Origin: a virus
Length of the DNA stretch: 64,000 bases
IMG/VR virus record: IMGVR_UViG_3300036861_000632
Span: 29,587 to 93,586 of that record
Reading direction: 5' to 3' (one strand)
Shown piece by piece: positions 1-64,000 of the stretch. The position numbers were made by a program, and so were the translations under genes. Under the pieces are notes generated by a model, which was given only the letters and a program-made list of their open reading frames with translations, was not told where the DNA came from and ran no database searches. Every line of letters begins with the position of its first letter. Positions within the stretch are counted from its first letter, which is position 1.

Positions 1-313
1 TGCCTCCGGCTGCCACCGGATGATCGAACACCATCGTCAACCCGGTGCCTGCCGCTTGAACCTCAACGTCGTCGGGAATGATGACTTCGCCGGTCAACGC
101 CTGTTCATCGAGCGCCAGCGCGAGCGTTTGGTTCGTGGCGGGCACAGTCACGGGTCCGTGAGTCTCGGCCGTAATCAACGCCTCGACTTCGGCTGTCGTT
201 GGCCGTGTGGCAATATCCGCGTCATGCTCGCCTTTGCGAATGCAGTCCTCATCCGCCGTCGCCGGGCCGGACGAGGTGAACTTCGGAGCGGTTGTGGCTT
301 TCAGGTCGGCCAT
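1..313 (-). CDS. Virion protein downstream of portal, partial (runs off window)
   Basis: ATG at 313 lies just after the portal stop. The frame MADLKATTAPKFTSSGP... stays open to position 1. It is absent from the ORF track because no stop falls inside the window. Confidence 0.6.
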   Translation of the reverse strand, partial: MADLKATTAPKFTSSGPATADEDCIRKGEHDADIATRPTTAEVEALITAETHGPVTVPATNQTLALALDEQALTGEVIIPDDVEVQAAGTGLTMVFDHPVAAGG

Positions 314-316
314 GCG

Positions 317-1816
317 TCAGGAATTATGCTGGCCTCCGGCGGGTGTGCCCGGACTGCCTGATGGAGCCTTGACACCGGCCTGTTTCTGGAACGTTGATTC
401 GCCAAGGGCCGGGTGCATTCCCTGCGCGACGGCGTAAAGTGGGCTGAATTTCTTGACCGCATCAGGATCATCGGCTTCTTCCACCTTCCGGTCGCCCTCC
501 TGATCGTCCAAACCAAATTCCTTGTTCGTCGTGGCGACGCTGCTCAATCCATTCTGATAGGCGAATTTCAGCATCTCCATCATCAACCGGGCCTCGTTGA
601 AGATCAGGTTGGACCAGACCACGTTGACCTCTACCGGCGGATGCCATGCCGCATTGATGATGAACGTCAGGTAGGAACCCATCTCGTTTCGGGCATCGAA
701 CGCCTCGCCCTTTACCATGCTCGTGAGATAGGGTGCCACGCCCTTCGCTTGGAGCATCTTCGCGATGCTGCCGCCCCAATCGTTGAGCCGCTTATCCGTA
801 CCGCGCCACGCGAGATCGTCGAAGCGTTTGAGATCGGGCCACGGAAAATCAATGGCATGGTCGAAGTTCGCGGTGACATCGTTGACGCCCTCGACATTCA
901 GGAACTTGTCCTTCACACCCTTGTCGCGCGTCGGGTTCCACATATAGGTGGACTTGCCTGCATGGACGCCGCTTTTGATCTCATGGCCAAGCTGGTGAAA
1001 CCGCGTGACATTGCGGAGCAGGAACGATTCGCGCGCGAATCCGATCTCCTTGTCCTCCACTTCGCCAAGGAGGCGAAAAATGCTGAACAGCCTCGGCACG
1101 CCCAGTCCGTCACCAACGGCCGCCTGCTTCAACACCTTGAAGTGTTCGCCCTCTTTTGGGTTGAGGAATATTTCCGCCCGCGCGAAACGCTGCGCTTGTT
1201 CCGGCAACAATTGGGCGATCTCTGCCTGCGTCAGTCCGTGCTGGTACTTCAGCGTCTCGACGGCGAACTTGTCCGAGTACGTGCAGACATCCGGGGCGAG
1301 CGTCAGGGCGATGTCGCGGTCGTCCAGCCACATCGAGATCACACTGTCGTACAGAAGGAACCGGCTCCAAGCGTCCTTGGCGAACTTTGCCAGTTGCTCG
1401 CCGAACTTCGCATTGCTCTCGATTTCGATTTCCTCCTGCGTTTGCGGATCGGTGATGGTTTTTACGAGCGGGTCCGCCTGTTTGGCCAGCCACTCGTCGA
1501 GCTTCTTGAGCGCGTTCTTCTTGCTGGCATCCTTGCCGGCGGGAACGACGTGAAACTCGTAATTGAGGATCGAAAGCTTGAGCGGCAGGAAAGAGGACAG
1601 GAACGATGATTCCTGCGCGTAGTAGCGGCACTTGGCGAAGACGCTGGAAAGGTCGCTGACGCCCGGTTTCTTCGTGCGCTCCGACTGGACCCATTCGAGC
1701 TTTTGGAGTTGGGCGAGATTGCCCGCGTGCTTCGTCATCGCGACGTACATCGCGTTGGCTGAACGGGTCAAGGCCCGGTTCTCGGAAGCTGTTGCCCGGC
1801 GGGTTGCATTCTTCAT
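317..1816 (-). CDS. Probable portal protein
   Basis: 499 aa, directly downstream of the large terminase, portal-like size, low-complexity C-terminal tail. Positional call. Confidence 0.6.
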   Translation of the reverse strand: MKNATRRATASENRALTRSANAMYVAMTKHAGNLAQLQKLEWVQSERTKKPGVSDLSSVFAKCRYYAQESSFLSSFLPLKLSILNYEFHVVPAGKDASKKNALKKLDEWLAKQADPLVKTITDPQTQEEIEIESNAKFGEQLAKFAKDAWSRFLLYDSVISMWLDDRDIALTLAPDVCTYSDKFAVETLKYQHGLTQAEIAQLLPEQAQRFARAEIFLNPKEGEHFKVLKQAAVGDGLGVPRLFSIFRLLGEVEDKEIGFARESFLLRNVTRFHQLGHEIKSGVHAGKSTYMWNPTRDKGVKDKFLNVEGVNDVTANFDHAIDFPWPDLKRFDDLAWRGTDKRLNDWGGSIAKMLQAKGVAPYLTSMVKGEAFDARNEMGSYLTFIINAAWHPPVEVNVVWSNLIFNEARLMMEMLKFAYQNGLSSVATTNKEFGLDDQEGDRKVEEADDPDAVKKFSPLYAVAQGMHPALGESTFQKQAGVKAPSGSPGTPAGGQHNS

Positions 1817-1865
1817 CGCTTCCGCCGGGGTATAACCGCCCTTGACGCCGTGGCAAGGCTAAAGC

Positions 1866-3695
1866 CTACCCGCACATCGCCGCGCTCTCCTCCGGCACAT
1901 CGTTCCCGCCCTCGGACATCTGCTCCTTCAACCACTCCCGAAACGCCACATACGCATACATGCCCGCGTAGGCGAAGTCCTTGTTGCCGCGCGCCGAGTA
2001 GAGCCGTGCCCCGTGCGCCGACGTGAACGTGGTCCCGTTCTCGTTCGTCTTCACGAAGACGCGCGTCAACTGGATCGCCATTTTTTGCAGCAGCCGGTTG
2101 GCGTGTTTGCGTTCCTCGGTCCATTCGGCGGTTTGTTGCTGCGGCCGGTCATTCAACCGCTCCGGCAGTCCGATGAGCCTGTTGGAGATGGCCTCGTGGA
2201 ACTCCGAGTGCGCCAGATCGTACAGGTTGTCATCGTGCCGGCGCGGGCATTCGCTCCACAACTCGCTGATCCGGGTGTCCTGCCACGAGAACATGGAGAG
2301 GATGAATTCCGAGTTCATCGGCAGCTTTTCCTCGTCCTCGATGCAGGCGATGGGGCGCACACGCACGTTCTCTCCTGGCACTTCACGGCGGGCCTTGGCC
2401 AGTTCGGGACGAATCCACTGACCGCCGCCGTTCGGGTCCATCACAATCCGCGAGAATCCGAAGTGGAGATGCTTGCGTTGCAGAATCGCCGCCCATTGTT
2501 CGCCGTCCGCTCCGCGCACCTGATAGGCCCAGATGAAGTCCAGTTCCATGTCCCGCAGATCGAGGATGGATTCGCCGACCTGTCGCGCCCGCAGCACGAC
2601 CACGGCGCCGTCATCGGATTTGCGCGAGTCGGACTTGGCCGGGTCAATGCCGCAGAAATAGAACGTGGGCCTTGCGCCGATCAAGTTCGTCGGTGATCGG
2701 TGCCCCGTGATGGGCAGGACGTTCCGTTCCTTGCCGAGATTGTAGGCGGCCTTGATGAGTTCCGGCGTGTACAGCCCGCGGCCATTGTCAGACCAGATGC
2801 CCAGCAATTCCTCGCGCACCTTGGCCCGGCCTTTGCGGCGCATGTCGGCAATGTTGTCGTCATCGCGCAACTTTTCGCGGAACGACTTGCCATCGCGATA
2901 CTGGAAATGGCTCCAGTCCTTGTACGAGTATTGCAGGATGGCGAAGTTCGGATCACCCGCGGCAACGCGGCGCTTGAAGTAAAGCCACCGATCGTACCCC
3001 GGATGGACGGCATCCTCGGCGGTGCCCAGGAACATCTGGTGGTTGGTCCAGAACGGGTGTTCCTTGTTGAAATTCTCGCGGTTCGTCCGGCCAATGAGTT
3101 GATCGTCGATGCCGGTTGATCCGGTCGCGTCGATCTTCGGCCATTCGTCGATGCCAAGAAAGTTGAAGCGCAGACCGGCTTGGTTTTTAGAGTCCTGCAA
3201 GAACGAACCGGCCGGCATGAGGATTTTCGATTGGTTGAGGAAATCGACCGCGTAACACGACGGGTTCTTGCTCGCCCCCTTGCTCACGTCCTCCTCAACG
3301 CCATCGAGGCCGACCACGCGCGGTTTGCCCACCTGTGCGCGGAAGAAATCCGACTGCGCGGCGTAGCGCGAGAAGTAGGGGTAGAACGCCTGCTGCATGG
3401 TCGGGAACGACTGAAAGTAGATGGCGGCGACGTGATCGGGGATGACGATGCAGCGGAGGACGGATACCCAAAACAGGTTGACCGTCTTGGCGGAATTGTA
3501 GCCCGACGAATCCATGACGCGCGGCACCCACCAACTGATTTTGAACCGGCTCTTTTGGAACTCGTCCATCTTGATCTTGAAGGTGAACTCGGCGAGGCGC
3601 GTCACGTCGTCCGTCATCGCGTCCTCGATCATCGTCTGAGTGATCTTCAGATGCTTGGGGACGGAGGGGATGAGGATTTGCGGGCCGTCGGTCAT
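1866..3695 (-). CDS. terL: Terminase large subunit
   Basis: 609 aa. Deviant Walker A SSGYNSAKT, Walker B FLGIDE, coupling motif FLGTA, RNase H-like nuclease FCGIDPAK, late acidic residue in NKDFAYA. Confidence 0.85.
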   Translation of the reverse strand: MTDGPQILIPSVPKHLKITQTMIEDAMTDDVTRLAEFTFKIKMDEFQKSRFKISWWVPRVMDSSGYNSAKTVNLFWVSVLRCIVIPDHVAAIYFQSFPTMQQAFYPYFSRYAAQSDFFRAQVGKPRVVGLDGVEEDVSKGASKNPSCYAVDFLNQSKILMPAGSFLQDSKNQAGLRFNFLGIDEWPKIDATGSTGIDDQLIGRTNRENFNKEHPFWTNHQMFLGTAEDAVHPGYDRWLYFKRRVAAGDPNFAILQYSYKDWSHFQYRDGKSFREKLRDDDNIADMRRKGRAKVREELLGIWSDNGRGLYTPELIKAAYNLGKERNVLPITGHRSPTNLIGARPTFYFCGIDPAKSDSRKSDDGAVVVLRARQVGESILDLRDMELDFIWAYQVRGADGEQWAAILQRKHLHFGFSRIVMDPNGGGQWIRPELAKARREVPGENVRVRPIACIEDEEKLPMNSEFILSMFSWQDTRISELWSECPRRHDDNLYDLAHSEFHEAISNRLIGLPERLNDRPQQQTAEWTEERKHANRLLQKMAIQLTRVFVKTNENGTTFTSAHGARLYSARGNKDFAYAGMYAYVAFREWLKEQMSEGGNDVPEESAAMCG

Positions 3696-4351
3696 GTGGC
3701 TACCAAGGTGTGTTGCTTCACGCCGGGCATTATGGCACGACCGATGTATTCCGTGTAGGCTGGCGGTATTGCTTCCTTGAGTCCGTCACTGGACATCCAT
3801 CCAATGCCATAGGCTTGCGGCGCGTTCTTCACGGACTTCGGCTGGATGCCGAGGGCGTGGCGTTTGGCGCGGCTTGCTTTGCTGGCGGTCGTCACCAGCA
3901 GCGGAAGATTTGAGTGGTCGCACTTGCACGGAGCGGCGACTTGGATATTCGTCTCGAAGTAGCGATGCCGTTGCGTCCGCAGCCCGAACATTGAGCCGCA
4001 GAGCATCACCGGGTTTTCCAGTTCGTGCCGTGCGCCCGCCACATTCTCGATGACGTAGGGCTTGTCGAGACGCTTAACCAGTTCACGCACGGCGGGTATC
4101 AGCTTCGCGTGGTCGCCGCGATTCTTGGCGGGCGTCAGGTGCGAATAGCCTTGGCATGGCGGAGAGGCGTGTATCAGGTCGTATTCGTGGCCGTGCGCTT
4201 CGAGGTATTCGAGAGCATCACCGAGCACGAACGAGAACGGGTAGCGCGGACGCGGCATGATGTCCACGCCCGTCACTTCGTAGCCCGCGAGCGCGTAGCC
4301 CATGCCTGCGCCACCTTCGCAGCAGAACAAATCCAAAAGGCGGATGCTCAT
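3692..4351 (-). CDS. Short phage C5-cytosine DNA methyltransferase
   Basis: Motif I LLDLFCCEGG, catalytic SPPCQ, ENV motif, motif X-like EAIPPAY. Confidence 0.9.
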   Translation of the reverse strand: MSIRLLDLFCCEGGAGMGYALAGYEVTGVDIMPRPRYPFSFVLGDALEYLEAHGHEYDLIHASPPCQGYSHLTPAKNRGDHAKLIPAVRELVKRLDKPYVIENVAGARHELENPVMLCGSMFGLRTQRHRYFETNIQVAAPCKCDHSNLPLLVTTASKASRAKRHALGIQPKSVKNAPQAYGIGWMSSDGLKEAIPPAYTEYIGRAIMPGVKQHTLVAT

Positions 4352-4352
4352 A

Positions 4353-5549
4353 TCAAGTCGCTCTTACCGGATTGTTGTCTATCGACACACACGCTTCCGG
4401 CGCGGCGATGTCTTCCTCCTCGTCCGGCACAAACAACGGCGGGAACTCGCCTTCCGGCCCGGCCGCCTCAAGGTCAATCACGATGCCATGTCGCTCGCGC
4501 AATTTCGCCTGCGCCTCGCGGAAGCCTTCATCCATCGCGCGCAGATGCGACACCGGCAGCTTGGACTTGAACGCCGGATCGAACAGTCCCGCCTTCGCCT
4601 CAAGAATGGCCGCTACCAATCCAGGCCGGTAACGCACGGGCAGTTGCTCGCTTTCCCGCAACTCGACTTGGATCTCGAATGCGGAGAAGAACCCGTCGAT
4701 GAGCGGGTCTTTCTTCGTCAGCCGGCCAAGGGCGGCATTACGCACGATTTCCACCAGTTGCGAAAAACAGCCGGTGACATTGACCTTGTTGCGCGCGGCC
4801 TTGAGGTAGGGGCAGCTTTCCTCCAGTTGCTCCCACTGCTTCTGATACATGGATTCGATGGTGTTCTGCGTCTTTTGAATCCGCTCGAAGTCCTTCGACA
4901 AAACCGGCGTCGAGCACGATTCGTTGTCGAGCCGCCGCATCTGGAGTTCGTTGATGATGATGCGCCGGGCATTGCCGCTGGCATTGGTCTGGTGCAATGC
5001 CTGCCCGATTTCTCCAAGCCGCTTGGCGAACCACCGGATTTCATCCGTGCGTTCAAGGTCGTCCTTCCGCTCCACATCGAACATCTTCATCGTGAAGCCG
5101 TGATCGGTGATGATCTTGGACAGCTTCTCGTATTCTTCCGGCCCGATCTCCGGCGTGAGTGGCGCGGGCACGACGGCTTCAGCGACGGCCAGTTCGTTGT
5201 CCGCCGGCCGGTCCCGCGTGTATTCGTTCCATTTGAACGCGAGGAAGTCGAGTTGATCCTCGATGACGGCGACCTCGACATTGCTGATTTTGGCGATTTC
5301 CTCGACCTCGAAGCACTTGAGGAATTCGACATCGGAATCCGCCTTGGGCACGAGCGGGTTGATGCCATACATCATTCGGCACATGCGCCACTGGGTCGGA
5401 TGGCCCTGCGCCATCGTGTGCAGTTGCGCGAGGTCTTTGGGGAACAGTTTGCCAAAGCGATCCTGCATAGGGCCGAAACGGTCGATGCGCCAGATGCGGT
5501 CTTCCTCGATGGTGCGGTATTCTTCGATGTCGTTTTTTTTGCGGGCCAT
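4353..5549 (-). CDS. Hypothetical protein (possible terminase small subunit / packaging associated)
   Basis: 398 aa helical ORF with genome-typical codons, upstream of terL apart from the inserted MTase. Function is positional only. Confidence 0.45.
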   Translation of the reverse strand: MARKKNDIEEYRTIEEDRIWRIDRFGPMQDRFGKLFPKDLAQLHTMAQGHPTQWRMCRMMYGINPLVPKADSDVEFLKCFEVEEIAKISNVEVAVIEDQLDFLAFKWNEYTRDRPADNELAVAEAVVPAPLTPEIGPEEYEKLSKIITDHGFTMKMFDVERKDDLERTDEIRWFAKRLGEIGQALHQTNASGNARRIIINELQMRRLDNESCSTPVLSKDFERIQKTQNTIESMYQKQWEQLEESCPYLKAARNKVNVTGCFSQLVEIVRNAALGRLTKKDPLIDGFFSAFEIQVELRESEQLPVRYRPGLVAAILEAKAGLFDPAFKSKLPVSHLRAMDEGFREAQAKLRERHGIVIDLEAAGPEGEFPPLFVPDEEEDIAAPEACVSIDNNPVRAT

Positions 5550-5552
5550 AGG

Positions 5553-5792
5553 TCAATGGATTCTGGAAAGCTGGGCACGCCAAGCGTTCGCCATATCCAA
5601 CAAGGCGTTCACGTCTTCATCGGAACCCGTGCGTGCCTGCGCCATGTGATAGCCGTGGCGACGTTGGAATTCGGCTCCGGCGATGAGGAGGTTGTGGCGC
5701 AGCACCTCGGCCGGCATCTCGTCAATGGATGCGTAGTGGTTCCCGGTGCGGCAGCATTTCAGCGGGTGAAGATTACATCTGACGTTTTTCAC
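5553..5792 (-). CDS. Hypothetical protein
   Basis: GTGA overlap with the upstream MTase stop; fills the gap between genes. Confidence 0.55.
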   Translation of the reverse strand: MKNVRCNLHPLKCCRTGNHYASIDEMPAEVLRHNLLIAGAEFQRRHGYHMAQARTGSDEDVNALLDMANAWRAQLSRIH

Positions 5793-6538
5793 AGCTTCAG
5801 GTATTCGGCATTCACGTCATTGAGCCACGCCCGTCGTCCGTTGGCGATGGCTTCACGCCCGGTTGTACCACTGCCCGCGAACGGGTCAGCCACAAGGTCG
5901 CCGGGATTCGACCACGAAAGTATCAGGTCACGCGCCAGCCATTTCGGCATCATCGCCGGATGCTTCAATTCGACGCACATTTCCTCCTGTCCGCGAGTGT
6001 TGCCAAGCCAGACGTTGTGGCGCATTCCGAACTCAGCGTTGATCTTCTTTGCGCGAACCGATTTGCTGCCATTCCGCTCCGTGAACGTGTTGACTCCAAG
6101 GTTGCCGACGCATCCCGCCGTGAGGTTCTTGCGATCTTTTATGGGGTTGAAAACCCGCGGGGCACCTTTTGACAGGATGAACACATACTCAAAGACTTGG
6201 TGATACCGCGTGCGCTCCGGGTGACTGAAATTCCGCTTCTGATAGATCATCGTGTCATGCACGCGAAAGCCGCATACGTCAGCGAAATAGATTTTCTGGC
6301 GGCATGAGGTCAGCGTTTCTGAACCTTTCACCACCGCGTCGTTCACGTTCCAACAAACTATCCCGCCTTTGCATAGCACACGGTAAAGCTCGCGCGCTGT
6401 TCCCTCAAAGTCCCATTCGCATCCTGTGTAATCCCGTAAATTGTCGTAGGGAGGAGAAGTACAGACCAGTTGCACGCTGCCTTGCTCAAGCGTTTTCAGG
6501 GCCGCCACGGAGTCTTTGTTCTCAATGATCTTTGTCAC
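5789..6538 (-). CDS. N4-cytosine/N6-adenine DNA methyltransferase (beta class)
   Basis: TSPPY catalytic motif before HPA and the DPFAGSGTT SAM-binding motif. GTG start at 6538 overlaps the upstream TGA. Confidence 0.92.
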   Translation of the reverse strand: MTKIIENKDSVAALKTLEQGSVQLVCTSPPYDNLRDYTGCEWDFEGTARELYRVLCKGGIVCWNVNDAVVKGSETLTSCRQKIYFADVCGFRVHDTMIYQKRNFSHPERTRYHQVFEYVFILSKGAPRVFNPIKDRKNLTAGCVGNLGVNTFTERNGSKSVRAKKINAEFGMRHNVWLGNTRGQEEMCVELKHPAMMPKWLARDLILSWSNPGDLVADPFAGSGTTGREAIANGRRAWLNDVNAEYLKL

Positions 6539-7284
6539 AGCTTCAAAATCCCTTCCATCGGACAAACCTGCGCGGCCACATCACCAAACTGTTTGAGCAG
6601 CATCTCGGTCTGTGATGGAATCACGGTATCGGGCATGTGTCGCCCGCGAGTCTTACCATAGAGTCGCATGGCCAGACCACACAGAATTATCTCCAGCTTG
6701 GCATCGGTCAGTTCCGAAGTGACCCGGTGGGCATCGGCGATCAACCCCGTCTCATACTGGTCAATGTCGCGCGGTTCCGGCCGCTTGAGGATTTGGTCCA
6801 CGGTGCGAATAAGCACGACGGCGCGGTTCATCTCGCTGGGCGTCATGCGGCTGCCATCGCCCTTTTCCCAGATGGCCGGCGGAAGCTCCTCCACGAGCCG
6901 CGCCGTGCCCAGGATGATCTTCTTTGGGTTCACCAGCGAGTAGAATTGCTTGCGGTAATCGCCGCGCTCGCGATGGTTGGCGTCGAGTTCAAGGTTCTCC
7001 TGCCGGAACCATTTGCAGAGCCAATAGTCGGGGTCGGGATCGTCCACGAGCAGGCGCGCGGATTGGAGCGCCGTGATTGGAAGATCGGTGTCGGCCTTGA
7101 GCCAGCGCGAGAAGTTCGCCGCCTGATCTTTGAGGAAGCCACCCGCGCGCCCGTGCAACTCGGCCTGATAATCGAGTTGGACCCACAAGCCGATGAAGAT
7201 GTGCGTGGCCATCGGCTCATTGCCGATCCGGGCGACGAGGTTTTGGAACGACGGATGGGATTGGAAATCACGAGGGAGATTCAT
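6535..7284 (-). CDS. Replication-initiator-like (N-terminal wHTH-type) protein
   Basis: N-terminus DFQSHPSFQNLVARIG...IFIGLW resembles phage replisome-organiser N-termini. Start chosen at ATG 7284. Confidence 0.45.
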   Translation of the reverse strand: MNLPRDFQSHPSFQNLVARIGNEPMATHIFIGLWVQLDYQAELHGRAGGFLKDQAANFSRWLKADTDLPITALQSARLLVDDPDPDYWLCKWFRQENLELDANHRERGDYRKQFYSLVNPKKIILGTARLVEELPPAIWEKGDGSRMTPSEMNRAVVLIRTVDQILKRPEPRDIDQYETGLIADAHRVTSELTDAKLEIILCGLAMRLYGKTRGRHMPDTVIPSQTEMLLKQFGDVAAQVCPMEGILKL

Positions 7285-7513
7285 CTCTGAGGTTCCTTGC
7301 TTCTGACGTGTCGTGGCCTTCCTGCCGAAATATCTCGACGAGTTCCATCCCGCAATAGATGGCGTGCTCGAATAGAATCTGGATGCCGCCAAGCTGAAGC
7401 GAGTCGAGGCGGTGCGCCTTGCCGATTTCAAACGCCTTCTTGCGGGCGTGATCCTCCGCCCATTGCCGGAATTTCTCCTTTGGAACCTTGAATTTTTCTT
7501 GCGATGCCTTCAT
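7268..7513 (-). CDS. Hypothetical protein
   Basis: ATGA-coupled ORF, 81 aa. Confidence 0.55.
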   Translation of the reverse strand: MKASQEKFKVPKEKFRQWAEDHARKKAFEIGKAHRLDSLQLGGIQILFEHAIYCGMELVEIFRQEGHDTSEARNLRDESPS

Positions 7514-7797
7514 GTCAAAATTTTATGGGTTAGTAGTTCGCTAGTAATTGGAGCGCGTTTCCTCCGCTGATAGAACACGGCCACGTCGGATACTCCAAGC
7601 TGCCGGGCAATCGCCATGTTCGTCTTGCGCCAATCCACGGCGGCCCACAGCGCGCGGCGGGTCAGCTTGGCTCCGGTGAGTCCATATTTAACAAGGTGAA
7701 CCAAGCAGTAAACACCGCCCGCGTAAGCCTCGTTCGGGCAAAGGACGCACAGCCCGGCGGCCCGGTGTCTCAACTGGTAGTCCTGCTGGCGGCTCAC
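7510..7797 (-). CDS. Small Zn-finger/HTH protein
   Basis: CVLC...CLVH plus a C-terminal HTH-like segment NMAIARQLGVSDVAV. Confidence 0.6.
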   Translation of the reverse strand: MSRQQDYQLRHRAAGLCVLCPNEAYAGGVYCLVHLVKYGLTGAKLTRRALWAAVDWRKTNMAIARQLGVSDVAVFYQRRKRAPITSELLTHKILT

Positions 7798-10700
7798 AAC
7801 TCAACTCCGTGGTTCATTACCAGCCAGAATCGCTCATCGGTATCCGCTGAGAGCACGGTGATGTCCTGCGCCACGACAATCTGCGGGTCGGTCTTCTCGA
7901 CGTGAATGGTTTCGCCGACGTTGCCGTTGCCATCGAGCGGGCCTTCCGTGCCGCCCGTGCCGGCGGAGACAGCGCCGACCTTGCGTTCATAGCTGGAAGT
8001 CCAGTCATCCGTGAGCCGCGTCCAGAACGGGCGCGGAAACAGGAAGCATTGCTGCTCGCCGCGTGAGATGACGGCGAGGTTTAGCACTTCGCTCAAGGCC
8101 CATTGGTGCCACGTTTCATCGTCGGGGCCATCGGTGAAGGTGAGCACGGCGGAGGCCCACTGGCCGGCTGGTGAAGTTGTGACTGGGTTTCCAGATGTGA
8201 ACGCATTGCTGGTGAGGTCTTGTATTCCTGCCCAATTCGGAACGAAGTTCACCGTCCTGAGATCGTAATTTCCAAACCCGGCTTGAAATGCAACGTAGCC
8301 GAACCCACCGGCACCAGAAACAATTTGGTGTGGGCCGTGATAGTCAGAGTTGTCAATTGCCAGATATGCGGCGGCCATCAAATGCTCGCGCGGAAAGTCC
8401 AGCCGGTCAGTGATGTTCCAAATTTCCGGGCGCGAGTTGACAAGATTGGACCCACGCACTTTCCACATGGCTGAATCTGAATCGGCAGCGACCGCGAAAA
8501 CGAGCAGCTTGGTGAAACGGGTCAGCGATATTTCATCATCAAACAGGAGGATGGCTCGCGCTGGATAGGCTTCATGCCCGTAAGTCTCGCCGGCTGGCGG
8601 TGATGTGATCGTGATGGCGGGCCGTGTCACTTCGTCGTAATCGCCGCCCTTGGTGGATGGCAGGCTGACCATGCGGCCATTGCTGCCGCTGAACTTGAAG
8701 GTGAATCCAGCGGTCAATGTTTGGATGCCATCGTTGGCGGTAACAGCCGTGCCGGTGTAGCCCCATCCGCCATCGGTGACAATGAACCTGCCGCGGTGTG
8801 TGCCCGGCCACGCGCCATTCCTGCCCACCCGGCCGGCGCGAAACAGAGAGCCATTAAGAGAGTCCAGCACGCGCTCCACGGCATCGGTTCGCAGCGCCCC
8901 GACTTCATCGTAGTAGTCGGTCGGCAGTGACCCGCTGACCGATACAGCTTGGTTGAAGTTGAATGGTTCAACTTCCACATCCGCAGCCTTCTCCAAGTAT
9001 GCGAGTGATAGCGGACGGCAGACTTCCGTGTAATCGAATTCAACCGCGAGGTCCAAGTCGTCAAGGAACTGCTCCATTGCCGTTCCTACATCCTCGATTG
9101 TCACCCATCGGATGTTTCCGTAAACGGCGCGCAAATCAACCTCAACGCAACCTCCGGGCAGGTTGAGCGTCGAAAAGAAATCAGCGCCGCGATCCCGGTT
9201 GTAGCTGTTCTGTGGAGCCTTGAAGTGGGCGATACCCTTCCGCCCGTGCTCGAAGCGGTCCAATTCGGAGAAGTCAACCGAACAGGCCGCATTCCCGCTG
9301 AAGGTCAAATCCCAATGCGCAGAGATTGTGCCGGGTGGAATCAACGTCTGACTCGTCACGCTCAGACCGCCAACCGCCCCCATCTTCGCCACGATGACTT
9401 GGATTTCATTCTTCAAGTCAAACTTCGCCAGTTCATCCGGGTCGAAATCGTCCATCGTCTTGATCGGGATGCCCAGCAGTTCGCAGAGCAGTTCCATGTT
9501 CGACCCGGACTCGAACACGGCGAAGGCGTTCATGGGGATCGGGACTTCCGTGCCGCCGTTGGCGACGCCGTGAAAGCCGGTCGCATCCGCCGTCACGCCC
9601 CACTTGGAACTGGTGTCGAGCGAGACGTAGGTGAAGTTGTCCGGCGTGGGTTCGATGAGGAACTTGATGAACCGCCAGTCGAGCACCTGACCCGTCTTGC
9701 GCGCGTTGATCTCACGGGCGATGGCGTTGTAGTGCTCGGCACAGAGCGCCATTGATTCGGGCGCGGGTGAATAATTGGTGGGCAGTTCTGTGGCCGCAAA
9801 GCCGACACGGTAAAGATTGTAGAACAGGATGTTCTCGGTCGCGCCGATGTAGGGTGCCAGCAGTGTGAACACATCGTTGTGATGCACCATGATCGAATCG
9901 TTGAACTTGGTGAGTTCTTCGCCGCGAATGCGTTTGAGGATTTGGTACGGGCTACGGCTCAACCGCAGCGGGTTTGCTTTGAAGTCGAGTGAGAAGTCCC
10001 TGCCGTCCCATTGCTCGACGTAACCGCGACAGGGATGCCGGTGATATTTCGGCAGATGGAACGCGGCGCGTCCGGCGTCGGTTTGCAATTCCCCCCAACC
10101 GTGGCCGCGGAAGGTGATCTTGCCTTTGCGCGTGAAGAACTCGCCGTTGATTCCGTCAAGGTTGACCGGGTGAAGGGTGCCTTGCTCAAACACCGCTCCC
10201 GTCACGGGCCGGTGGGCGTAAAGCTTGAACGCGCCGGTTGAGCCGTCTTGGTTCCAGGCGGAGAAAAGGAAGCCGTAACCGTTTACCGTGGTGTCGATTT
10301 CAAACGCATCGGCCAGCACGCTTTCCGTGTAGCGCAACACGAGGCCGGATGGGGTCATGCGGAGCGATTTGTCAGTGTATCCGCTGTACGCTGAGTTCTG
10401 TGGACCGCCACGGACGCCGAAGTGTTCCAAAGTCGCCAGCAAGGTCGCAACCGTTGTCGATTGCGGCGTGGTGATCGGCAGTGCTCCGCCATTCGTGCCC
10501 GTGTAGTAAGTGCGGGCGACGCCACGAAGTTCGTAAACGTCCGCCGATACTGGAACTGCCGTGTCGCCGGGAATCAGATGGTAGGTGCGATTCTGCGTCG
10601 TGGTCGCCCGCACGATTGGCCCGCCGATGAAGCGGCGCGAGGAATTGGAGAGAGCATAATCGGCTGTCGTCGTGAGTCGCCAGTAATCGGGGTTTTGCAA

Positions 10701-12248
10701 TGGCGGTTTGTTCAGGCTCGCCTGCATGGCTTCCCAGTAAAGTTCGTGGTCGAAAACGACTGCGCCGAGGCCGTAATTGATGACCGAACTCCAATCTTCC
10801 ACGGCGACCGGATTGCCCTCGAATATAGCCGACTCCAGCAAATAGGGTGAAGTGATGTCCAGCACGACCGCAGGAACGTCATTGCCGCGCTTGAGCAGGT
10901 TGGTGGACAGCGAAATCAAATCGACGTGCGAGTAGAGCGCGTCCGGCGGGTAGCTCAACTTGAGCGGCCCGCTCGCATCCGCAACCACGGTGATGCCCTT
11001 GGCCGCGAAGTCGGCCACGATAGTTTCGTAGCCGTTGAACGTCACCTTCTCGAAGATCGTGCGCTTCGTGCCCGTCGGATAACCTTCCACGTCGGCCGCG
11101 AGCACCTTGGCCAGAAGCAGGTCGCCCTTGTGATGAATCAGGTCGCCAATCAACGTCGCCGGATTGTCCGCCGCGCCGAATTGCGGGTTGGCCGGGCCGC
11201 AATCGGTTTGCTCGTGTTCATCCTCGAAGAAATACGCCCGCTTGATCGTGTTGTCGGGCGGTTGATTCTGGCCGGTGTTGGTGAAGTGCTTGCACCATTG
11301 GCCGAGGATTTGCGGGTTGGCCAGATTGTTCGCCCACGAGGAACCACTGACTGAGTTAGGGCCGGGCCACCAGAACGAACGCGGATCGCCCGGCTCGAAC
11401 AACCAGAAGTAGGGCAACTGCAACCGGGCGTTCTGGCCGTCGGGATCGCGCCGCACGCACATGCAGCGGAGCGGCGGCAGGTCGAACACGAGCGCGCCGA
11501 ATTGCACCGTCAGCTTGAACAGCGACAGGTTGTGGACCCGGAAGAAGTTGTACTTGGTCCACGCGGAATCGCATTCCCAAGTGCCGTCTTCTTCAAGGCC
11601 GTCCACGATGATCTCGGCCACGGCGAAGTTGTGGCGGCGTTCCGCCTGGCCATAAACTTTGACCGGCCAATCGGATACAGGTTCGCCCGCGAACTGCTGC
11701 CGGAAATAATAGGGCACCGGCTCGTCATCGGCCTCGCCCTGGAACTCGACGTAGTGCGCCTCCAGTGAATCATCGAACGTCAGGGTGGTATCCGTGATGG
11801 CGAGATGCCGGTCTTCGTCGTGTTCGATGACGTTGGCCGCGGCGGCGAGGGCCGTGAAGGGAGCGTGATCGTAACTGCGACCGAGATAGGGCGGCACGTA
11901 GGGAACGGCGTCCTGATTGTCAACATCGGTGCGGTCCACTCCGCCCCAGTTGACCGGCACGGTGTTGAGCACGGCATAGCCCGGAAAGGCCGTCGCGTAA
12001 AGGGTTGGCTTTCCGTTCAGGAAGAAGAAGTTCTTGCCGAGCAAATCAGCCGGCAATCGAGCGCAACGAAGCTTGTCCGAGCTTGTGGCGAACCCGCCGC
12101 TGATGGCATCGAAGTAGGTGGTGGGTTGAGCAACAGCCGGCGACAGCCCAAACAGCAGCTTGGCCAGCTTGTCGTTCAACTCGCGCACGAGCAGGTTCAT
12201 CCGCACGTAGTCGGGGCGTTCTCCGCCGGTGAGGTAGGCGATGCTCAC
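7794..12248 (-). CDS. Large tail/receptor-binding virion protein
   Basis: 1484 aa, beta-rich G/T/D/F composition, coupled to the upstream tail gene. Contains a short CBM5/12-like motif WSSVINYGLGAVV...PDYW. Confidence 0.65.
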   Translation of the reverse strand: MSIAYLTGGERPDYVRMNLLVRELNDKLAKLLFGLSPAVAQPTTYFDAISGGFATSSDKLRCARLPADLLGKNFFFLNGKPTLYATAFPGYAVLNTVPVNWGGVDRTDVDNQDAVPYVPPYLGRSYDHAPFTALAAAANVIEHDEDRHLAITDTTLTFDDSLEAHYVEFQGEADDEPVPYYFRQQFAGEPVSDWPVKVYGQAERRHNFAVAEIIVDGLEEDGTWECDSAWTKYNFFRVHNLSLFKLTVQFGALVFDLPPLRCMCVRRDPDGQNARLQLPYFWLFEPGDPRSFWWPGPNSVSGSSWANNLANPQILGQWCKHFTNTGQNQPPDNTIKRAYFFEDEHEQTDCGPANPQFGAADNPATLIGDLIHHKGDLLLAKVLAADVEGYPTGTKRTIFEKVTFNGYETIVADFAAKGITVVADASGPLKLSYPPDALYSHVDLISLSTNLLKRGNDVPAVVLDITSPYLLESAIFEGNPVAVEDWSSVINYGLGAVVFDHELYWEAMQASLNKPPLQNPDYWRLTTTADYALSNSSRRFIGGPIVRATTTQNRTYHLIPGDTAVPVSADVYELRGVARTYYTGTNGGALPITTPQSTTVATLLATLEHFGVRGGPQNSAYSGYTDKSLRMTPSGLVLRYTESVLADAFEIDTTVNGYGFLFSAWNQDGSTGAFKLYAHRPVTGAVFEQGTLHPVNLDGINGEFFTRKGKITFRGHGWGELQTDAGRAAFHLPKYHRHPCRGYVEQWDGRDFSLDFKANPLRLSRSPYQILKRIRGEELTKFNDSIMVHHNDVFTLLAPYIGATENILFYNLYRVGFAATELPTNYSPAPESMALCAEHYNAIAREINARKTGQVLDWRFIKFLIEPTPDNFTYVSLDTSSKWGVTADATGFHGVANGGTEVPIPMNAFAVFESGSNMELLCELLGIPIKTMDDFDPDELAKFDLKNEIQVIVAKMGAVGGLSVTSQTLIPPGTISAHWDLTFSGNAACSVDFSELDRFEHGRKGIAHFKAPQNSYNRDRGADFFSTLNLPGGCVEVDLRAVYGNIRWVTIEDVGTAMEQFLDDLDLAVEFDYTEVCRPLSLAYLEKAADVEVEPFNFNQAVSVSGSLPTDYYDEVGALRTDAVERVLDSLNGSLFRAGRVGRNGAWPGTHRGRFIVTDGGWGYTGTAVTANDGIQTLTAGFTFKFSGSNGRMVSLPSTKGGDYDEVTRPAITITSPPAGETYGHEAYPARAILLFDDEISLTRFTKLLVFAVAADSDSAMWKVRGSNLVNSRPEIWNITDRLDFPREHLMAAAYLAIDNSDYHGPHQIVSGAGGFGYVAFQAGFGNYDLRTVNFVPNWAGIQDLTSNAFTSGNPVTTSPAGQWASAVLTFTDGPDDETWHQWALSEVLNLAVISRGEQQCFLFPRPFWTRLTDDWTSSYERKVGAVSAGTGGTEGPLDGNGNVGETIHVEKTDPQIVVAQDITVLSADTDERFWLVMNHGVEL

Positions 12249-14728
12249 GGCAACCAGATGGGTTCTTGTTCCACCGCCGCCGATGCCCCCAGCCGCACGA
12301 GAATCAGCTTGATCGCATCGTCCTCGATCTCTTGCAGGGCCGTGCCCACGCTGGGCGTGCCGTCCGCCGCGAGATAGCCGGTGCCATCCGGCCCGCGTCC
12401 AATCGGATCGTTCGCCTCAATCGGGCCTTGGACTTGGGCCAACGCTTCGCCGTGGTCAATCGTCGGAATCGTCGCATCGGACGGCTCCTGATGCCGCGTC
12501 GTGACGCCCGCGAAGATCGTGTGATCCGGCGTCGTGTTGGCCGGAAGCACGGGGCGGCTTTCGCGGTCAGTTTCTTCCTCCTCCGGCAGCTTGCGCTTTT
12601 TCCATAGTGGTACACCGACCAGCAACTTCGTATCCGCATCCCCATCCTTGAGCGTGACGTGCTTTGTCGGCGTCTGCGTCAGGCCGATGAACCCACGGAA
12701 GGCATTCGTCAGCGTCTTGCGCGCCTTCGAGTCCTGATTCAACGCCGCCGCCGTCAGCTTGTGAATGTTGGCCGTCGCGCGAAGTTGCTCCTGTCCGGGC
12801 AACAGCGTGTTCAACCGCGAGGTCCGGTCAAGATGTCGTTCCGGCACGTAGGTAGCACGCGGTTTCTCGGATGTGAACTGAACCGTCTCCTGCCCGCCAT
12901 CCGGGGACACTTGCACGACGATCCGGTCCATCTGCGTCGTCAACGCCGTGCCCGCCGGATAATTGCCGCTCTCATCCGGCGTCGGGTAGTTGACGTGCCG
13001 GCCACAGCGATACACGAACTGGCCGTTGAGCAGCGCGTTGGCGATGTCTTGGGCCTTCGCGCTGGCCAGATCACCGTCCGCATAGGGAATCTCCGCCGGG
13101 ATGAAGCCAACGGCCCCGGCGAACTCCGCGCACAACCCGGAGACATTCTCACAGCCATCGCGCGTGCCCACGCCCACGACGTAGCTGAATATTTCCGCCT
13201 CGAAGACGAGCGCCGCGCGCACATTGGGAATGCCAATCGTGGGTCGCGCCTTGAACACCGCGTAGCCATCAATGAGATCCACCAAATCCTCTGACCTGAT
13301 GATCGGCTCGGCAAACAGCAGGTAGCCCACCTCGCCATCGCCGCTGTCGTCGATTTGGAACTCGTGATGTTCCCACACGTCCTGAGTGTTCTTCCAGTCG
13401 GCGATCTTGAACCGTTCGGGCCGGATGGTGGCGAACAAATCCTTGCCCACCTGATAGCCCCGCACGATGGCGTAACCGTTCCCCGCGGGCGGGTCCGCGG
13501 GAAACCACGACATGAGGCCGGTGGACGGATCGTGAGTGACGGAGGCCACCATCCGGTCAGAGATCGACAGGGACTGTTGCGGGATCAGCCGGCCGTAGCC
13601 GTTGAGCAGGTTGTAATTGGACGGCACGCGGAAGGCGCGAAAGAGGATGGCGTTGATGTAGAGAGCGGCCGGCATGTCGAGCCGCGACTTGCCGGCGAAT
13701 CGCCGGTAGTCATCCCAAGTGTTGTGGTTGCCGCGCAATTCCGCGTATTCCCAGACGGTAATCTCCGCCGCCCGCGCCGCCGCAAGTTGCTGCGTAATGA
13801 GCCGGTCGGGATCGTCGTCATCGCTGACGGCCGTAAAGAGCGTGCCGGCGGCATAGTTCGTTGAACCGATCGTCATGCCAGAGGTCAACTTCCCGCGAGC
13901 ATAGATGTCATCCTGAAACACGTAGAAGTCATAGAAGGCTTCCCAAGCGCCGTTCCAATCCGGCACCAGATTGAGGTTGTGAACCTGGTAGCGGTTGCGT
14001 TCGCCCAGCACCCGGATGCGCGTCGGGTTGGTGGACATCGCCCCGCCATCCTCGCGATGGTCGCTCGTGGCCGGAAACGTGATCGCTGTGCCTTCGCCTT
14101 TACGGCCCCAAGTGAGATGGAAATAATCCGAGAGCGTGAACGTCAATCCCTGCTTGTCGCTCACTTCCTGCAAGGCTTGGCGCAAGGACGGCCCGCCGAG
14201 GAAGTCCAGATTGTAAACCGGCTGGTTTTGGTCGGCATGATAGGACGTGATCCAGAGGTCTTCGGTCGTCGGCGCCGAGAGCAGGAAGTTGATGATCTGC
14301 GAGGCGGTATAGGGGTCGGTCGTGAAGGTCTTGGTTAGCGTGTTGAAGTTGACCGGCAGGACGTGCCAGTAGCGGCGCGTCAGGACGCCATTAACCAGTT
14401 TGATTTCTTCCTTGTTGAACGCGCAGTAGGCACGGTCCCATTCGAGGTAGTCGCGCAGATCAACGAAGCTCAGGGTTTTGTCCTTGCCCTGCGAACTGTT
14501 CACATCCTTCACTTGCCGGCATGAACCCCAAAACGTGTGGCCGAGCAATTCGATCTTGAGGATGCTCGCTTCCGGCACGGCATCGCCCACATAGACGATC
14601 TCCGCCGTGCCCGGCTCGCTGCCCCACGCCTTCACGAACGTCGCCGACTGCGCGTAATAGACCGTGCTGACTCCGCCGCCGCCACGGTGGCCGAGGATGG
14701 GCAGGACGTTGATCTTGGCGCGGGGCAT
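12245..14728 (-). CDS. Tail hub/baseplate (Tal-like) protein
   Basis: 827 aa. Tail-hub-like N-terminus (LSFVDLRDYL...LRQALQEVSDKQG...RIRVLG). C-terminal cement-like domain (FAGVT...GEALAQV). Confidence 0.55.
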   Translation of the reverse strand: MPRAKINVLPILGHRGGGGVSTVYYAQSATFVKAWGSEPGTAEIVYVGDAVPEASILKIELLGHTFWGSCRQVKDVNSSQGKDKTLSFVDLRDYLEWDRAYCAFNKEEIKLVNGVLTRRYWHVLPVNFNTLTKTFTTDPYTASQIINFLLSAPTTEDLWITSYHADQNQPVYNLDFLGGPSLRQALQEVSDKQGLTFTLSDYFHLTWGRKGEGTAITFPATSDHREDGGAMSTNPTRIRVLGERNRYQVHNLNLVPDWNGAWEAFYDFYVFQDDIYARGKLTSGMTIGSTNYAAGTLFTAVSDDDDPDRLITQQLAAARAAEITVWEYAELRGNHNTWDDYRRFAGKSRLDMPAALYINAILFRAFRVPSNYNLLNGYGRLIPQQSLSISDRMVASVTHDPSTGLMSWFPADPPAGNGYAIVRGYQVGKDLFATIRPERFKIADWKNTQDVWEHHEFQIDDSGDGEVGYLLFAEPIIRSEDLVDLIDGYAVFKARPTIGIPNVRAALVFEAEIFSYVVGVGTRDGCENVSGLCAEFAGAVGFIPAEIPYADGDLASAKAQDIANALLNGQFVYRCGRHVNYPTPDESGNYPAGTALTTQMDRIVVQVSPDGGQETVQFTSEKPRATYVPERHLDRTSRLNTLLPGQEQLRATANIHKLTAAALNQDSKARKTLTNAFRGFIGLTQTPTKHVTLKDGDADTKLLVGVPLWKKRKLPEEEETDRESRPVLPANTTPDHTIFAGVTTRHQEPSDATIPTIDHGEALAQVQGPIEANDPIGRGPDGTGYLAADGTPSVGTALQEIEDDAIKLILVRLGASAAVEQEPIWLP

Positions 14729-14730
14729 GG

Positions 14731-15045
14731 TCAGGCCGTTTTAGGCAATCGCTGAACCCAGCCCGGATGGGCGTTGTGGCCACGGAACCGCGTGGCGATG
14801 AAGTTGTGCGAATTCCGAAAGTGATTCGGAGTATATGCGCCTTTCTTTTTTGCCTTCATCATTCTGGTCAGCTTGTTCGCGTATTCCGCCTTCGCCGCCT
14901 TCACCTTGAGAATCGCCTCGCGCCGGTTTGGCTCAGGTATCCTGCTGCAATCAATCACCACGCCGTAGTAATCCTCCAGCCGCCACGCCCACTTGCCAGT
15001 ACTAAGCTGGCGGACGATACCGCGAACTTCAGTTGGTTCACTCAT
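14731..15045 (-). CDS. Hypothetical protein
   Basis: 104 aa with GKWAWRL; co-oriented with neighbours. Confidence 0.55.
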   Translation of the reverse strand: MSEPTEVRGIVRQLSTGKWAWRLEDYYGVVIDCSRIPEPNRREAILKVKAAKAEYANKLTRMMKAKKKGAYTPNHFRNSHNFIATRFRGHNAHPGWVQRLPKTA

Positions 15046-15105
15046 TCAATGGGCGGTTGCATTTCTATCGAATACCCGTTCTTTAGGCCGCTTGCAATCT
15101 CGGCG

Positions 15106-15483
15106 TCAAGTTGCTCCAACAAAGTCAAGGAACTCTTGGAACGAGTAAACCACGCGATGCTTATGCTCTAAGGCCAGCAGAACGTGCCGCGTGATGGCTT
15201 GGTCTTTTGTAAGCTTGGCACCGCGCCGCTTCACCTCAACCCAATAGACAACACCACCGGGAGCCGCACAGATAAAATCGCAGACCCCGCTTTGGGTCGT
15301 CGTCGCCTGATCCATGCGCGAATGCACGGCATACCAGCGGCGTCTCTGCAACTCGGCCGCGATTTGCTCATGCAGCTTGGATTCTCGCTCGCAGCCCTCT
15401 TTCGCGGCAACCGGCTGTCCACGATTTGTCTTGGCCAGTTGCCGGGCTTGCATGGCCTCGAATTGGGCGGGGGAGATTCCCAT
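15106..15483 (-). CDS. VRR-NUC family nuclease / Holliday junction resolvase
   Basis: ESKLHEQI...GVCDFI...WVEVKRRGAKLTKDQ, a PD-(D/E)xK pattern. Confidence 0.85.
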   Translation of the reverse strand: MGISPAQFEAMQARQLAKTNRGQPVAAKEGCERESKLHEQIAAELQRRRWYAVHSRMDQATTTQSGVCDFICAAPGGVVYWVEVKRRGAKLTKDQAITRHVLLALEHKHRVVYSFQEFLDFVGAT

Positions 15484-15486
15484 TTA

Positions 15487-15690
15487 TTATTTAGAGCTTA
15501 GATGCCACTGGCTACAGTAGTAACACAGGTAAACCCTGAATGCTCTGACGCTACAGTCAGGCTCAGAGAGAATCCGCGCAGCCCGGACGTTGGCCGCTTC
15601 AGCGGTCTTGAAGCAGACCTTTTTGGTTGGTCCACATCTAAGAAACTGCGCGCTTTTTTGCTCGTTCTTCCATTTTACGTTACCGCGCAT
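15487..15690 (-). CDS. Small Zn-binding hypothetical protein
   Basis: KVCFKT...YLCYYCSQWHLS, a recurrent phage C-x2-C-x3-H pattern. Confidence 0.65.
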   Translation of the reverse strand: MRGNVKWKNEQKSAQFLRCGPTKKVCFKTAEAANVRAARILSEPDCSVRAFRVYLCYYCSQWHLSSK

Positions 15691-15702
15691 GGCAATGCCT
15701 TG

Positions 15703-15999
15703 TCATTGGCAGGCCCGGTCACGCTTTGTGTATTTTCTAGGTTCTTCGTATTCGCTCGCATGAGTCCACGACCACCAGACCTTGCCGGTGCGGTCGGTAT
15801 ATTTGAGCAGCGCACACCGTCCGCGACGGTAGAGCTTTTCGATTTCTACCACCGTGCCGGATTTGATGACGACACCCGGCTTGAACAGGTCGTCATCCTC
15901 ATTGCCGCGCCGAAGATAAAACATCGAGTCTTTCTCGACCTGCCACCGCCCGATGCGCTTGGCGTCTCTCAGGTCTTGCATTGTTATCTTTGTTCTCAC
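15703..15999 (-). CDS. Hypothetical protein
   Basis: GTG at 15999 overlaps the stop of the exonuclease gene. Confidence 0.5.
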   Translation of the reverse strand: MRTKITMQDLRDAKRIGRWQVEKDSMFYLRRGNEDDDLFKPGVVIKSGTVVEIEKLYRRGRCALLKYTDRTGKVWWSWTHASEYEEPRKYTKRDRACQ

Positions 16000-17021
16000 A
16001 CTTTGATTTCCACCCTTTCCTCTTTTTCTTCCTCCGGCTCCGGCTCGTGAAACACAGCCATCTGATCCACGGTTCCAAGGATCATCCATGGTTCCGGCGC
16101 GCACAGTGTCCAGCCGTTGATGCCATTCGTGGAATCATCGTAGCCCGGCCAGCGGTCCTCCGCCAGACAGCGCGCGTACAGCTTGAGGGCGAGGCGATAG
16201 TTCGCGCGCCCGATCTGCACGTATTCATCCGTGGCCAGTTCCCGTCCCGGCTCGAAGGGCCGTTTGTTTTCCTGAATGGCCCATGCCCAGTCAATCCGGT
16301 TCTCGCCCGTCGCCTTGTTGTAAACGTCCAGATAGAGCGCCGCCTGCGTATGGTAGTGGTAATCGAACACGGAACGTTTCCAGCGCCGGGGATTGACGCT
16401 CTTGGCCGTCTTGTAATCCGCCAGCCGCCGCCCGAATTCGGGATGCTTCACGTCCGGCTTGAGGTCGATCAATGTCTTGATGGGGATGGTCAGCCCGGTG
16501 GCCTTGTCCACGTATTCCGCCGTGCAATAGACCTGACGCTCGGAACAGTCGATCAACTCTTTGATCTTCGCGTCGTTCAACAGTGCGGTGCGGGCGTCGA
16601 GCGCGTCCTTCTTGAGCTTCGTGTTGACGACCGTGCGCCCGGCTTCCTTCTGTTCGGCTTTCCACGCCTTGCAGACGTTCGCGTTGCCGGACCAGTCCTT
16701 GATCTCGCCTTTGTCGTTCCGGTACGTCAGCGGCGTCTCGACGAACTTCTTGACGAACTGTTCCGGGGTGATGATGAGGCAGTCGAGGCAGTTGCCAAAC
16801 ACCAGCGAGGGCGATTCCTTTTCGTCCTCGTCTTCCTCCACTTCACCAACCCGCCAGCGATGCGGGCATTCGAGGAAGTCCATCAACTCGCCGCGCGACA
16901 TGACGAACTCTTTGTCGCCGCGTCGGGCGGTCTGCTTGTGGTAAACCGCCGGGTCGAAGTTCGCGCCGACGACCTTGGCGGTGACGAACGGGCTGGGGAG
17001 TTCGGTGGGTGGGGCGCTCAC
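15996..17021 (-). CDS. RecE/exonuclease VIII-like PD-(D/E)xK nuclease
   Basis: ERQVY...KTLIDL...ADYKT...YHTQAALY motifs; adjacent to the Sak4-like ATPase. Confidence 0.85.
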   Translation of the reverse strand: MSAPPTELPSPFVTAKVVGANFDPAVYHKQTARRGDKEFVMSRGELMDFLECPHRWRVGEVEEDEDEKESPSLVFGNCLDCLIITPEQFVKKFVETPLTYRNDKGEIKDWSGNANVCKAWKAEQKEAGRTVVNTKLKKDALDARTALLNDAKIKELIDCSERQVYCTAEYVDKATGLTIPIKTLIDLKPDVKHPEFGRRLADYKTAKSVNPRRWKRSVFDYHYHTQAALYLDVYNKATGENRIDWAWAIQENKRPFEPGRELATDEYVQIGRANYRLALKLYARCLAEDRWPGYDDSTNGINGWTLCAPEPWMILGTVDQMAVFHEPEPEEEKEERVEIKV

Positions 17022-18220
17022 AGCAACCCCGCTCTCTTTTCGACCCATGCGGCAAACGCTTCCACCTTCGCCGTGATCTCCGCCATTGCGGCCAGTCCCT
17101 TCTCGGTTTCGAGCGTCGGCAGTTGGATCATGCGGATGGCCACGGCCAGCACCATGAGCTTGTCCTTTTCCGGTGCCATCTTCGCCGCCTCGGCGGCAGC
17201 GCGGGCTTTTTTCTTCGCCTCGTCCTCGGCCCGTTTACGCTCGGCGAGTTCCGCCTCGGCCTTCTCGCGGGCTTCCCGCTCCGCTTTGTTCTTCGCCTCA
17301 ATCGCCTCGCGTTCTTTGACAGCAAGTTCCATCGCAGCGTCGCGTTCAGCTTTCACCTTTTTCTCGGCGGCTTCCATTGCGGCCCTCGCCTTCGCCAGTT
17401 CCCGTTGCAACAGCGCGGCGGCTTCGGCCTCGGCGGCGGCACGCTCCTTGTCGGCCTTCTCTTTCGCTTCGCGCGCGGCTTTGGCATCGGCTTCACGTTG
17501 CGCCTTCGCTGCCGCCTCAATCGCCTCGCGTTCGACACGGGCCTTCTCGGCGGCGATGGCGGCGGCTTCTTCGGCGGCCTTGCGGTCGGCGGCAGCCTTT
17601 TCCAATTCCGCCTTCAACCGTTCGTTCTCGATGCGCTGGGCTTCGATGCGGTCGGCTTCCGCCTTGGCCGCCGCCTCGGCATCCTGCTTTTCCTTCAACT
17701 CTCGTGCCAGCCGGACAGACTGGGCATCCTTCGCGTCCTGCAACACTTTGGCGTATTCCGCGTCGGGCATCTTGCCGAGATCAATCAGGATCGGCCCGCT
17801 CAACAGCGGCGTGATCTCCGCCGTTCGGGCCACGCGCTTTTCTTCCTCGATGCGCGCCTGTTCGCGTTCCTCGAATTGTTCCTGCTCCAACAGCCGCGTC
17901 TCCAGAGGCTCGATGGCTTCCTTGAGCTTCTTGGCCGCGCCATCAATCCGCTGCTTCTCGCGCAGGGCGGCTTCGCCAAGCTCCCGGCGCCGGTTCTCGA
18001 TCTCGACCCGGAGGTCTTTGAGCGCGAGCCGGGTCTGCCGGGCGAGCTTCATCTCGGCCTTCTGCGTTACGTCCGTGACGGTCAACGTCTCGGCGGTGAG
18101 TTTGAATTTCGCGACCTTCTGCTCGAAGGATTGCCAGATGTCCGGCAGATCGGCGCGTTTGGTGGGGAGTTCGGCGTCCTTGGGGACGAGTTCAACGGGG
18201 GCTTGTTCGGTTGCGGTCAT
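17018..18220 (-). CDS. Long coiled-coil protein (recombination-module associated)
   Basis: 400 aa, extremely A/E/K/R rich, between the ATPase and the exonuclease. Confidence 0.75.
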   Translation of the reverse strand: MTATEQAPVELVPKDAELPTKRADLPDIWQSFEQKVAKFKLTAETLTVTDVTQKAEMKLARQTRLALKDLRVEIENRRRELGEAALREKQRIDGAAKKLKEAIEPLETRLLEQEQFEEREQARIEEEKRVARTAEITPLLSGPILIDLGKMPDAEYAKVLQDAKDAQSVRLARELKEKQDAEAAAKAEADRIEAQRIENERLKAELEKAAADRKAAEEAAAIAAEKARVEREAIEAAAKAQREADAKAAREAKEKADKERAAAEAEAAALLQRELAKARAAMEAAEKKVKAERDAAMELAVKEREAIEAKNKAEREAREKAEAELAERKRAEDEAKKKARAAAEAAKMAPEKDKLMVLAVAIRMIQLPTLETEKGLAAMAEITAKVEAFAAWVEKRAGLL

Positions 18221-18223
18221 AGG

Positions 18224-19240
18224 TCATGTGTGTTTTTCGATTTGGGAAATCAACTCCAACAGGGCGGGTCTGCTGGTCGGAACCTTAGAGAGCGCCCAAG
18301 CTTCCAAGGGCTGATCCGGCATTATGAATCCCTTGTCGATCGCGTATTGGAACGCCCGATCCTTAAAGGGTTGCAGTTGCGCGATGAACCATGTGCGGGT
18401 TGCTTCCGTGGCTTCTTTGGGCGGGGCGGGCGTTGATGCGGCGGGTTGTGCGGTGGGCGCGGAGGTTGGTGGTTTGCCAGCGTTATTGCACCAAGCGGCG
18501 ATGGCCGCGCCGTGAGCTTGCGACATTCTCTCTGTTTCCGGCTTTGGCAGAATCGCACCCAGACTCGGATGGGAAATCTTGGCGTGCGGGTAGGGCATCC
18601 GAATCAATCCGCCCCTGCCTTCTTCCTGATAAGTCTCGAAGGCAATTAAGGCTTCAAAGATCAGCTTTTTGTCGAAAATCGGAAGCGTCGTTTTGCTCGT
18701 GACGATCTGCGACTTGCCCTTGTCGTCTTTGATGAGTTGTGATTTTTCCTCGCCGCGAAAGCAGCCGATGATCGGTATTTTTGCGCGCATCAGCTTGTCT
18801 TTGAAAACTTGCAGTCGCGCCTTGGGTTCTTTCCACGCGCGCCAGCTTGCCGCCTCGCGCTTGGCCCAATCGTTGCCAACCATGCGGTCAAGAATCTCCT
18901 CGTGCATCTCAAGGACTCCATCGGGGCCGGACCAGAGATGGCTGAGAGAGTCTATGACACCAACGTCGGCGTTGTTCTCCATCGTTTCAATCAGTTCGCA
19001 ATACCGTTCCGGTGTGAACGGCGGCTGGAAATCAATGTGGCTGAATCCGCCATCGACCTGATCGGCGCAAAGCAAAGCCCTTCCGTTTTCCGTGTCGCCA
19101 CAAACAACCCGGCCCTTGGGTCCGGCCATTCCGCGGGCCATCAAGAGTGCGCTCAGGCTTTTGCCGCCGCCTGTGCCGCCCCAAATGAAGATGAGCGGGA
19201 TGATCCCCTTGCGAGCGGCGGGTGTTATTGTGAATGGCAT
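18224..19240 (-). CDS. Sak4-like AAA ATPase (single-strand annealing protein)
   Basis: Walker A GGTGGGKS, DTENG, Walker B VIDSLSH. Confidence 0.85.
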   Translation of the reverse strand: MPFTITPAARKGIIPLIFIWGGTGGGKSLSALLMARGMAGPKGRVVCGDTENGRALLCADQVDGGFSHIDFQPPFTPERYCELIETMENNADVGVIDSLSHLWSGPDGVLEMHEEILDRMVGNDWAKREAASWRAWKEPKARLQVFKDKLMRAKIPIIGCFRGEEKSQLIKDDKGKSQIVTSKTTLPIFDKKLIFEALIAFETYQEEGRGGLIRMPYPHAKISHPSLGAILPKPETERMSQAHGAAIAAWCNNAGKPPTSAPTAQPAASTPAPPKEATEATRTWFIAQLQPFKDRAFQYAIDKGFIMPDQPLEAWALSKVPTSRPALLELISQIEKHT

Positions 19241-19908
19241 GAATTTATTGGGGTTGTGAGTGTCCGGGTGTCAGCCCAGCCACGGTAGCTGCGCGCCAGA
19301 ATCGTCCCGGCTCCAATTCCTGTTTTGCGCCCCCACTCCGCCGCGGAAAGGGTAACTCCATTCAGCGTGAACAAGTGGTTCGACCGACGGTTGTTGGCTT
19401 GAGCCGTGCGGGTGGCCCATTCGCAATTATCAGGGTTGTATCCGTCATTGTTGTTCTTACGCTCGATGGTGTGTTTTGGGGTTGGCCTCGTTCCCATGTC
19501 GGCGAGAAAAGCGGCGAATGATTTCTGCCATCGGTCGCAAACCGTAATGCCCCTGCCTCCGTAGCGATGATAAACCGGGTTTCTTTTGTCCTGACACCTT
19601 TGCCGCATTGATGACCAAACCTTCCATTCCGCAGACTTGCCGTTTCTCCTTGAGCAGCAACCGTGAATCAGCTTTCGACTTGACGAGAGTTCGCTCTGGA
19701 GGCATCCGCAACTTGCGATCCTGCCAGATTTTATGTGATCCACGCGGATGAATTTTTCGGTGCCGCAATCGCATCGGCATTTGACCTTTTTCCGCCATGC
19801 GGCATCCTTTGTGAATTCCCGCAAGATCGTAAGGCGTCCAAATTTACCCTCAATCAACGGTTTAACCCCCGCGCGAGTGGCCGGCTTGATGGTGAATGAT
19901 TCGCTCAT
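19225..19908 (-). CDS. Free-standing HNH homing endonuclease
   Basis: CRCDCG, SCGC, YGGRGITVCDRW, TIERKNNNDGYNPDNCEWAT; lower GC than its flanks. Confidence 0.9.
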   Translation of the reverse strand: MSESFTIKPATRAGVKPLIEGKFGRLTILREFTKDAAWRKKVKCRCDCGTEKFIRVDHIKSGRIASCGCLQSELSSSRKLIHGCCSRRNGKSAEWKVWSSMRQRCQDKRNPVYHRYGGRGITVCDRWQKSFAAFLADMGTRPTPKHTIERKNNNDGYNPDNCEWATRTAQANNRRSNHLFTLNGVTLSAAEWGRKTGIGAGTILARSYRGWADTRTLTTPINSCHSQ

Positions 19909-20384
19909 CGCCTGGCTCCTTTCTTCCGTTTCTCCTGCAACTCGACGACGCGCTTGGTCAGCTTTTCGACCTTCTCGCATTCGTGATTCAGCCGTGCCCG
20001 AAACACGGCGTTCTCGGCAATCAGTTCGTCGGCGCGGTTGCGGTTCAGCGCGATTTCATGCCGGAGCGTTTCCACGATGTCGCTGTGCCGCCGTTGGAAG
20101 AACGGCAGCGTTTCGTGGAGCAGCAGGAACCGGCGCGCGAATTCGGTGCGCAAGTGTTCCGAGACGGCATCAATCTGTTTCAGGTCGGCTGCCGATGTCT
20201 GGTCGCGGGATTCATCGGCGAGGTAGGCGTAGAGTTCTTCGGAGGTGATGAAGGGTTGCATTTGCGGCTTTGACAGTTGCGTGGTTGCGTAGCACTCGTC
20301 TGGATTCATGGCTGCTTTGGGTTTTGGTTCAAAAAGCGTTTGGTCGTTCCAGATTCCGATGTATTTCACTGGTGGGGTTCGCAT
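19905..20384 (-). CDS. Hypothetical coiled-coil protein
   Basis: 159 aa, coupled to the HNH start. Confidence 0.6.
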   Translation of the reverse strand: MRTPPVKYIGIWNDQTLFEPKPKAAMNPDECYATTQLSKPQMQPFITSEELYAYLADESRDQTSAADLKQIDAVSEHLRTEFARRFLLLHETLPFFQRRHSDIVETLRHEIALNRNRADELIAENAVFRARLNHECEKVEKLTKRVVELQEKRKKGARR

Positions 20385-20385
20385 G

Positions 20386-20580
20386 TCAGGTTGCTGACTG
20401 TAATACGGACGACCCGTTCCTGGCTACTTCTTTCGCAAACAAAACGGCAGGCTTGAGGCGATTTGCATTCTTCACCACGTCGCCAGCCGTATCAACCACG
20501 CAATAACGGCCAGATCGCCTGGGTTTCACGTTCTCGCGCAGGCAGATGTTGAGCTTGCCGATGGTGCGGATGATTTTCAT
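20386..20580 (-). CDS. Hypothetical protein
   Basis: ATG at 20580 overlaps the upstream stop. Confidence 0.5.
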   Translation of the reverse strand: MKIIRTIGKLNICLRENVKPRRSGRYCVVDTAGDVVKNANRLKPAVLFAKEVARNGSSVLQSAT

Positions 20581-21026
20581 GTGGCTGGTTCGCCCACCGA
20601 CCAGTCCGGGTCGCCATTGGCGTCCGTCTTGATGCCTGGACGGCCGGGGTAATCCGCAAAGGCCGCCCGGCTGTTTTCGGAGAGCGTAAGGCACTCGATG
20701 TTGTCCAGCGTGTAGCCCTTGGTACTATCCTTGCGGTTGATGGAAAAACAGTGGGCCTTCTTGCCGGACATGATCCGGTAGCCCGTGTCGTGCGCGAACT
20801 TCTCGAATTGCTCGCGGGTCAGCTTGAAGTCGTGCCCGCGTTCCTTCGCGCGATTGCGCAGCTTGGCGAAGGCATAGGAGAGCGGATGATTCTCGCGCCA
20901 CTGACGCGCGCGACATTTGCCGCATTTGGGCGACTTCTCGGACAACTGCACGATGTTCCGGCAGTACTTCGTGCAACACTTCTTGGGGAAGGTTGAGCGG
21001 GGGAGATGGATCAGGGGGCGGGTCAT
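20577..21026 (-). CDS. HNH-like endonuclease with N-terminal Zn finger
   Basis: CCTKYC...CGKC; RAKERG; SINRKDSTKGYTLDNI. Confidence 0.7.
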   Translation of the reverse strand: MTRPLIHLPRSTFPKKCCTKYCRNIVQLSEKSPKCGKCRARQWRENHPLSYAFAKLRNRAKERGHDFKLTREQFEKFAHDTGYRIMSGKKAHCFSINRKDSTKGYTLDNIECLTLSENSRAAFADYPGRPGIKTDANGDPDWSVGEPAT

Positions 21027-21220
21027 GCGGCTTCTTTCGATCTCGCCAGAATGCGTTGAATGTCCAGATCGTTCGCGCAGGCCGCGAGCATCACCCCATC
21101 CGCCTCCGTCAAGTCGCCGTGCGGTGCTTCGAGCAGTTCAAAATAAAGTCGCGCCTTTGCCAGCACGATTTTTTCTCGCGGGGTCATCTCGGCCATTTGT
21201 TTGCGGAAAAAGTCGGGCAT
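21023..21220 (-). CDS. Hypothetical protein
   Basis: ORF immediately after dnaB. Confidence 0.5.
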   Translation of the reverse strand: MPDFFRKQMAEMTPREKIVLAKARLYFELLEAPHGDLTEADGVMLAACANDLDIQRILARSKEAA

Positions 21221-21221
21221 G

Positions 21222-22652
21222 TCAGATGTCACTAGGCACATCGTCGCTGGAGACTTTGGAGGCTGTCTCGAAGCGGGTGAAACTTTTGAGGAAGGTGAAA
21301 TGCAGGTCGCCACAGCAGCCATTTCTTTGCTTCGCTATCAGAAGGTTCACCTGCTCGGTGTCACTGTAAATGTCGCCTTCCTCTGCGTTTGGCCGGTACA
21401 GCAACCCTACCAAATCAGCATCCGCTTCAATCTGGCCAGATTGACGCAAATCGCTGAGTTTCGGCTTTGCGCCCGCCTCTCGTTTTTCGATCTCCCGGTT
21501 TAGCTGGCAGAGAACCACCACTGGAATATTGAGTTCCTTGGCGAGTCCCTTGATCCCGCGGGAGATGTCGGCGGTTTCCTGCTCCTTGTTCTCGGCACGC
21601 CGGTCTGTCGAGTGCAACAGTTGCAGGTAGTCAACGACGAGCAGCTTGATTCCGTGCTGCTGCTGCATTCTGCGGGCCTTGGCGCGAAGTTGCAGGATGG
21701 AAAGCCCGCTGGAGTCGTCGATGTAGATGGGTGATTCGCCGATCTTTCCGGCGGCGTTGGTGATCCGAGGAAAATCCCGCTCCGCGAGGAATCCTTCGCG
21801 CACGTTGCGCACGTTCACCCGGCCGCAGGAACAGATCATCCGCAGGACAAGTGAATCCGCGGTCATTTCGAGGCTGAAAATTCCGACGGGGAGCTTGAGT
21901 TCAAGGGCGACGTGCTCGGCGATATTCATTGCCATCGAAGTTTTTCCAAGACCGGGCCTCGCCGCTATCACAATCATGTCCCCCGGATGCAGTCCCGTCG
22001 TGATCTTGTCGAAATCGCTGAACCCGGTGGACAACCCCGTGACGGCGCCTTGGTTCTGGTGATACTTCTCAATCGTATCGACGGCCTTGTGGACGAGTAG
22101 TTTGATGGGCAGGGTGCCGGTGCCGCGATCGCGCTCCTGACTCAGCTTGAGCACATCGGTTTCAAATTCGTCCAGCACTTCGTCCGTCTCGCCCTGATAC
22201 TCGTAAGCCCGGCCCACGAACTCCGTGCATACGCGGATGGATTTTCGCAGGACGTACTTGTCCCATACGATGTCGAGATAGTATTCAATGGATGATGCCG
22301 ACGGCACGGCGTCGGGCAGGGCGGCGAGATACGAGAGGCCGCCGACGGATTCGAGTTGGTTCTTGTCCTTGAGGCGCTGCGAGAGGGTGACGAGATCAAT
22401 GGTGATCCGGGCGTCGAACATGGCGACCAGTTCATCGAAAACGGTTTGGTGTCGAAGGTCGTATAGCTGGTCGCTGTTCTTGATACGCTCGATGGCGATG
22501 GGCAGGGAGACGGCGGGGTCGAGCAAGAGGCAGCCGATCACGGCTTGTTCCGCCTCGGTTGACGATGGGGGAAGTCTTTCAAGGCGCGAGAGATCAATCG
22601 GATGATCCCCGCGTCGGCGCGAGGCTCTAAGGTCTGTGGGTTCGTCGCTCAT
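21222..22652 (-). CDS. dnaB: Replicative DNA helicase
   Basis: AEQAVIG N-domain, AARPGLGKT, FSLEM, VDYLQL, QLNR, DLRQSGQIEADAD, KQRNG. Confidence 0.97.
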   Translation of the reverse strand: MSDEPTDLRASRRRGDHPIDLSRLERLPPSSTEAEQAVIGCLLLDPAVSLPIAIERIKNSDQLYDLRHQTVFDELVAMFDARITIDLVTLSQRLKDKNQLESVGGLSYLAALPDAVPSASSIEYYLDIVWDKYVLRKSIRVCTEFVGRAYEYQGETDEVLDEFETDVLKLSQERDRGTGTLPIKLLVHKAVDTIEKYHQNQGAVTGLSTGFSDFDKITTGLHPGDMIVIAARPGLGKTSMAMNIAEHVALELKLPVGIFSLEMTADSLVLRMICSCGRVNVRNVREGFLAERDFPRITNAAGKIGESPIYIDDSSGLSILQLRAKARRMQQQHGIKLLVVDYLQLLHSTDRRAENKEQETADISRGIKGLAKELNIPVVVLCQLNREIEKREAGAKPKLSDLRQSGQIEADADLVGLLYRPNAEEGDIYSDTEQVNLLIAKQRNGCCGDLHFTFLKSFTRFETASKVSSDDVPSDI

Positions 22653-22906
22653 TGCTCTTTCCAATTCCTGATGGACAGGAGCCGCCCGGCACCGTCCATC
22701 GTGACCACCTTGGTCAAGCGCAGGGGTACATGCTGAAACGTCGGCAGGTTTTTGTTTCGTGGTCGTGGCACGTCGAAGGAGAACGTGACGTACCAGCGCC
22801 GCCGGGCGGTGTAAATTTCTTCCAAGAGCAGGCGGACGCCGGGGAATACATGCCGGCAGTGATGGCGGGCGAGACGAATGAACTTTTTGGATTCAGGGAT
22901 GGTCAT
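22649..22906 (-). CDS. Hypothetical protein
   Basis: ATGA-coupled on both sides. Confidence 0.55.
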   Translation of the reverse strand: MTIPESKKFIRLARHHCRHVFPGVRLLLEEIYTARRRWYVTFSFDVPRPRNKNLPTFQHVPLRLTKVVTMDGAGRLLSIRNWKEQ

Positions 22907-23808
22907 GGGTTTGTTTTGGCATTCAGTTTCCGTCGGTCGCTTTTTGCCGCTTCCGAATACCAGTAGGCCGGGGTGTTTCCAGCCCCAGGCCACCAAGGAC
23001 GGTAGCCTTCCGGCGCTCTCTGGATTTCCGGCTTAGGTTTGGTGGCGCAGCTTTTCTCCATTCTGCCAAAGCAGTTGAAATCAATGTCCCGCACGTTGGT
23101 CGGTCTGAGCAGATCCAGGATCGTCGATTTCAAGGCGCGGTCGCACTTTCGTTTGAATGGATTGCCGCGCACTTGCAGTTCCGCCCGGTTCATCTTTGGA
23201 AGCACATGGCCGAGTTTATTGGTTCTGAACTGACGCATCCACCACAGCAGGCCACGGCTCAAGTTGTCGCCACTGTCCTTGTGCTCCGGCCTGCGTTTGT
23301 AAAGCCCGAAGATTCTTCCCTTTTTGTCCGGCCCATAGGCGTACACCAGCGTTTCATCTGGATCATCCTTTTTCGTTGTTCCCAGCGTATAGAGTTTGCC
23401 TCCCTCTTGTCGCCACCAGCGCAATGTCCCGGCATCCAATCTGCGGATAAATCGCGCCCGGCCAATGTCGCATTCCAGCTTGACGCCAACCGCCTTGGTA
23501 AAGCGCACACCAAAGCTCAGTTCAATCTGATGCGCGGTGCGGCGCTCCGGCCAGCCGCCCAGGTAGGGAGTGACGCCAAGATACAGCCCTTTGATCGGCG
23601 TGGTCAGGCACCACGACATGAGGTTCTTGTAATCGTCACTGCCCTGGTTCGGCCAGCCAAAGCGGCGCAGCATGTAACAGGCGAGCCACGGGCCGGGCAT
23701 TTCTTCGCCGAAGACTTCCAAGGCCAGCTTCCCGGCGTCTCCCGCGTGGCCGCTGTCCCACCTTGGTTTATCCGGCGCCGAAGTGATGAAGGATGTTTTT
23801 TTGTTCAT
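22903..23808 (-). CDS. Hypothetical protein
   Basis: 301 aa coupled ORF. Confidence 0.65.
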   Translation of the reverse strand: MNKKTSFITSAPDKPRWDSGHAGDAGKLALEVFGEEMPGPWLACYMLRRFGWPNQGSDDYKNLMSWCLTTPIKGLYLGVTPYLGGWPERRTAHQIELSFGVRFTKAVGVKLECDIGRARFIRRLDAGTLRWWRQEGGKLYTLGTTKKDDPDETLVYAYGPDKKGRIFGLYKRRPEHKDSGDNLSRGLLWWMRQFRTNKLGHVLPKMNRAELQVRGNPFKRKCDRALKSTILDLLRPTNVRDIDFNCFGRMEKSCATKPKPEIQRAPEGYRPWWPGAGNTPAYWYSEAAKSDRRKLNAKTNP

Positions 23809-24035
23809 TGGAATTTGCGGTTTAAGGACGCGCCAGTTGAACTTGCCCCCTCAATCAGCCGCACGACCCGCCGCAGGCACCAGACGCAATCGCATTCGCT
23901 GAGTTGGCCGAGGTCTTCCTGCCAGTGCTTGCCGCGCTTGAGCCGTCCGCCGCCGCACAGGGGCAGCCCCGCCTTGGCGATGTGCCGGCGGGCGCGCGGA
24001 GAGTTGATACGGCTGATGAGGTTTAGTCCTGGCAT
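23805..24035 (-). CDS. Small Cys-rich hypothetical protein
   Basis: PLCGG...CVWC. Confidence 0.55.
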   Translation of the reverse strand: MPGLNLISRINSPRARRHIAKAGLPLCGGGRLKRGKHWQEDLGQLSECDCVWCLRRVVRLIEGASSTGASLNRKFQ

Positions 24036-24036
24036 A

Positions 24037-24939
24037 CTACTTTCCTTTTTTGATGATCTTCTGCCTGAGTTCTTCGATCTGCTTGGATAGCTGTTTGATT
24101 TCAGCCGCCGCTTCCGGTTTTATCATGTCGTGAAAGGTGCCCGCCGGCCGGAATGTCTTTTTTTCCTCAATGGCGATTTGTTCTTTGATGCGCGCGATCT
24201 GCGCCTCCATGTCCCGCACTGTGGTTTCGTATAATCGTGGTGATTGCGCAGACAGTTGTTTCTTTTCGTAATTGATCGTCCACTTGGTCAGCGCGGAGGA
24301 AAGTTTGATGTAGTAACCGCCCACCCGCCAGCCGTGCATGTCGTAGTGCGCGAAGAACAACTTGAGTTCCTGATCCGGCAAATCCTTCGCCTCCGGCATG
24401 GCCCTTACCTCGTCCAGCGTGGGAATGGTGAACGGGTTTACGGTCGCATCCGGCGGAACGTATTTCACATCGTCGAGCACGCCGGGGTAAAGTTCCCTGA
24501 AGGTATCCACCAGCCCGTGCTTGTGGAGCAGGCCGATGACGGGACGGTGCGTGGAACAGGTTTGCGTGAGCTTGCCGACGTTCTTCTCCGCTTCCTGATT
24601 CTCGACCTTCCAGGTCAGCCACACGAAGGGGATGAACTTGATGAGCCACCATTTGTTGCCGCGAATTATCATCACCTGCTTGCGCGCCTCGCATTTCTCC
24701 CCGATCAGATGTTCCGGGGGCGCGTTGAGTTCTTCGAGGAACGCCTTCCAGTCGATCTTGCGGGGCGGGTCCGTGCGGTGGAAGCCACAGCGGAACTCGG
24801 CCAGCTTGTAGTTCGGTTCCCACACGCCCGCGGCGTCGCAGGTGCCGCGGATGTACTTGAGGAGCAACTTGGAGTCCGGCATCAAACCCATGAACCATTC
24901 GTCTTCCCACTCCTCGGTGGCGGTCGGGCGCTTTGGCAT
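24037..24939 (-). CDS. Replication initiator (replisome organiser-like)
   Basis: N-terminus KRPTATEEWEDEWF...CDAAGVW and C-terminus FTIPTLDEV...FFAHYDMHGWRVG are typical of phage initiators. Lies upstream of dnaB. Confidence 0.75.
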   Translation of the reverse strand: MPKRPTATEEWEDEWFMGLMPDSKLLLKYIRGTCDAAGVWEPNYKLAEFRCGFHRTDPPRKIDWKAFLEELNAPPEHLIGEKCEARKQVMIIRGNKWWLIKFIPFVWLTWKVENQEAEKNVGKLTQTCSTHRPVIGLLHKHGLVDTFRELYPGVLDDVKYVPPDATVNPFTIPTLDEVRAMPEAKDLPDQELKLFFAHYDMHGWRVGGYYIKLSSALTKWTINYEKKQLSAQSPRLYETTVRDMEAQIARIKEQIAIEEKKTFRPAGTFHDMIKPEAAAEIKQLSKQIEELRQKIIKKGK

Positions 24940-24984
24940 ACGCTATACGCATTGCCGATTTTGGTTGTGTGCGGACATGGCAGC

Positions 24985-25236
24985 TTACGTTGTGATGGCC
25001 TTCTTGAAGACCGGCATGAGTCCGCGCCGGAGATACTTTTCGAGCACGTATTTTTGCGTGACTTTCGGATCGTTGGCGGTCCCGCCCGCCTCGATGTTCT
25101 CGTGCTTGAAGGCCGCGAGCAGCATTTCGCGCACGGGTTCGCTCGCCTCATAGCAGAAGATGAACCGGCCGTCGGGCGTCTTGGAGAACGGCTTTTTGTC
25201 GTTGTTGCGGGAAGATTTCTCCGAATCGGTTGGCAT
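24985..25236 (-). CDS. Small DNA-binding (ribbon-helix-helix-like) regulator
   Basis: Beta strand RFIFCYE followed by two helices; palindrome immediately upstream. Confidence 0.5.
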   Translation of the reverse strand: MPTDSEKSSRNNDKKPFSKTPDGRFIFCYEASEPVREMLLAAFKHENIEAGGTANDPKVTQKYVLEKYLRRGLMPVFKKAITT

Positions 25237-25244
25237 GGGTTTGT

Positions 25245-25262
25245 TAATACAGTTTTGTATTA
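25245..25262. promoter_or_regulatory. Palindromic operator TAATACA-N4-TGTATTA
   Basis: Perfect 7-bp arms, 8 nt upstream of the ATG at 25236. Confidence 0.6.
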
Positions 25263-25284
25263 CCAGCAGGCAATCAAATTGTGC

Positions 25285-25512
25285 TCATGCCGGCGGAATT
25301 CTCCACGGACCTTCCGCGCCGCACTGCTCGCAGCGGAAATTATCGTCCGATTGCTTGTGATCGCAGTTCCAGCAGTGGCAGAAGCCGGGGTTGCGGTTGG
25401 ATGTCCACCTTCCGGGTGCATCGTCGGATACGAACTCGATGTTCAGCCCTGTCCGCCTTGGAGCGTTCCAGCCCAGCCAGCTTTTCAAGCGATTCAGGAA
25501 TTCTAGGATCAC
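25285..25512 (-). CDS. Zn-ribbon hypothetical protein
   Basis: CWNC...CEQC. Confidence 0.55.
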   Translation of the reverse strand: MILEFLNRLKSWLGWNAPRRTGLNIEFVSDDAPGRWTSNRNPGFCHCWNCDHKQSDDNFRCEQCGAEGPWRIPPA

Positions 25513-25775
25513 GGTTTCGCTCCTGTGTTCAGATGGCTTTCGATGACCACCGGCACGATGTCCGCACCGCGATACTTCCCGTCCGCAATCCGGCTGGCCA
25601 TCGTGCGGTCGTCGCGCACGTCGGAAGCTTTGATTGCCTCCGCGGCACCAGTGAACTCCGCCAGTTCCTTCGTGCCGAGATATAGAACGGCAGGCCAGCG
25701 TCCGGTGTCGCCGAAATGGCGGAGTATCCGCTTGTCCACCCGCGAGAAGAATTTTCGGGCTTCGTCGATGGTCAT
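25509..25775 (-). CDS. Hypothetical protein
   Basis: ATGA-coupled ORF. Confidence 0.55.
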   Translation of the reverse strand: MTIDEARKFFSRVDKRILRHFGDTGRWPAVLYLGTKELAEFTGAAEAIKASDVRDDRTMASRIADGKYRGADIVPVVIESHLNTGAKP

Positions 25776-26065
25776 GGGATGAATTGGCTGATGTGGTGCA
25801 TCGTTACGGGTTCGTCGTGCGGGTATTCGTGGGCTTTCGCTTCGGCAAAGGTATAGCGGCCCGCCTCATCAATGCGGTCGGTGTAGCCATTGGCGTTTGG
25901 GCGATAGAATAGCCCGCGCTTTCTGACGACGTAGCACCTCCGGCCCCATATTGTAAGTCGCACTCCAAGCATCGGAATCGGGAAGATGTAGAGGGCGCGC
26001 TTCTTTGAGTCCCAGAACAGGCCAACCCAAAAATCGTACCAGCAAAACAGGGGTTTAATCTTCAC
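25772..26065 (-). CDS. Hypothetical protein (apparently two fused small phage modules)
   Basis: GTG start at 26065. KIKPLFCWYDFWVG segment followed by a YRPNANGYT...AGRY segment. Confidence 0.55.
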   Translation of the reverse strand: MKIKPLFCWYDFWVGLFWDSKKRALYIFPIPMLGVRLTIWGRRCYVVRKRGLFYRPNANGYTDRIDEAGRYTFAEAKAHEYPHDEPVTMHHISQFIP

Positions 26066-26340
26066 AGCAATTCCTTCTGTTCCATCCTCACCCCCGACCG
26101 CTCCAGGCATTTCGGGTGGAAGCGGGCTTCGAGTCTGCCCTTGGTGAAGCGGACTGGCAGGACATCTGCCGCGATGAGTTTGTGACACCACGAACACCAG
26201 CAGCCGTGTCCGCCCGCTTTGGGGCTGTCGATATACCAGTGAATCTTTTCCTCCTCGATGCACTTCGGGCAGATGGCCCAGTTCGGGCCGCGGACAACGA
26301 TGAGGACTCCGGTTTCACGGTTGCATTTTGGACAAGTCAT
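26062..26340 (-). CDS. Zn-finger hypothetical protein
   Basis: CPKC, CPKC, CSWC, HPKC. Confidence 0.6.
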   Translation of the reverse strand: MTCPKCNRETGVLIVVRGPNWAICPKCIEEEKIHWYIDSPKAGGHGCWCSWCHKLIAADVLPVRFTKGRLEARFHPKCLERSGVRMEQKELL

Positions 26341-26528
26341 TTTCGCCGGCAGCAGAATTTGAACTTCTTTCCGCTGCCGCAACCGCACGGCGCATACAGG
26401 CGAATTTGCATGTTGGCTTCTTCGCGTTTGGTGAGGTCGCGTTTTACCGGGATGTATTTTGCGCGCTCGGCTGGCGGCATTCGCTCCAGCTTTGAGGCGT
26501 TCACGAGTTCTCCTGTTTCGATGTTCAT
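26337..26528 (-). CDS. SEC-C motif protein
   Basis: C-terminal PCGCGSGKKFKFCC. Confidence 0.85.
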   Translation of the reverse strand: MNIETGELVNASKLERMPPAERAKYIPVKRDLTKREEANMQIRLYAPCGCGSGKKFKFCCRRK

Positions 26529-26740
26529 TTGATATGCTTCATCCATTCTTCCTCGCCGCTGGCTTTGATGAGCCATTCCTTGAGGACGTTGATTGCATCG
26601 GCACGGTTCATTGACGAGATGTAGGTGAGCCGGTTATTGTCGCCTTCGCCGTATGGCGCGACGAGCAATATGAAGCCGTGGTTATCCGGCAGCTTTGCGT
26701 TGACCGCCTTTGCTGCTTCCTTGAGATATTCCCTGTCCAT
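26525..26740 (-). CDS. Hypothetical protein
   Basis: GFILLV...YISS, a recurrent small phage protein pattern; coupled. Confidence 0.6.
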   Translation of the reverse strand: MDREYLKEAAKAVNAKLPDNHGFILLVAPYGEGDNNRLTYISSMNRADAINVLKEWLIKASGEEEWMKHIK

Positions 26741-27156
26741 TATTTCCCCTCCGATGCGGGCGTCTCGGAGGTGATGTTTTCGGCCGCCCACTTTCGCATC
26801 CGCACCCAACGCTCTCCGGGGGTTTCGATCTGGCGGCAGGCTTCATCATTCATGTAGGCAATCTCCGCCGCCATACAGCGGGCGACTCCGATCTTTCGCG
26901 CTACTGAATCCTGGTCTTCGTAATCGACACGGCTCACGTCGATGGCGCGGGCCTTGCAGACTGCTCCAATGGCACAGCATCCGCCCCGCTCATCAATGAG
27001 TTCTTGAGCAATCAACGCCTTTTCCGGCATGGCGTCCAGCGTCGCGACCAGTTCGCGCAAGAACGCCTGTCCGCGTTGGCCACGCAATGCGCGACTCACG
27101 CTGGCGCGATACAGTTCAACGTTTTCGCAGTCGTCAGAGTATCCACTTCGGCTCAT
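26740..27156 (-). CDS. Conserved phage hypothetical protein
   Basis: MSRSGYSDD...GQAFLREL...ETPGERWVRMRKW. Confidence 0.75.
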   Translation of the reverse strand: MSRSGYSDDCENVELYRASVSRALRGQRGQAFLRELVATLDAMPEKALIAQELIDERGGCCAIGAVCKARAIDVSRVDYEDQDSVARKIGVARCMAAEIAYMNDEACRQIETPGERWVRMRKWAAENITSETPASEGK

Positions 27157-27177
27157 AATTTTGGTCTGGTTTGGGGT

Positions 27178-27447
27178 TTATGCAGGATGCGTTGCCTCGT
27201 GAAAACTCATCGCTGGAAAATGCGGGGGCAGTCCGCCGATGAAGGACAGGAAGATTGGCTGGCCGGCGGCGATCTGAAGTATCTCCTGCGGGGATGGCTG
27301 CCACGCGACCACGACGATCTCTTTGCCGTCAACACAACCGCCGCGCACTTGTCCGACATAGGCATGGAGCCTTGAGCACTGCGATTCATCGAGGTCGGCC
27401 GGCGGGCCGAAGACGGTGTTGGATTCGGGAAATTCGGCGGGGTGCAT
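27178..27447 (-). CDS. Hypothetical protein
   Basis: MHPAEFPESNTVFGPP...WQP; TGATG-coupled. Confidence 0.65.
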   Translation of the reverse strand: MHPAEFPESNTVFGPPADLDESQCSRLHAYVGQVRGGCVDGKEIVVVAWQPSPQEILQIAAGQPIFLSFIGGLPPHFPAMSFHEATHPA

Positions 27448-29234
27448 CAGAATTGGAACAGCCATTCCGCCGCGCGAACGTGGTCCGGCTGCGGATACGT
27501 GATGAGTTCCTTCGAGCGCAGTGCGCCGCGGGGGTTCGTGTAGCCGGTGGACGAATGGCTGTAGCCGGCCAGTGTCGCCGCTTCTTCGTTGGTCATCGTG
27601 TTGGGATGTCCGCTGGCAATGGCGGCAAGAATCCTCCGCTCCGGGCCGCCAAGCTGGCTCAGGACGAAATCAAGGAGCGAACCGTTGAGTTGGAGCGCCG
27701 TGTAATTGCCAAGTCCTTCCTCGGTCAATTGAACCATGTCGGGTTGCGGGTAGTTCACCAAGCCGAGCGACTTGAGGGCACCGCGCGGGTTGGTGTACCC
27801 CGTCGAGGTTGGGCTGTAGCCCGCCAGCCATGCGACCTGACAGTTCGATGGCGCCGGATGCCCCATCGCGCCCCAGGTGGCGAGTGAATTGAGGATGCGT
27901 TGGCCGGGGCCGGTTATCTCCAAGCCTGTTCCATTGTTACCCTCACGCGGGGGAGCCGGCGGCGCGTCGGCCAAGGGCCGCTCTGCACGCACGGTCCCGG
28001 CTCCCCTGATTGCTGGCGTGTATTTGTTCGCCGCAAGATTCGGAAGCTTGGAGAATTTTCCTTCCAACACGGATTTGATCGCAGTCACTTCCGGTTTCAA
28101 CTCGTTCGTGATGCGCGAAAGCGTTTCAAGCTTGGAATAGTGGCCTTCCGCAGCGGCGTAAAGATTCTCAAAAGCAGCAACCAGCTTGGTCAGCCGCTTG
28201 CGCTCGGAAGCCGTGAGCACGGGTTCTTTTACGGTCAGTGTCTTCGTCACCACCTTCTCGCCGCCGGCCGCCTTCTCCAGCTTTGACTTTTCGTGCTTGA
28301 GCCGCGCGATCTCCGCCTTCAACTCGCGCGGGTCGTTCGCCTTCGCTTCTTCAATGACCGTGGCCAGCTTTTTACGCACCTCATCGAGATCGACCGCAGA
28401 CCAACCACTGTCGCTGACTTTGCGCTGAAGTTGTGGCGGAGCGAACGAATCGAACGTGGTGAACATCGGAAAAATCAACCGCTTCGGCCCGAATCCGATT
28501 TCCGGGGACCAGACGTAAGCCTCGCCACGCGCCATGCCCGCAAGCGAATTCAAGACTTCTTTGCCCTTGCTGATGTCGCCGCACCCCTCGATCCAGTCCT
28601 GAACGGCATCACGATCCGCCTTGTGGATCACGCGCATCGCCACAAGTGTTTCACATTGCGTCAAGACATCATTGTGAAGTTTCTGCGGGCGTTGTGTTGC
28701 CAGCAAACAGATCAACCCAAGCCCGCGCCCCTCGCCAAGCAGGGTGTTCGACCAATGCAGGCACATGCCAGCTTCCGGGCTTAGAATTTTCCCCTTGGGC
28801 GCGAAATTGTGAAACTCGTCTCCGACAAGATACAATTCGCCGAGCGTTTTGGCGGCGTAAATCCCCTGTGCAAAATCAATCCAGAACCGCGTGCGGTTGC
28901 CGACCGTCCAGCCACGGAAACCGATTATGCAGGGCCGGTTGCCGGTCACGATCAGTTCCGCAACGAGCTTGCCGGATTGCGCGTTGATGGGAATGTCCGT
29001 CGCCTTTGATTCCTTGAAGTCACCAAAGGCAATCACGTCGAACCCGACCGATTTGCCATCAGCGGATTTTTTCAAACCCCACCAGTCGCCCTTGGGATCT
29101 ATGATGCAGACGCGCTTCTTATGGCTCAACAGGTGTTCGACGATGTGGCGCAACGCGGAGGATTTCCCGGCGCCGGTTTTCCCAAGCACGGCGACGTGCT
29201 GCTTTAGGGTTTCTTCGGGGATGCAGAGGGGCAT
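27447..29234 (-). CDS. HerA/DUF87-like ATPase with duplicated C-terminal wHTH
   Basis: GKTGAGKS, IIDPKGD, DEFHNFAP, TQRPQ. Two repeats of AGYS..STGYTNPRGAL..YPQPD. Confidence 0.85.
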   Translation of the reverse strand: MPLCIPEETLKQHVAVLGKTGAGKSSALRHIVEHLLSHKKRVCIIDPKGDWWGLKKSADGKSVGFDVIAFGDFKESKATDIPINAQSGKLVAELIVTGNRPCIIGFRGWTVGNRTRFWIDFAQGIYAAKTLGELYLVGDEFHNFAPKGKILSPEAGMCLHWSNTLLGEGRGLGLICLLATQRPQKLHNDVLTQCETLVAMRVIHKADRDAVQDWIEGCGDISKGKEVLNSLAGMARGEAYVWSPEIGFGPKRLIFPMFTTFDSFAPPQLQRKVSDSGWSAVDLDEVRKKLATVIEEAKANDPRELKAEIARLKHEKSKLEKAAGGEKVVTKTLTVKEPVLTASERKRLTKLVAAFENLYAAAEGHYSKLETLSRITNELKPEVTAIKSVLEGKFSKLPNLAANKYTPAIRGAGTVRAERPLADAPPAPPREGNNGTGLEITGPGQRILNSLATWGAMGHPAPSNCQVAWLAGYSPTSTGYTNPRGALKSLGLVNYPQPDMVQLTEEGLGNYTALQLNGSLLDFVLSQLGGPERRILAAIASGHPNTMTNEEAATLAGYSHSSTGYTNPRGALRSKELITYPQPDHVRAAEWLFQF

Positions 29235-29235
29235 A

Positions 29236-29820
29236 TTACTTGGCGGCGACAGGGGCGGCTGGCCCTGTCACGGGCGCGGCGGATGCAGGCGCGGGTCTGG
29301 CCGGCACGATCACCGGCGCGGGCCGTGCGACTGCTGGTTTCGGGCCAGGTTTTGCGCCTGCGGCCGTCCGCGTTTTCGGAATGGGCGGGCGGGTGTCAAG
29401 CGTTTCAAACCCGGAGACGACGAGGAAACCTTCGCCGGCTTCTTCGATCTTGAGCGGGCCATGTCCTTTGACGGTTTGAGCGACCGGGTTGTCGCCGGAA
29501 AACCGGAGGCGCAGGCTCTCGCCGGTTGTTTTATACAGCCGGCAGCCCGGCGCGTTGGCTTCCGCCTTTTGGAACAGGATCATATTTGCCGCCCTGTCGA
29601 TCCAAGTGGAGATGATTTGATCGGACGCGAATTCGGTCTTGCTGATGGCAGTGCCGCGAAACGTAAACGCGATCTTATCGTCCGATCTGCTCACGGATAC
29701 GGGGATGGAACTGATAGCCGGGTTTTCAACCAGTTCAAAGGATGGGCGTTTGGGGTGTGGGGTCATAATTTTACAGTGGGTTGGCGGACATTGATCGTGG
29801 TCGCAGGGCGGAAGGTTCAT
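29236..29820 (-). CDS. Hypothetical protein with Pro/Ala-rich tail
   Basis: Coupled ORF, 194 aa. Confidence 0.55.
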   Translation of the reverse strand: MNLPPCDHDQCPPTHCKIMTPHPKRPSFELVENPAISSIPVSVSRSDDKIAFTFRGTAISKTEFASDQIISTWIDRAANMILFQKAEANAPGCRLYKTTGESLRLRFSGDNPVAQTVKGHGPLKIEEAGEGFLVVSGFETLDTRPPIPKTRTAAGAKPGPKPAVARPAPVIVPARPAPASAAPVTGPAAPVAAK

Positions 29821-30446
29821 CTGTCTTCGGGTTCGAGATAGGGAATGCCGACGAGTTCAAAAACATGCCGCTCGGAAACGCTCCGTATCTTCGTCTGCTG
29901 GTCTTTGGGCAGTTCCACGAGGCAGCCGTCGGCTTGGACGGTGTGCGTTACGGTCACACCATCCCCGTTCGCATTCAGCGAGCGCCCGATTTTGTTCGCC
30001 GAGATCGCGAGCTTGCGGTTCATCTCGGCGCTGCCCGTGCGGATGACGAGGGCGTTGAACTTTTTGTCGGCGGTCGTGGCGAACAGGTCCACGGGCATTC
30101 CGGTCGGGACATGGATGGCCAGTTTGTTTTCCGGTCCCCAAGTGAACACGCCGATCTTGCTGGGGCGTTTGGCCAGCGTGCCACCGTCGAGCAATTCCTG
30201 AATCCGCCGTTCGGCCAGATCATCGAATTCGATCTGCTCGAAGGTGCCGAACAATCCGGCCTGCTCTTTCACCTTCTCGGCCAGCTTCGGAATAAAAACG
30301 ATTTCGGCGTCCCCAACCTCCTGCTTGCCGCGACGCAACGAGCCGGCGACGATCAGCCATTCCGTGACTGGCTTGAGCGCGTTGCAGATTTCCTCCGCGA
30401 CCGCCAGCGCGGTTGCCCGAGGCCATTTTTGTTTGGTCTTGTGCAT
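29817..30446 (-). CDS. Minimal family X DNA polymerase (palm + thumb)
   Basis: AGSLRRGKQEVGDAEIV, PVDLF, RTGSAEMN, EPEDR; 209 aa. Confidence 0.85.
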   Translation of the reverse strand: MHKTKQKWPRATALAVAEEICNALKPVTEWLIVAGSLRRGKQEVGDAEIVFIPKLAEKVKEQAGLFGTFEQIEFDDLAERRIQELLDGGTLAKRPSKIGVFTWGPENKLAIHVPTGMPVDLFATTADKKFNALVIRTGSAEMNRKLAISANKIGRSLNANGDGVTVTHTVQADGCLVELPKDQQTKIRSVSERHVFELVGIPYLEPEDR

Positions 30447-30766
30447 TACGAGAGCGCCTTCGATATTTGGGGCGTGAAGCCTCCGAAATGGCCGAACAGT
30501 CGCGCTTTGAATACCTCGGCGAACGGCAGCATGGAGTCGAAGTAAGGATGCCCGGCGGGTGCGAATCGCCAGAGCGAGCACATATCGAAGTGAGACATCT
30601 CGTTGATGCGATTGATGGTTTGTTGCTGCTCCGCCGTGATTGTTTGGGACGTGCTCATGTTTTTCCTTGCCGCCAGTTCGCCCATCGTCGGGCCGTTCTT
30701 CTCGGCGTACAGTCGCGGTGCCCCCGCGCAGAAATTGTAGTGGTCAGGACTCTCAGTGATTGGCAT
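30446..30766 (-). CDS. Hypothetical protein
   Basis: LWRFAPAGHPYF...GGFTPQISK, a recurrent phage pattern; start uncertain. Confidence 0.6.
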   Translation of the reverse strand: MPITESPDHYNFCAGAPRLYAEKNGPTMGELAARKNMSTSQTITAEQQQTINRINEMSHFDMCSLWRFAPAGHPYFDSMLPFAEVFKARLFGHFGGFTPQISKALS

Positions 30767-30775
30767 TGTGGTTCC

Positions 30776-30955
30776 TCAATTCGTCCCGAACATCCGCTTC
30801 AATCCATCGGCCCGCCGGTCAGCGCACCGCCATGCGATGCTCCAGCCAATCGCGGTCAGGATGTAGAACACCGCCGCCCAGTCGTACTGGCACGCGCGGA
30901 TGACGAGGCACGGAAGCAAGAGCAGGATGGTGATGGCAACGGCGAGGGTTTTCAT
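30776..30955 (-). CDS. Small membrane protein
   Basis: Two hydrophobic segments starting MKTLAVAITILLLL. Confidence 0.5.
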   Translation of the reverse strand: MKTLAVAITILLLLPCLVIRACQYDWAAVFYILTAIGWSIAWRCADRRADGLKRMFGTN

Positions 30956-31149
30956 TCCTTGCCTCCGGCCGGAAAGTGCGCTGGCTTGCTGGCAGTAGAT
31001 TCGTCCGGCGCCTTTAATTTGAACTGGTAGCACCAGTCCGTTTTCTTTTTGCCGACCTCGATGGGGTTCAGGCGGCACGCGCCCCGTCCGGTTTTCTTCG
31101 TGAGCGGGCCGGCTTTGAAGCATTGGCAGAGTTCGCAGCGTTCGTTCAT
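30952..31149 (-). CDS. Small Cys-rich protein
   Basis: CELC...GACRLNP...DWCYQF. Confidence 0.6.
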   Translation of the reverse strand: MNERCELCQCFKAGPLTKKTGRGACRLNPIEVGKKKTDWCYQFKLKAPDESTASKPAHFPAGGKE

Positions 31150-31163
31150 GTGGGTTTCGTTTG

Positions 31164-31463
31164 TCAATCCGCAACATGGAAGGAATGGCCGCCGTAGTAG
31201 CCCGAACCGCTCAGGGTATAATCCTTTCCCCCGTGTTGGAATTGCTGCCACCAGTCCCACTGCCAGCCATTCGTCTCGAAGCCTTCACCATTGCCCTCGT
31301 CCGTTTTCTTCTTTTCCGTGCCCTTGATGGTCAGCACGGCGTCGATGATCGCCCCGGCCGGATGATGCAGCGTCTTGTCTTCCCACGGCACGCCCGTTTC
31401 AAGAACGCGATTGATGTTGGACAGCAGCGCGGCCAATTCTTCCTGATTGAGTTCTAATTTCAT
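31164..31463 (-). CDS. Hypothetical protein
   Basis: ATG at 31463 overlaps the MazG-like stop; FETNGWQWDWW. Confidence 0.6.
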   Translation of the reverse strand: MKLELNQEELAALLSNINRVLETGVPWEDKTLHHPAGAIIDAVLTIKGTEKKKTDEGNGEGFETNGWQWDWWQQFQHGGKDYTLSGSGYYGGHSFHVAD

Positions 31464-32245
31464 ATTGTGTTGAGTTCGGAGACTTTGATCGGCACGCGGC
31501 GGATTTCGCAATTCATGCCTTGAGCGAATTCTTCGACATGGCAGAGCACCAAGGTTCCGCCCTTGATGTTGAGGCTGATGTAGTCGCTCATCAGGAGGGT
31601 TTCCGGTCCAAGCAAACACCATTCCTGCCCGATCACTCTCACAGTTTCGGACGAGACGGACGAGACGGTTGCCCCACATGGAAGCACCGGGCTGCCGAAG
31701 TCATGCGCTTGAATCTGTCCACCAGATGATTCAAGCACCGCCCGTTCCTTCGCCAGATCGCGCGTATGCGCGAGGGCGGCGTCGAATTTTTCTGGGTATC
31801 TTGCGCGGAGCTTGTTGATGTTGCGCTCCATCTCGGCCGGGAACGTCGTGCCCAGCGCGTCGAACAGCACGGCGAGATACCAGAGCAGATCGCCGGCTTC
31901 TTCCTTGAGGTTGGTTTCGTCGTGGGGTTCAGCGTTGGATGTCACGGGCCAGTCGGCCATCAACGCCTCGCCAAACTCGCCCGCCTCGGTGATGATGCCT
32001 AGCAGTGCGTGAAGGATGCGGACATCGCGGCCGGCGATGTAGAGTGGGTATATTTCCGCGTCGCCGGTAAACAGAAGTGGCTTGCCGTAAAACAGGTGCT
32101 TCTTGATTTGGTCCAGTTTTTTACCGGCGGCGACAAACTCGCCGATCGCCATGAACGCGGCATGGTTTTGTTTTCCATTCAGCCGCACACACTCCGGCCG
32201 GCTCTCCGTCCGCAGGGCGAGGGGTTGGTATTCTTCAGGCGTCAT
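31460..32245 (-). CDS. MazG-like nucleotide pyrophosphohydrolase
   Basis: LGIITEAGE...KEEAGDLLWY...NINKLRARYP. Confidence 0.85.
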   Translation of the reverse strand: MTPEEYQPLALRTESRPECVRLNGKQNHAAFMAIGEFVAAGKKLDQIKKHLFYGKPLLFTGDAEIYPLYIAGRDVRILHALLGIITEAGEFGEALMADWPVTSNAEPHDETNLKEEAGDLLWYLAVLFDALGTTFPAEMERNINKLRARYPEKFDAALAHTRDLAKERAVLESSGGQIQAHDFGSPVLPCGATVSSVSSETVRVIGQEWCLLGPETLLMSDYISLNIKGGTLVLCHVEEFAQGMNCEIRRVPIKVSELNTI

Positions 32246-32819
32246 GGTGCGTCTCTTTCTCCAGCGCCTCATGCGCGGCCAGCACCGCCGCGCGAGCGTC
32301 CTCGGCGTCTTCGAGTGACCAATAGCGCCCGCCCGCATCCTTGCCGCCGTGTGCGATGGATTTTTTCCTGACGATCTCTGCCAGGGCTTCGGCATCTGCG
32401 CGCCAGAGGGCGCGCTCTTTGCGTTTGGCGGCGCGTTGCTCCAGCCGTTCCAGATTATCGACCCGCCGGCCCTCGGTCATCAGCAGCAGTTCGTATTTCA
32501 ATCGCACGATCTCAGCCGCGCGGTCGTCCGCGAGTTTGTGCCAGTCGTCGCGGTCGTGGATTATTCCGTCCTTGGCGGTCAATGAATCAGCGAGCGCACC
32601 GTCGCGCTGCCCGGTCATTTCAGCCAACTCGCGCTCCAGCCGATCGCGTTCCTTCGCCGCACGCTCGATAACCAGCTTCGCTTCGGCGATCCATTCGTTC
32701 GCCTGTTCGAGAGTGCTGGTCGCCGCAATCAGTTCGCACTCAAGCGTGCGGGCCAGATCGGCAACCTCCTGCCATGTGCATTCAGGATTTAACGCATCCG
32801 TGCGCGGCGTATCTCTCAC
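32235..32819 (-). CDS. Coiled-coil hypothetical protein
   Basis: GTG-coupled start, DTPRTDA N-terminal pattern. Confidence 0.65.
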   Translation of the reverse strand: MRDTPRTDALNPECTWQEVADLARTLECELIAATSTLEQANEWIAEAKLVIERAAKERDRLERELAEMTGQRDGALADSLTAKDGIIHDRDDWHKLADDRAAEIVRLKYELLLMTEGRRVDNLERLEQRAAKRKERALWRADAEALAEIVRKKSIAHGGKDAGGRYWSLEDAEDARAAVLAAHEALEKETHHDA

Positions 32820-33610
32820 AAAAACGCCTCCTGTTTCGGAATCCGCAAAATCTTCTCCAGCGCGTGCTTTGTGTTCGCCGGGAAGAACCCCTTGTCCAGC
32901 ATCCAATGTGCGTAGCCCGGATCGCGCACGACGGGCACGCCGCGGTTGCGCTTGGTGTTGAACACCGGCACGCCTTCTTCATTGAGCACGATGATCCCCG
33001 CCAGATCGACGCGGCCGTGATGCCGGTCGTCGCCGATGCTGAACGCCGCGAGGGCATCAAACGTCATCCCGTCCAGTTCCGGGTAGCGCGCCAGTTGCGC
33101 CGCCGCCACGTCAATCGTCGCCGTGACATCCGCCGCCGAGCCGTGCGCGCCCGTGTGTTCGCGGGCGCAGTAAAACTTGAGCGCCGCCGACAGATCGCGG
33201 CGTTCCATCTTTTTGAAGATCGACCCGACATCGAGCAGGCGCACGCCCGTCATATCCCAGCGCAGGCCGGCGCGGTGGAATTCCTCGTACAGCAGGGGCA
33301 CGTCGTAATTGCTGTGATTGTACCCGGCAAGGTCGCATCCGCGCAGGTTCGCCATGATCTCGGCGGCCAGTTCCTTGAACGCCGGTTTGCCCGCCACGTC
33401 CACCTCACTGATGCCGTGAATGGCGGTGCGGCGCAGGGGCGCTCCGGGGTTGAACCACAGCGTTTCGACAATCGGGATTTCCACCGGCGGCGGCGGCAGT
33501 TCGTCCACCTTGCGGATGGACAGCGTGACGATCCGGTCGGTGGTGACATCCGGTTCGTCGGCGCCATCCGTCTCCAGGTCGAGGAAGGCGAGGGGTTTCG
33601 CGAGGGTCAT
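32816..33610 (-). CDS. DEDDh 3'-5' exonuclease (DnaQ-like)
   Basis: FLDLET, AGYNHSNYDV, AHGSAADV. Confidence 0.9.
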   Translation of the reverse strand: MTLAKPLAFLDLETDGADEPDVTTDRIVTLSIRKVDELPPPPVEIPIVETLWFNPGAPLRRTAIHGISEVDVAGKPAFKELAAEIMANLRGCDLAGYNHSNYDVPLLYEEFHRAGLRWDMTGVRLLDVGSIFKKMERRDLSAALKFYCAREHTGAHGSAADVTATIDVAAAQLARYPELDGMTFDALAAFSIGDDRHHGRVDLAGIIVLNEEGVPVFNTKRNRGVPVVRDPGYAHWMLDKGFFPANTKHALEKILRIPKQEAFL

Positions 33611-33876
33611 AATTTTTGTTCCCCCCACCGCAGAAACCTTCCGCGCAGGGCGTTGCGGTTCCAAATATCCGGCTCGTTATCCAGCGCGCACTCGGCCCGC
33701 GCGCAATCCCACGCGACCCGCCGGGTGGACGAAACGAGCGTGTGCCACTTCTTCACCGGGGCGTTGCAGAAAAAAAACAGCGGGTAGCGCAGCGCGTGAG
33801 AGAAATAGTGCCGCCAGAAATTCCAGCCGCGCGTCTGCACGACGGCCAGTTCGGGAAAATGGTTGGGAATCATCAC
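33607..33876 (-). CDS. Hypothetical protein
   Basis: Coupled ORF. Confidence 0.45.
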   Translation of the reverse strand: MMIPNHFPELAVVQTRGWNFWRHYFSHALRYPLFFFCNAPVKKWHTLVSSTRRVAWDCARAECALDNEPDIWNRNALRGRFLRWGEQKL

Positions 33877-34169
33877 TCAATCCTCCAGATGCGGCATTCG
33901 GTTTCCGAGATCGCGCGCACTGTGATCTTCATGCCACAACACCGGGCGGTCGAAGACCATGAATGTTGTTTCTCGCTCGGTATCACGGTTGAATCTCCAA
34001 TGCTCATGCCTGCCAGTATTACGGCAGCCGCGCTCTTTTTTCCGCCCTTCGCCGGAATTGGTATTCCTGATTCTATAAGATGGCCAAGGATTTCAACCCG
34101 TCCATCTGTTGCCTGTGGTTCGCCACCCTTACCGTTTTCGTTTTCCCCTTCGTTTCTTTCAATTGACAT
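33873..34169 (-). CDS. Small DNA-binding-like protein, first gene of the leftward operon
   Basis: IESGIPIP...MSIGDS...RIWRIE, a recurrent phage pattern; ATG at 34169. Confidence 0.6.
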   Translation of the reverse strand: MSIERNEGENENGKGGEPQATDGRVEILGHLIESGIPIPAKGGKKSAAAVILAGMSIGDSTVIPSEKQHSWSSTARCCGMKITVRAISETECRIWRIE

Positions 34170-34799
34170 AAGCGATGCCGCTGTCTGTAATACGGAACCC
34201 TCCAAGTCGTCAACTTTTATTTTTGCAATGGCGAGAAGAGCCGCCGCCTGGATCGGGCCTCCGACCTCCAGCGCGCGTCCGGTTCCATTGAGGAACTGCG
34301 CGAAGAGACGCAGGTTAATATTTCCTCTCCGATTTCGGGTCTGGTTAAACCGCGCCCATCTTAACCAGATCAGAAAACCGGGGGTGTTCTTTAACCGACG
34401 GCGCCGGCCACCCATCCCCGCGGCGATTGCCAGGGCCGGAAGCCGAATCAGCCGGATAGACCGAACCGGACCCGCCGCGCTGTCTCACTTATGAGAACGC
34501 CACGCGACGGTCGAAAGAAATATTTCTCGCAGGCCAATTCTGCCACCCAATAGAGTCAACCACGAGCCGGGTTGAGACTGTCTGTACGCCTTGTCCGTGT
34601 CTCGATTGCCTTGAGCTTGCAAGCCGTCTCGTGCATGGCTTACACACGCCTAGCCTCCTTGCCAGTTTACGGTCGAAACGCTTGAACCCGCCTTACCGCT
34701 TGATTGACTCGTATAAGCCAATTCAAGGATCGCCGAGAGCGACTTGACCCCAAAATCCGTCATTCTGCAATTCTGTATTACGGGCCATTTGACCCTATC

Positions 34800-35102
34800 G
34801 AGGGGCTATCGACACCCTTCCGATCTGGTCCAAAACCCGAAAACCCAAAAACGCGCCAGTTGCCCCAGGAGCGATTTTGATTGCCAAGACCTACCTCGAC
34901 CTACCCCCCTCCCCGTTCAAAACGCCGCCAGCGCCCGGCTGGCGCGTAGCAATGCCCTGGAAAAAACCAGATCCCACTCCAGAAAACCCCAACTTCAAAA
35001 TCGACCTCTCCCTCTCCCTCCCCCCCACACCCCCCCTACTCTTACCCTCTCTGACTCAGGTACTGTTTCTGTTTCTGTACCAAAGGGTGTCGATAGCCCC
35101 TC
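34800..35102. repeat. Perfect 20-bp inverted repeat GAGGGGCTATCGACACCCTT flanking a strand-skewed tract (origin-like)
   Basis: Copies at 34800-34819 and, reverse-complemented, at 35083-35102. An AT-rich tract follows at ~35135-35205. Confidence 0.8.
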
Positions 35103-35579
35103 CCGGCAAAATGGGAAACTGTAGCTCTTGTACAACAAAAAGACATAGAAATAAATATAAATACTTCTGTTTGAAGAAGTAATAGAGGAAATAAAGAAAA
35201 AAGAGCAGAACGGGATGCGCCTACCCACAAGACTGTAAATCGTTGCAGGTCAACGCAAAAACCTCGCCCGGTCAAAAGGAATTAAACACAACATTTATTG
35301 TGTCATGATAATTCGGTCGTCGGTCGGCTCTGTGGCGACCAAAGCAGGCGGTCAAGCCGGGCGACCAAAGGCGGGTAAAGGCGGGTAAAGGGCACGGATC
35401 GGGAGAGGATCAATTTTGGCTTAAGCATTGACTATGCCAGTCGACGAAAGAAACATGGGTTGGATTTGATTCTACCCCTTCCACCTAACATTCAATTCGA
35501 CCGTTCCGCGTGATACCTGTCACACCTTGAGTCATTCTGACACACTGAGACACGAGTGGACTGTTGGTGTCTCACTTGG

Positions 35580-35595
35580 CGTTCCATGTGGAACA
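35580..35595. promoter_or_regulatory. parS-like site CGTTCCATGTGGAACA
   Basis: Close match to the bacterial parS consensus tGTTtCAcGTGAAACa. Confidence 0.65.
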
Positions 35596-35882
35596 ATGGG
35601 TAGGTAGGACACTGAATGTCCTACTGGTCGGACATTGGATGTCCTACCGTGATAGCCTCGCCTAACAATTTTCGCTTCGCCTTTGAGACTGAATCTCAGT
35701 GGGGTATCGGCTTGAGGTTTCGCGCGATCCATGCGAGAAGTAACGCAGAACTGAGCGAGCCGGGCGGGCCTGCGGCGTCCGAATCCTCCAAGCGCGTAGC
35801 CCCGCCCGGATTCGCTCTTCTGCGTCCGGTCGAATTGTCAAAAACCCCAATAAAAGTGGGTCAAAATAAGTGAAGATTTCTC

Positions 35883-35910
35883 TTGCAATACCTAACCGCT
35901 CTGCTATTGT
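35883..35910 (+). promoter_or_regulatory. Sigma70-type early promoter
   Basis: TTGCAA-N16-TATTGT with extended TG, ahead of the first plus-strand gene. Confidence 0.55.
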
Positions 35911-35958
35911 GTGGGTAGTTGAGCGAGGGCCCGTAACCCGGACCAACCAAAAGACAAT

Positions 35959-36285
35959 ATGAAAACTCTCGGACAAAAACTGATGGAAGCCGCGAAAACC
36001 GAAACTGTGAAGCTCACCGACAAATACTGGGGTTCGGAGTTCTTCAAAGCCAGCGACCAAAACACCTACTGGGTGCGTCATCACAAGCAGGGGTTTGGTG
36101 GGATGAAATCGCGCGACGTGCGCGTGCTCGCGAAGGATGTCGCGTCCTGCGACACCACCGAAGAACTCGCTGCGCTGCTCAAGCCGACGAACGACGAAGC
36201 CCCCGGTGATCCGATGCACTACACCCCGCGCGACGTGCAACCCGTGGAACTCACCTGGACACCGACCGAACAAGTCCCCGCATGA
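35959..36285 (+). CDS. Early hypothetical protein
   Basis: First plus-strand ORF after the promoter. Confidence 0.7.
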   Translation: MKTLGQKLMEAAKTETVKLTDKYWGSEFFKASDQNTYWVRHHKQGFGGMKSRDVRVLAKDVASCDTTEELAALLKPTNDEAPGDPMHYTPRDVQPVELTWTPTEQVPA

Positions 36286-36533
36286 AAAATCCAGCCGCTG
36301 TCGCACTTGGACGCCTCGGAGGGAAAGCTACCTCCGAGGCAAAGACGCGGGCCGTCCGCGAAAACGCGAAACTGGGCGGCTGGCCGAAGGGCCGGAAGCG
36401 CAAGAAACCGCGCAAGGCTAGGACGCAGAACAGACATATGACAACAACACAGACAGCAAGCGAGAAGCAATCCAACGGGCCGAAGTTCAGCAATGACGCT
36501 GGGCGGGTGTCCGTGAAAGTAACAGACATATGA
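36282..36533 (+). CDS. Small basic DNA-binding-like protein
   Basis: KNPAAVALGRLGG...ENAKLGGWPK pattern. Confidence 0.75.
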   Translation: MKNPAAVALGRLGGKATSEAKTRAVRENAKLGGWPKGRKRKKPRKARTQNRHMTTTQTASEKQSNGPKFSNDAGRVSVKVTDI

Positions 36534-36555
36534 CAACAACACAGACAGCAAGCGA
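36429..36555 (+). repeat. 35-bp exact direct repeat AACAGACATATGACAACAACACAGACAGCAAGCGA
   Basis: Copies at 36429-36463 and 36521-36555; each spans an ATG. Confidence 0.9.
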
Positions 36556-38167
36556 CGCTCTCATGCGTCAACGCGCGCAGAGCGTCACTGCATCACGTCG
36601 CGTCAAGGCAAGACCGCAGACAGTCCCTACAGGGACTGTCTCTACAGTTCCCGGCGCGACGGTCAAGCCAAAGCCGGTCAAGTTACTAAAGGCCAAGCCG
36701 GCCAAGCCAACGGCGGCAGATCGTGCCGCGCAGTGGCTAATCGACAACCGGATTGTCGGCTCTGCGGTTGCGCAGTTCCAAGACATAACCGGCGGTACTG
36801 GCGGACGGCTCGCGCTCCATTCCAACACTGACGCTGCCACGCTGGCAGGGTTGCATGGTGTTGACGTTCCCGGCGCGTGGACACTGGACGAAGTAGCGGC
36901 TGGCATCTACACCAAGCTCCCGTTTCGCGTTGCCGGCCACGACGAGGCCGGCAAGCCGGAGTTCACAGTACGCGGTGGGGATTCCATTATTCAGTATCGG
37001 CGTGATCGTGCGTCCGGTATGCTTCACCGTCCTGCCACGCTGGGCGAAGACTACGATTCCAAGCGGCTTGTTTCGCTTGGTGTTTCGGAGTCGGCATTGC
37101 AGGCAATGTCCCCGGTGGAATTGACGTTGCTCGCCATTGCGGAGCGTTCGGCCAATTCCGCCGTTCGCCGCGTGGAAGCCGGCCAATTCCGCAAGGGTGC
37201 AAAGGTTGAGACTCTTGGCGTTCGTGATGGGGTTCAAATCGTCAAGACGGCCGCCACTGAGTTTGATTATTCAGACGGCCGGCAGGCAACCGTTTCAGAA
37301 TCGAGCAAAGCAGACGCGATGGGTGATGCACTGGCGGCCGTGATGGACACCTTGAATGAGGTTTACAATCGGGCTGGCGTGAATTGGGATTCTGCCCTTG
37401 CTCGCCTTGCTCCGATGTTTTCGTCGCCAGTGTTCTTCGGCCCGCACTTGGGCGAAGCCTGGGCGGGCCGTGAATCATGGGCCGTTGCCAAACCGGCGTT
37501 GCAATTCCGCATTCGCCGCTGGCTTGGCGCAACCGCGCACCGGGCAGCATTCAACGGCTTGTCACGACTGGCGGGCGGACTGACAGGGCGCAAGGGAGCG
37601 GGCGCACGCATGGCGGCGCGAGTGGAATTGTTTGACGTATCCCGGCACGATTCTACCAGCGAGCAACTTTCGCCCGCTGAGTTGGCGATTGCGGCCGAAG
37701 AACTCCAAGCGGCGATTTTCGGCAACCGTTTGCGTCAACCGGCCAGTGAATCCCGGTTGACGGCAATCCGGCAATCGCCGTTGCCCGTTGGGCGACTCTC
37801 CTCGTCGTGGTCTATGGTTGACGCCTCGCAGTGCTCCCGTTCTGAATCAGAACATGAGCGCAACGCGGTTGCCTCGCGTGGCACCGATGAGCGGACACTG
37901 GCGCGCGGTGTTCTCTTCACTCGCCTTGTCTTGCCGGCCATCAATTCACTTCGGGCGGCCGTTGCGCCAATGGCAGTACGGGACGCGCGACGTGCGCTCC
38001 GGGCGGCCGGCAAGCGGTTTGCCGTTCTCTCGCTTATGCTACGGGGTGAACTGGCCGAGGACGCCTGCGCGCTCGCTGGCGTGGCAGTGGCCAGCGTTGA
38101 ATCGACACTGCGGGACTTCGGGTTCAAAGTGACTTCGCGGCGCGCGGCGACGAGCGCAGTGGCCTAA
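36530..38167 (+). CDS. Large hypothetical protein, possible sigma-factor-like C-terminus
   Basis: 545 aa with atypical codon usage. C-terminal RFAVLSLMLRGELAEDACALAGVAVASV resembles a sigma region 4 HTH. Confidence 0.55.
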   Translation: MTTTQTASDALMRQRAQSVTASRRVKARPQTVPTGTVSTVPGATVKPKPVKLLKAKPAKPTAADRAAQWLIDNRIVGSAVAQFQDITGGTGGRLALHSNTDAATLAGLHGVDVPGAWTLDEVAAGIYTKLPFRVAGHDEAGKPEFTVRGGDSIIQYRRDRASGMLHRPATLGEDYDSKRLVSLGVSESALQAMSPVELTLLAIAERSANSAVRRVEAGQFRKGAKVETLGVRDGVQIVKTAATEFDYSDGRQATVSESSKADAMGDALAAVMDTLNEVYNRAGVNWDSALARLAPMFSSPVFFGPHLGEAWAGRESWAVAKPALQFRIRRWLGATAHRAAFNGLSRLAGGLTGRKGAGARMAARVELFDVSRHDSTSEQLSPAELAIAAEELQAAIFGNRLRQPASESRLTAIRQSPLPVGRLSSSWSMVDASQCSRSESEHERNAVASRGTDERTLARGVLFTRLVLPAINSLRAAVAPMAVRDARRALRAAGKRFAVLSLMLRGELAEDACALAGVAVASVESTLRDFGFKVTSRRAATSAVA

Positions 38168-38186
38168 GCTGCCCCTTCCCATCCTG

Positions 38187-38215
38187 CCCGGTGGCATTGA
38201 CGCCACCGGGTTTTT
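38187..38215 (+). terminator. Rho-independent terminator
   Basis: CCCGGTGGC-attgac-GCCACCGGG followed by TTTTT. Confidence 0.85.
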
Positions 38216-38498
38216 GCTGCCCGGTTGCAGCGGGCGGATTCTTCGCGCGTGCAACCGGGCTATTACTCTTGGAAGCGGTTGCGCGGTTGCAATCGCGCCG
38301 TGCGATGCAATGTCGCGCGGTTGGCAGTCGCGCCATGCGATTGCCGGTTTGAGTTTCGCGTCAAGGTGCGCGAGAGATCAGGTTGACGTGAGCGATCGGC
38401 GCCGTCGCCCTGGCGGTCCTCGGGTACGTCCATATTGGGATCTGTGAAGATTGCCCGGAAATTGTTGGCGCGTGCATCGGGGCTTTATAGAGTGAAGG

Positions 38499-38732
38499 GT
38501 GAAGTTGAGAATGCGCGGAGTTCCGCGCGGAAAGGCGAAAGTGAAAATCAAAATTCGTTGGTACAACGGCGACGGTTCTGACGGAGGAACCGAGCGAACC
38601 ACGCTCGAAGAAATTTCGACGCGGATGGCGAACGAAACCAAGACGCACACGGGCCAGCCCGGAGACAAGCTGGTGGCTATCTGGCGTCATGGCGGCACGG
38701 GTGAAGTAGCGCGGTGCTACACGCTTGAATGA
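38499..38732 (+). CDS. Hypothetical protein
   Basis: ORF after TTGGCG-N17-TAGAGT; start uncertain. Confidence 0.5.
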   Translation: MKLRMRGVPRGKAKVKIKIRWYNGDGSDGGTERTTLEEISTRMANETKTHTGQPGDKLVAIWRHGGTGEVARCYTLE

Positions 38733-38823
38733 AGCGCCGAAAGCGGGCTGAGTTCGCTGGATCTTAACTGGTAAGAAGTGTTTACCAGTTGGTCCGGCGA
38801 ACTCACTCCGTCGGAGTGAGATT

Positions 38824-39039
38824 ATGATTTCCAAAACTGCCAGTCTGAATGACGTGGAGCGAATGTATCGCAACGGCACGGCCAGCGTTCAAGAGGTGAC
38901 GGAGTACCTCCGCGCTTGGAATGCCGGGCCGCACTTCACGCAAGCCGTCCTTTCTGACGGTGCCATCCGAAACTTTGACCCGGAAAAGTCGGGCGTGTTT
39001 TATCGGCACCTGAAGGACGAATTCGGATTGCGACTCTGA
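38824..39039 (+). CDS. Hypothetical protein
   Basis: ORF between hairpin spacers. Confidence 0.65.
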   Translation: MISKTASLNDVERMYRNGTASVQEVTEYLRAWNAGPHFTQAVLSDGAIRNFDPEKSGVFYRHLKDEFGLRL

Positions 39040-39043
39040 TTTT

Positions 39044-39316
39044 CCCCGCGAGTCCAGGGCGTGACTTGTCACGGCGTAAGACGGTTAAACCGCGGCCCCG
39101 ACTCTGCGGGGGTGTTTCCCCTCAGTACCTCGCCAGAACCTCCCCTTGCCAGTCACCCGAAAGGGCTTCTGAAACGACTGGCAACGTGAGTCTCTGACCG
39201 AGTAAAAGACTCCAACCGACGGACAGACGAACTGGCGTAATTGCACCAGCGGAACAAACCGAAAGGGTGAAATCCCGTCGGCATCGAACTCCCGGCCCAT
39301 CTTCGGGTGGACCTGG
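39044..39316 (+). ncRNA. Candidate structured RNA (multi-branched, GAAA/UUCG tetraloops)
   Basis: Five consecutive stems in a ~280-nt intergenic gap; family not recognised. Confidence 0.45.
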
Positions 39317-39322
39317 ACTTCT

Positions 39323-39982
39323 ATGGAAACAGCGACAAAAACTCCACTGATAACTGACGAGCAATCGCTTGTCGCCGCAACCTCTCGTTTTGGCCGGCAA
39401 ATCCGGGTCTATGATGACGGATTCGGCAGTCTCTATATCCATCGTGATTCGATGGGCATTTCCGGCATTGTGCGCGCCCAAACTTGGGAAGACGCCTATG
39501 CGATCTGCGAAGACGAGTTTTTCCCGGCCGGCGACGAAGAGGCCGGCGAGGAAATGCAACGGATCGAGGCCATGCCGGACGGAGATGAAAAGAGACACGT
39601 GCAAGCGTGTTGGGATGAGCAATACGGGTTTCGCGGTAACAGCCGCAAAGAATCCGACGGCTCGCTTTCCAGCATCTATGCCAAGGATTTGAACGGCGAC
39701 GCACTTGACCTGCTCACTCCCAAGTTGCTGGCTGAGTTGGAAGCGCGGGCGCGCACCGTGTCGGACGAAAACGACGCGAACGAGATCGTCGTGCGTCTGG
39801 CCATGCTGCCGTCGGCGTTTGCCGACAACAAGGACGACAAGGGAGTCGTCCGATTCAGCGCGGAAAAGCTGAACGGCTGGGTTGCGGAAGCCACGGCTTC
39901 CGAGGATGAGGCCGCGAAGTTGGAAACGCTGGACACGCCGGAAAAGATTCAGGCGCGGATTGCGGAGTTGCAAGCGGCCTGA
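39323..39982 (+). CDS. Acidic hypothetical protein
   Basis: 219 aa with genome-typical codons. Confidence 0.7.
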   Translation: METATKTPLITDEQSLVAATSRFGRQIRVYDDGFGSLYIHRDSMGISGIVRAQTWEDAYAICEDEFFPAGDEEAGEEMQRIEAMPDGDEKRHVQACWDEQYGFRGNSRKESDGSLSSIYAKDLNGDALDLLTPKLLAELEARARTVSDENDANEIVVRLAMLPSAFADNKDDKGVVRFSAEKLNGWVAEATASEDEAAKLETLDTPEKIQARIAELQAA

Positions 39983-40031
39983 AAGTCGTTTGAGCATGGG
40001 CGCCCGTGGAGTCACGGGCGCTCTAGCTCAG

Positions 40032-40280
40032 ATGAAAACAAAACTCACCAAAGAACAACTCTGGAATGCTTGCGTCGGGATGACGTGGGTTTGGGATTAC
40101 TGCAAAACCGGGACCGCAAAAGCCAACGCGCCGGCCATCCAAGGCTGGATTGAACGGCGCGGCGATTACACCGCGTCATTGAAAGTCTGCGCGGCCGTTG
40201 CTGCTGAAATCCGACGGCACCAGAAAGAACCATTCAGCAAACCCATTGGCACAGGATTCGGAGAAATCAGGTTTCCATGA
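40032..40280 (+). CDS. Hypothetical protein
   Basis: ATG at 40032 after a hairpin; ATGA-coupled downstream. Confidence 0.6.
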   Translation: MKTKLTKEQLWNACVGMTWVWDYCKTGTAKANAPAIQGWIERRGDYTASLKVCAAVAAEIRRHQKEPFSKPIGTGFGEIRFP

Positions 40281-40717
40281 AAACAGTCACCATCAACGAA
40301 AAGGAACGGCTCTACGTCATTCCTGAAGCCAGCGGGTACACCTGCCTTGGCTTCGACGTGTGCCAAAAACGCGCAACGCTACTCGCCGCCGAACTCGGCG
40401 TGGCTCCACCCGGCGCCAAGGTTGGCACCCTGACGGCCTACGAGGAATACGCGGATTTGATTTCCCGTGCCGAGGCGAAGCACAAGGCTACCGGCTGGCG
40501 CAGTTCCTCGGAACTCACGCCCGAACTCGTGGGCTTGGAAGGCCGGCGAGTGGAGATCGAGCACGAATGGGAAAGTGGCAGCCGGGAAACCGTGCGGTTC
40601 AAGGTTGGCAAGTCCACCGGGTTCATTCCCTGCCACTTGATGCTGGCCAACGTCAGAAGCCACGAAGGTTTCGCCGTCTGCCTTGGCAAGATAATCAGAA
40701 TCCGAACCATTTCGTGA
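40277..40717 (+). CDS. Conserved phage hypothetical protein
   Basis: LVGLEGRRVE...RFKVGKSTGFIPCHL pattern. Confidence 0.75.
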   Translation: MKTVTINEKERLYVIPEASGYTCLGFDVCQKRATLLAAELGVAPPGAKVGTLTAYEEYADLISRAEAKHKATGWRSSSELTPELVGLEGRRVEIEHEWESGSRETVRFKVGKSTGFIPCHLMLANVRSHEGFAVCLGKIIRIRTIS

Positions 40718-40785
40718 AAGATCGAAAGCTGAAAAGCACGGGCAAGCGAGTGCTGCTGAAAGAGGTCTTCAACTGACATGGCTTT

Positions 40786-41013
40786 ATGAGCAACCAGGAA
40801 CTCGCCAGAAAATTCAGAAATCTTGCGGTCTGTTTCCGGGTGAACGACCCGAACCTCGGCCACGTTTCCACGTTGGAAACGATGACCGAGGCGGGACTGG
40901 CCTACACTTACGGCGTGTTTCGAGGAACCCCTGCGAGATTCAAACGCGAACTCCGTCTGCAACGCGAGGCGATTGCGAAGGCGCTGGACAGGAAAGCCGG
41001 CGAACTCCAATGA
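40786..41013 (+). CDS. Hypothetical protein
   Basis: Coupled ORF. Confidence 0.55.
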   Translation: MSNQELARKFRNLAVCFRVNDPNLGHVSTLETMTEAGLAYTYGVFRGTPARFKRELRLQREAIAKALDRKAGELQ

Positions 41014-41303
41014 ACGCCACAGACGCCAGCCGGCTCGATACCGCCGACAGATTCTTGTCAGATAAAACGGACCTTGTTGTTCCGTGGGCGGCATCCGTCG
41101 GCATCGACCGCGAAATTGTCACGGTCTATATCGCCGAAACCCGAAACTTGACGGCGGACCACGCCGAAAGTGTCGTGGCTCGGCTATGGCCGGTTACTCC
41201 GAATCGGAGTTGCGGCTTGTTCAATCCGATTCGCAGCGAGTTGCGCGGCTGGAGCAAACGCTGCCGCGACTGTGGCGGCTTTGAACATCAACATTCTACA
41301 TGA
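41010..41303 (+). CDS. Hypothetical protein
   Basis: ATGA-coupled on both sides. Confidence 0.55.
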   Translation: MNATDASRLDTADRFLSDKTDLVVPWAASVGIDREIVTVYIAETRNLTADHAESVVARLWPVTPNRSCGLFNPIRSELRGWSKRCRDCGGFEHQHST

Positions 41304-41851
41304 CCACAACCCAATCCCCCGCCATGCAAACCATCGAGCGGGCTATCTATGGCTACATGGGCACGCTCAACAGCGATTACCCGAACCTAGTGTTCGACGA
41401 ACGCGGCCTCGCGCGGCTCGCCTCGATCTACGGTTGGATCACCGGCCTCAAGGCAAGTGAACAGCACAATGACCTCGGCAATCGCGCCGCCGAGGAAATC
41501 GTCGCCACCTTCGACCGGCTGAACAAGTGGGGCGCGCATCACGAACCCATCTTCGACCCTCCACGACCCGGCTGTGCGCGAGGCCGTCGCATCGAAACGG
41601 TCAAGGTCGTGATTGGCGACGATGGCACTTTTCACGGGTTCTCGCTGCTGTGGTTTTCCTATCTCAAACCGGAGGTCATTCAGGAAAACGGCTTCAAGGA
41701 GGACGGCAGCCGCATTCGCAAGCTCGGACTGTGGGGTGATCTTTACCATTTCAATTTCAATGGCGGGCTGATCTATCACGGGCCGGGACGCGGAGAGACG
41801 TTCACGGTCACTCTCGGCGATAGCAAACATCTGTGGGGGATACATACCTGA
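41300..41851 (+). CDS. Hypothetical protein (NGGLIYHG...WxIHT family)
   Basis: C-terminal FNGGLIYHGPG...WGIHT. Confidence 0.7.
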   Translation: MTTTQSPAMQTIERAIYGYMGTLNSDYPNLVFDERGLARLASIYGWITGLKASEQHNDLGNRAAEEIVATFDRLNKWGAHHEPIFDPPRPGCARGRRIETVKVVIGDDGTFHGFSLLWFSYLKPEVIQENGFKEDGSRIRKLGLWGDLYHFNFNGGLIYHGPGRGETFTVTLGDSKHLWGIHT

Positions 41852-41911
41852 CTCCGTTTCAGAGTGGAATCTGAGTTGCAATCCTTCGCGGTCAATGTAA
41901 TACAGGCTTCA

Positions 41912-42019
41912 ATGAAACGCACGACGCCCGAACCCCACGCGCCGGCCTGCTATCTGGCCTGGCTTGCGGCGACGGCGATTGCGGTGGTTGTGTGGATTGC
42001 GCGGATGGCGTGGAATTGA
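41912..42019 (+). CDS. 35-aa single-TM micro-protein
   Basis: MKRTTPEPHAPACYLAWLAATAIAVVVWIARMAWN, directly after TTGCAA-N16-TAATAC; below the ORF-track cutoff. Confidence 0.5.
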   Translation: MKRTTPEPHAPACYLAWLAATAIAVVVWIARMAWN

Positions 42020-43970
42020 AATGACTCTCACCAAAACCAAACGCCGGCAAACCCGGCCGCTCGCGATCCTGCCCACGATCCAGCAAAACGACCACGCCGG
42101 CCGCTTCACGGTGAGCCTGCTGTGGATTGAGAAAACGCTGACGGATTACCGCACGACGATCTTCGGTAGAAACTGAACCCATGAAAGCTCCCTCCAAAAT
42201 GACCGTGCCACAAATGCGCCGCGGGCTTTCCGAAGCCACGGGCGAAGGCCAGCCCAAGCCATGCGGCGAAAGGCTTCACGGCGTGAACGGATTCAAAGCA
42301 CGATGCACCCAGGAATGGGGCACCGAACATAGCCACTCCGATCATACAGCCGAGGAAGCGGCCGCACGCGGACTGGCCAAGAAAATATCGTGACACAGAA
42401 CCCCCAACAGCTTCCCCTGTTCTCCAAACTCCCTCCGCGCCGGATGAAGGCCGCGGGTGAGACGGCGAGGAAGTGGTTCAAGCTGATGCACGAACTGGTA
42501 GATCAGGCGGGAGCACCGAAGATCGGGAGTCCACCAAAAAATGAACATTCCAATCCGGGTAGTCTCAAACGTTGACCACCTGAGAACGCAAGCATGGCCG
42601 CGTTCAATGGCCTGCCGCCCTGTCGTGGGAGATTTCATAAGCTCACAGACAGGTCATCGGGCAAAGATAGTTTCGATCTGTCACGTTGAGCAGAAACGCC
42701 ACGGCCACCATGAAGCTCAAGCCGAACTTGAGGTCGAAGTTTGGGAACAGCCAAAACACTAACGCGCCGAAGATTGGGCGACCGCCACTCAACCCCACAG
42801 AATCGAATGAACAAAGAAATCGCGCCCGTGCTCGCTGAACTCAGCGCCGTGCTGAAAAAGCACGACATGGCCGGACTACTGATCGTGTCCAACCAGACGC
42901 ATGTGGACTGGCGCATTGAAGTTGAGGCGTCATGGTCGTGCGCCCGGATTGAGAAGGACGCCGATGGCAGGGAGGGGCTGCGCATCCGCAGCAAGCTGGA
43001 GGAATATCCGAGCCGCGAAGCTCAGAAGAAAACACTCGAATCGACAGTCGGAACACTCGTATCCATGACGGACGTTCTGTGGATGGCCGGTGAGAACATT
43101 GAACGGATGCTGAAGATAGTCGCGCAACACGTCCAGTTCTTCGGAAAAAGCACAAGGGAAGATTGACTTTACCGCGCCCCCGTGCGGGCGGGACTGATAG
43201 AACCCCGGCAGCTTCACACGCTGCGAGCGCGAACAATTTATGAAATCCCCCGATCAAATGACGCTGGTTGGCCTTGTGCTCGCCTACGTCAAATACACCG
43301 CACTGGCGCGTCTCGTGAAGGCGCGCAAGAAGTCGCTAACCGAGGAACTGATTGGCCGGCTTGAGGAAAAGACGCCGACGCTCATTGCCGGTTGGCGACT
43401 GCGCAAGTGCTGGCGCTCGGCCTACTCGGGCACCACGTTCGTCAACCGGCCCGCACATTGGGCGCTGGACATCCGGCGCGACACGAAGCCGCTGAAGGAC
43501 GCCGAGAAGCCCTGACCATTATTTATGAAATCACCACACACCACGGATTCTGAACGGCTCACGACATTCCTATGGGGATTCGCCAAGGGCGCGAATATTG
43601 ATCGGAGCGAGGCAGACCAGCAATGGGCTGCGTGGTCGCGTCAGCTTGGTGATGCAGAACGCGAGGCGGCAGAAAAGGACGGCGAGGATTCCGGGTTTGC
43701 CGAAGGCATCGCCTTTGCTCGGTTTCACGCGAAAGGTGCGTCGTGACCCTCGCCCAACAATTCGACGGCTGCCACGACTCCTTCAAGGAACGGGTCAACC
43801 GCATCGCCAAAGTCGCCAAGCTCACGCCGCTGGAGGTCTATGCGTTGTGGCGTGAGTACGCCAACGACTGCCTCGGCTGGGATCAATCTCCCGTGCTGGG
43901 CGAGTTCATCGAATGGAGCAAGGCTCCGCTTGGCGGAAACATGGACGAACTGAGAAAGGCAATCGTATGA
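42020..43970 (+). CDS. Run of 8 small early hypothetical genes (42020-42176, 42181-42393, 42390-42575, 42541-42762, 42807-43166, 43240-43515, 43525-43746, 43743-43970)
   Basis: Tightly packed or overlapping co-oriented ORFs. Confidence 0.55.
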
Positions 43971-44010
43971 CCCCCGACACTCAACCCGGCCCCATCATTC
44001 AAGGCAGCCC

Positions 44011-44649
44011 ATGAAAACACCCCGAAGCAGAAAGCAGATGATCGAGTTCCTGAGCGGACATTTCCGCTACGACACGATGAACTCGTGGAACGCAGCGACG
44101 AGTTACGCTGCCAACGTGAAGTTGAGCCGGCTCACCTTTCCGAACAGTGAGGCAAGGAACCGCGCCTACGATCTCATCCAGACCGACGAGGCAATGCTGG
44201 AAGTGAACAGCATTATCCGCGAATTCGACGAGGCTCACGATTACGAATGGCAAGCCGGGTTCAATGGGCGCAGCGCGGGATATATCGTGCTCTACCGGGG
44301 AGGTCGGAAGCCTAGCGAATACAAACGGATATGTCACGACTGCGGCCAGAAGAACTTTCGGGCGGATTCAACCAAGTGTGGCCGCTGCGGCAGCGAGAAC
44401 ATGCACGACTTTTCCGACCATGAAACCTTCACCTATCCCGGCAAGGGTGTCGATGCTGGTGAGGACTTTGAGGGTTGGGACACCGACTCACTGAGGAAGC
44501 GCGTCAGTCTGGTGATGCAATTCGACCGAATGGTTGAACGCTGCGTTGCTGCTTTCGTGGCCTTCTGTGTCAATCACGAGGCGGAGGAGGAGACCTATTT
44601 GGAGCCAAAGAAACGACTGGTAGCGAAAGAGATTGCTCATGCAGCCTGA
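44011..44649 (+). CDS. Conserved phage protein (HFRYxTMNSWN family) with Zn ribbon
   Basis: FLSGHFRYDTMNSWN...GFNGRSAGYIVL; CHDC/CGRC. Confidence 0.75.
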   Translation: MKTPRSRKQMIEFLSGHFRYDTMNSWNAATSYAANVKLSRLTFPNSEARNRAYDLIQTDEAMLEVNSIIREFDEAHDYEWQAGFNGRSAGYIVLYRGGRKPSEYKRICHDCGQKNFRADSTKCGRCGSENMHDFSDHETFTYPGKGVDAGEDFEGWDTDSLRKRVSLVMQFDRMVERCVAAFVAFCVNHEAEEETYLEPKKRLVAKEIAHAA

Positions 44650-44893
44650 TACCCAACCCGGCCCCTACTACGTCAGCGCGATTGACGGGCCGAAAAGCGC
44701 GCTCGTGTCCGGGCCGTATGCCGACCACGCGACCGCCCTAGCCCTCGTGGATCGGGCGCGGGACATCGCAAGTGACAACGACCCGCGTGCGTGGTTCGCG
44801 GCATTTGGAACCGTCCGCATGAAGCCGGAGGTCAACCAGCCGGGAGTCCTGCAAACGTGGGGCTACAACTTGGAACTGACTGAACGCGCTTGA
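44639..44893 (+). CDS. Hypothetical protein
   Basis: YYVSAIDG...GPY...WFAAFGT. Confidence 0.7.
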   Translation: MQPDTQPGPYYVSAIDGPKSALVSGPYADHATALALVDRARDIASDNDPRAWFAAFGTVRMKPEVNQPGVLQTWGYNLELTERA

Positions 44894-45198
44894 TTATCCA
44901 TCCCATCCGCACTACACAAACCACACATGCGAATCGGCCCAGTGATTCACCAGATTTCCGGCGAGAGGCTCATCTTGCCGGATGATCCAACCGACCACCT
45001 GATTGTCACCTTCGAGTTTGGTTGAAAAGCCGAACGTCGGCACAAGCCCTGAGCCGGGTGATGCCTGAAACAACCAATGTGGGCCGGGGACACGTTCCCC
45101 GGCCCTTGTCATTTGCCGACACAAGCTGGCGCGCGTCGCCGGTTTCTATCCACAAATGAATCCCAACTTCATCACCACGATCTTCAGCCGTGACTCAC

Positions 45199-46079
45199 AT
45201 GAAAAAAGCAGAAATTGAAAAGCGATTGGAGTACCTGCGTGGAGAACTCCGCGCCGAGCGAATCAGTTACGGAGAAATTCACGAACTGCAATCGTTGGCC
45301 AAGCACATCAACCCCGGCGATGTAGAACTTTTGGAAGCCGCCGGAGTGCCGGAATTTCATTACACCGGCATTGACGCGGATGAATCCGAACACACTGCCG
45401 CGCTGTGCAGTTGTAAATTGATCCGCTTGCATGGAACTGTGCGGCTCTATCACTGCCCGATGCACGACGCAGCGCCGGAATTGCTTGCGGCGCTGCAACA
45501 CACTCTCTGCTATTTGGAAGCCGACTCGGATGACGCCCAAGAGCGGGCCGACCATGCCGAAGCCAGCGCCGCCATCGCTAAAGCCGCTCTTTGACCGCTG
45601 AACCAAACCGCCATTACTATGCCGATTGAGATGCCGCGTCATTTAGGTGCGGTTCCGCCGCCACTTCCGAAAGGAAAGGCTGAAAAGATGCCCACAGCGG
45701 GGGCGCGGCGTCTCCCTGACAAATCCGCCAAGGCCAAACCTTTATGACCACCGAAACCACCGACCGCTTCATCACCCGCATTCTCAAAGCCGCCCCGATC
45801 GAATGGCCGGCAATCCTCCGACGCTTCCAGCGGCGAAACAAGTTCTCCACCTCCGACATGAACGACCTGACGCACAGGATGGATGACACCGCCGAGCGTC
45901 TGGCGTTCCTGTCTGAATACGTGACTGTCCGGTTTGGCTGCACGGGCTGCGGAGATAAAAACCCGGCGCAGGCGGTCAAAGCCGCACAAAAGCGACAGGT
46001 CAAAGTGGCCGTCGCCCTTGGATTCTACCGCCAATACCGCACGCCATTCTTTTCGAGTGGCGCAACTCCGCAGGAATAA
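45199..46079 (+). CDS. Two hypothetical genes (45199-45594, 45744-46079)
   Basis: First has ERISYGE and AAPELLAAL patterns. Confidence 0.6.
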
Positions 46080-46081
46080 TC

Positions 46082-46210
46082 ATGTTCCTACTCAGACCAA
46101 GGTGGAAAACCTTAAGCTATCGCGGGCGCGTTACCTTCATGTTTTGCTGGTTGCTGCTCACAATCTGGGTCGTCTTTATGGTGGGCCTTTGGAAAATCAC
46201 CCATCCGTAA
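46082..46210 (+). CDS. 42-aa single-TM micro-protein
   Basis: MFLLRPRWKTLSYRGRVTFMFCWLLLTIWVVFMVGLWKITHP; AT-rich; below the track cutoff. Confidence 0.5.
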   Translation: MFLLRPRWKTLSYRGRVTFMFCWLLLTIWVVFMVGLWKITHP

Positions 46211-46265
46211 TACAAAACCGCTTGCTTTCCTTTCCGCCGTCCCACACCCTTAACACCGCCAAACC

Positions 46266-48213
46266 ATGAAAGTAGAAATCACCGAAAACATCGAGCGCGA
46301 AGGCGTGGAAATCCGGTTCGCTGGCCCCATCTCGCCCGCCATCTCGCACGTCCTGCGCGAGAATGGATTTCACTTCCACCCCGACCGCAAGAATCACGGC
46401 GCGGATAAACGCTGGTGGACCAAGCGCACGCCGCAACGGCTGACGTTCGCGCAGAACCTCGTCATCGCACTCGCCGATCAACCGCAGCAAGTGGCTGCCT
46501 GAATCTATGCTCCAAAACCTAAAGCAACTCCTCGCGTCTCCCGAAGACGTGCTCCATCTCACCTTCACGAAGACCGACGGTGAGAACTACCGGCTCAGAA
46601 TCCACGTTGGGTTTACCATCGCCGGAACATTGGCCGAAATCGAAGCCGCAGACCTGACGCCCATCACTGCCGCAGTTGAAGCCATGAAGAAGGCCCGGCC
46701 GGGGCAAGCCGTTCCTGCCCGCAAGAAGCCAGGCCCAAAGCCGAAGCCGGCGACCGCAACGCAACCCGAACTGTCAGCCGGCCCCGACGCCGAGAAGAAG
46801 AAAGCGGACGAAGCCGCTGCCGAGGCCAAGAAGAAGGCCGACAAAGAAGCCAGAGACAAGGCCGAGGAAGAAAAGCAGCGGGAGATTGCCGAGCTTCAGG
46901 AAAAGCTGAAGATCGCACTGGCGAAGAAGGTTGATTGAACAATTCCCCGCGTCGCCTTAGCCGGGCGGTCAGTGGTCATTCACTGGTGCAGTCACGGCTT
47001 CGGCGGCGCGGGCCTTCAATATGAAATACTTCATCCCCCAAGTCACATTCATCGGGCGCAATGATGACACTGAAAAGCTGTATGCCGCCGAAGATGCCGT
47101 CCGTGAAGCCGTGAAAGAGGCGGCTGATGAACTCGGTGACGTGCTCGGCATCAACCGGCAGGATTACTGGACGCGCACCATGCCGATCGCGCTCATGCAA
47201 CTGCTCGACACCTTCGAGAAAGCGGTATCGGAAGCGGCGGCCATCGGGCTGCTGGAATCTCGCGGTTACACCGTAATGGTGCGCGCCACTGAGTCGCTGG
47301 ACTTGCCGCCCAAACATCCCAGCGGCCATCACGAATTTGTGAGGGACGAATGAAAACCATACCCATGTCCCAATTCGGCCGCGATCACTGGTCGGTGTTC
47401 GCCTACATCGAAACGCTGTGCGTCGATAACAAAGGCGTTCCCGATCACGACCGGATGCGAACGAATCCCAAGACGCATCCGGGCTTGGTCGGCCCGCGCA
47501 TCGCAATAATGAAGCGCAGTTGGAAGCCGGAGTACGGCAGCAGGCTTCGCGGGCACGCCATAGACAAGCCGGTTCAACGACTCAACCACGACGATTGGGA
47601 TTGCGCCGATGACTTGGTAGCGGCGGGACTGATCGAATCAAACGGCACGGGCATCAATCCGTGGTTCACTCTGACCAAGACAGGGCTGGCGATCGCAGCC
47701 GCGCTTCGCCAGCACAAAGCCAGTGGCGGTTCTTTCAGCAACTTCACGCCATGATATGACCAACGACCGCACCGACACGACCACCATCGGCGTCTCCCGC
47801 AAGCAGACCATCCGGGGCGGCGAGGCTTACGTGCTCAAACGCTCTGACTGTTCCGACCGCAAGAACAACGCCGTGAATGACTACGTGCGCAACGCCGAGA
47901 TGTTCGCCACGATGCCGCGAATGCAAGTCGTCAGGGCGGCGTTTCTGCTGGTGGAAGAAGTCAAGCGATTGAGAAAATTATGCCCCTCATCTACATCCCC
48001 CAAAAGCACCTGAACACCGTTCTGGAAACGCTCAGACTGGACGCTGACTCCGGCAACTTCGATCCGAAGTTGCGCCGCCAGATCGCCGCCGCTGAAGCCT
48101 CAATCAAACTCGCCTGCCCGCAAGTCCGCATCGACGTTAGCGGCGGGGTCGCCTACGTCGGGCGATGCTCAAGAGGCGTGAGGGTAAAGATCGTTGACCA
48201 TGACAACCGTTAG
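46266..48213 (+). CDS. Run of 6 small hypothetical genes (46266-46502, 46507-46938, 47021-47353, 47350-47754, 47756-48013, 47980-48213)
   Basis: Co-oriented packed ORFs; 47350 has FGRDHWS...HDDWDC. Confidence 0.6.
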
Positions 48214-48234
48214 GAAGCCGAGGTAAGCCAGTCC

Positions 48235-48291
48235 GTCAACTCGGCGTCAACAAATGTCAACACCTGTTAACAAGCGTCAACACCTGTTAAA
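48235..48291 (+). repeat. Phased iteron-like array, GTYAAC x6
   Basis: Units start at 48235, 48246, 48256, 48266, 48276 and 48286 (10-11 bp period; last unit GTTAAA). Confidence 0.85.
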
Positions 48292-48346
48292 GACAGCAGG
48301 CCAGAATTGTATGGACAGTCCCTCCTTGTCCCGTAATGTCCCGCTC

Positions 48347-49051
48347 ATGGCATATACGAAGCTTTTCAGTTCCATTGTGACTTCAACCATCTGGACGGAG
48401 GACGACCGCACTCGAATTGTCTGGATCACCATGCTGGCGATAAGCGACAAAAACGGCGAGATTCAGGCCAGTGTCCCTGGATTGGCGCGCATCGCCGGAG
48501 TTCCCGTAGAAGCGTGTCGGGCGGCAATCGCCAAGTTCCTTTCCCCGGACCCGGACTCAAGAACCAAGGACGACGGGGGTAGGAGAATTGAGGAAATTGC
48601 AGGCGGTTGGGCGCTCTTGAACTTCCAAAAATACCGCGAGATGGCGTCGAAGGAAGAATCGAAAGCGTCGGAGGCTATTCGGAAGGCGAGGTATCGTGCG
48701 AAGGTGGCGAGAAATAATGTCCCGAAATGTCCCGTAGGTGTCCCGCCTGTGTCCACGGAGAACCCGGACATAGCAGACTTAGAATCAGACTCAAACCCAT
48801 CTTATTCAAAGCTTCAAAGGGAAAAGCTTGACCAAAATCCTGATTCCGAGGAGGCGGTTGTTGCCCAGTTCAAGCACCTTCTGCGCGACGCGATGCTCAA
48901 CGATGGCGGTAAGTGGCGGAACCGTTACCGCAAGAACCGCGGCAAGACGTTGCGCGTGCTGCGCGCGTGCCAGAGCGACCTCGTAGAAGGAAAGGTGCCG
49001 CGCTCATGGGCCGCCTACGCCGAAGACCTCTGGAAAAGATTCGCCGATTGA
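48347..49051 (+). CDS. Initiator-like wHTH protein, paralog A (internal TGTCCC repeats)
   Basis: YTKLFSSIVTSTIW...VWITMLA...ASVPGLA...PDPDSRT...GRRIE...GGW...Y; repeats at 48718-48756. Confidence 0.75.
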   Translation: MAYTKLFSSIVTSTIWTEDDRTRIVWITMLAISDKNGEIQASVPGLARIAGVPVEACRAAIAKFLSPDPDSRTKDDGGRRIEEIAGGWALLNFQKYREMASKEESKASEAIRKARYRAKVARNNVPKCPVGVPPVSTENPDIADLESDSNPSYSKLQREKLDQNPDSEEAVVAQFKHLLRDAMLNDGGKWRNRYRKNRGKTLRVLRACQSDLVEGKVPRSWAAYAEDLWKRFAD

Positions 49052-50789
49052 ATGCACGCCATCCACATACCCCTTTGAACCATCACATCTACGCCAAGCT
49101 CACCCCGCCGGAACAACTGGCCGCCACCAACCGGGCCATCTCCCAATGCGAGGAAAAGCTCACCCAGCTTTACGTTGATGAGGACATTGATCCTTCATTG
49201 AAGGACGATGAGAAGCACGCCGGCCAACTGCGCGGTGAAACCCTGTGCCTGAACATCCTCAAGTCGGAACGCGAACGGCTGGAGGCGGAGTATGCGAGAA
49301 GGAATTGAAACATGAACGCTGACACGCAACCCGATTTATTGGAGTGCCTTGTGGTGACTCTTGAACATGGCTGGCTGTGTATCCGTAACACCCACGGATG
49401 GTTGCTTTGGTCATCTAAGGCCACGGAAATAGACTGGCATCGTGGCGTGGTGATGGCTGACATCGCGGGCGAGCTTCGGAAGAACCAAGCCGCATGGCAG
49501 AAGGACCACGACGAAATGGAGGCTGCTAAATGAACCCAATCCTCAACCAGCTAATCCTCGAACTGAAAACCGCCAGCCAGCTCACCGCGGCTCCGACGAA
49601 GGGCGCCCGCAAGCGTTGGGCGAAGATCGTCGAAGCGGCCAGCGTGACGCTCGCGACCGAGCACAAGCTGACAATGGCTCTCACCACTGCGGCAACTCAC
49701 GTTCTCGGCCATGTCCACGTCGAATTGCACAAAGCGCGGGGTGACGAGTATGTGGCGCTTATCAAGCGAACCAAGTAGCATGTCTTTCGACAGCGCACTT
49801 TCAAGCGGCGAGCCGGTGCGCCGCGCTACAAATGCGACGATGGGTTGTGAGCCTGCGCGCTGTCGGTTGTGTTGTACGCAGTAATCGTCGTCCCGGCATA
49901 CTTTCTATGAAGCTCTACATCCTCAAACGCAACAACGGCGAGGCTGAATGCCTCGTCCAAGATCAGGCCAGCGGATTCAAGCGGCTGCTCGAAATCGGTC
50001 CATCGCTGAAGCTCGCCAGCCATAGTCCAACAGGATTCGCATTCGGTTATGCCGGTAGCGGACCCGCTCAACTGGCACTGGCCATCCTGCTCGACTACAC
50101 GGGCGACGAACAGCGCGCACTCCGCTGGCATCAGGACTTCAAGCAGGCATGGATTGCCGGCGCTCAAGCCGGGCAGATCATCGGTTCGACCGATCTCAAC
50201 GACTTTCTTTCGACGAGGGCATGAGCGGACTCAAAAACAATCGCATGAAACCAACCAAACTCGGAAAAGTAGAACGCACCAGCCGCGGCTTTGAAGTCGT
50301 GAACTTCACTGACCACTACGGAACAAAATGCAGCATCCAAGCGGGCAGTCTCGCCATCTATGCAAAGCCCGGCACATCCGCCGTGTGGCTTGGAGTGGAT
50401 GACGTTGAACCGAAAGTGATGGCGAGCCAGGCGGCGAGGTTCGGGATCAAGACGGAAAAAACAACAGGCTGGATACCGTATCCCATCCCGCCAGATGTCA
50501 GTCTGGCGACCCGAATGCACCTGAACCGCGAGCAAGTCGAAGCCCTGATTCAGACGCTTCAAAGCTGGCTGAAGCGGGACACGTTCAAATTGAAAACCGG
50601 CAAATGAAAAGACTTCTTGAATGGCTCCGCTTCAAGCTGACCGGCAAGCGCGACGAAGGCGCAATGGTCGTGCTGGAACATGACAGCCGCAAAAACACGT
50701 TCCGAATCCTGAGCGCCAAGACCGGCCCCTACAGCGAGGCGGACTGGCAGCAGGCACTCGGCCGCACAAAGCGATTGGAAGGCAAATAG
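49052..50789 (+). CDS. Six small genes (49052-49308, 49312-49533, 49530-49778, 49907-50224 DUF6166-like, 50245-50607, 50604-50789)
   Basis: 49907 has HSPTGFAFGYAGSGPAQLALAIL; 50245 has TSRGF...CSIQ..SLA. Confidence 0.6.
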
Positions 50790-50790
50790 C

Positions 50791-51168
50791 ATGGACCTGA
50801 TCTTATTCCCCACCAGCCCCAACGAATTCAAAGCGATCTTTCCAGACAACGCGGCGTGCGCGAAATATCTGGAGTCGCTTCGTTGGCCCAAAGGATTCAC
50901 CTGTCCGAACTGCGGGCTGCATGGCGAGCCATACCGCTTCAAAACCAGATCATCCGTGGTCCTGCGCTGCCGGCGTTGCCAAGTGAGCACGTCGTTGACG
51001 GCGGGAACGGTAATGCGATCAAGCCGTGTACCGCTAATCGTTTGGTTCCGCGCGGCCTATCTCACGACGACCAACCCCAATCAACCCATCGTTCAATTCC
51101 AGCGGCAGCTTCGACTGAAGCACTACCAGACGGCGCATCGGATGGCCAAGCTTCTGAGGGCGCGCTAA
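50791..51168 (+). pseudogene. IS1595-family transposase N-terminal Zn-ribbon/HTH only (no DDE domain)
   Basis: FPDNAACAKYLESLRWPKGFTCPNCG...CRRC...SLTAGT...YQTAHRM, then a stop. Confidence 0.8.
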
Positions 51169-51220
51169 TCAATATCAGATACCGCTTGACCTGTAGATAC
51201 GTTTTTCTACAGTAGAGCAC

Positions 51221-51823
51221 ATGAGTATGACCTTCACGAAGCTGTTTTCATCCATCACTGAGAGCACGATTTGGAGCGAGTCCTCTGACGTGCGCTTGGT
51301 CTGGATCACTATGCTGGCAATGGCTGACAGGCGCGGGCGGGTCTGGGCGAGCGTGCCAGGGCTTGCCAATCGGGCGCGCGTGCCATTGGCGGACTGCCGG
51401 GAAGCATTGGCAAAATTCCTCGGCCCTGACCCAGACAGCCGGACTCAGGCTTTTGAAGGCCGACGCATCGAAGTAATCGACGGCGGCTGGCGGCTGTTGA
51501 ACTATGAAAAGTATCGCCAGATTCGCGACGACGAATCCGTTCTGGAAGCCAAGCGAAGATATATCAACAACAGGCGGGCTGTAGAACGTGTAGATCGAGG
51601 TAGAGCCAATGCAGAGGCAGATTCAGAAGCAGAAGCAAAGGGGGAGTCCCCCGCTCTTTCTGCGACGGACAAGATAAGTTTGGAACGCGAGCGCAAGGAG
51701 TTGAAAGCGTCCTTGGCTGCCTCGGCCGGAGTTTCCTTCCGGTCCCCAGATGAAGTCGCAAAGCGCAAAGCCATGCGCGAGCGCATCGGCAAAATCGAGA
51801 AAGCCCTGCACATACCACTATGA
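51221..51823 (+). CDS. Initiator-like wHTH protein, paralog B (internal GTAGA repeats)
   Basis: FTKLFSSITESTIW...VWITMLA...ASVPGLA...PDPDSRT...GRRIE...GGW; EADSEAE linker. Confidence 0.75.
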   Translation: MSMTFTKLFSSITESTIWSESSDVRLVWITMLAMADRRGRVWASVPGLANRARVPLADCREALAKFLGPDPDSRTQAFEGRRIEVIDGGWRLLNYEKYRQIRDDESVLEAKRRYINNRRAVERVDRGRANAEADSEAEAKGESPALSATDKISLERERKELKASLAASAGVSFRSPDEVAKRKAMRERIGKIEKALHIPL

Positions 51824-52119
51824 ACAAAACCCAAATCCCAAACGACAAACTCCAGCAAGACATCGCTTTCCTGCTCAAGCGTGCGATGAAGGCCGGCTAT
51901 TGGTCTTCGGAAACCAAGGACCGCGATGTTGGAATGAGCAGCAACTCAATCGTCGCCATTGCCTATGGAGCACCGCTGAAAAATCAAGTCTTGCCGGCGG
52001 ACAAATCCGACTTCGCAGCCTGCGAAGCAATGTGGGAACAATTGCCACCGCACAGGAAAACTTTTACCGCCAAACAGGCGATGGCCTGTGCCTGCAATGC
52101 AATTAACGCCGCTGTATGA
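51820..52119 (+). CDS. Hypothetical protein
   Basis: ATGA-coupled on both sides. Confidence 0.65.
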   Translation: MNKTQIPNDKLQQDIAFLLKRAMKAGYWSSETKDRDVGMSSNSIVAIAYGAPLKNQVLPADKSDFAACEAMWEQLPPHRKTFTAKQAMACACNAINAAV

Positions 52120-55100
52120 ACCGCACCCAAATCCCCAACCAAATCCTGCAAGAGCACCTTGAGGCGTCAACGAATGCGTTAGAAAAAGGCGTAGCGCAAT
52201 TCGAGACTCCGCTTGAGTGGGCTGGCCCAATGGGCATTCCACTCCCGACGCACCGGCCAACGCTGATTGATCTGAATTGCGGCCACGGGCAACTGCTTCA
52301 AGGCATCGCCAACCACACGACCAAGCATCTGCTCGGCGTCGATATTGACCCGTGCCATCTGGTCAAGGCCGACCGGCCCGACCGAGACGACCGCATTCAG
52401 CGCGTCAAGATCAACGGCGACGTGACGCTCGTGGCCGATCTCTTTCGGAAGATCAACCTCGAAGGCGACCTATTCGTGCTCAATCCGCCGTGGGATTTGC
52501 ACTTCCATCGGGACCGCCTCAAGTTCCTTTTTCAAAGCGACTGTGAAGCGGTCGCCGCCGCCTTCAACGGAATCGACCCCCGGCTGGGCCGCGAGCAAAT
52601 CGACAGCACAATTGCGATGCTCATGCTCGCGCTGAACTTCTCATCCAGTCATGGCGAGGGCGTGCTCGTGGCGAACGAGGCCACGCTGCAACGCCTCATC
52701 TTCCGCAAGGGCGCTCCGCATGGCGCCCTGGCCGATCATGTCTGGGCGCATCTGGTCATCGCTGGCAATCCCATGACCGGCAACGCCCGCGCCGAATTTG
52801 AGGACGGATTCCAGACGGGCGTGATTTACTTCGCCCGGAGCCACCTGTCCGGGTGCGCGCCGGAAACCCTCATGCCGCCGGCCACCGATCTCGCGTCCTT
52901 CCGCAAGCAGGCGATGAACCTGAACCGCCTGTCGAATCGCGACGGGACACAGGTTCACAACGAGTATCAAATCCACACGGACGCGACGGGGCAGTTTGAG
53001 GGCGTCCGCGAGGAATGGGCGGAGATTCAAGGCAAGCGGCAAAAGCGGTTCAACATCTGGTTGGATGACCTTGGGATGATCCGCACGTATCTGTCGCGGT
53101 TTGACGATGCGGTGGCGGATAAGAATGAGGCGAAGGCGCTCTTTAGTCTGACGGATCAGAAACCGATGAATTTAGTGATGCAGGTTGCATCACGGGCCGC
53201 GCTCATGCGGGCGGTCAACGGAGGACTCTGGAAGGTAAGTCCTGAGTTGCCCGCCAAAGTGGCCGAGGCGATGGACGCCTACAACGCCATCCGCGCGCCG
53301 CTGTATCCGATGCCGGAGATCATGCGCTTGGCGTACGTTGATGAACAGTCGTTCATCAAGTGCATCAAGGATGTCGAGGTTCCCGCGCCGGACCTCGACG
53401 CGGACAGCCGCAAGCGGTTGCTGGCCTTCATCCATGCGCCGTCGAGTGAGACTTGGGAAGAAATCGCGCACCGCAGGTTGACGGGCGACACGGCATGGCG
53501 GATCGCCAATCGTCTTGATGCGAAATTCCGCGAAGCGTCGCCCTTGGCCGGAATCGGCAACGGCAGAGACGGCCTGCCGATTCGCGACAAGCCAGCCCGC
53601 GCGGATGGTGGGTGGGCTGTCGTGCCAGACACGAAAGTCTTCGACGCCTTTCTCGACAAGAAGGTTTTATTCGTGGCCGGCAAACGCTACGCCGTTTCCA
53701 GTCAGACCGTCATGGTCGAGCGCAAGGCGATGAAGCCGAATGCGGCCGGCGGTGACGATGAGGTGCTTTTGAATGGTCAGGAGCTTGCCATTTTAATCGA
53801 GGACGAATGCGGCAAGAAGCGGTGCTTCATGGACCGCCAGCACTTCGCCGCCAACGCCATCAAATCGGACACGGGCGGATGGCACGCCGAATCGGTGGAC
53901 CCGGACCTATCGTTGCAGGATTTGGTTGAAGGCTTTGAGATTCCCGACGTGCCCGACGTGGCCAAGTGTCACCCGGAAAAATACGCCGCCCATCTGGCCG
54001 CGCTTGAAGACATCGAGCGGTATCTCCCGCCGACGTTTCGCTTCAAGCAATTCCAACGCGAGGACGTGGCGCGAGGGGCCATCCATCCGGGGTGCATCTT
54101 CGGCCTTGATCCCGGCCTTGGCAAAACGATATGCGGGATCGCGCTCGCCTTGCTCAAGGTGGGCCATGACGCGCTCGTGCCGAAGAAGCCCTGCCTCATC
54201 GTCGCGCCCGGCAATTTGCACGCGCAGATGCTCGACGCTTACGCGAAGCTGAACATCCCCGTCACGCCTCTGGACTGTCAGGAAACCTACCGCACCTTCT
54301 GGCCGCTCAAACCCGGCTTCTATCTCACGAGCTTTATGCAACTGGCCCGCAACAAGGTGTTGAAGCTGCCGGAAGTGAACCACGAGACGACGCTGGCCGA
54401 TCTGGCGGAGGTCATGGTCGATCTCGGCATCAATCTGGCGGATGCGCAGAAGATGCACAAAGAGCAAACCGTCAAGAAGGCGGATCGCCTGACCCTCATG
54501 CAGTGCATCGTCGAGTTGTGCCGGGCGACGATCATCAAGATCGGCGAGGGTGTGGGCGAGGAAGTCAACGGCGTGCGCTGCGTCTATTCGCCGTCGCTGG
54601 CCGAACTCACCCGCGGCGTATTCGAGTGCGTCGTCATTGATGAGGGCACCAAGATCAAGGGCGAAGATTCACAGATCGGCGTCGGGTGCCGGTTGATGGA
54701 CCCGCCGTTCCGATTCGTGCTCACCGGCACGCCGATCAAGAACCGGCTCAAGGATTTGTTTTGGCTCATGTGGTGGGCCTGTAGCGGCAAGGTTGAAGCC
54801 ACGCCGCGCTTTCCCTACGGCGGCACCGCCGAGGAACAGGACCGTTACGAGGCCACGTTCGCCGTGTGCGAGCGCAATCTGACGAAGGAACGCGCCATGA
54901 ACGGCGGCCGGCTCAAGGAACAACCGACTGTCACCCGGCGGCGCGGCAAGTGGCGCGGACGCGGCAAGGTCACGCCGGAAGTGTGCAACATCCATCTGTG
55001 CTGGAAACTCAATGCGCCGAACCTGCTGCGCCGTCGCATGGAAGACATCGGGCAGGATGTGGTTCGCCGGATCACCAAGCCGATCTGGTGCCCGATGGGT

Positions 55101-56018
55101 GAGCAACAGGCGGAAGTCTATGGGTATCACCTGACCGCCCGTTATGAGGATGAGAATGGCAACGACTCGCCGCTCGCCAAGCTGACCGCCCTGCGCTCCG
55201 CCGCCGCCGCCCCACACTCCGATCTCCTGCTGAACAAATCCGGCCACCATGAAACGCCGTATCGCAGCAAAACCGAATACATCCCAAAGGTTGCCGCCGC
55301 GCTTGAGGTCATCCGCCAGATTCTCGAATCACGCGAACAGGTGGTCGTGTTCTCGGCGTTGCAGGAACCGAACCAAGCCTTGAGCCGGCGTTTGAAGGCG
55401 GCGGCCATCCCGCACCAGATTCTCGACGGGTCCATGACCCAGGGCAAGCGCGGCAAACACGCGCTGGACTTCAAACGCGGCTGGCCGGATGGCCCGCCAA
55501 TCGCCTTGGCGGGCATGTCCTCGATGGCGGAGGGCAACGACTGGCCACTGTGCCGGAATGCCATCATCATCGCCTACGATTGGGCCTACGACCTCTATGC
55601 GCAGGCGATCAAGCGGATTCACCGGCTCAATTCCGAGAAGGAAGTTACGATCTGGACGATCCTGTGCAAAGGGACCATTGACCGGAAGCTCGAAGCGTTG
55701 AAGGACGAGAAGGGCGACGCGGCGGAACTGGTGCTGGACGGCAAGTTGCTGGGCGAGGATGTGAGTCAGGTGAACCTGCGCGAGTTGCTACAGGTGGCCT
55801 ACGATGAGTTTGATCCCAAGGCGATCTATCCCGAATCCGAACTGGAGAAGCAGTGGCCGGAGTTGCGCGAGAAGCTGCGGGCGGCTTACAATGGCTGGCG
55901 CGTCGCACCGTCCGAACCGCCGAAGATCATCGAATTTCCGAAACCTGTGGCCGCCCAAATCTACATTCAACCCACCATCGTCCGGGCGGCGGCGTGGAAA
56001 CCGATGGTGTTTGCATGA
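52116..56018 (+). CDS. N6-adenine methyltransferase-SNF2 helicase fusion (DarB-like architecture)
   Basis: IDLNCGHG/GVDID/NPPW in the N-terminus. DPGLGKT, IDEG, LTGTPIKN, EGND and QAIKRIHR SF2 motifs in the C-terminus. Confidence 0.85.
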   Translation: MNRTQIPNQILQEHLEASTNALEKGVAQFETPLEWAGPMGIPLPTHRPTLIDLNCGHGQLLQGIANHTTKHLLGVDIDPCHLVKADRPDRDDRIQRVKINGDVTLVADLFRKINLEGDLFVLNPPWDLHFHRDRLKFLFQSDCEAVAAAFNGIDPRLGREQIDSTIAMLMLALNFSSSHGEGVLVANEATLQRLIFRKGAPHGALADHVWAHLVIAGNPMTGNARAEFEDGFQTGVIYFARSHLSGCAPETLMPPATDLASFRKQAMNLNRLSNRDGTQVHNEYQIHTDATGQFEGVREEWAEIQGKRQKRFNIWLDDLGMIRTYLSRFDDAVADKNEAKALFSLTDQKPMNLVMQVASRAALMRAVNGGLWKVSPELPAKVAEAMDAYNAIRAPLYPMPEIMRLAYVDEQSFIKCIKDVEVPAPDLDADSRKRLLAFIHAPSSETWEEIAHRRLTGDTAWRIANRLDAKFREASPLAGIGNGRDGLPIRDKPARADGGWAVVPDTKVFDAFLDKKVLFVAGKRYAVSSQTVMVERKAMKPNAAGGDDEVLLNGQELAILIEDECGKKRCFMDRQHFAANAIKSDTGGWHAESVDPDLSLQDLVEGFEIPDVPDVAKCHPEKYAAHLAALEDIERYLPPTFRFKQFQREDVARGAIHPGCIFGLDPGLGKTICGIALALLKVGHDALVPKKPCLIVAPGNLHAQMLDAYAKLNIPVTPLDCQETYRTFWPLKPGFYLTSFMQLARNKVLKLPEVNHETTLADLAEVMVDLGINLADAQKMHKEQTVKKADRLTLMQCIVELCRATIIKIGEGVGEEVNGVRCVYSPSLAELTRGVFECVVIDEGTKIKGEDSQIGVGCRLMDPPFRFVLTGTPIKNRLKDLFWLMWWACSGKVEATPRFPYGGTAEEQDRYEATFAVCERNLTKERAMNGGRLKEQPTVTRRRGKWRGRGKVTPEVCNIHLCWKLNAPNLLRRRMEDIGQDVVRRITKPIWCPMGEQQAEVYGYHLTARYEDENGNDSPLAKLTALRSAAAAPHSDLLLNKSGHHETPYRSKTEYIPKVAAALEVIRQILESREQVVVFSALQEPNQALSRRLKAAAIPHQILDGSMTQGKRGKHALDFKRGWPDGPPIALAGMSSMAEGNDWPLCRNAIIIAYDWAYDLYAQAIKRIHRLNSEKEVTIWTILCKGTIDRKLEALKDEKGDAAELVLDGKLLGEDVSQVNLRELLQVAYDEFDPKAIYPESELEKQWPELREKLRAAYNGWRVAPSEPPKIIEFPKPVAAQIYIQPTIVRAAAWKPMVFA

Positions 56019-56642
56019 AGACCGCCTACGAAGCCGCCCTTGACCGGGCGATAAAGAACGGGCCAACCAAGCCATTCGTCACGAAGTTATTTGGCGTGAC
56101 GCCTGACAACAAGACGATGCGCCGACTGCGGGCAATGTGGCATTCGCCGGACGTGGCCATCCATTCCGGGTATAAATCCGGCAAGACCCAAGCCTTCCGT
56201 GAACTCAACAAGGACCATACCGCATGAAGATCGCCGGCTACGAAATAGCCAAGAGCAACGGACGCGGCGGCAAGGCGGGCCGTGACCAAAACAAGACAGC
56301 CACGATTCAGGTGCGAGACACAACATGGATGGACGGCGGATACGTGCTGTGCAAACAATTCCGCTTCATCGTCGGCAGCGCGGAGTCTGAAAAGGCCGCG
56401 CTCAAGAAGGCACGCGATTGGGTGTTGAACCATTTATGAACCTAAAAACGCGACCAGTCCTGAAACCGAAACTCGTCAGGCCAACCAAGCTCCGAATTGG
56501 ATACGGAGACGGCGATGATTGGGTGCTGGAAATCACCGAGACTGGCAATCTGGAAATTAGTCATGGAGACAGGCTTTGCATCGTCGCCGCGCCGATTCTT
56601 GAGGACAAACTCCACCTATATTACGACCCACCAGCCAAATGA
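56015..56642 (+). CDS. Three small genes (56015-56227, 56224-56439, 56436-56642)
   Basis: ATGA-coupled chain. Confidence 0.55.
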
Positions 56643-56694
56643 GCCTCGACGTATATCTCACCGGAAAGACCAAGCAAGTCGCCTGCATCTGCGC

Positions 56695-59625
56695 CTACAC
56701 CTCCACATACTCAAACTCCGGCAGAGTCTCAGAGAACGTGAATTCTACGGTACAAACGCTCGAATTCGCCCCATCCCCACGCCCAACGCCATCCGTCAGT
56801 TGCAGGAACGTCCAGCGTTTGCGGATGCGTGGCGGTTCGTGGTATCGGCTGGATGGTTCATCGCCGCCGCCCGTCCCATCGTAGAACGGCAGCGCCCGGC
56901 ACTTCGTCACCCAAGTCATGCACGCCGTTTCCGTCGGCGCCGTCACACTGCCGGAAACCGTCCGGCTCCCTTCCTTGATCCCGCAATCCTGCGGGATGCT
57001 CACCCCGTCCGGCAACGCCTTGAACTGCCAGCGCGTGCCGCTGTAAACCATGTCCTCATCGAGCGAACAATTGATGACCGCCGCCTCGCTCGTGAGGGGC
57101 GACTCGTAATTGTCCGTGAAATCCAAACCCGTCACATGCTCAAGCGCATCCCCGTAACGTTCGCGCGTCGAATCGCGTTCACTATCCAGATGCTTCGCGG
57201 ACCCGACCAGACTGGTCAACAGGGCATCGAGCTTGTTGCCGCCCGTGCCCGCCTCGGCCGCCGCGATCATGGCCGCCCCGCCAAAGAACCGCCCTTGAAC
57301 CGTGACGCGCCGGACTAGGTTCACGTAATCGAGCTTCACCTTGAAGCCGTACTTGATCGAATACGCCCCGACCGTTTTCGCCTGATAGACCTCGAATGAG
57401 AAATCCAGCCGGATTTGCAACTCAGCGTAGCTGCCAAGACCAGCCCACGTCGCCTCGCCGGAATAGCTGCCCTGCTCAACCTTGTGGCGGGCGTCCACGG
57501 TCGATTCGTTGCGCACCGCCTGGCCGTTGTAGGCGTCGCGGACCTGAGCCAGATAGGCAGCCCGCGCCACGGTGTTGTCGCTCGCCACAACGAAGCCAGA
57601 GACGCGCAACACCTTCTCCCCGAAGACAGCTTCCTCGGTCGAAGCACTGACTTCCATGTAGATGCGCGTGCCCTTCACGCGGTATTCAAACGTGAACTCC
57701 AGCGTGACGAAATCAGGCAACTCAGACTCGCCAACCTGCCGGTCGCTCCGGGTGATCCGCGAACGGTCAAGGAACGTGTGCTTGTTAGCGCCCAGCGCCA
57801 GCGCCTTCGTCAGCGCGGCGGCGTAGGCGGCATCGGCATCGGCTCCGCTGGCGGTCACGCTGCCGGAATAGGTCAGGCCCGACAGCCCGCTCTTTACGTC
57901 AATGTCACCGGGAACGACGTTGACCTTGAAGGAGAGGATGTTGGAGGCCCGTTGCCGGTATGTTTCCGTGAACGTGAAAACCGAATTGGAGGTTCCGTCA
58001 TCGCAGTCGATGTAGCTCGGCTCAATCTGTGAATTGAGCAGCTTGCCCGCGGCGAATCCATTGGCCGCCAGTGCAGACGGCCGCAACAGTTCGAGCTTGG
58101 CGCGGGCGACGATTTCAGTGGTCGCCTCGACCTTGCCGGACAGAGTGAGCATTTGATCGCCACTCTCGCGGTCGAGTGAAATGGCCGCCTTGAATTGCGC
58201 GGTGGCATACCCATCCTCATCTGGGAACAAGGTGTAGCTCGCCTGCAACTGCCATTTGATGCGAGTCACGGCTTTGTCGATGGTCGCGCGGAAGTCGTCA
58301 ACCCTGACAAGCTTGTTGAAAAAGCGGTTGCTGGGCGGCCCGTAGGTAAGCCGGCCGTCCTTGCCATTGACGGCCGTTTCCCATTCTTCAATCCGCGCCA
58401 GCATGTCCACCCGGCGAACCGTCACGGAATCGGCGCGATTGGCGACATACTCGCCGGAAATGACGACCATCCCGCCCGCCCGCTCGCGCAGGTTTTTCAG
58501 TTCCATGAACCGCTGGGATTTGTAAGCGCGCTCCACCTTCTCGACGTGCCCAAGGTTGATGGACGAACCCGTGCCGGTCTTGGTAAAGGCAATGGGCAAC
58601 CGATCCGCCCCGTCCGCCAGATCCCGGTAAGCCTCCGTGAAGTTGATCTCCAGAAACGCCGTGCCGTCGTCGCAGTCGATGTTCTTGTCCCAAAGCTGGC
58701 GTTTGTCGAGAACGGCGTAAAGGAACCCGGCGTCCGAAAGGATGGCATTCCGCAACGTCGCGAGCTTCGTCACCGCCGCCGCCTTGTCGTTGGCAGCTAC
58801 CTTGCCCGAAATAGTCAGGATGGCATTCGATGTTTCGGCGAAGTCCTCATCCTTTTCGACCGTGAACTCGGCGGTCGCATAGTCTGCCTCGTCGGGATGG
58901 ACCGTGTAACTGAACGCCATGCGCCAGACGATGCCGTTGACGCCTTGATTGACCTCCGCCGCGAACGAATCGACCCGGACGGTACGATCGAAGAAACCGC
59001 CATAGGACAGATCGCCGCTCTTGCCGTTCAGCGCGGTTGACCATTCGGCGATGCGGGCTTCGAGCCAGGTGCGCTGGGCGTCGAGTGTGTCATTCGGATT
59101 GGCCAGCCATTCGCCCTCGGCATGGATGACCGACCGCACGCTCTCCCGAATGTCGCGCATCGGATGGAACCGGGTCGTGTTCCATTCAGGACGCCAGACG
59201 GTGACGTGGCCCAGCGTGAAATCCGCCGAGCTATCCGTGTCGGTGAACTCCAGTTCAAGGTGCGTTGAGGCGGTCGAAAGATTGACCTGATATGTGACGG
59301 TGATAGTCAGCCGTTGCTGATAGGTGCCCCATGCGTTCGGGTCTTCGGGCAGATTGTGGCTGGCGACGATGACGGGGCGGTTGAGGTATTCCGTGCCGTC
59401 ATCGTCCTGAATCAAGAGCGTGACGTAACCCTTGGCGAGCGAATTGCGCGCGGCGGTGATGGCGGCCGTGTTGAGCTTGTAACTCTGCTCCCACGTTTCG
59501 AGTTGCAGGACGAGCGTGCGCGTCTCCTTGTTCGGCAGCTTGAGTCCGCCGTTCTCGGACGCCTGACTCATCAGGCTCACTTCGCCGAGCGCGTGAATCG
59601 AAATGCTGTCGAGCCAGAGTTTCAT
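56695..59625 (-). CDS. Tail protein built from internal repeats
   Basis: 976 aa, coupled to the TMP. Two ~215-aa repeats (LGHV...RF...GE..AN...ARI.EW..A.NGK...VRVD.F...SYT..PDE..YATA.F...IDCDDGT). Confidence 0.7.
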   Translation of the reverse strand: MKLWLDSISIHALGEVSLMSQASENGGLKLPNKETRTLVLQLETWEQSYKLNTAAITAARNSLAKGYVTLLIQDDDGTEYLNRPVIVASHNLPEDPNAWGTYQQRLTITVTYQVNLSTASTHLELEFTDTDSSADFTLGHVTVWRPEWNTTRFHPMRDIRESVRSVIHAEGEWLANPNDTLDAQRTWLEARIAEWSTALNGKSGDLSYGGFFDRTVRVDSFAAEVNQGVNGIVWRMAFSYTVHPDEADYATAEFTVEKDEDFAETSNAILTISGKVAANDKAAAVTKLATLRNAILSDAGFLYAVLDKRQLWDKNIDCDDGTAFLEINFTEAYRDLADGADRLPIAFTKTGTGSSINLGHVEKVERAYKSQRFMELKNLRERAGGMVVISGEYVANRADSVTVRRVDMLARIEEWETAVNGKDGRLTYGPPSNRFFNKLVRVDDFRATIDKAVTRIKWQLQASYTLFPDEDGYATAQFKAAISLDRESGDQMLTLSGKVEATTEIVARAKLELLRPSALAANGFAAGKLLNSQIEPSYIDCDDGTSNSVFTFTETYRQRASNILSFKVNVVPGDIDVKSGLSGLTYSGSVTASGADADAAYAAALTKALALGANKHTFLDRSRITRSDRQVGESELPDFVTLEFTFEYRVKGTRIYMEVSASTEEAVFGEKVLRVSGFVVASDNTVARAAYLAQVRDAYNGQAVRNESTVDARHKVEQGSYSGEATWAGLGSYAELQIRLDFSFEVYQAKTVGAYSIKYGFKVKLDYVNLVRRVTVQGRFFGGAAMIAAAEAGTGGNKLDALLTSLVGSAKHLDSERDSTRERYGDALEHVTGLDFTDNYESPLTSEAAVINCSLDEDMVYSGTRWQFKALPDGVSIPQDCGIKEGSRTVSGSVTAPTETACMTWVTKCRALPFYDGTGGGDEPSSRYHEPPRIRKRWTFLQLTDGVGRGDGANSSVCTVEFTFSETLPEFEYVEV

Positions 59626-62600
59626 TGGTGTGGATTTTGCGGCACAACTGGATAGCCGAAAGATTCATCCCTTGCCAGCTTGCTGTTTAACCGCTCGTTC
59701 AACAGGGTCATCGAAGTCGAAAGCTGAATGACGATTTCGTTCAGGCCGCTCATGCTGTCGGTCGATTTCTTAGCCTCGCTGTTGAACCCCACCAGTCCAT
59801 CTACATTCGAGGCTGAAATGCCTCCAGTTGGAAGGCTGCTCTTGCCAGCCGGAATTGATTGAATGGAGCGCAATTCTTCCAGCTTCTTGATGGCACCTTC
59901 CATCTGGTCCTTGAAGAAAACAGCCTTGGTGGTTTCGCCGCCGCGAGAGGCTTCTTCCATCACCCGATTCAACCCGGCAATGTGCTTTTCCCATCGCCGG
60001 ATTTCTTCCTGACGCTCGAATCCGGCGCGTGCCGGGCCTTGGATTTCGATGGGGATGCGGTCAGGCGTCGAGCGGGGTTGCGGCGCGACATCCGCGCGCA
60101 CCCCGGTATTCGGCTGCGTGAAATCGCGCGGCTTGGGCAGGTTGCGCGTGCGGCGGGTGATCTCGTCCTGAATCTGTTCTTCGGTGGGCCGCTCCGTTCC
60201 AAAGACTTTCTTGAAGGTTTTACGCCCGGCCCGCTCCTCATCGGCGAAATCGCGCTGCTTGAAGAAATCGGTTCGCTCAAACAAATCCTTCCGCGCGTCC
60301 GGTGCCATCGAGAAAATACGTCCGGCGGTCAGGTTCTTCGGATCAACCTGACTCGTGGCCAGCTTGCGCAACAACTCCGCCGGACCAGCCCCCAGCAAGC
60401 CCTTCTCGAATTCACGGTTCGCCTTGCGCGTCGATTCCGTGCGTTCCTCGGCCAGCGTCAGCAGGCGCTCGTGAAGTTTGATCAGCGCCTCGGCCTGCTT
60501 GCGCTCGCTGGTCATCAATTCGATGGTCTGATTGTCAAACCGCTGCTCCTTGCCGGGCACGCCGCGCACCGCATTCAGTTCCTCCTTAGTCTTGGCGATC
60601 TTCTCGTTGAGCTTTTCATACTGGTTGACCAGCTTCTCAGCCTCGGTGTCACCCTGCGCGAAGGCGTTGGCCTGCGTCGCGGCAAAGCCGGCGATGAGAT
60701 TCTGAGCATCGGCCATTTCGGTCATCAGCTTGACCGTGGGGTCTTCCTTTCCGGCCAGCTTGGGCTTTAGCTTGAGCAGCGCCTCATCGGCTTGTTTCTG
60801 CAAATTCTGCCGGTGAATCTGGTCCTCGCCTGCCGGTGTTTTGTCGAATTCCTCGCCCTTGAGTTCGATGCCTTTTTTCTTACCCTGGAGTTCGTCAATG
60901 CGTATTAAGACCGCCTCAATTTCGAGGAGCTTCGTCTTTTCAGCCTCGCGCAACCGCAGGTTATCATCCCTTAACTTCGCCCGGACGTTTTCTGTGTCTC
61001 CCGTTGAGAGGTCCGGGGCAGCCTGCTCGGTAAGGGCATAATTCGATTTTGTGCGTGCATAAATTGCATCCAGCAATTTTTGGGCTTCTTCCCTGCGCTT
61101 CAGAATCTCATCACTGATCGGCTTGATGTCTTCAGTGAATTTATTCCGCGTGGTTCCGCCGGCCTCACTGACACCCTTGAAGTAAGCCTTCTGGTCGTCG
61201 ATAACCTTCTGCCAGTAGCCGATGGCGATTTGCAATCCTTGAATCTCCAATGTGAGCTTGTCCGATCGGTTTCCGCCTTCGCCCATCTGCTGATAGAGTT
61301 GGCCGATGGATTCCACTGTGGTCTTATGCCGCTCCAGCAGGCTTTGATAAATTAAATCCTTGTCGATAAGCCGCTGAAGGGCTTCCTCGTTACTCTTGAG
61401 TTCATCCACGAGAACGGCCGTCATCTTGGCCCGGTAGCCGCTCTGCTCGTCCCGTAATTTTTTGATTTCTTCGCCTCGCGAGACGTTGCTTTTCAACCGC
61501 ATCAATCCCTTTGGGTTCTCATACTCCGCAATCCGACGGGCGACGTTTGCTTCGGACTTAGCCAATTCTTCCATTTGCCGCTTCCGATCCTGAGCTTCGC
61601 GCGCCACCCAGCCTGCTGAGATTCGTGCGAGGTCCACGCCGATTTGCCCCATCTCGTTTGCCTTGAGCATCAACTGCCACTGCTCATTGAGCGCCTTTGT
61701 CTTGGCTTCATTCGCGGATTGCTCTGCTTGGCTCTGACCGGATTCCTTCGGATATGCGATTTCCGCAACCGTCGCGAGGAGCTTTGATTTCTTTCCGAAA
61801 TCCGCATTGGAGTTGAGCACTTCCTGCGCGACGCCAATCAACCGGATGCTCATGGCGGCTGCCTGTGCCGCCTTGTCTGCCCGTTCTGCTGCCTGCGCGA
61901 GCTTGTCCAGTTTGTCCGTCAGCTTGTCGTTGCTCAGTCCGGCTGCATCGGAAAATTCGTTCCACGCTTTCGATAGGGCGTAAATTATCCCCAGTACGAT
62001 CCCAAGATGCGCCGCTGCTTTTACCGCGCCAATAGCCAGGGCTGGCACCGCGTTCAATGAAGTAACCGTGCCCGGCACCGGAGCCTTGGCGTCGGGCAAC
62101 GGGCCGATGAATCCCTTCGGCGCATTCAGCTTCGCGCCCGCCATTGATTGCGCCAGCGTGCCCCAACCGCCTGCCGTCCTGATTAGCGCGCCATGCAAAT
62201 CCCCCATTGCGTTCCTGATTGCCTGCCCGGTGTTCCTGAGAATGCCGCCCTTGACGTTGACGCTCTCCATTGCCATTGCAGTTACGCCAAGCCGGGCGAC
62301 GAGTGCGATCAACGAACCGCCAATCAGTCCTACCGCACCGGCGCCCACGGGTGTATTCGCGAACCGCAACAGATTTGTAAACGCTTTCGTAACCTGCATC
62401 AGCATGTTGGACAAACCAACATCCTGACCCGTGCGTGACTGAATCGCCACGAACCGTTCCCACTCACTCGCCAGCGCGGTGAGTTGCGCCTTCATCGTCG
62501 CTTTGATCTTCGCGTTTTCTTCCTCGGCGCTGTTGAGGTTGAGTTGCGCCTGAATTGCCAGCACTTGCGAGCGGATATAGTTGTCGAGAATCGACGCCAT

Positions 62601-64000
62601 GCGGGATGCTTGGTTCTTGCCGGCAACGGAGAACAGCATCGTCTGTTGCTCCGCTTCGCCCAGCGCCATATACTTCACATACAGTTCCGAGAACAGCGCG
62701 CTCATGTTCTTGAGTTCATCGCCGCCCTCCGCCGTGACCTCGAACTTGTAATCCTTGCGGAGAATGTCCCGCACGTTGGAAGAAGCCAGCGAACCGATGA
62801 TGCTCTTGATGGCGTTGCCGAAGTTAGGACCTGTTCCGCCACTTCCGCCAACACCCGCGCCAATGATGGCCATGAGTTCGACCAGCGGAATCTTCGCCTG
62901 CGCCGCGATGCCGGCCACGCGCGCCACACCGTCGAACATCGCCCGGTTGGTGACGTTGTAGGTGTTCGAGATCGAATTGATCTGGCCCAGCAATCCGGGC
63001 AACTCGCCCACAGACAGCTTGTACGCCTGCATGATGGTGGACAGCCGATCCGTCGATTCGGCCACTGTCATTTCCGCCACGTTCGCCGCCATCATGGACG
63101 TGCGGACGGCGGTGTTCGTGGCGACGCGGCCAAGGCCAAGGCGCGTCCACGAGATCGTCGCCTCCATTGATTCGTTGACGGCGCGGCCGTTGATGGACGC
63201 CATCCGCATCACGTCATCAGCCAGACCGCGTGATTCGGTGCGGGAGCCACGGAAGACTTGCTCCAGCCGCGCCATTTGATAGCCCGTGTTGACCATCGAG
63301 GTCATGCCCTGCCGGGCGAGTGCAAGGGAGCCGTAAAGGATACCCACTGACGCGGCCCAAGTCGCGACGTGCCGCGTGTTGTCGAGCAGGTTCTTGCCGA
63401 CTTTGTAGGTGGCGGCGTCGAGACGGAGGGTTTGCTGGGCGGCGGCAGCCGTGGCATTCGAGTAGAGATTGAGATTACGGGCGGCTTCAGCCTTGAAGTT
63501 GTCAGCCTGCGGGCGTGCCGCCTTGTCGCCGGCCTTGTAGCGCGCATCGGCTTCGAGGGCGAGCGATTGGGCCTTCAACTGGTTGGCCTTGTGCATCGCC
63601 GCCTGCGAGTTCAGTTCCTCGATGCTCAACTGGCCGGGCGTCTTGCCCTTCATCCCGGCCGGGCTGTAGATGGCTTCCTTACGCTTGGCGTGGGCTTCGA
63701 GTTCGTCGGACTGGTGCCGTGAGTAGGCGGAAGCGGCATCCGTGCGGGCGGCCTGTTCAAGCCGGGCTTTCTCCTTGGCCTTGGCATCGTCCAGTATCTT
63801 TTGCTGCCGGCGTTGCTCGCGGTTAAAGTCGTCTGCCTTGGCCTTGGCATCGGCTTCCTGCTTGTCCCTTCCAGCAAAGACGGTTGATCCTTTCTCGGCA
63901 CGAGCCTGTTCAAGCCGGGCTTTCTCCTTGGCCTTGGCATCGTCCAGTATCTTTTGCTGCCGGCGTTGCTCGCGGTTAAAGTCGTCTGCCTTGGCCTTGG
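59622..64000 (-). CDS. Tape measure protein (5' end outside window)
   Basis: >1450 aa, helical, with a TP901-like core (WTRLG...AANVAEM...STDRLSTIMQAY...GNAIKSI). Frame stays open upstream of 63653. Confidence 0.85.
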   Translation of the reverse strand, partial: KAKADDFNREQRRQQKILDDAKAKEKARLEQARAEKGSTVFAGRDKQEADAKAKADDFNREQRRQQKILDDAKAKEKARLEQAARTDAASAYSRHQSDELEAHAKRKEAIYSPAGMKGKTPGQLSIEELNSQAAMHKANQLKAQSLALEADARYKAGDKAARPQADNFKAEAARNLNLYSNATAAAAQQTLRLDAATYKVGKNLLDNTRHVATWAASVGILYGSLALARQGMTSMVNTGYQMARLEQVFRGSRTESRGLADDVMRMASINGRAVNESMEATISWTRLGLGRVATNTAVRTSMMAANVAEMTVAESTDRLSTIMQAYKLSVGELPGLLGQINSISNTYNVTNRAMFDGVARVAGIAAQAKIPLVELMAIIGAGVGGSGGTGPNFGNAIKSIIGSLASSNVRDILRKDYKFEVTAEGGDELKNMSALFSELYVKYMALGEAEQQTMLFSVAGKNQASRMASILDNYIRSQVLAIQAQLNLNSAEEENAKIKATMKAQLTALASEWERFVAIQSRTGQDVGLSNMLMQVTKAFTNLLRFANTPVGAGAVGLIGGSLIALVARLGVTAMAMESVNVKGGILRNTGQAIRNAMGDLHGALIRTAGGWGTLAQSMAGAKLNAPKGFIGPLPDAKAPVPGTVTSLNAVPALAIGAVKAAAHLGIVLGIIYALSKAWNEFSDAAGLSNDKLTDKLDKLAQAAERADKAAQAAAMSIRLIGVAQEVLNSNADFGKKSKLLATVAEIAYPKESGQSQAEQSANEAKTKALNEQWQLMLKANEMGQIGVDLARISAGWVAREAQDRKRQMEELAKSEANVARRIAEYENPKGLMRLKSNVSRGEEIKKLRDEQSGYRAKMTAVLVDELKSNEEALQRLIDKDLIYQSLLERHKTTVESIGQLYQQMGEGGNRSDKLTLEIQGLQIAIGYWQKVIDDQKAYFKGVSEAGGTTRNKFTEDIKPISDEILKRREEAQKLLDAIYARTKSNYALTEQAAPDLSTGDTENVRAKLRDDNLRLREAEKTKLLEIEAVLIRIDELQGKKKGIELKGEEFDKTPAGEDQIHRQNLQKQADEALLKLKPKLAGKEDPTVKLMTEMADAQNLIAGFAATQANAFAQGDTEAEKLVNQYEKLNEKIAKTKEELNAVRGVPGKEQRFDNQTIELMTSERKQAEALIKLHERLLTLAEERTESTRKANREFEKGLLGAGPAELLRKLATSQVDPKNLTAGRIFSMAPDARKDLFERTDFFKQRDFADEERAGRKTFKKVFGTERPTEEQIQDEITRRTRNLPKPRDFTQPNTGVRADVAPQPRSTPDRIPIEIQGPARAGFERQEEIRRWEKHIAGLNRVMEEASRGGETTKAVFFKDQMEGAIKKLEELRSIQSIPAGKSSLPTGGISASNVDGLVGFNSEAKKSTDSMSGLNEIVIQLSTSMTLLNERLNSKLARDESFGYPVVPQNPHQ
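63751..64000. repeat. Exact 97-bp direct repeat with 153-bp period inside the TMP
   Basis: 63751-63847 equals 63904-64000. Confidence 0.9.

Follow-up and report, generated by a model that had tools for sequence, protein, structure and literature searches.

The region between positions 48,235 and 51,823 of the window, by which we mean the whole 64,000-nucleotide stretch of viral DNA analysed here (IMG/VR record IMGVR_UViG_3300036861_000632, positions 29,587 to 93,586), carries two related genes on the plus strand and three sets of short, phased repeats. Gene A (48347-49051, 234 aa) is predicted to encode a winged helix (aa 1-92), a long basic helix (aa 93-123), a disordered linker (aa 124-167) and a short helical C-terminus, and gene B (51221-51823, 200 aa) a winged helix, a long basic helix (aa 95-128), a disordered linker and a C-terminus of ~60 aa resembling a coiled coil; neither C-terminus has a family match. 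The original prediction that the two are paralogous over ~95 N-terminal residues holds, with 63 of 103 residues identical (61%, E 8e-44, BLASTP) and C-termini unrelated to each other. Gene callers place the start of B at 51227 (198 aa); a start at 51221 is plausible, because the majority of homologues begin with MS(M/V/L)TFTKLF. The longer reading frame opening at 48254 was ruled out as gene A by the homologue starts, MAYTKLF.

Neither full-length protein has a significant match in Pfam, NCBIfam or PHROGs, the N-domains alone give marginal PHROGs matches (E 0.01-0.03), and a PDB sequence-profile search returned nothing relevant. HTH_36 (PF13730) matches B below the gathering score (E 0.23; 11.7 bits, cut-off 25) and reaches E 2e-4 in 2 of 120 family members. 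In the AF2 models, one winged helix is succeeded by a helix of 30 aa and a disordered linker. The structural check that had been proposed thus yielded a modelled winged helix, but its fold matches are generic (Foldseek and VIA-align, winged-helix matches alone; best Z 7.7, DnaD-NTD Z 6.2; nearest folds to the N-domain CRP/FNR and MarR-type regulators) and do not separate a regulator from an initiator.

Each cassette has its own repeat in promoter and gene

Each gene is associated with its own 5-6-nt motif, TGTCCC or GTAGA, repeated at a 9-11 bp phase over the promoter and again ~390 bp downstream in linker-coding DNA; the positions given for both sets in the original prediction were all found. 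In cassette B, the promoter region (51186-51216; -35 TTGACC at 51186-91, -10 TACAGT at 51208-13) contains a putative operator, the inverted repeat CTGTAGA-N8-TCTACAG at 51191-51212, with a third GTAGA at 51212, and the arrangement GTAGA-N8/9-TCTAC-N-GTAGA is common to the promoters of many GTAGA-type homologues. Within the gene, three (T)GTAGA iterons (51580-51604; GTAGA at 51581, 51590 and 51600, spacings 9 and 10) occupy two reading frames and are followed at 51611-51634 by a tract of CAGA hexamers (GCAGAG GCAGAT TCAGAA GCAGAA, encoding AEADSEAE; score 4).

In cassette A, the promoter-like region (48312-48342; -35 TGGACA at 48312-17, -10 TAATGT at 48334-39) contains putative operators consisting of the palindrome GGACAGTCC at 48313-21 and TGTCCC at 48327 and 48337. 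GTCCC starts at 48318, 48328 and 48338, on a 10-bp phase; A-type homologues carry TTGTCCC three times over the corresponding region. The in-gene iterons (48718-48770) comprise TGTCCC at 48718, 48728 and 48739 and TGTCC at 48750, with spacings of 10, 11 and 11, spread over three reading frames and accompanied by an inverted GGACA at 48766. Directly 3' of them lies an AT-rich stretch (48770-48850) with a GC content of 36-38%, under the first percentile of the window. The CAGA-hexamer tract of A is degenerate (GCAGAC TTAGAA TCAGAC TCAAAC; score 1), and the closest homologue, P0123, has kept HIAEAEAEA at this place. These clusters are rare in the 93,586-bp genome: 60-nt intervals with at least three GTCCC are found at the two A sites alone (~0.16 expected), and those with at least three GTAGA at the two B sites and at one unphased site outside the window (~0.05 expected).

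The cognate half-sites overlap the -35 and -10 of their own promoter in both cassettes. Both had been described as sharing the layout -35/N16/-10/N7/ATG. For B this stands, TTGACC-N16-TACAGT-N7-ATG matching the consensus at 9 of 12 positions and being picked up by a promoter scanner; for A the sequence TGGACA-N16-TAATGT-N7-ATG is present, but its -10 matches at 3 of 6 positions and the region falls under the scanner threshold. TTGAC(T)...TAATGT is kept in A-type homologues. Family-wide, the -10 lies 4-12 nt from the start codon and no Shine-Dalgarno sequence is found; leaderless transcription of A and B is plausible.

Directly 5' of cassette A, at 48235-48292 on the plus strand, six GTYAAC units form an array phased at 10-11 bp, separated by 31 bp from the A operator sites and in helical phase with them. 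It is ~90% identical to an array 5' of the initiator at locus L009, and GTCAAC(A) is the in-gene iteron type of other family members; a cognate protein for it is not encoded in this genome. A second upstream array was dismissed as a general feature of the family, as only the window and L009, and perhaps L017, have one.

A phage family with co-varying iterons and a conserved CAGA tract

The N-domain defines a family of 7,874 clusters (50% identity) at E<=1e-10, or 11,128 at E<=1e-3, for which there is no Pfam model and no tblastn match among 50,697 GenBank phage records. Across a survey of 120 non-redundant family loci, phased iterons of many types occur in the linker-coding DNA of 96, and in 92 of these 96 the copies lie in at least two reading frames. 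Spacings peak at 10 and 11 bp, and 31% of them are multiples of 3. Although there is apparent repetition in the linker peptides (VE/VD/GR; VP/CP/VP), a by-product of repeated peptides, or chance, is therefore not a credible origin of the repeats, given the reading frames, the dominant 10-11 bp spacing, the uniqueness of the A and B clusters in the genome and the recurrence of the motif in non-coding promoters.

The in-gene motif and the promoter motif co-vary among homologues, as the original prediction had proposed. The locus's own GTNNN motif occurs at least twice upstream at 34 of the 65 classed loci, against ~1.7 expected, and the cognate motif covers 11.5 nt of the 130 nt upstream, against 5.6 +/- 0.56 in 10,000 permutations (p<1e-4); cognate promoter sites are absent from about half of the family loci. 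Within a single N-domain clade, both copies of the motif have switched jointly, to GTCGA-N9-TCGAC (L015), GTGGAC...GTCCAC (L037 and L038), TGGACA/GTCCA (L079) and GTAAC (L059).

The residues that track the motif had been expected in the recognition helix. Such residues exist, but they lie in the basic helix that follows the winged-helix domain: by nearest-neighbour prediction, iteron class was recovered in 48 of 58 cases from helix residues 99-118, in 23 from the winged helix and in 10 from the C-terminus. The classical recognition helix (residues 53-68), which predicted the class in only 17 of 58, was rejected as the specificity determinant. In one minimal pair, GTGGACA/RRAYKTEW (L054) and GTTGACA/RKEYQREW (L069), a single-base change of the motif goes with a few residue changes. 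Part of this link could stem from physical linkage, because helix and iterons are adjacent in the DNA.

Next downstream of the iterons, family loci usually have a CAGA-hexamer tract, which scores at least 3 at 75 of 120 loci and in none of 261 control windows. Its codon usage differs from that elsewhere (GCA for alanine 99% against 20%, GAT for aspartate 91% against 36%, ACA for threonine 83% against 20%). The tract is under selection at the DNA level, of a strength that has fixed GCA as the alanine codon, and constitutes a new conserved DNA element beside the variable iterons. On a more speculative view, this invariant tract may represent a novel type of element for loading or unwinding, with a reading periodicity of 3 or 6 nt.

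Replication context and known systems

Among PHROGs, homologues of A and B match families labelled replication initiation, O-like, primosomal and DnaD-like loader, and it is with initiator, O-like and DnaD-like PHROGs that their C-termini match. The matches to O-like PHROGs run mostly through the linker and C-terminus, and P0191 (49% identity to A) aligns colinearly with phrog_345 across residues 3-256. Among 101 homologue loci, the next gene encodes DnaB at 26, IstB/DnaC at 5 (DnaB or DnaC at 31 of 101) and primase at 2-3; at L009 the initiator overlaps dnaB. Some family members carry Phg_2220_C (PF09524 / TIGR02220), the C-domain of SPP1 G38P. In the phage studied here, the dnaB gene (21222-22664, minus strand) is ~27 kb from the cassettes, which had correctly been placed far from it; no helicase loader or DnaB gene adjoins A or B in the window, and no origin signal emerges from the GC skew cumulated over the whole genome.

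Comparison of N-domain and G38P family profiles (78 and 48 sequences, respectively) with hhalign gives a probability of 33% and E 4.7e-4 over 95 colinear columns with shared landmarks, which is only suggestive of homology. Phage_rep_O (PF04492) has no match at E<=1e-3 in A, B or any of the 120 members, nor do these proteins have a Pfam match to Phage_rep_org_N (PF09681); in the ESM Atlas, PF09681 clusters lie nearby (feature score 0.93; TM 0.59-0.63 over ~100 residues). Rep_3 of Pfam has no match in A or B.

An initiator gene containing its own origin, as in lambda O and SPP1 G38P, and autorepression by Rep proteins are both textbook. In lambda, the origin iterons lie mid-gene in the linker-coding part of O and are followed by a strand-biased, easily opened stretch, while the C-terminal part of O recruits the helicase loader. 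The family resembles this system in its in-gene layout and in homologues matching PHROGs labelled 'replication initiation O-like'. It differs in that the N-domain is conserved and the C-terminus variable, and in its iterons, those of lambda being ~19-bp palindromes bound by dimers; repression of its own promoter is not known for lambda O. Iteron-plasmid Reps (P1 RepA, F RepE, pSC101 RepA, R6K pi) use direct-repeat iterons for initiation, and the half-site recurs over the rep promoter, in an inverted repeat or an array, leading to autorepression; arrays flank or surround the rep gene (P1 incC/incA) and iteron type sets incompatibility. As a sequence layout, the autorepression arrangement is present in both A and B. 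The differences are that Rep_3 has two winged-helix domains, whereas the models here have one and a basic helix, and that the candidate origin here lies inside a coding sequence, in a phage.

In SPP1, the direct repeats bound by gp38 are those of oriL, within gene 38 and beside an AT-rich DUE, and the SPP1 genome has two origin-like sites, both able to serve its own replication (PMC6316719). In predicted layout, the family shares with G38P the order of an N-terminal origin-binding domain, linker DNA with direct repeats and an unwinding element, and a C-terminal module, with a loader or helicase gene downstream at many loci; in sequence layout, A has four iterons and an 80-bp stretch of GC 36%, and B three iterons and the CAGA tract. 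The lambda O analogy of the original prediction is supported for the in-gene iteron layout, but SPP1 G38P/oriL is equally close among characterised analogues. In SPP1 one initiator serves two origins (oriL, oriR), whereas this phage has two predicted initiators, which differ in motif, and an additional array without a partner; G38P carries Phg_2220_C, which has no match in A or B; the iterons here are of 5-7 nt on a 10-11 bp phase; and the AT-rich DUE has as its counterpart a CAGA-hexamer tract in most members.

Two predicted initiator/origin units and their possible roles

We consider A and B to be, probably, two diverged members of a very large unnamed family of phage replication initiators resembling SPP1 G38P and lambda O, combining an in-gene origin with Rep-like autorepression. 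The proposal that they are autoregulated modules of an initiator-type protein and its cognate sites is supported by the PHROG matches of homologues, their DnaB/DnaC neighbours, the single copy per genome and the co-variation. Such an initiator, or replisome organiser, would have a DNA-binding module at its N-terminus and, beyond a linker, an exchangeable module at its C-terminus that recruits helicase or loader. The origin would lie inside the gene, with 3-10 short iterons on one helix face in linker-coding DNA, followed by an unwinding or loading element, the CAGA tract in B and most relatives and the 80-bp AT-rich stretch in A; transcription of the initiator gene itself would pass through the origin. 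With the half-site placed over its own -35/-10 (an inverted repeat and a direct copy in cassette B, phased direct copies and a palindrome in cassette A), each protein should shut off its own synthesis, as iteron-plasmid Reps do. The main determinant of specificity for TGTCCC or GTAGA would be the long helix that comes after the winged helix, in its basic half; A and B should therefore not cross-talk, and both cassettes may be active, as two independent initiator/origin units. Against the initiator reading stand C-termini in which no known helicase-recruiting domain is matched, the distance from dnaB, the lack of a canonical CAGA tract in A, the family loci without cognate promoter sites, a G38P homology that is only suggestive, generic fold matches (Z<=7.7) and the flat GC skew.

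It is less probable, though worth weighing, that only one cassette is a working replicon, B on the quality of its tract, and that the other, together with the orphan GTYAAC array, is an incompatibility, interference or timing module, titrating or mis-firing an initiator that belongs to a competing phage or to a resident prophage, or switching the replication mode, rather than a second origin. A second copy is exceptional: each of 40 other virus records has a single one, and at L099, the only other locus with a second copy, that copy is truncated. A has lost the CAGA tract that P0123 keeps, recruiting domains are recognised in neither C-terminus, and the third-type GTCAAC array finds its cognate initiators in other phages. 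There is also a precedent, a plasmid-borne lambda fragment that blocks rep-lambda phages and needs oop transcription and iterons ITN3-4 to do so (PMC3349717). But cassette A keeps its reading frame intact, has operator sites as well as four phased iterons, and is AT-rich where the unwinding element belongs, the competitor or target is putative, and the two origins of SPP1 can both serve their own phage (PMC6316719).

It appears improbable that A and B are transcription regulators of the winged-helix type that control their own genes, with in-gene sites acting as roadblocks, sponges or looping partners and having no origin function. The fold is generic and nearest to CRP/FNR and MarR-type regulators, the putative operators overlap -35 and -10, no recruiting domain is matched, and the early control region has TGTCC palindromes (35604-35647) that A might also target. 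The replication context of the family (PHROGs, DnaB/DnaC neighbours, G38P-type C-domains), the single copy per genome and the conservation of the CAGA tract beside the iterons at the DNA level argue against such regulators.

Under the initiator reading, this family, one of the larger ones among phage proteins that lack annotation, could now be annotated, and for thousands of uncultured phages and prophages the position of the origin could be read straight from the sequence. Its many natural protein-site pairs, which tie one helix to a short DNA word, amount to a testable recognition rule. More speculatively, a basic helix of ~20 residues may read a 5-7-nt iteron by a simple, evolvable code, and the second cassette and the orphan GTCAAC array may be weapons or decoys in a competition among phages at the level of origins, not spare origins; if true, such a code would divide the phages of uncultured Verrucomicrobiota, Acidobacteriota, Planctomycetota and Proteobacteria into many 'incompatibility groups' of replication. 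One genome with two orthogonal predicted initiator/origin units and an orphan array would be a rare natural case in which to address replicon incompatibility and interference.

Two cassettes with matching promoter and in-gene repeats

The window, which forms the final 64 kb of a complete 93,586-bp virus record, carries two initiator-like genes, ORF A (48347-49051, 234 aa) and ORF B (51221-51823, 200 aa), each with its own repeats (cassette A, TGTCCC type; cassette B, GTAGA type). Their predicted paralogy was borne out, as 63 of 103 N-terminal residues are identical (61%, E 8e-44) and the C-termini are unrelated. Neither protein has a significant match in Pfam, NCBIfam or PHROGs. AlphaFold models built from family alignments share a high-confidence N-terminal module in which a winged helix leads into a ~30-residue helix (residues 93-123 in A, 95-128 in B); next come a disordered linker that coincides exactly with the iteron-coding part and a short helical tail. 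Fold searches returned generic winged-helix proteins only (Z ≤ 7.7), with DnaD-NTD at Z 6.2.

We found every repeat originally listed for the two cassettes. For A, three GTCCC copies start at 48318, 48328 and 48338 in the promoter-like region, just after the palindrome GGACAGTCC, and three TGTCCC copies lie within the gene at 48718, 48728 and 48739, followed by TGTCC at 48750. For B, CTGTAGA-N8-TCTACAG covers the promoter (51191-51212), with an additional GTAGA at 51212, and GTAGA recurs within the gene at 51581, 51590 and 51600. Each internal array starts right behind the region encoding the conserved N-terminal part, ~390-400 bp away from the array at the promoter. Over the whole genome, at least three GTCCC per 60-nt window occur at the two A sites only; the same density of GTAGA is reached at both B sites and once more, unphased, at a position outside the window.

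The B promoter (TTGACC-N16-TACAGT, 7 nt 5' of the ATG) is the sole sigma-70-like scanner match in 47900-52200; the same layout is present in A, but with a weak -10. In most family promoters a -10-like hexamer stands 4-12 nt ahead of the start codon, without a Shine-Dalgarno sequence (48340-48347 for A, 51214-51221 for B), an arrangement compatible with leaderless or near-leaderless mRNAs. Two 21-bp palindromes, (T)AGGACA-N5-TGTCCTA, with an A-like half-site (TGTCC), lie in the divergent early control region at 35604-35647; as the sole other TGTCC cluster in the 93.6-kb genome, they may be bound by protein A as an additional target or by a different repressor. Immediately 5' of the B promoter, 50791-51168 encodes a 125-aa protein with only a transposase zinc ribbon of IS1595 type (E 2e-13). 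Near-identical N-terminal peptides, MNKTQIPN and MNRTQIPN, begin the products of the 99-aa gene that follows B (51820-52119) and of the 1,300-aa SNF2-type helicase gene (from 52116).

Iterons, putative specificity helix and CAGA tract in the family

A profile of the A and B N-domains (winged helix plus long basic helix) retrieved 11,128 50%-identity clusters at E ≤ 1e-3 and 7,874 at E ≤ 1e-10, the domain being always N-terminal in proteins of 190-380 aa. No relatives were found in 50,697 GenBank phage records; they are carried by IMG/VR contigs of ~40 kb and also by genomes or MAGs labelled Verrucomicrobiota, Acidobacteriota, Lysobacter, Solimonas, Planctomycetota and others.

In a set of 120 non-redundant loci, we scored as iterons at least three copies of a 5-mer spaced by 9-12 bp, or multiples, in linker-coding DNA, and found them in 96. 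Copies span at least two reading frames in 92 of these 96 loci, and spacing peaks at 10 (95 cases), 11 (50) and 9 bp (47), indicating that iterons are helically phased DNA repeats. A peptide-repeat origin is ruled out by the mixed frames and by the spacings, just 31% of which are divisible by three. The motifs are diverse, with a common form GT-N3(-C), e.g. GTAGA, GTGGACA, GTCCGAC, TGTCCC, GTCAACA, GTCACGC, GTAACGC, GTCGAC, GTCAGC and GTTGACA.

Promoter and in-gene motifs co-vary across homologues, as the original prediction demanded. A locus's own repeated 5-mers cover 11.5 nt of the upstream 130 nt, compared to 5.6 ± 0.56 nt for permuted pairings (10,000 permutations) and 5.4 nt in control windows of the same loci. 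Of 65 loci that fall cleanly into a GTNNN class, 34 have their cognate 5-mer at least twice upstream, against ~1.7 expected; in 19 of them it is the unique commonest GTNNN. Motif switching is also seen within one N-domain clade, for instance to GTCGA-N9-TCGAC (locus L015), GTGGAC-N7/8-GTCCAC (L037 and L038), TGGACA/GTCCA (L079), GTAAC (L059) and three TTGTCCC at A-type loci. Cognate upstream sites are missing in about half of the loci, where the genes probably lie within operons.

Positions 109, 113 and 112, which belong to the long helix's basic half, share the most mutual information with iteron class. Nearest-neighbour prediction of iteron class was correct in 48 of 58 cases with helix 99-118, 23 with the whole winged helix, 17 with the classical recognition helix and 10 with the C-terminal region, which is equally near the iterons on their opposite side and yet a poor predictor; the link is a correlation, to which physical linkage may contribute. 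Identical helix motifs recur with identical iterons across different N-domain backgrounds; for example, GTGGAC accompanies RRAYK(T/A)E, GTCAAC accompanies DERREYL and GTCCC accompanies RKARYR. Between L054 and L069, a minimal pair, the iterons differ in a single base (GTGGACA vs GTTGACA) and the helices in a few residues. A and B are consistent with their helix/iteron classes.

Usually 3' of the iterons, family loci carry a tract of NCAGAW hexamers, translated AEAEAE. Within it, Ala is encoded by GCA in 99% of 269 codons, against 20% elsewhere in the gene; the corresponding values are 91 and 36% for Asp GAT, 83 and 20% for Thr ACA, and 75 and 15% for Ser TCA. Such a sharp departure from codon use in the remainder of each gene is direct evidence that selection acts on the DNA. 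A tract score of at least 3 was reached by 75 of 120 loci and 0 of 261 control windows; B, with a score of 4, is typical, and A scores 1. Directly 3' of its iterons, A has an 80-bp stretch of 36-38% GC, under the window's first percentile, at which position its closest homologue keeps HIAEAEAEA. On the minus strand, 35060-35082 reads ACAGAAACAGAAACAG, a CAGA-hexamer tract resembling the family element (region 34796-35102), which adjoins a 20-bp inverted repeat (34800/35083) and an AT-rich stretch (35135-35205), with no initiator gene attached.

Relation to known replication initiators

Sequence comparison places the family in a replication context. Homologue C-termini match PHROGs annotated as replication initiation protein, replication initiation O-like, DnaD-like helicase loader and primosomal protein. 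The alignment of P0191 (49% identity to A) with phrog_345 runs over residues 3-256, and Phg_2220_C or DnaT domains are present in a few members. The next gene downstream, at 101 loci, encodes DnaB in 26, an IstB/DnaC-like protein in 5 and primase in 2-3, and the dnaB and initiator genes overlap at L009. Forty other virus records, of which 19 are at least 90% complete, have exactly one copy each. The experimentally studied replisome organiser G38P of SPP1 has an N-domain without Pfam match, then Phg_2220_C. SPP1 gp38 binds the direct repeats of oriL inside gene 38, adjoining an AT-rich unwinding element, a second origin being oriR (PMC6316719). Profile-profile alignment of the family N-domain with the G38P family gave 95 colinear columns (E 4.7e-4, probability 33%), which is suggestive, not proof, of kinship; Phage_rep_org_N clusters were placed near the family N-domain in the ESM Atlas.

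The family is best read as a new, very large, unannotated branch of G38P/lambda O-like initiators with in-gene origin and Rep-like autorepression. Each cassette would form one initiator/origin unit, whose protein would bind the phased iterons within its own gene, with opening or loading at the adjacent element (CAGA tract for B, AT-rich stretch for A). The protein would also bind the same half-sites over its own -35/-10 and limit its own synthesis, in which it would resemble the Rep proteins of iteron plasmids, and transcription from its promoter would pass through the origin. With different helices and motifs, A and B should stay orthogonal to each other.

An orphan array and a second cassette

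Directly 5' of the A operator, at 48235-48292, lie six GTYAAC units that form one continuous 10-11 bp phase with the three GTCCC sites. Other members (L051, L062, L063, L110) have GTCAAC(A) as their in-gene iteron, and the present genome encodes no cognate protein for this array. The array is ~90% identical over ~45 nt to one upstream of the GTAGA-type initiator of L009 (2900-2960). The window gene at 50221-50607, between A and B, has a homologue at L009 2415-2756, upstream of that array and initiator. This arrangement hints at an origin of the A-to-B segment through rearrangement or insertion.

One cassette, or the orphan array, may instead act in interference, incompatibility or timing. Such a role would be compatible with the rarity of a second copy, with A and B having no recognised recruiting domain and no helicase next door, with A having no CAGA tract, and with the orphan array; plasmid-borne oop plus ori-lambda iteron DNA is known to block rep-lambda phages (PMC3349717). 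The only other two-copy locus, L099, on a contig labelled as a Pirellulales MAG, encodes a 127-aa protein (243-626) made of N-domain and basic helix only, with no iterons and no tail, directly 5' of a full-length TGTCCC-type initiator (840-1733). A single 227-aa chain, P0254, has two stretches matching the N-domain.

Three features are new in this branch: a putative helix-based motif code, the conserved CAGA-hexamer DNA tract and, in the present genome, the pairing of two putatively orthogonal units with an orphan array.
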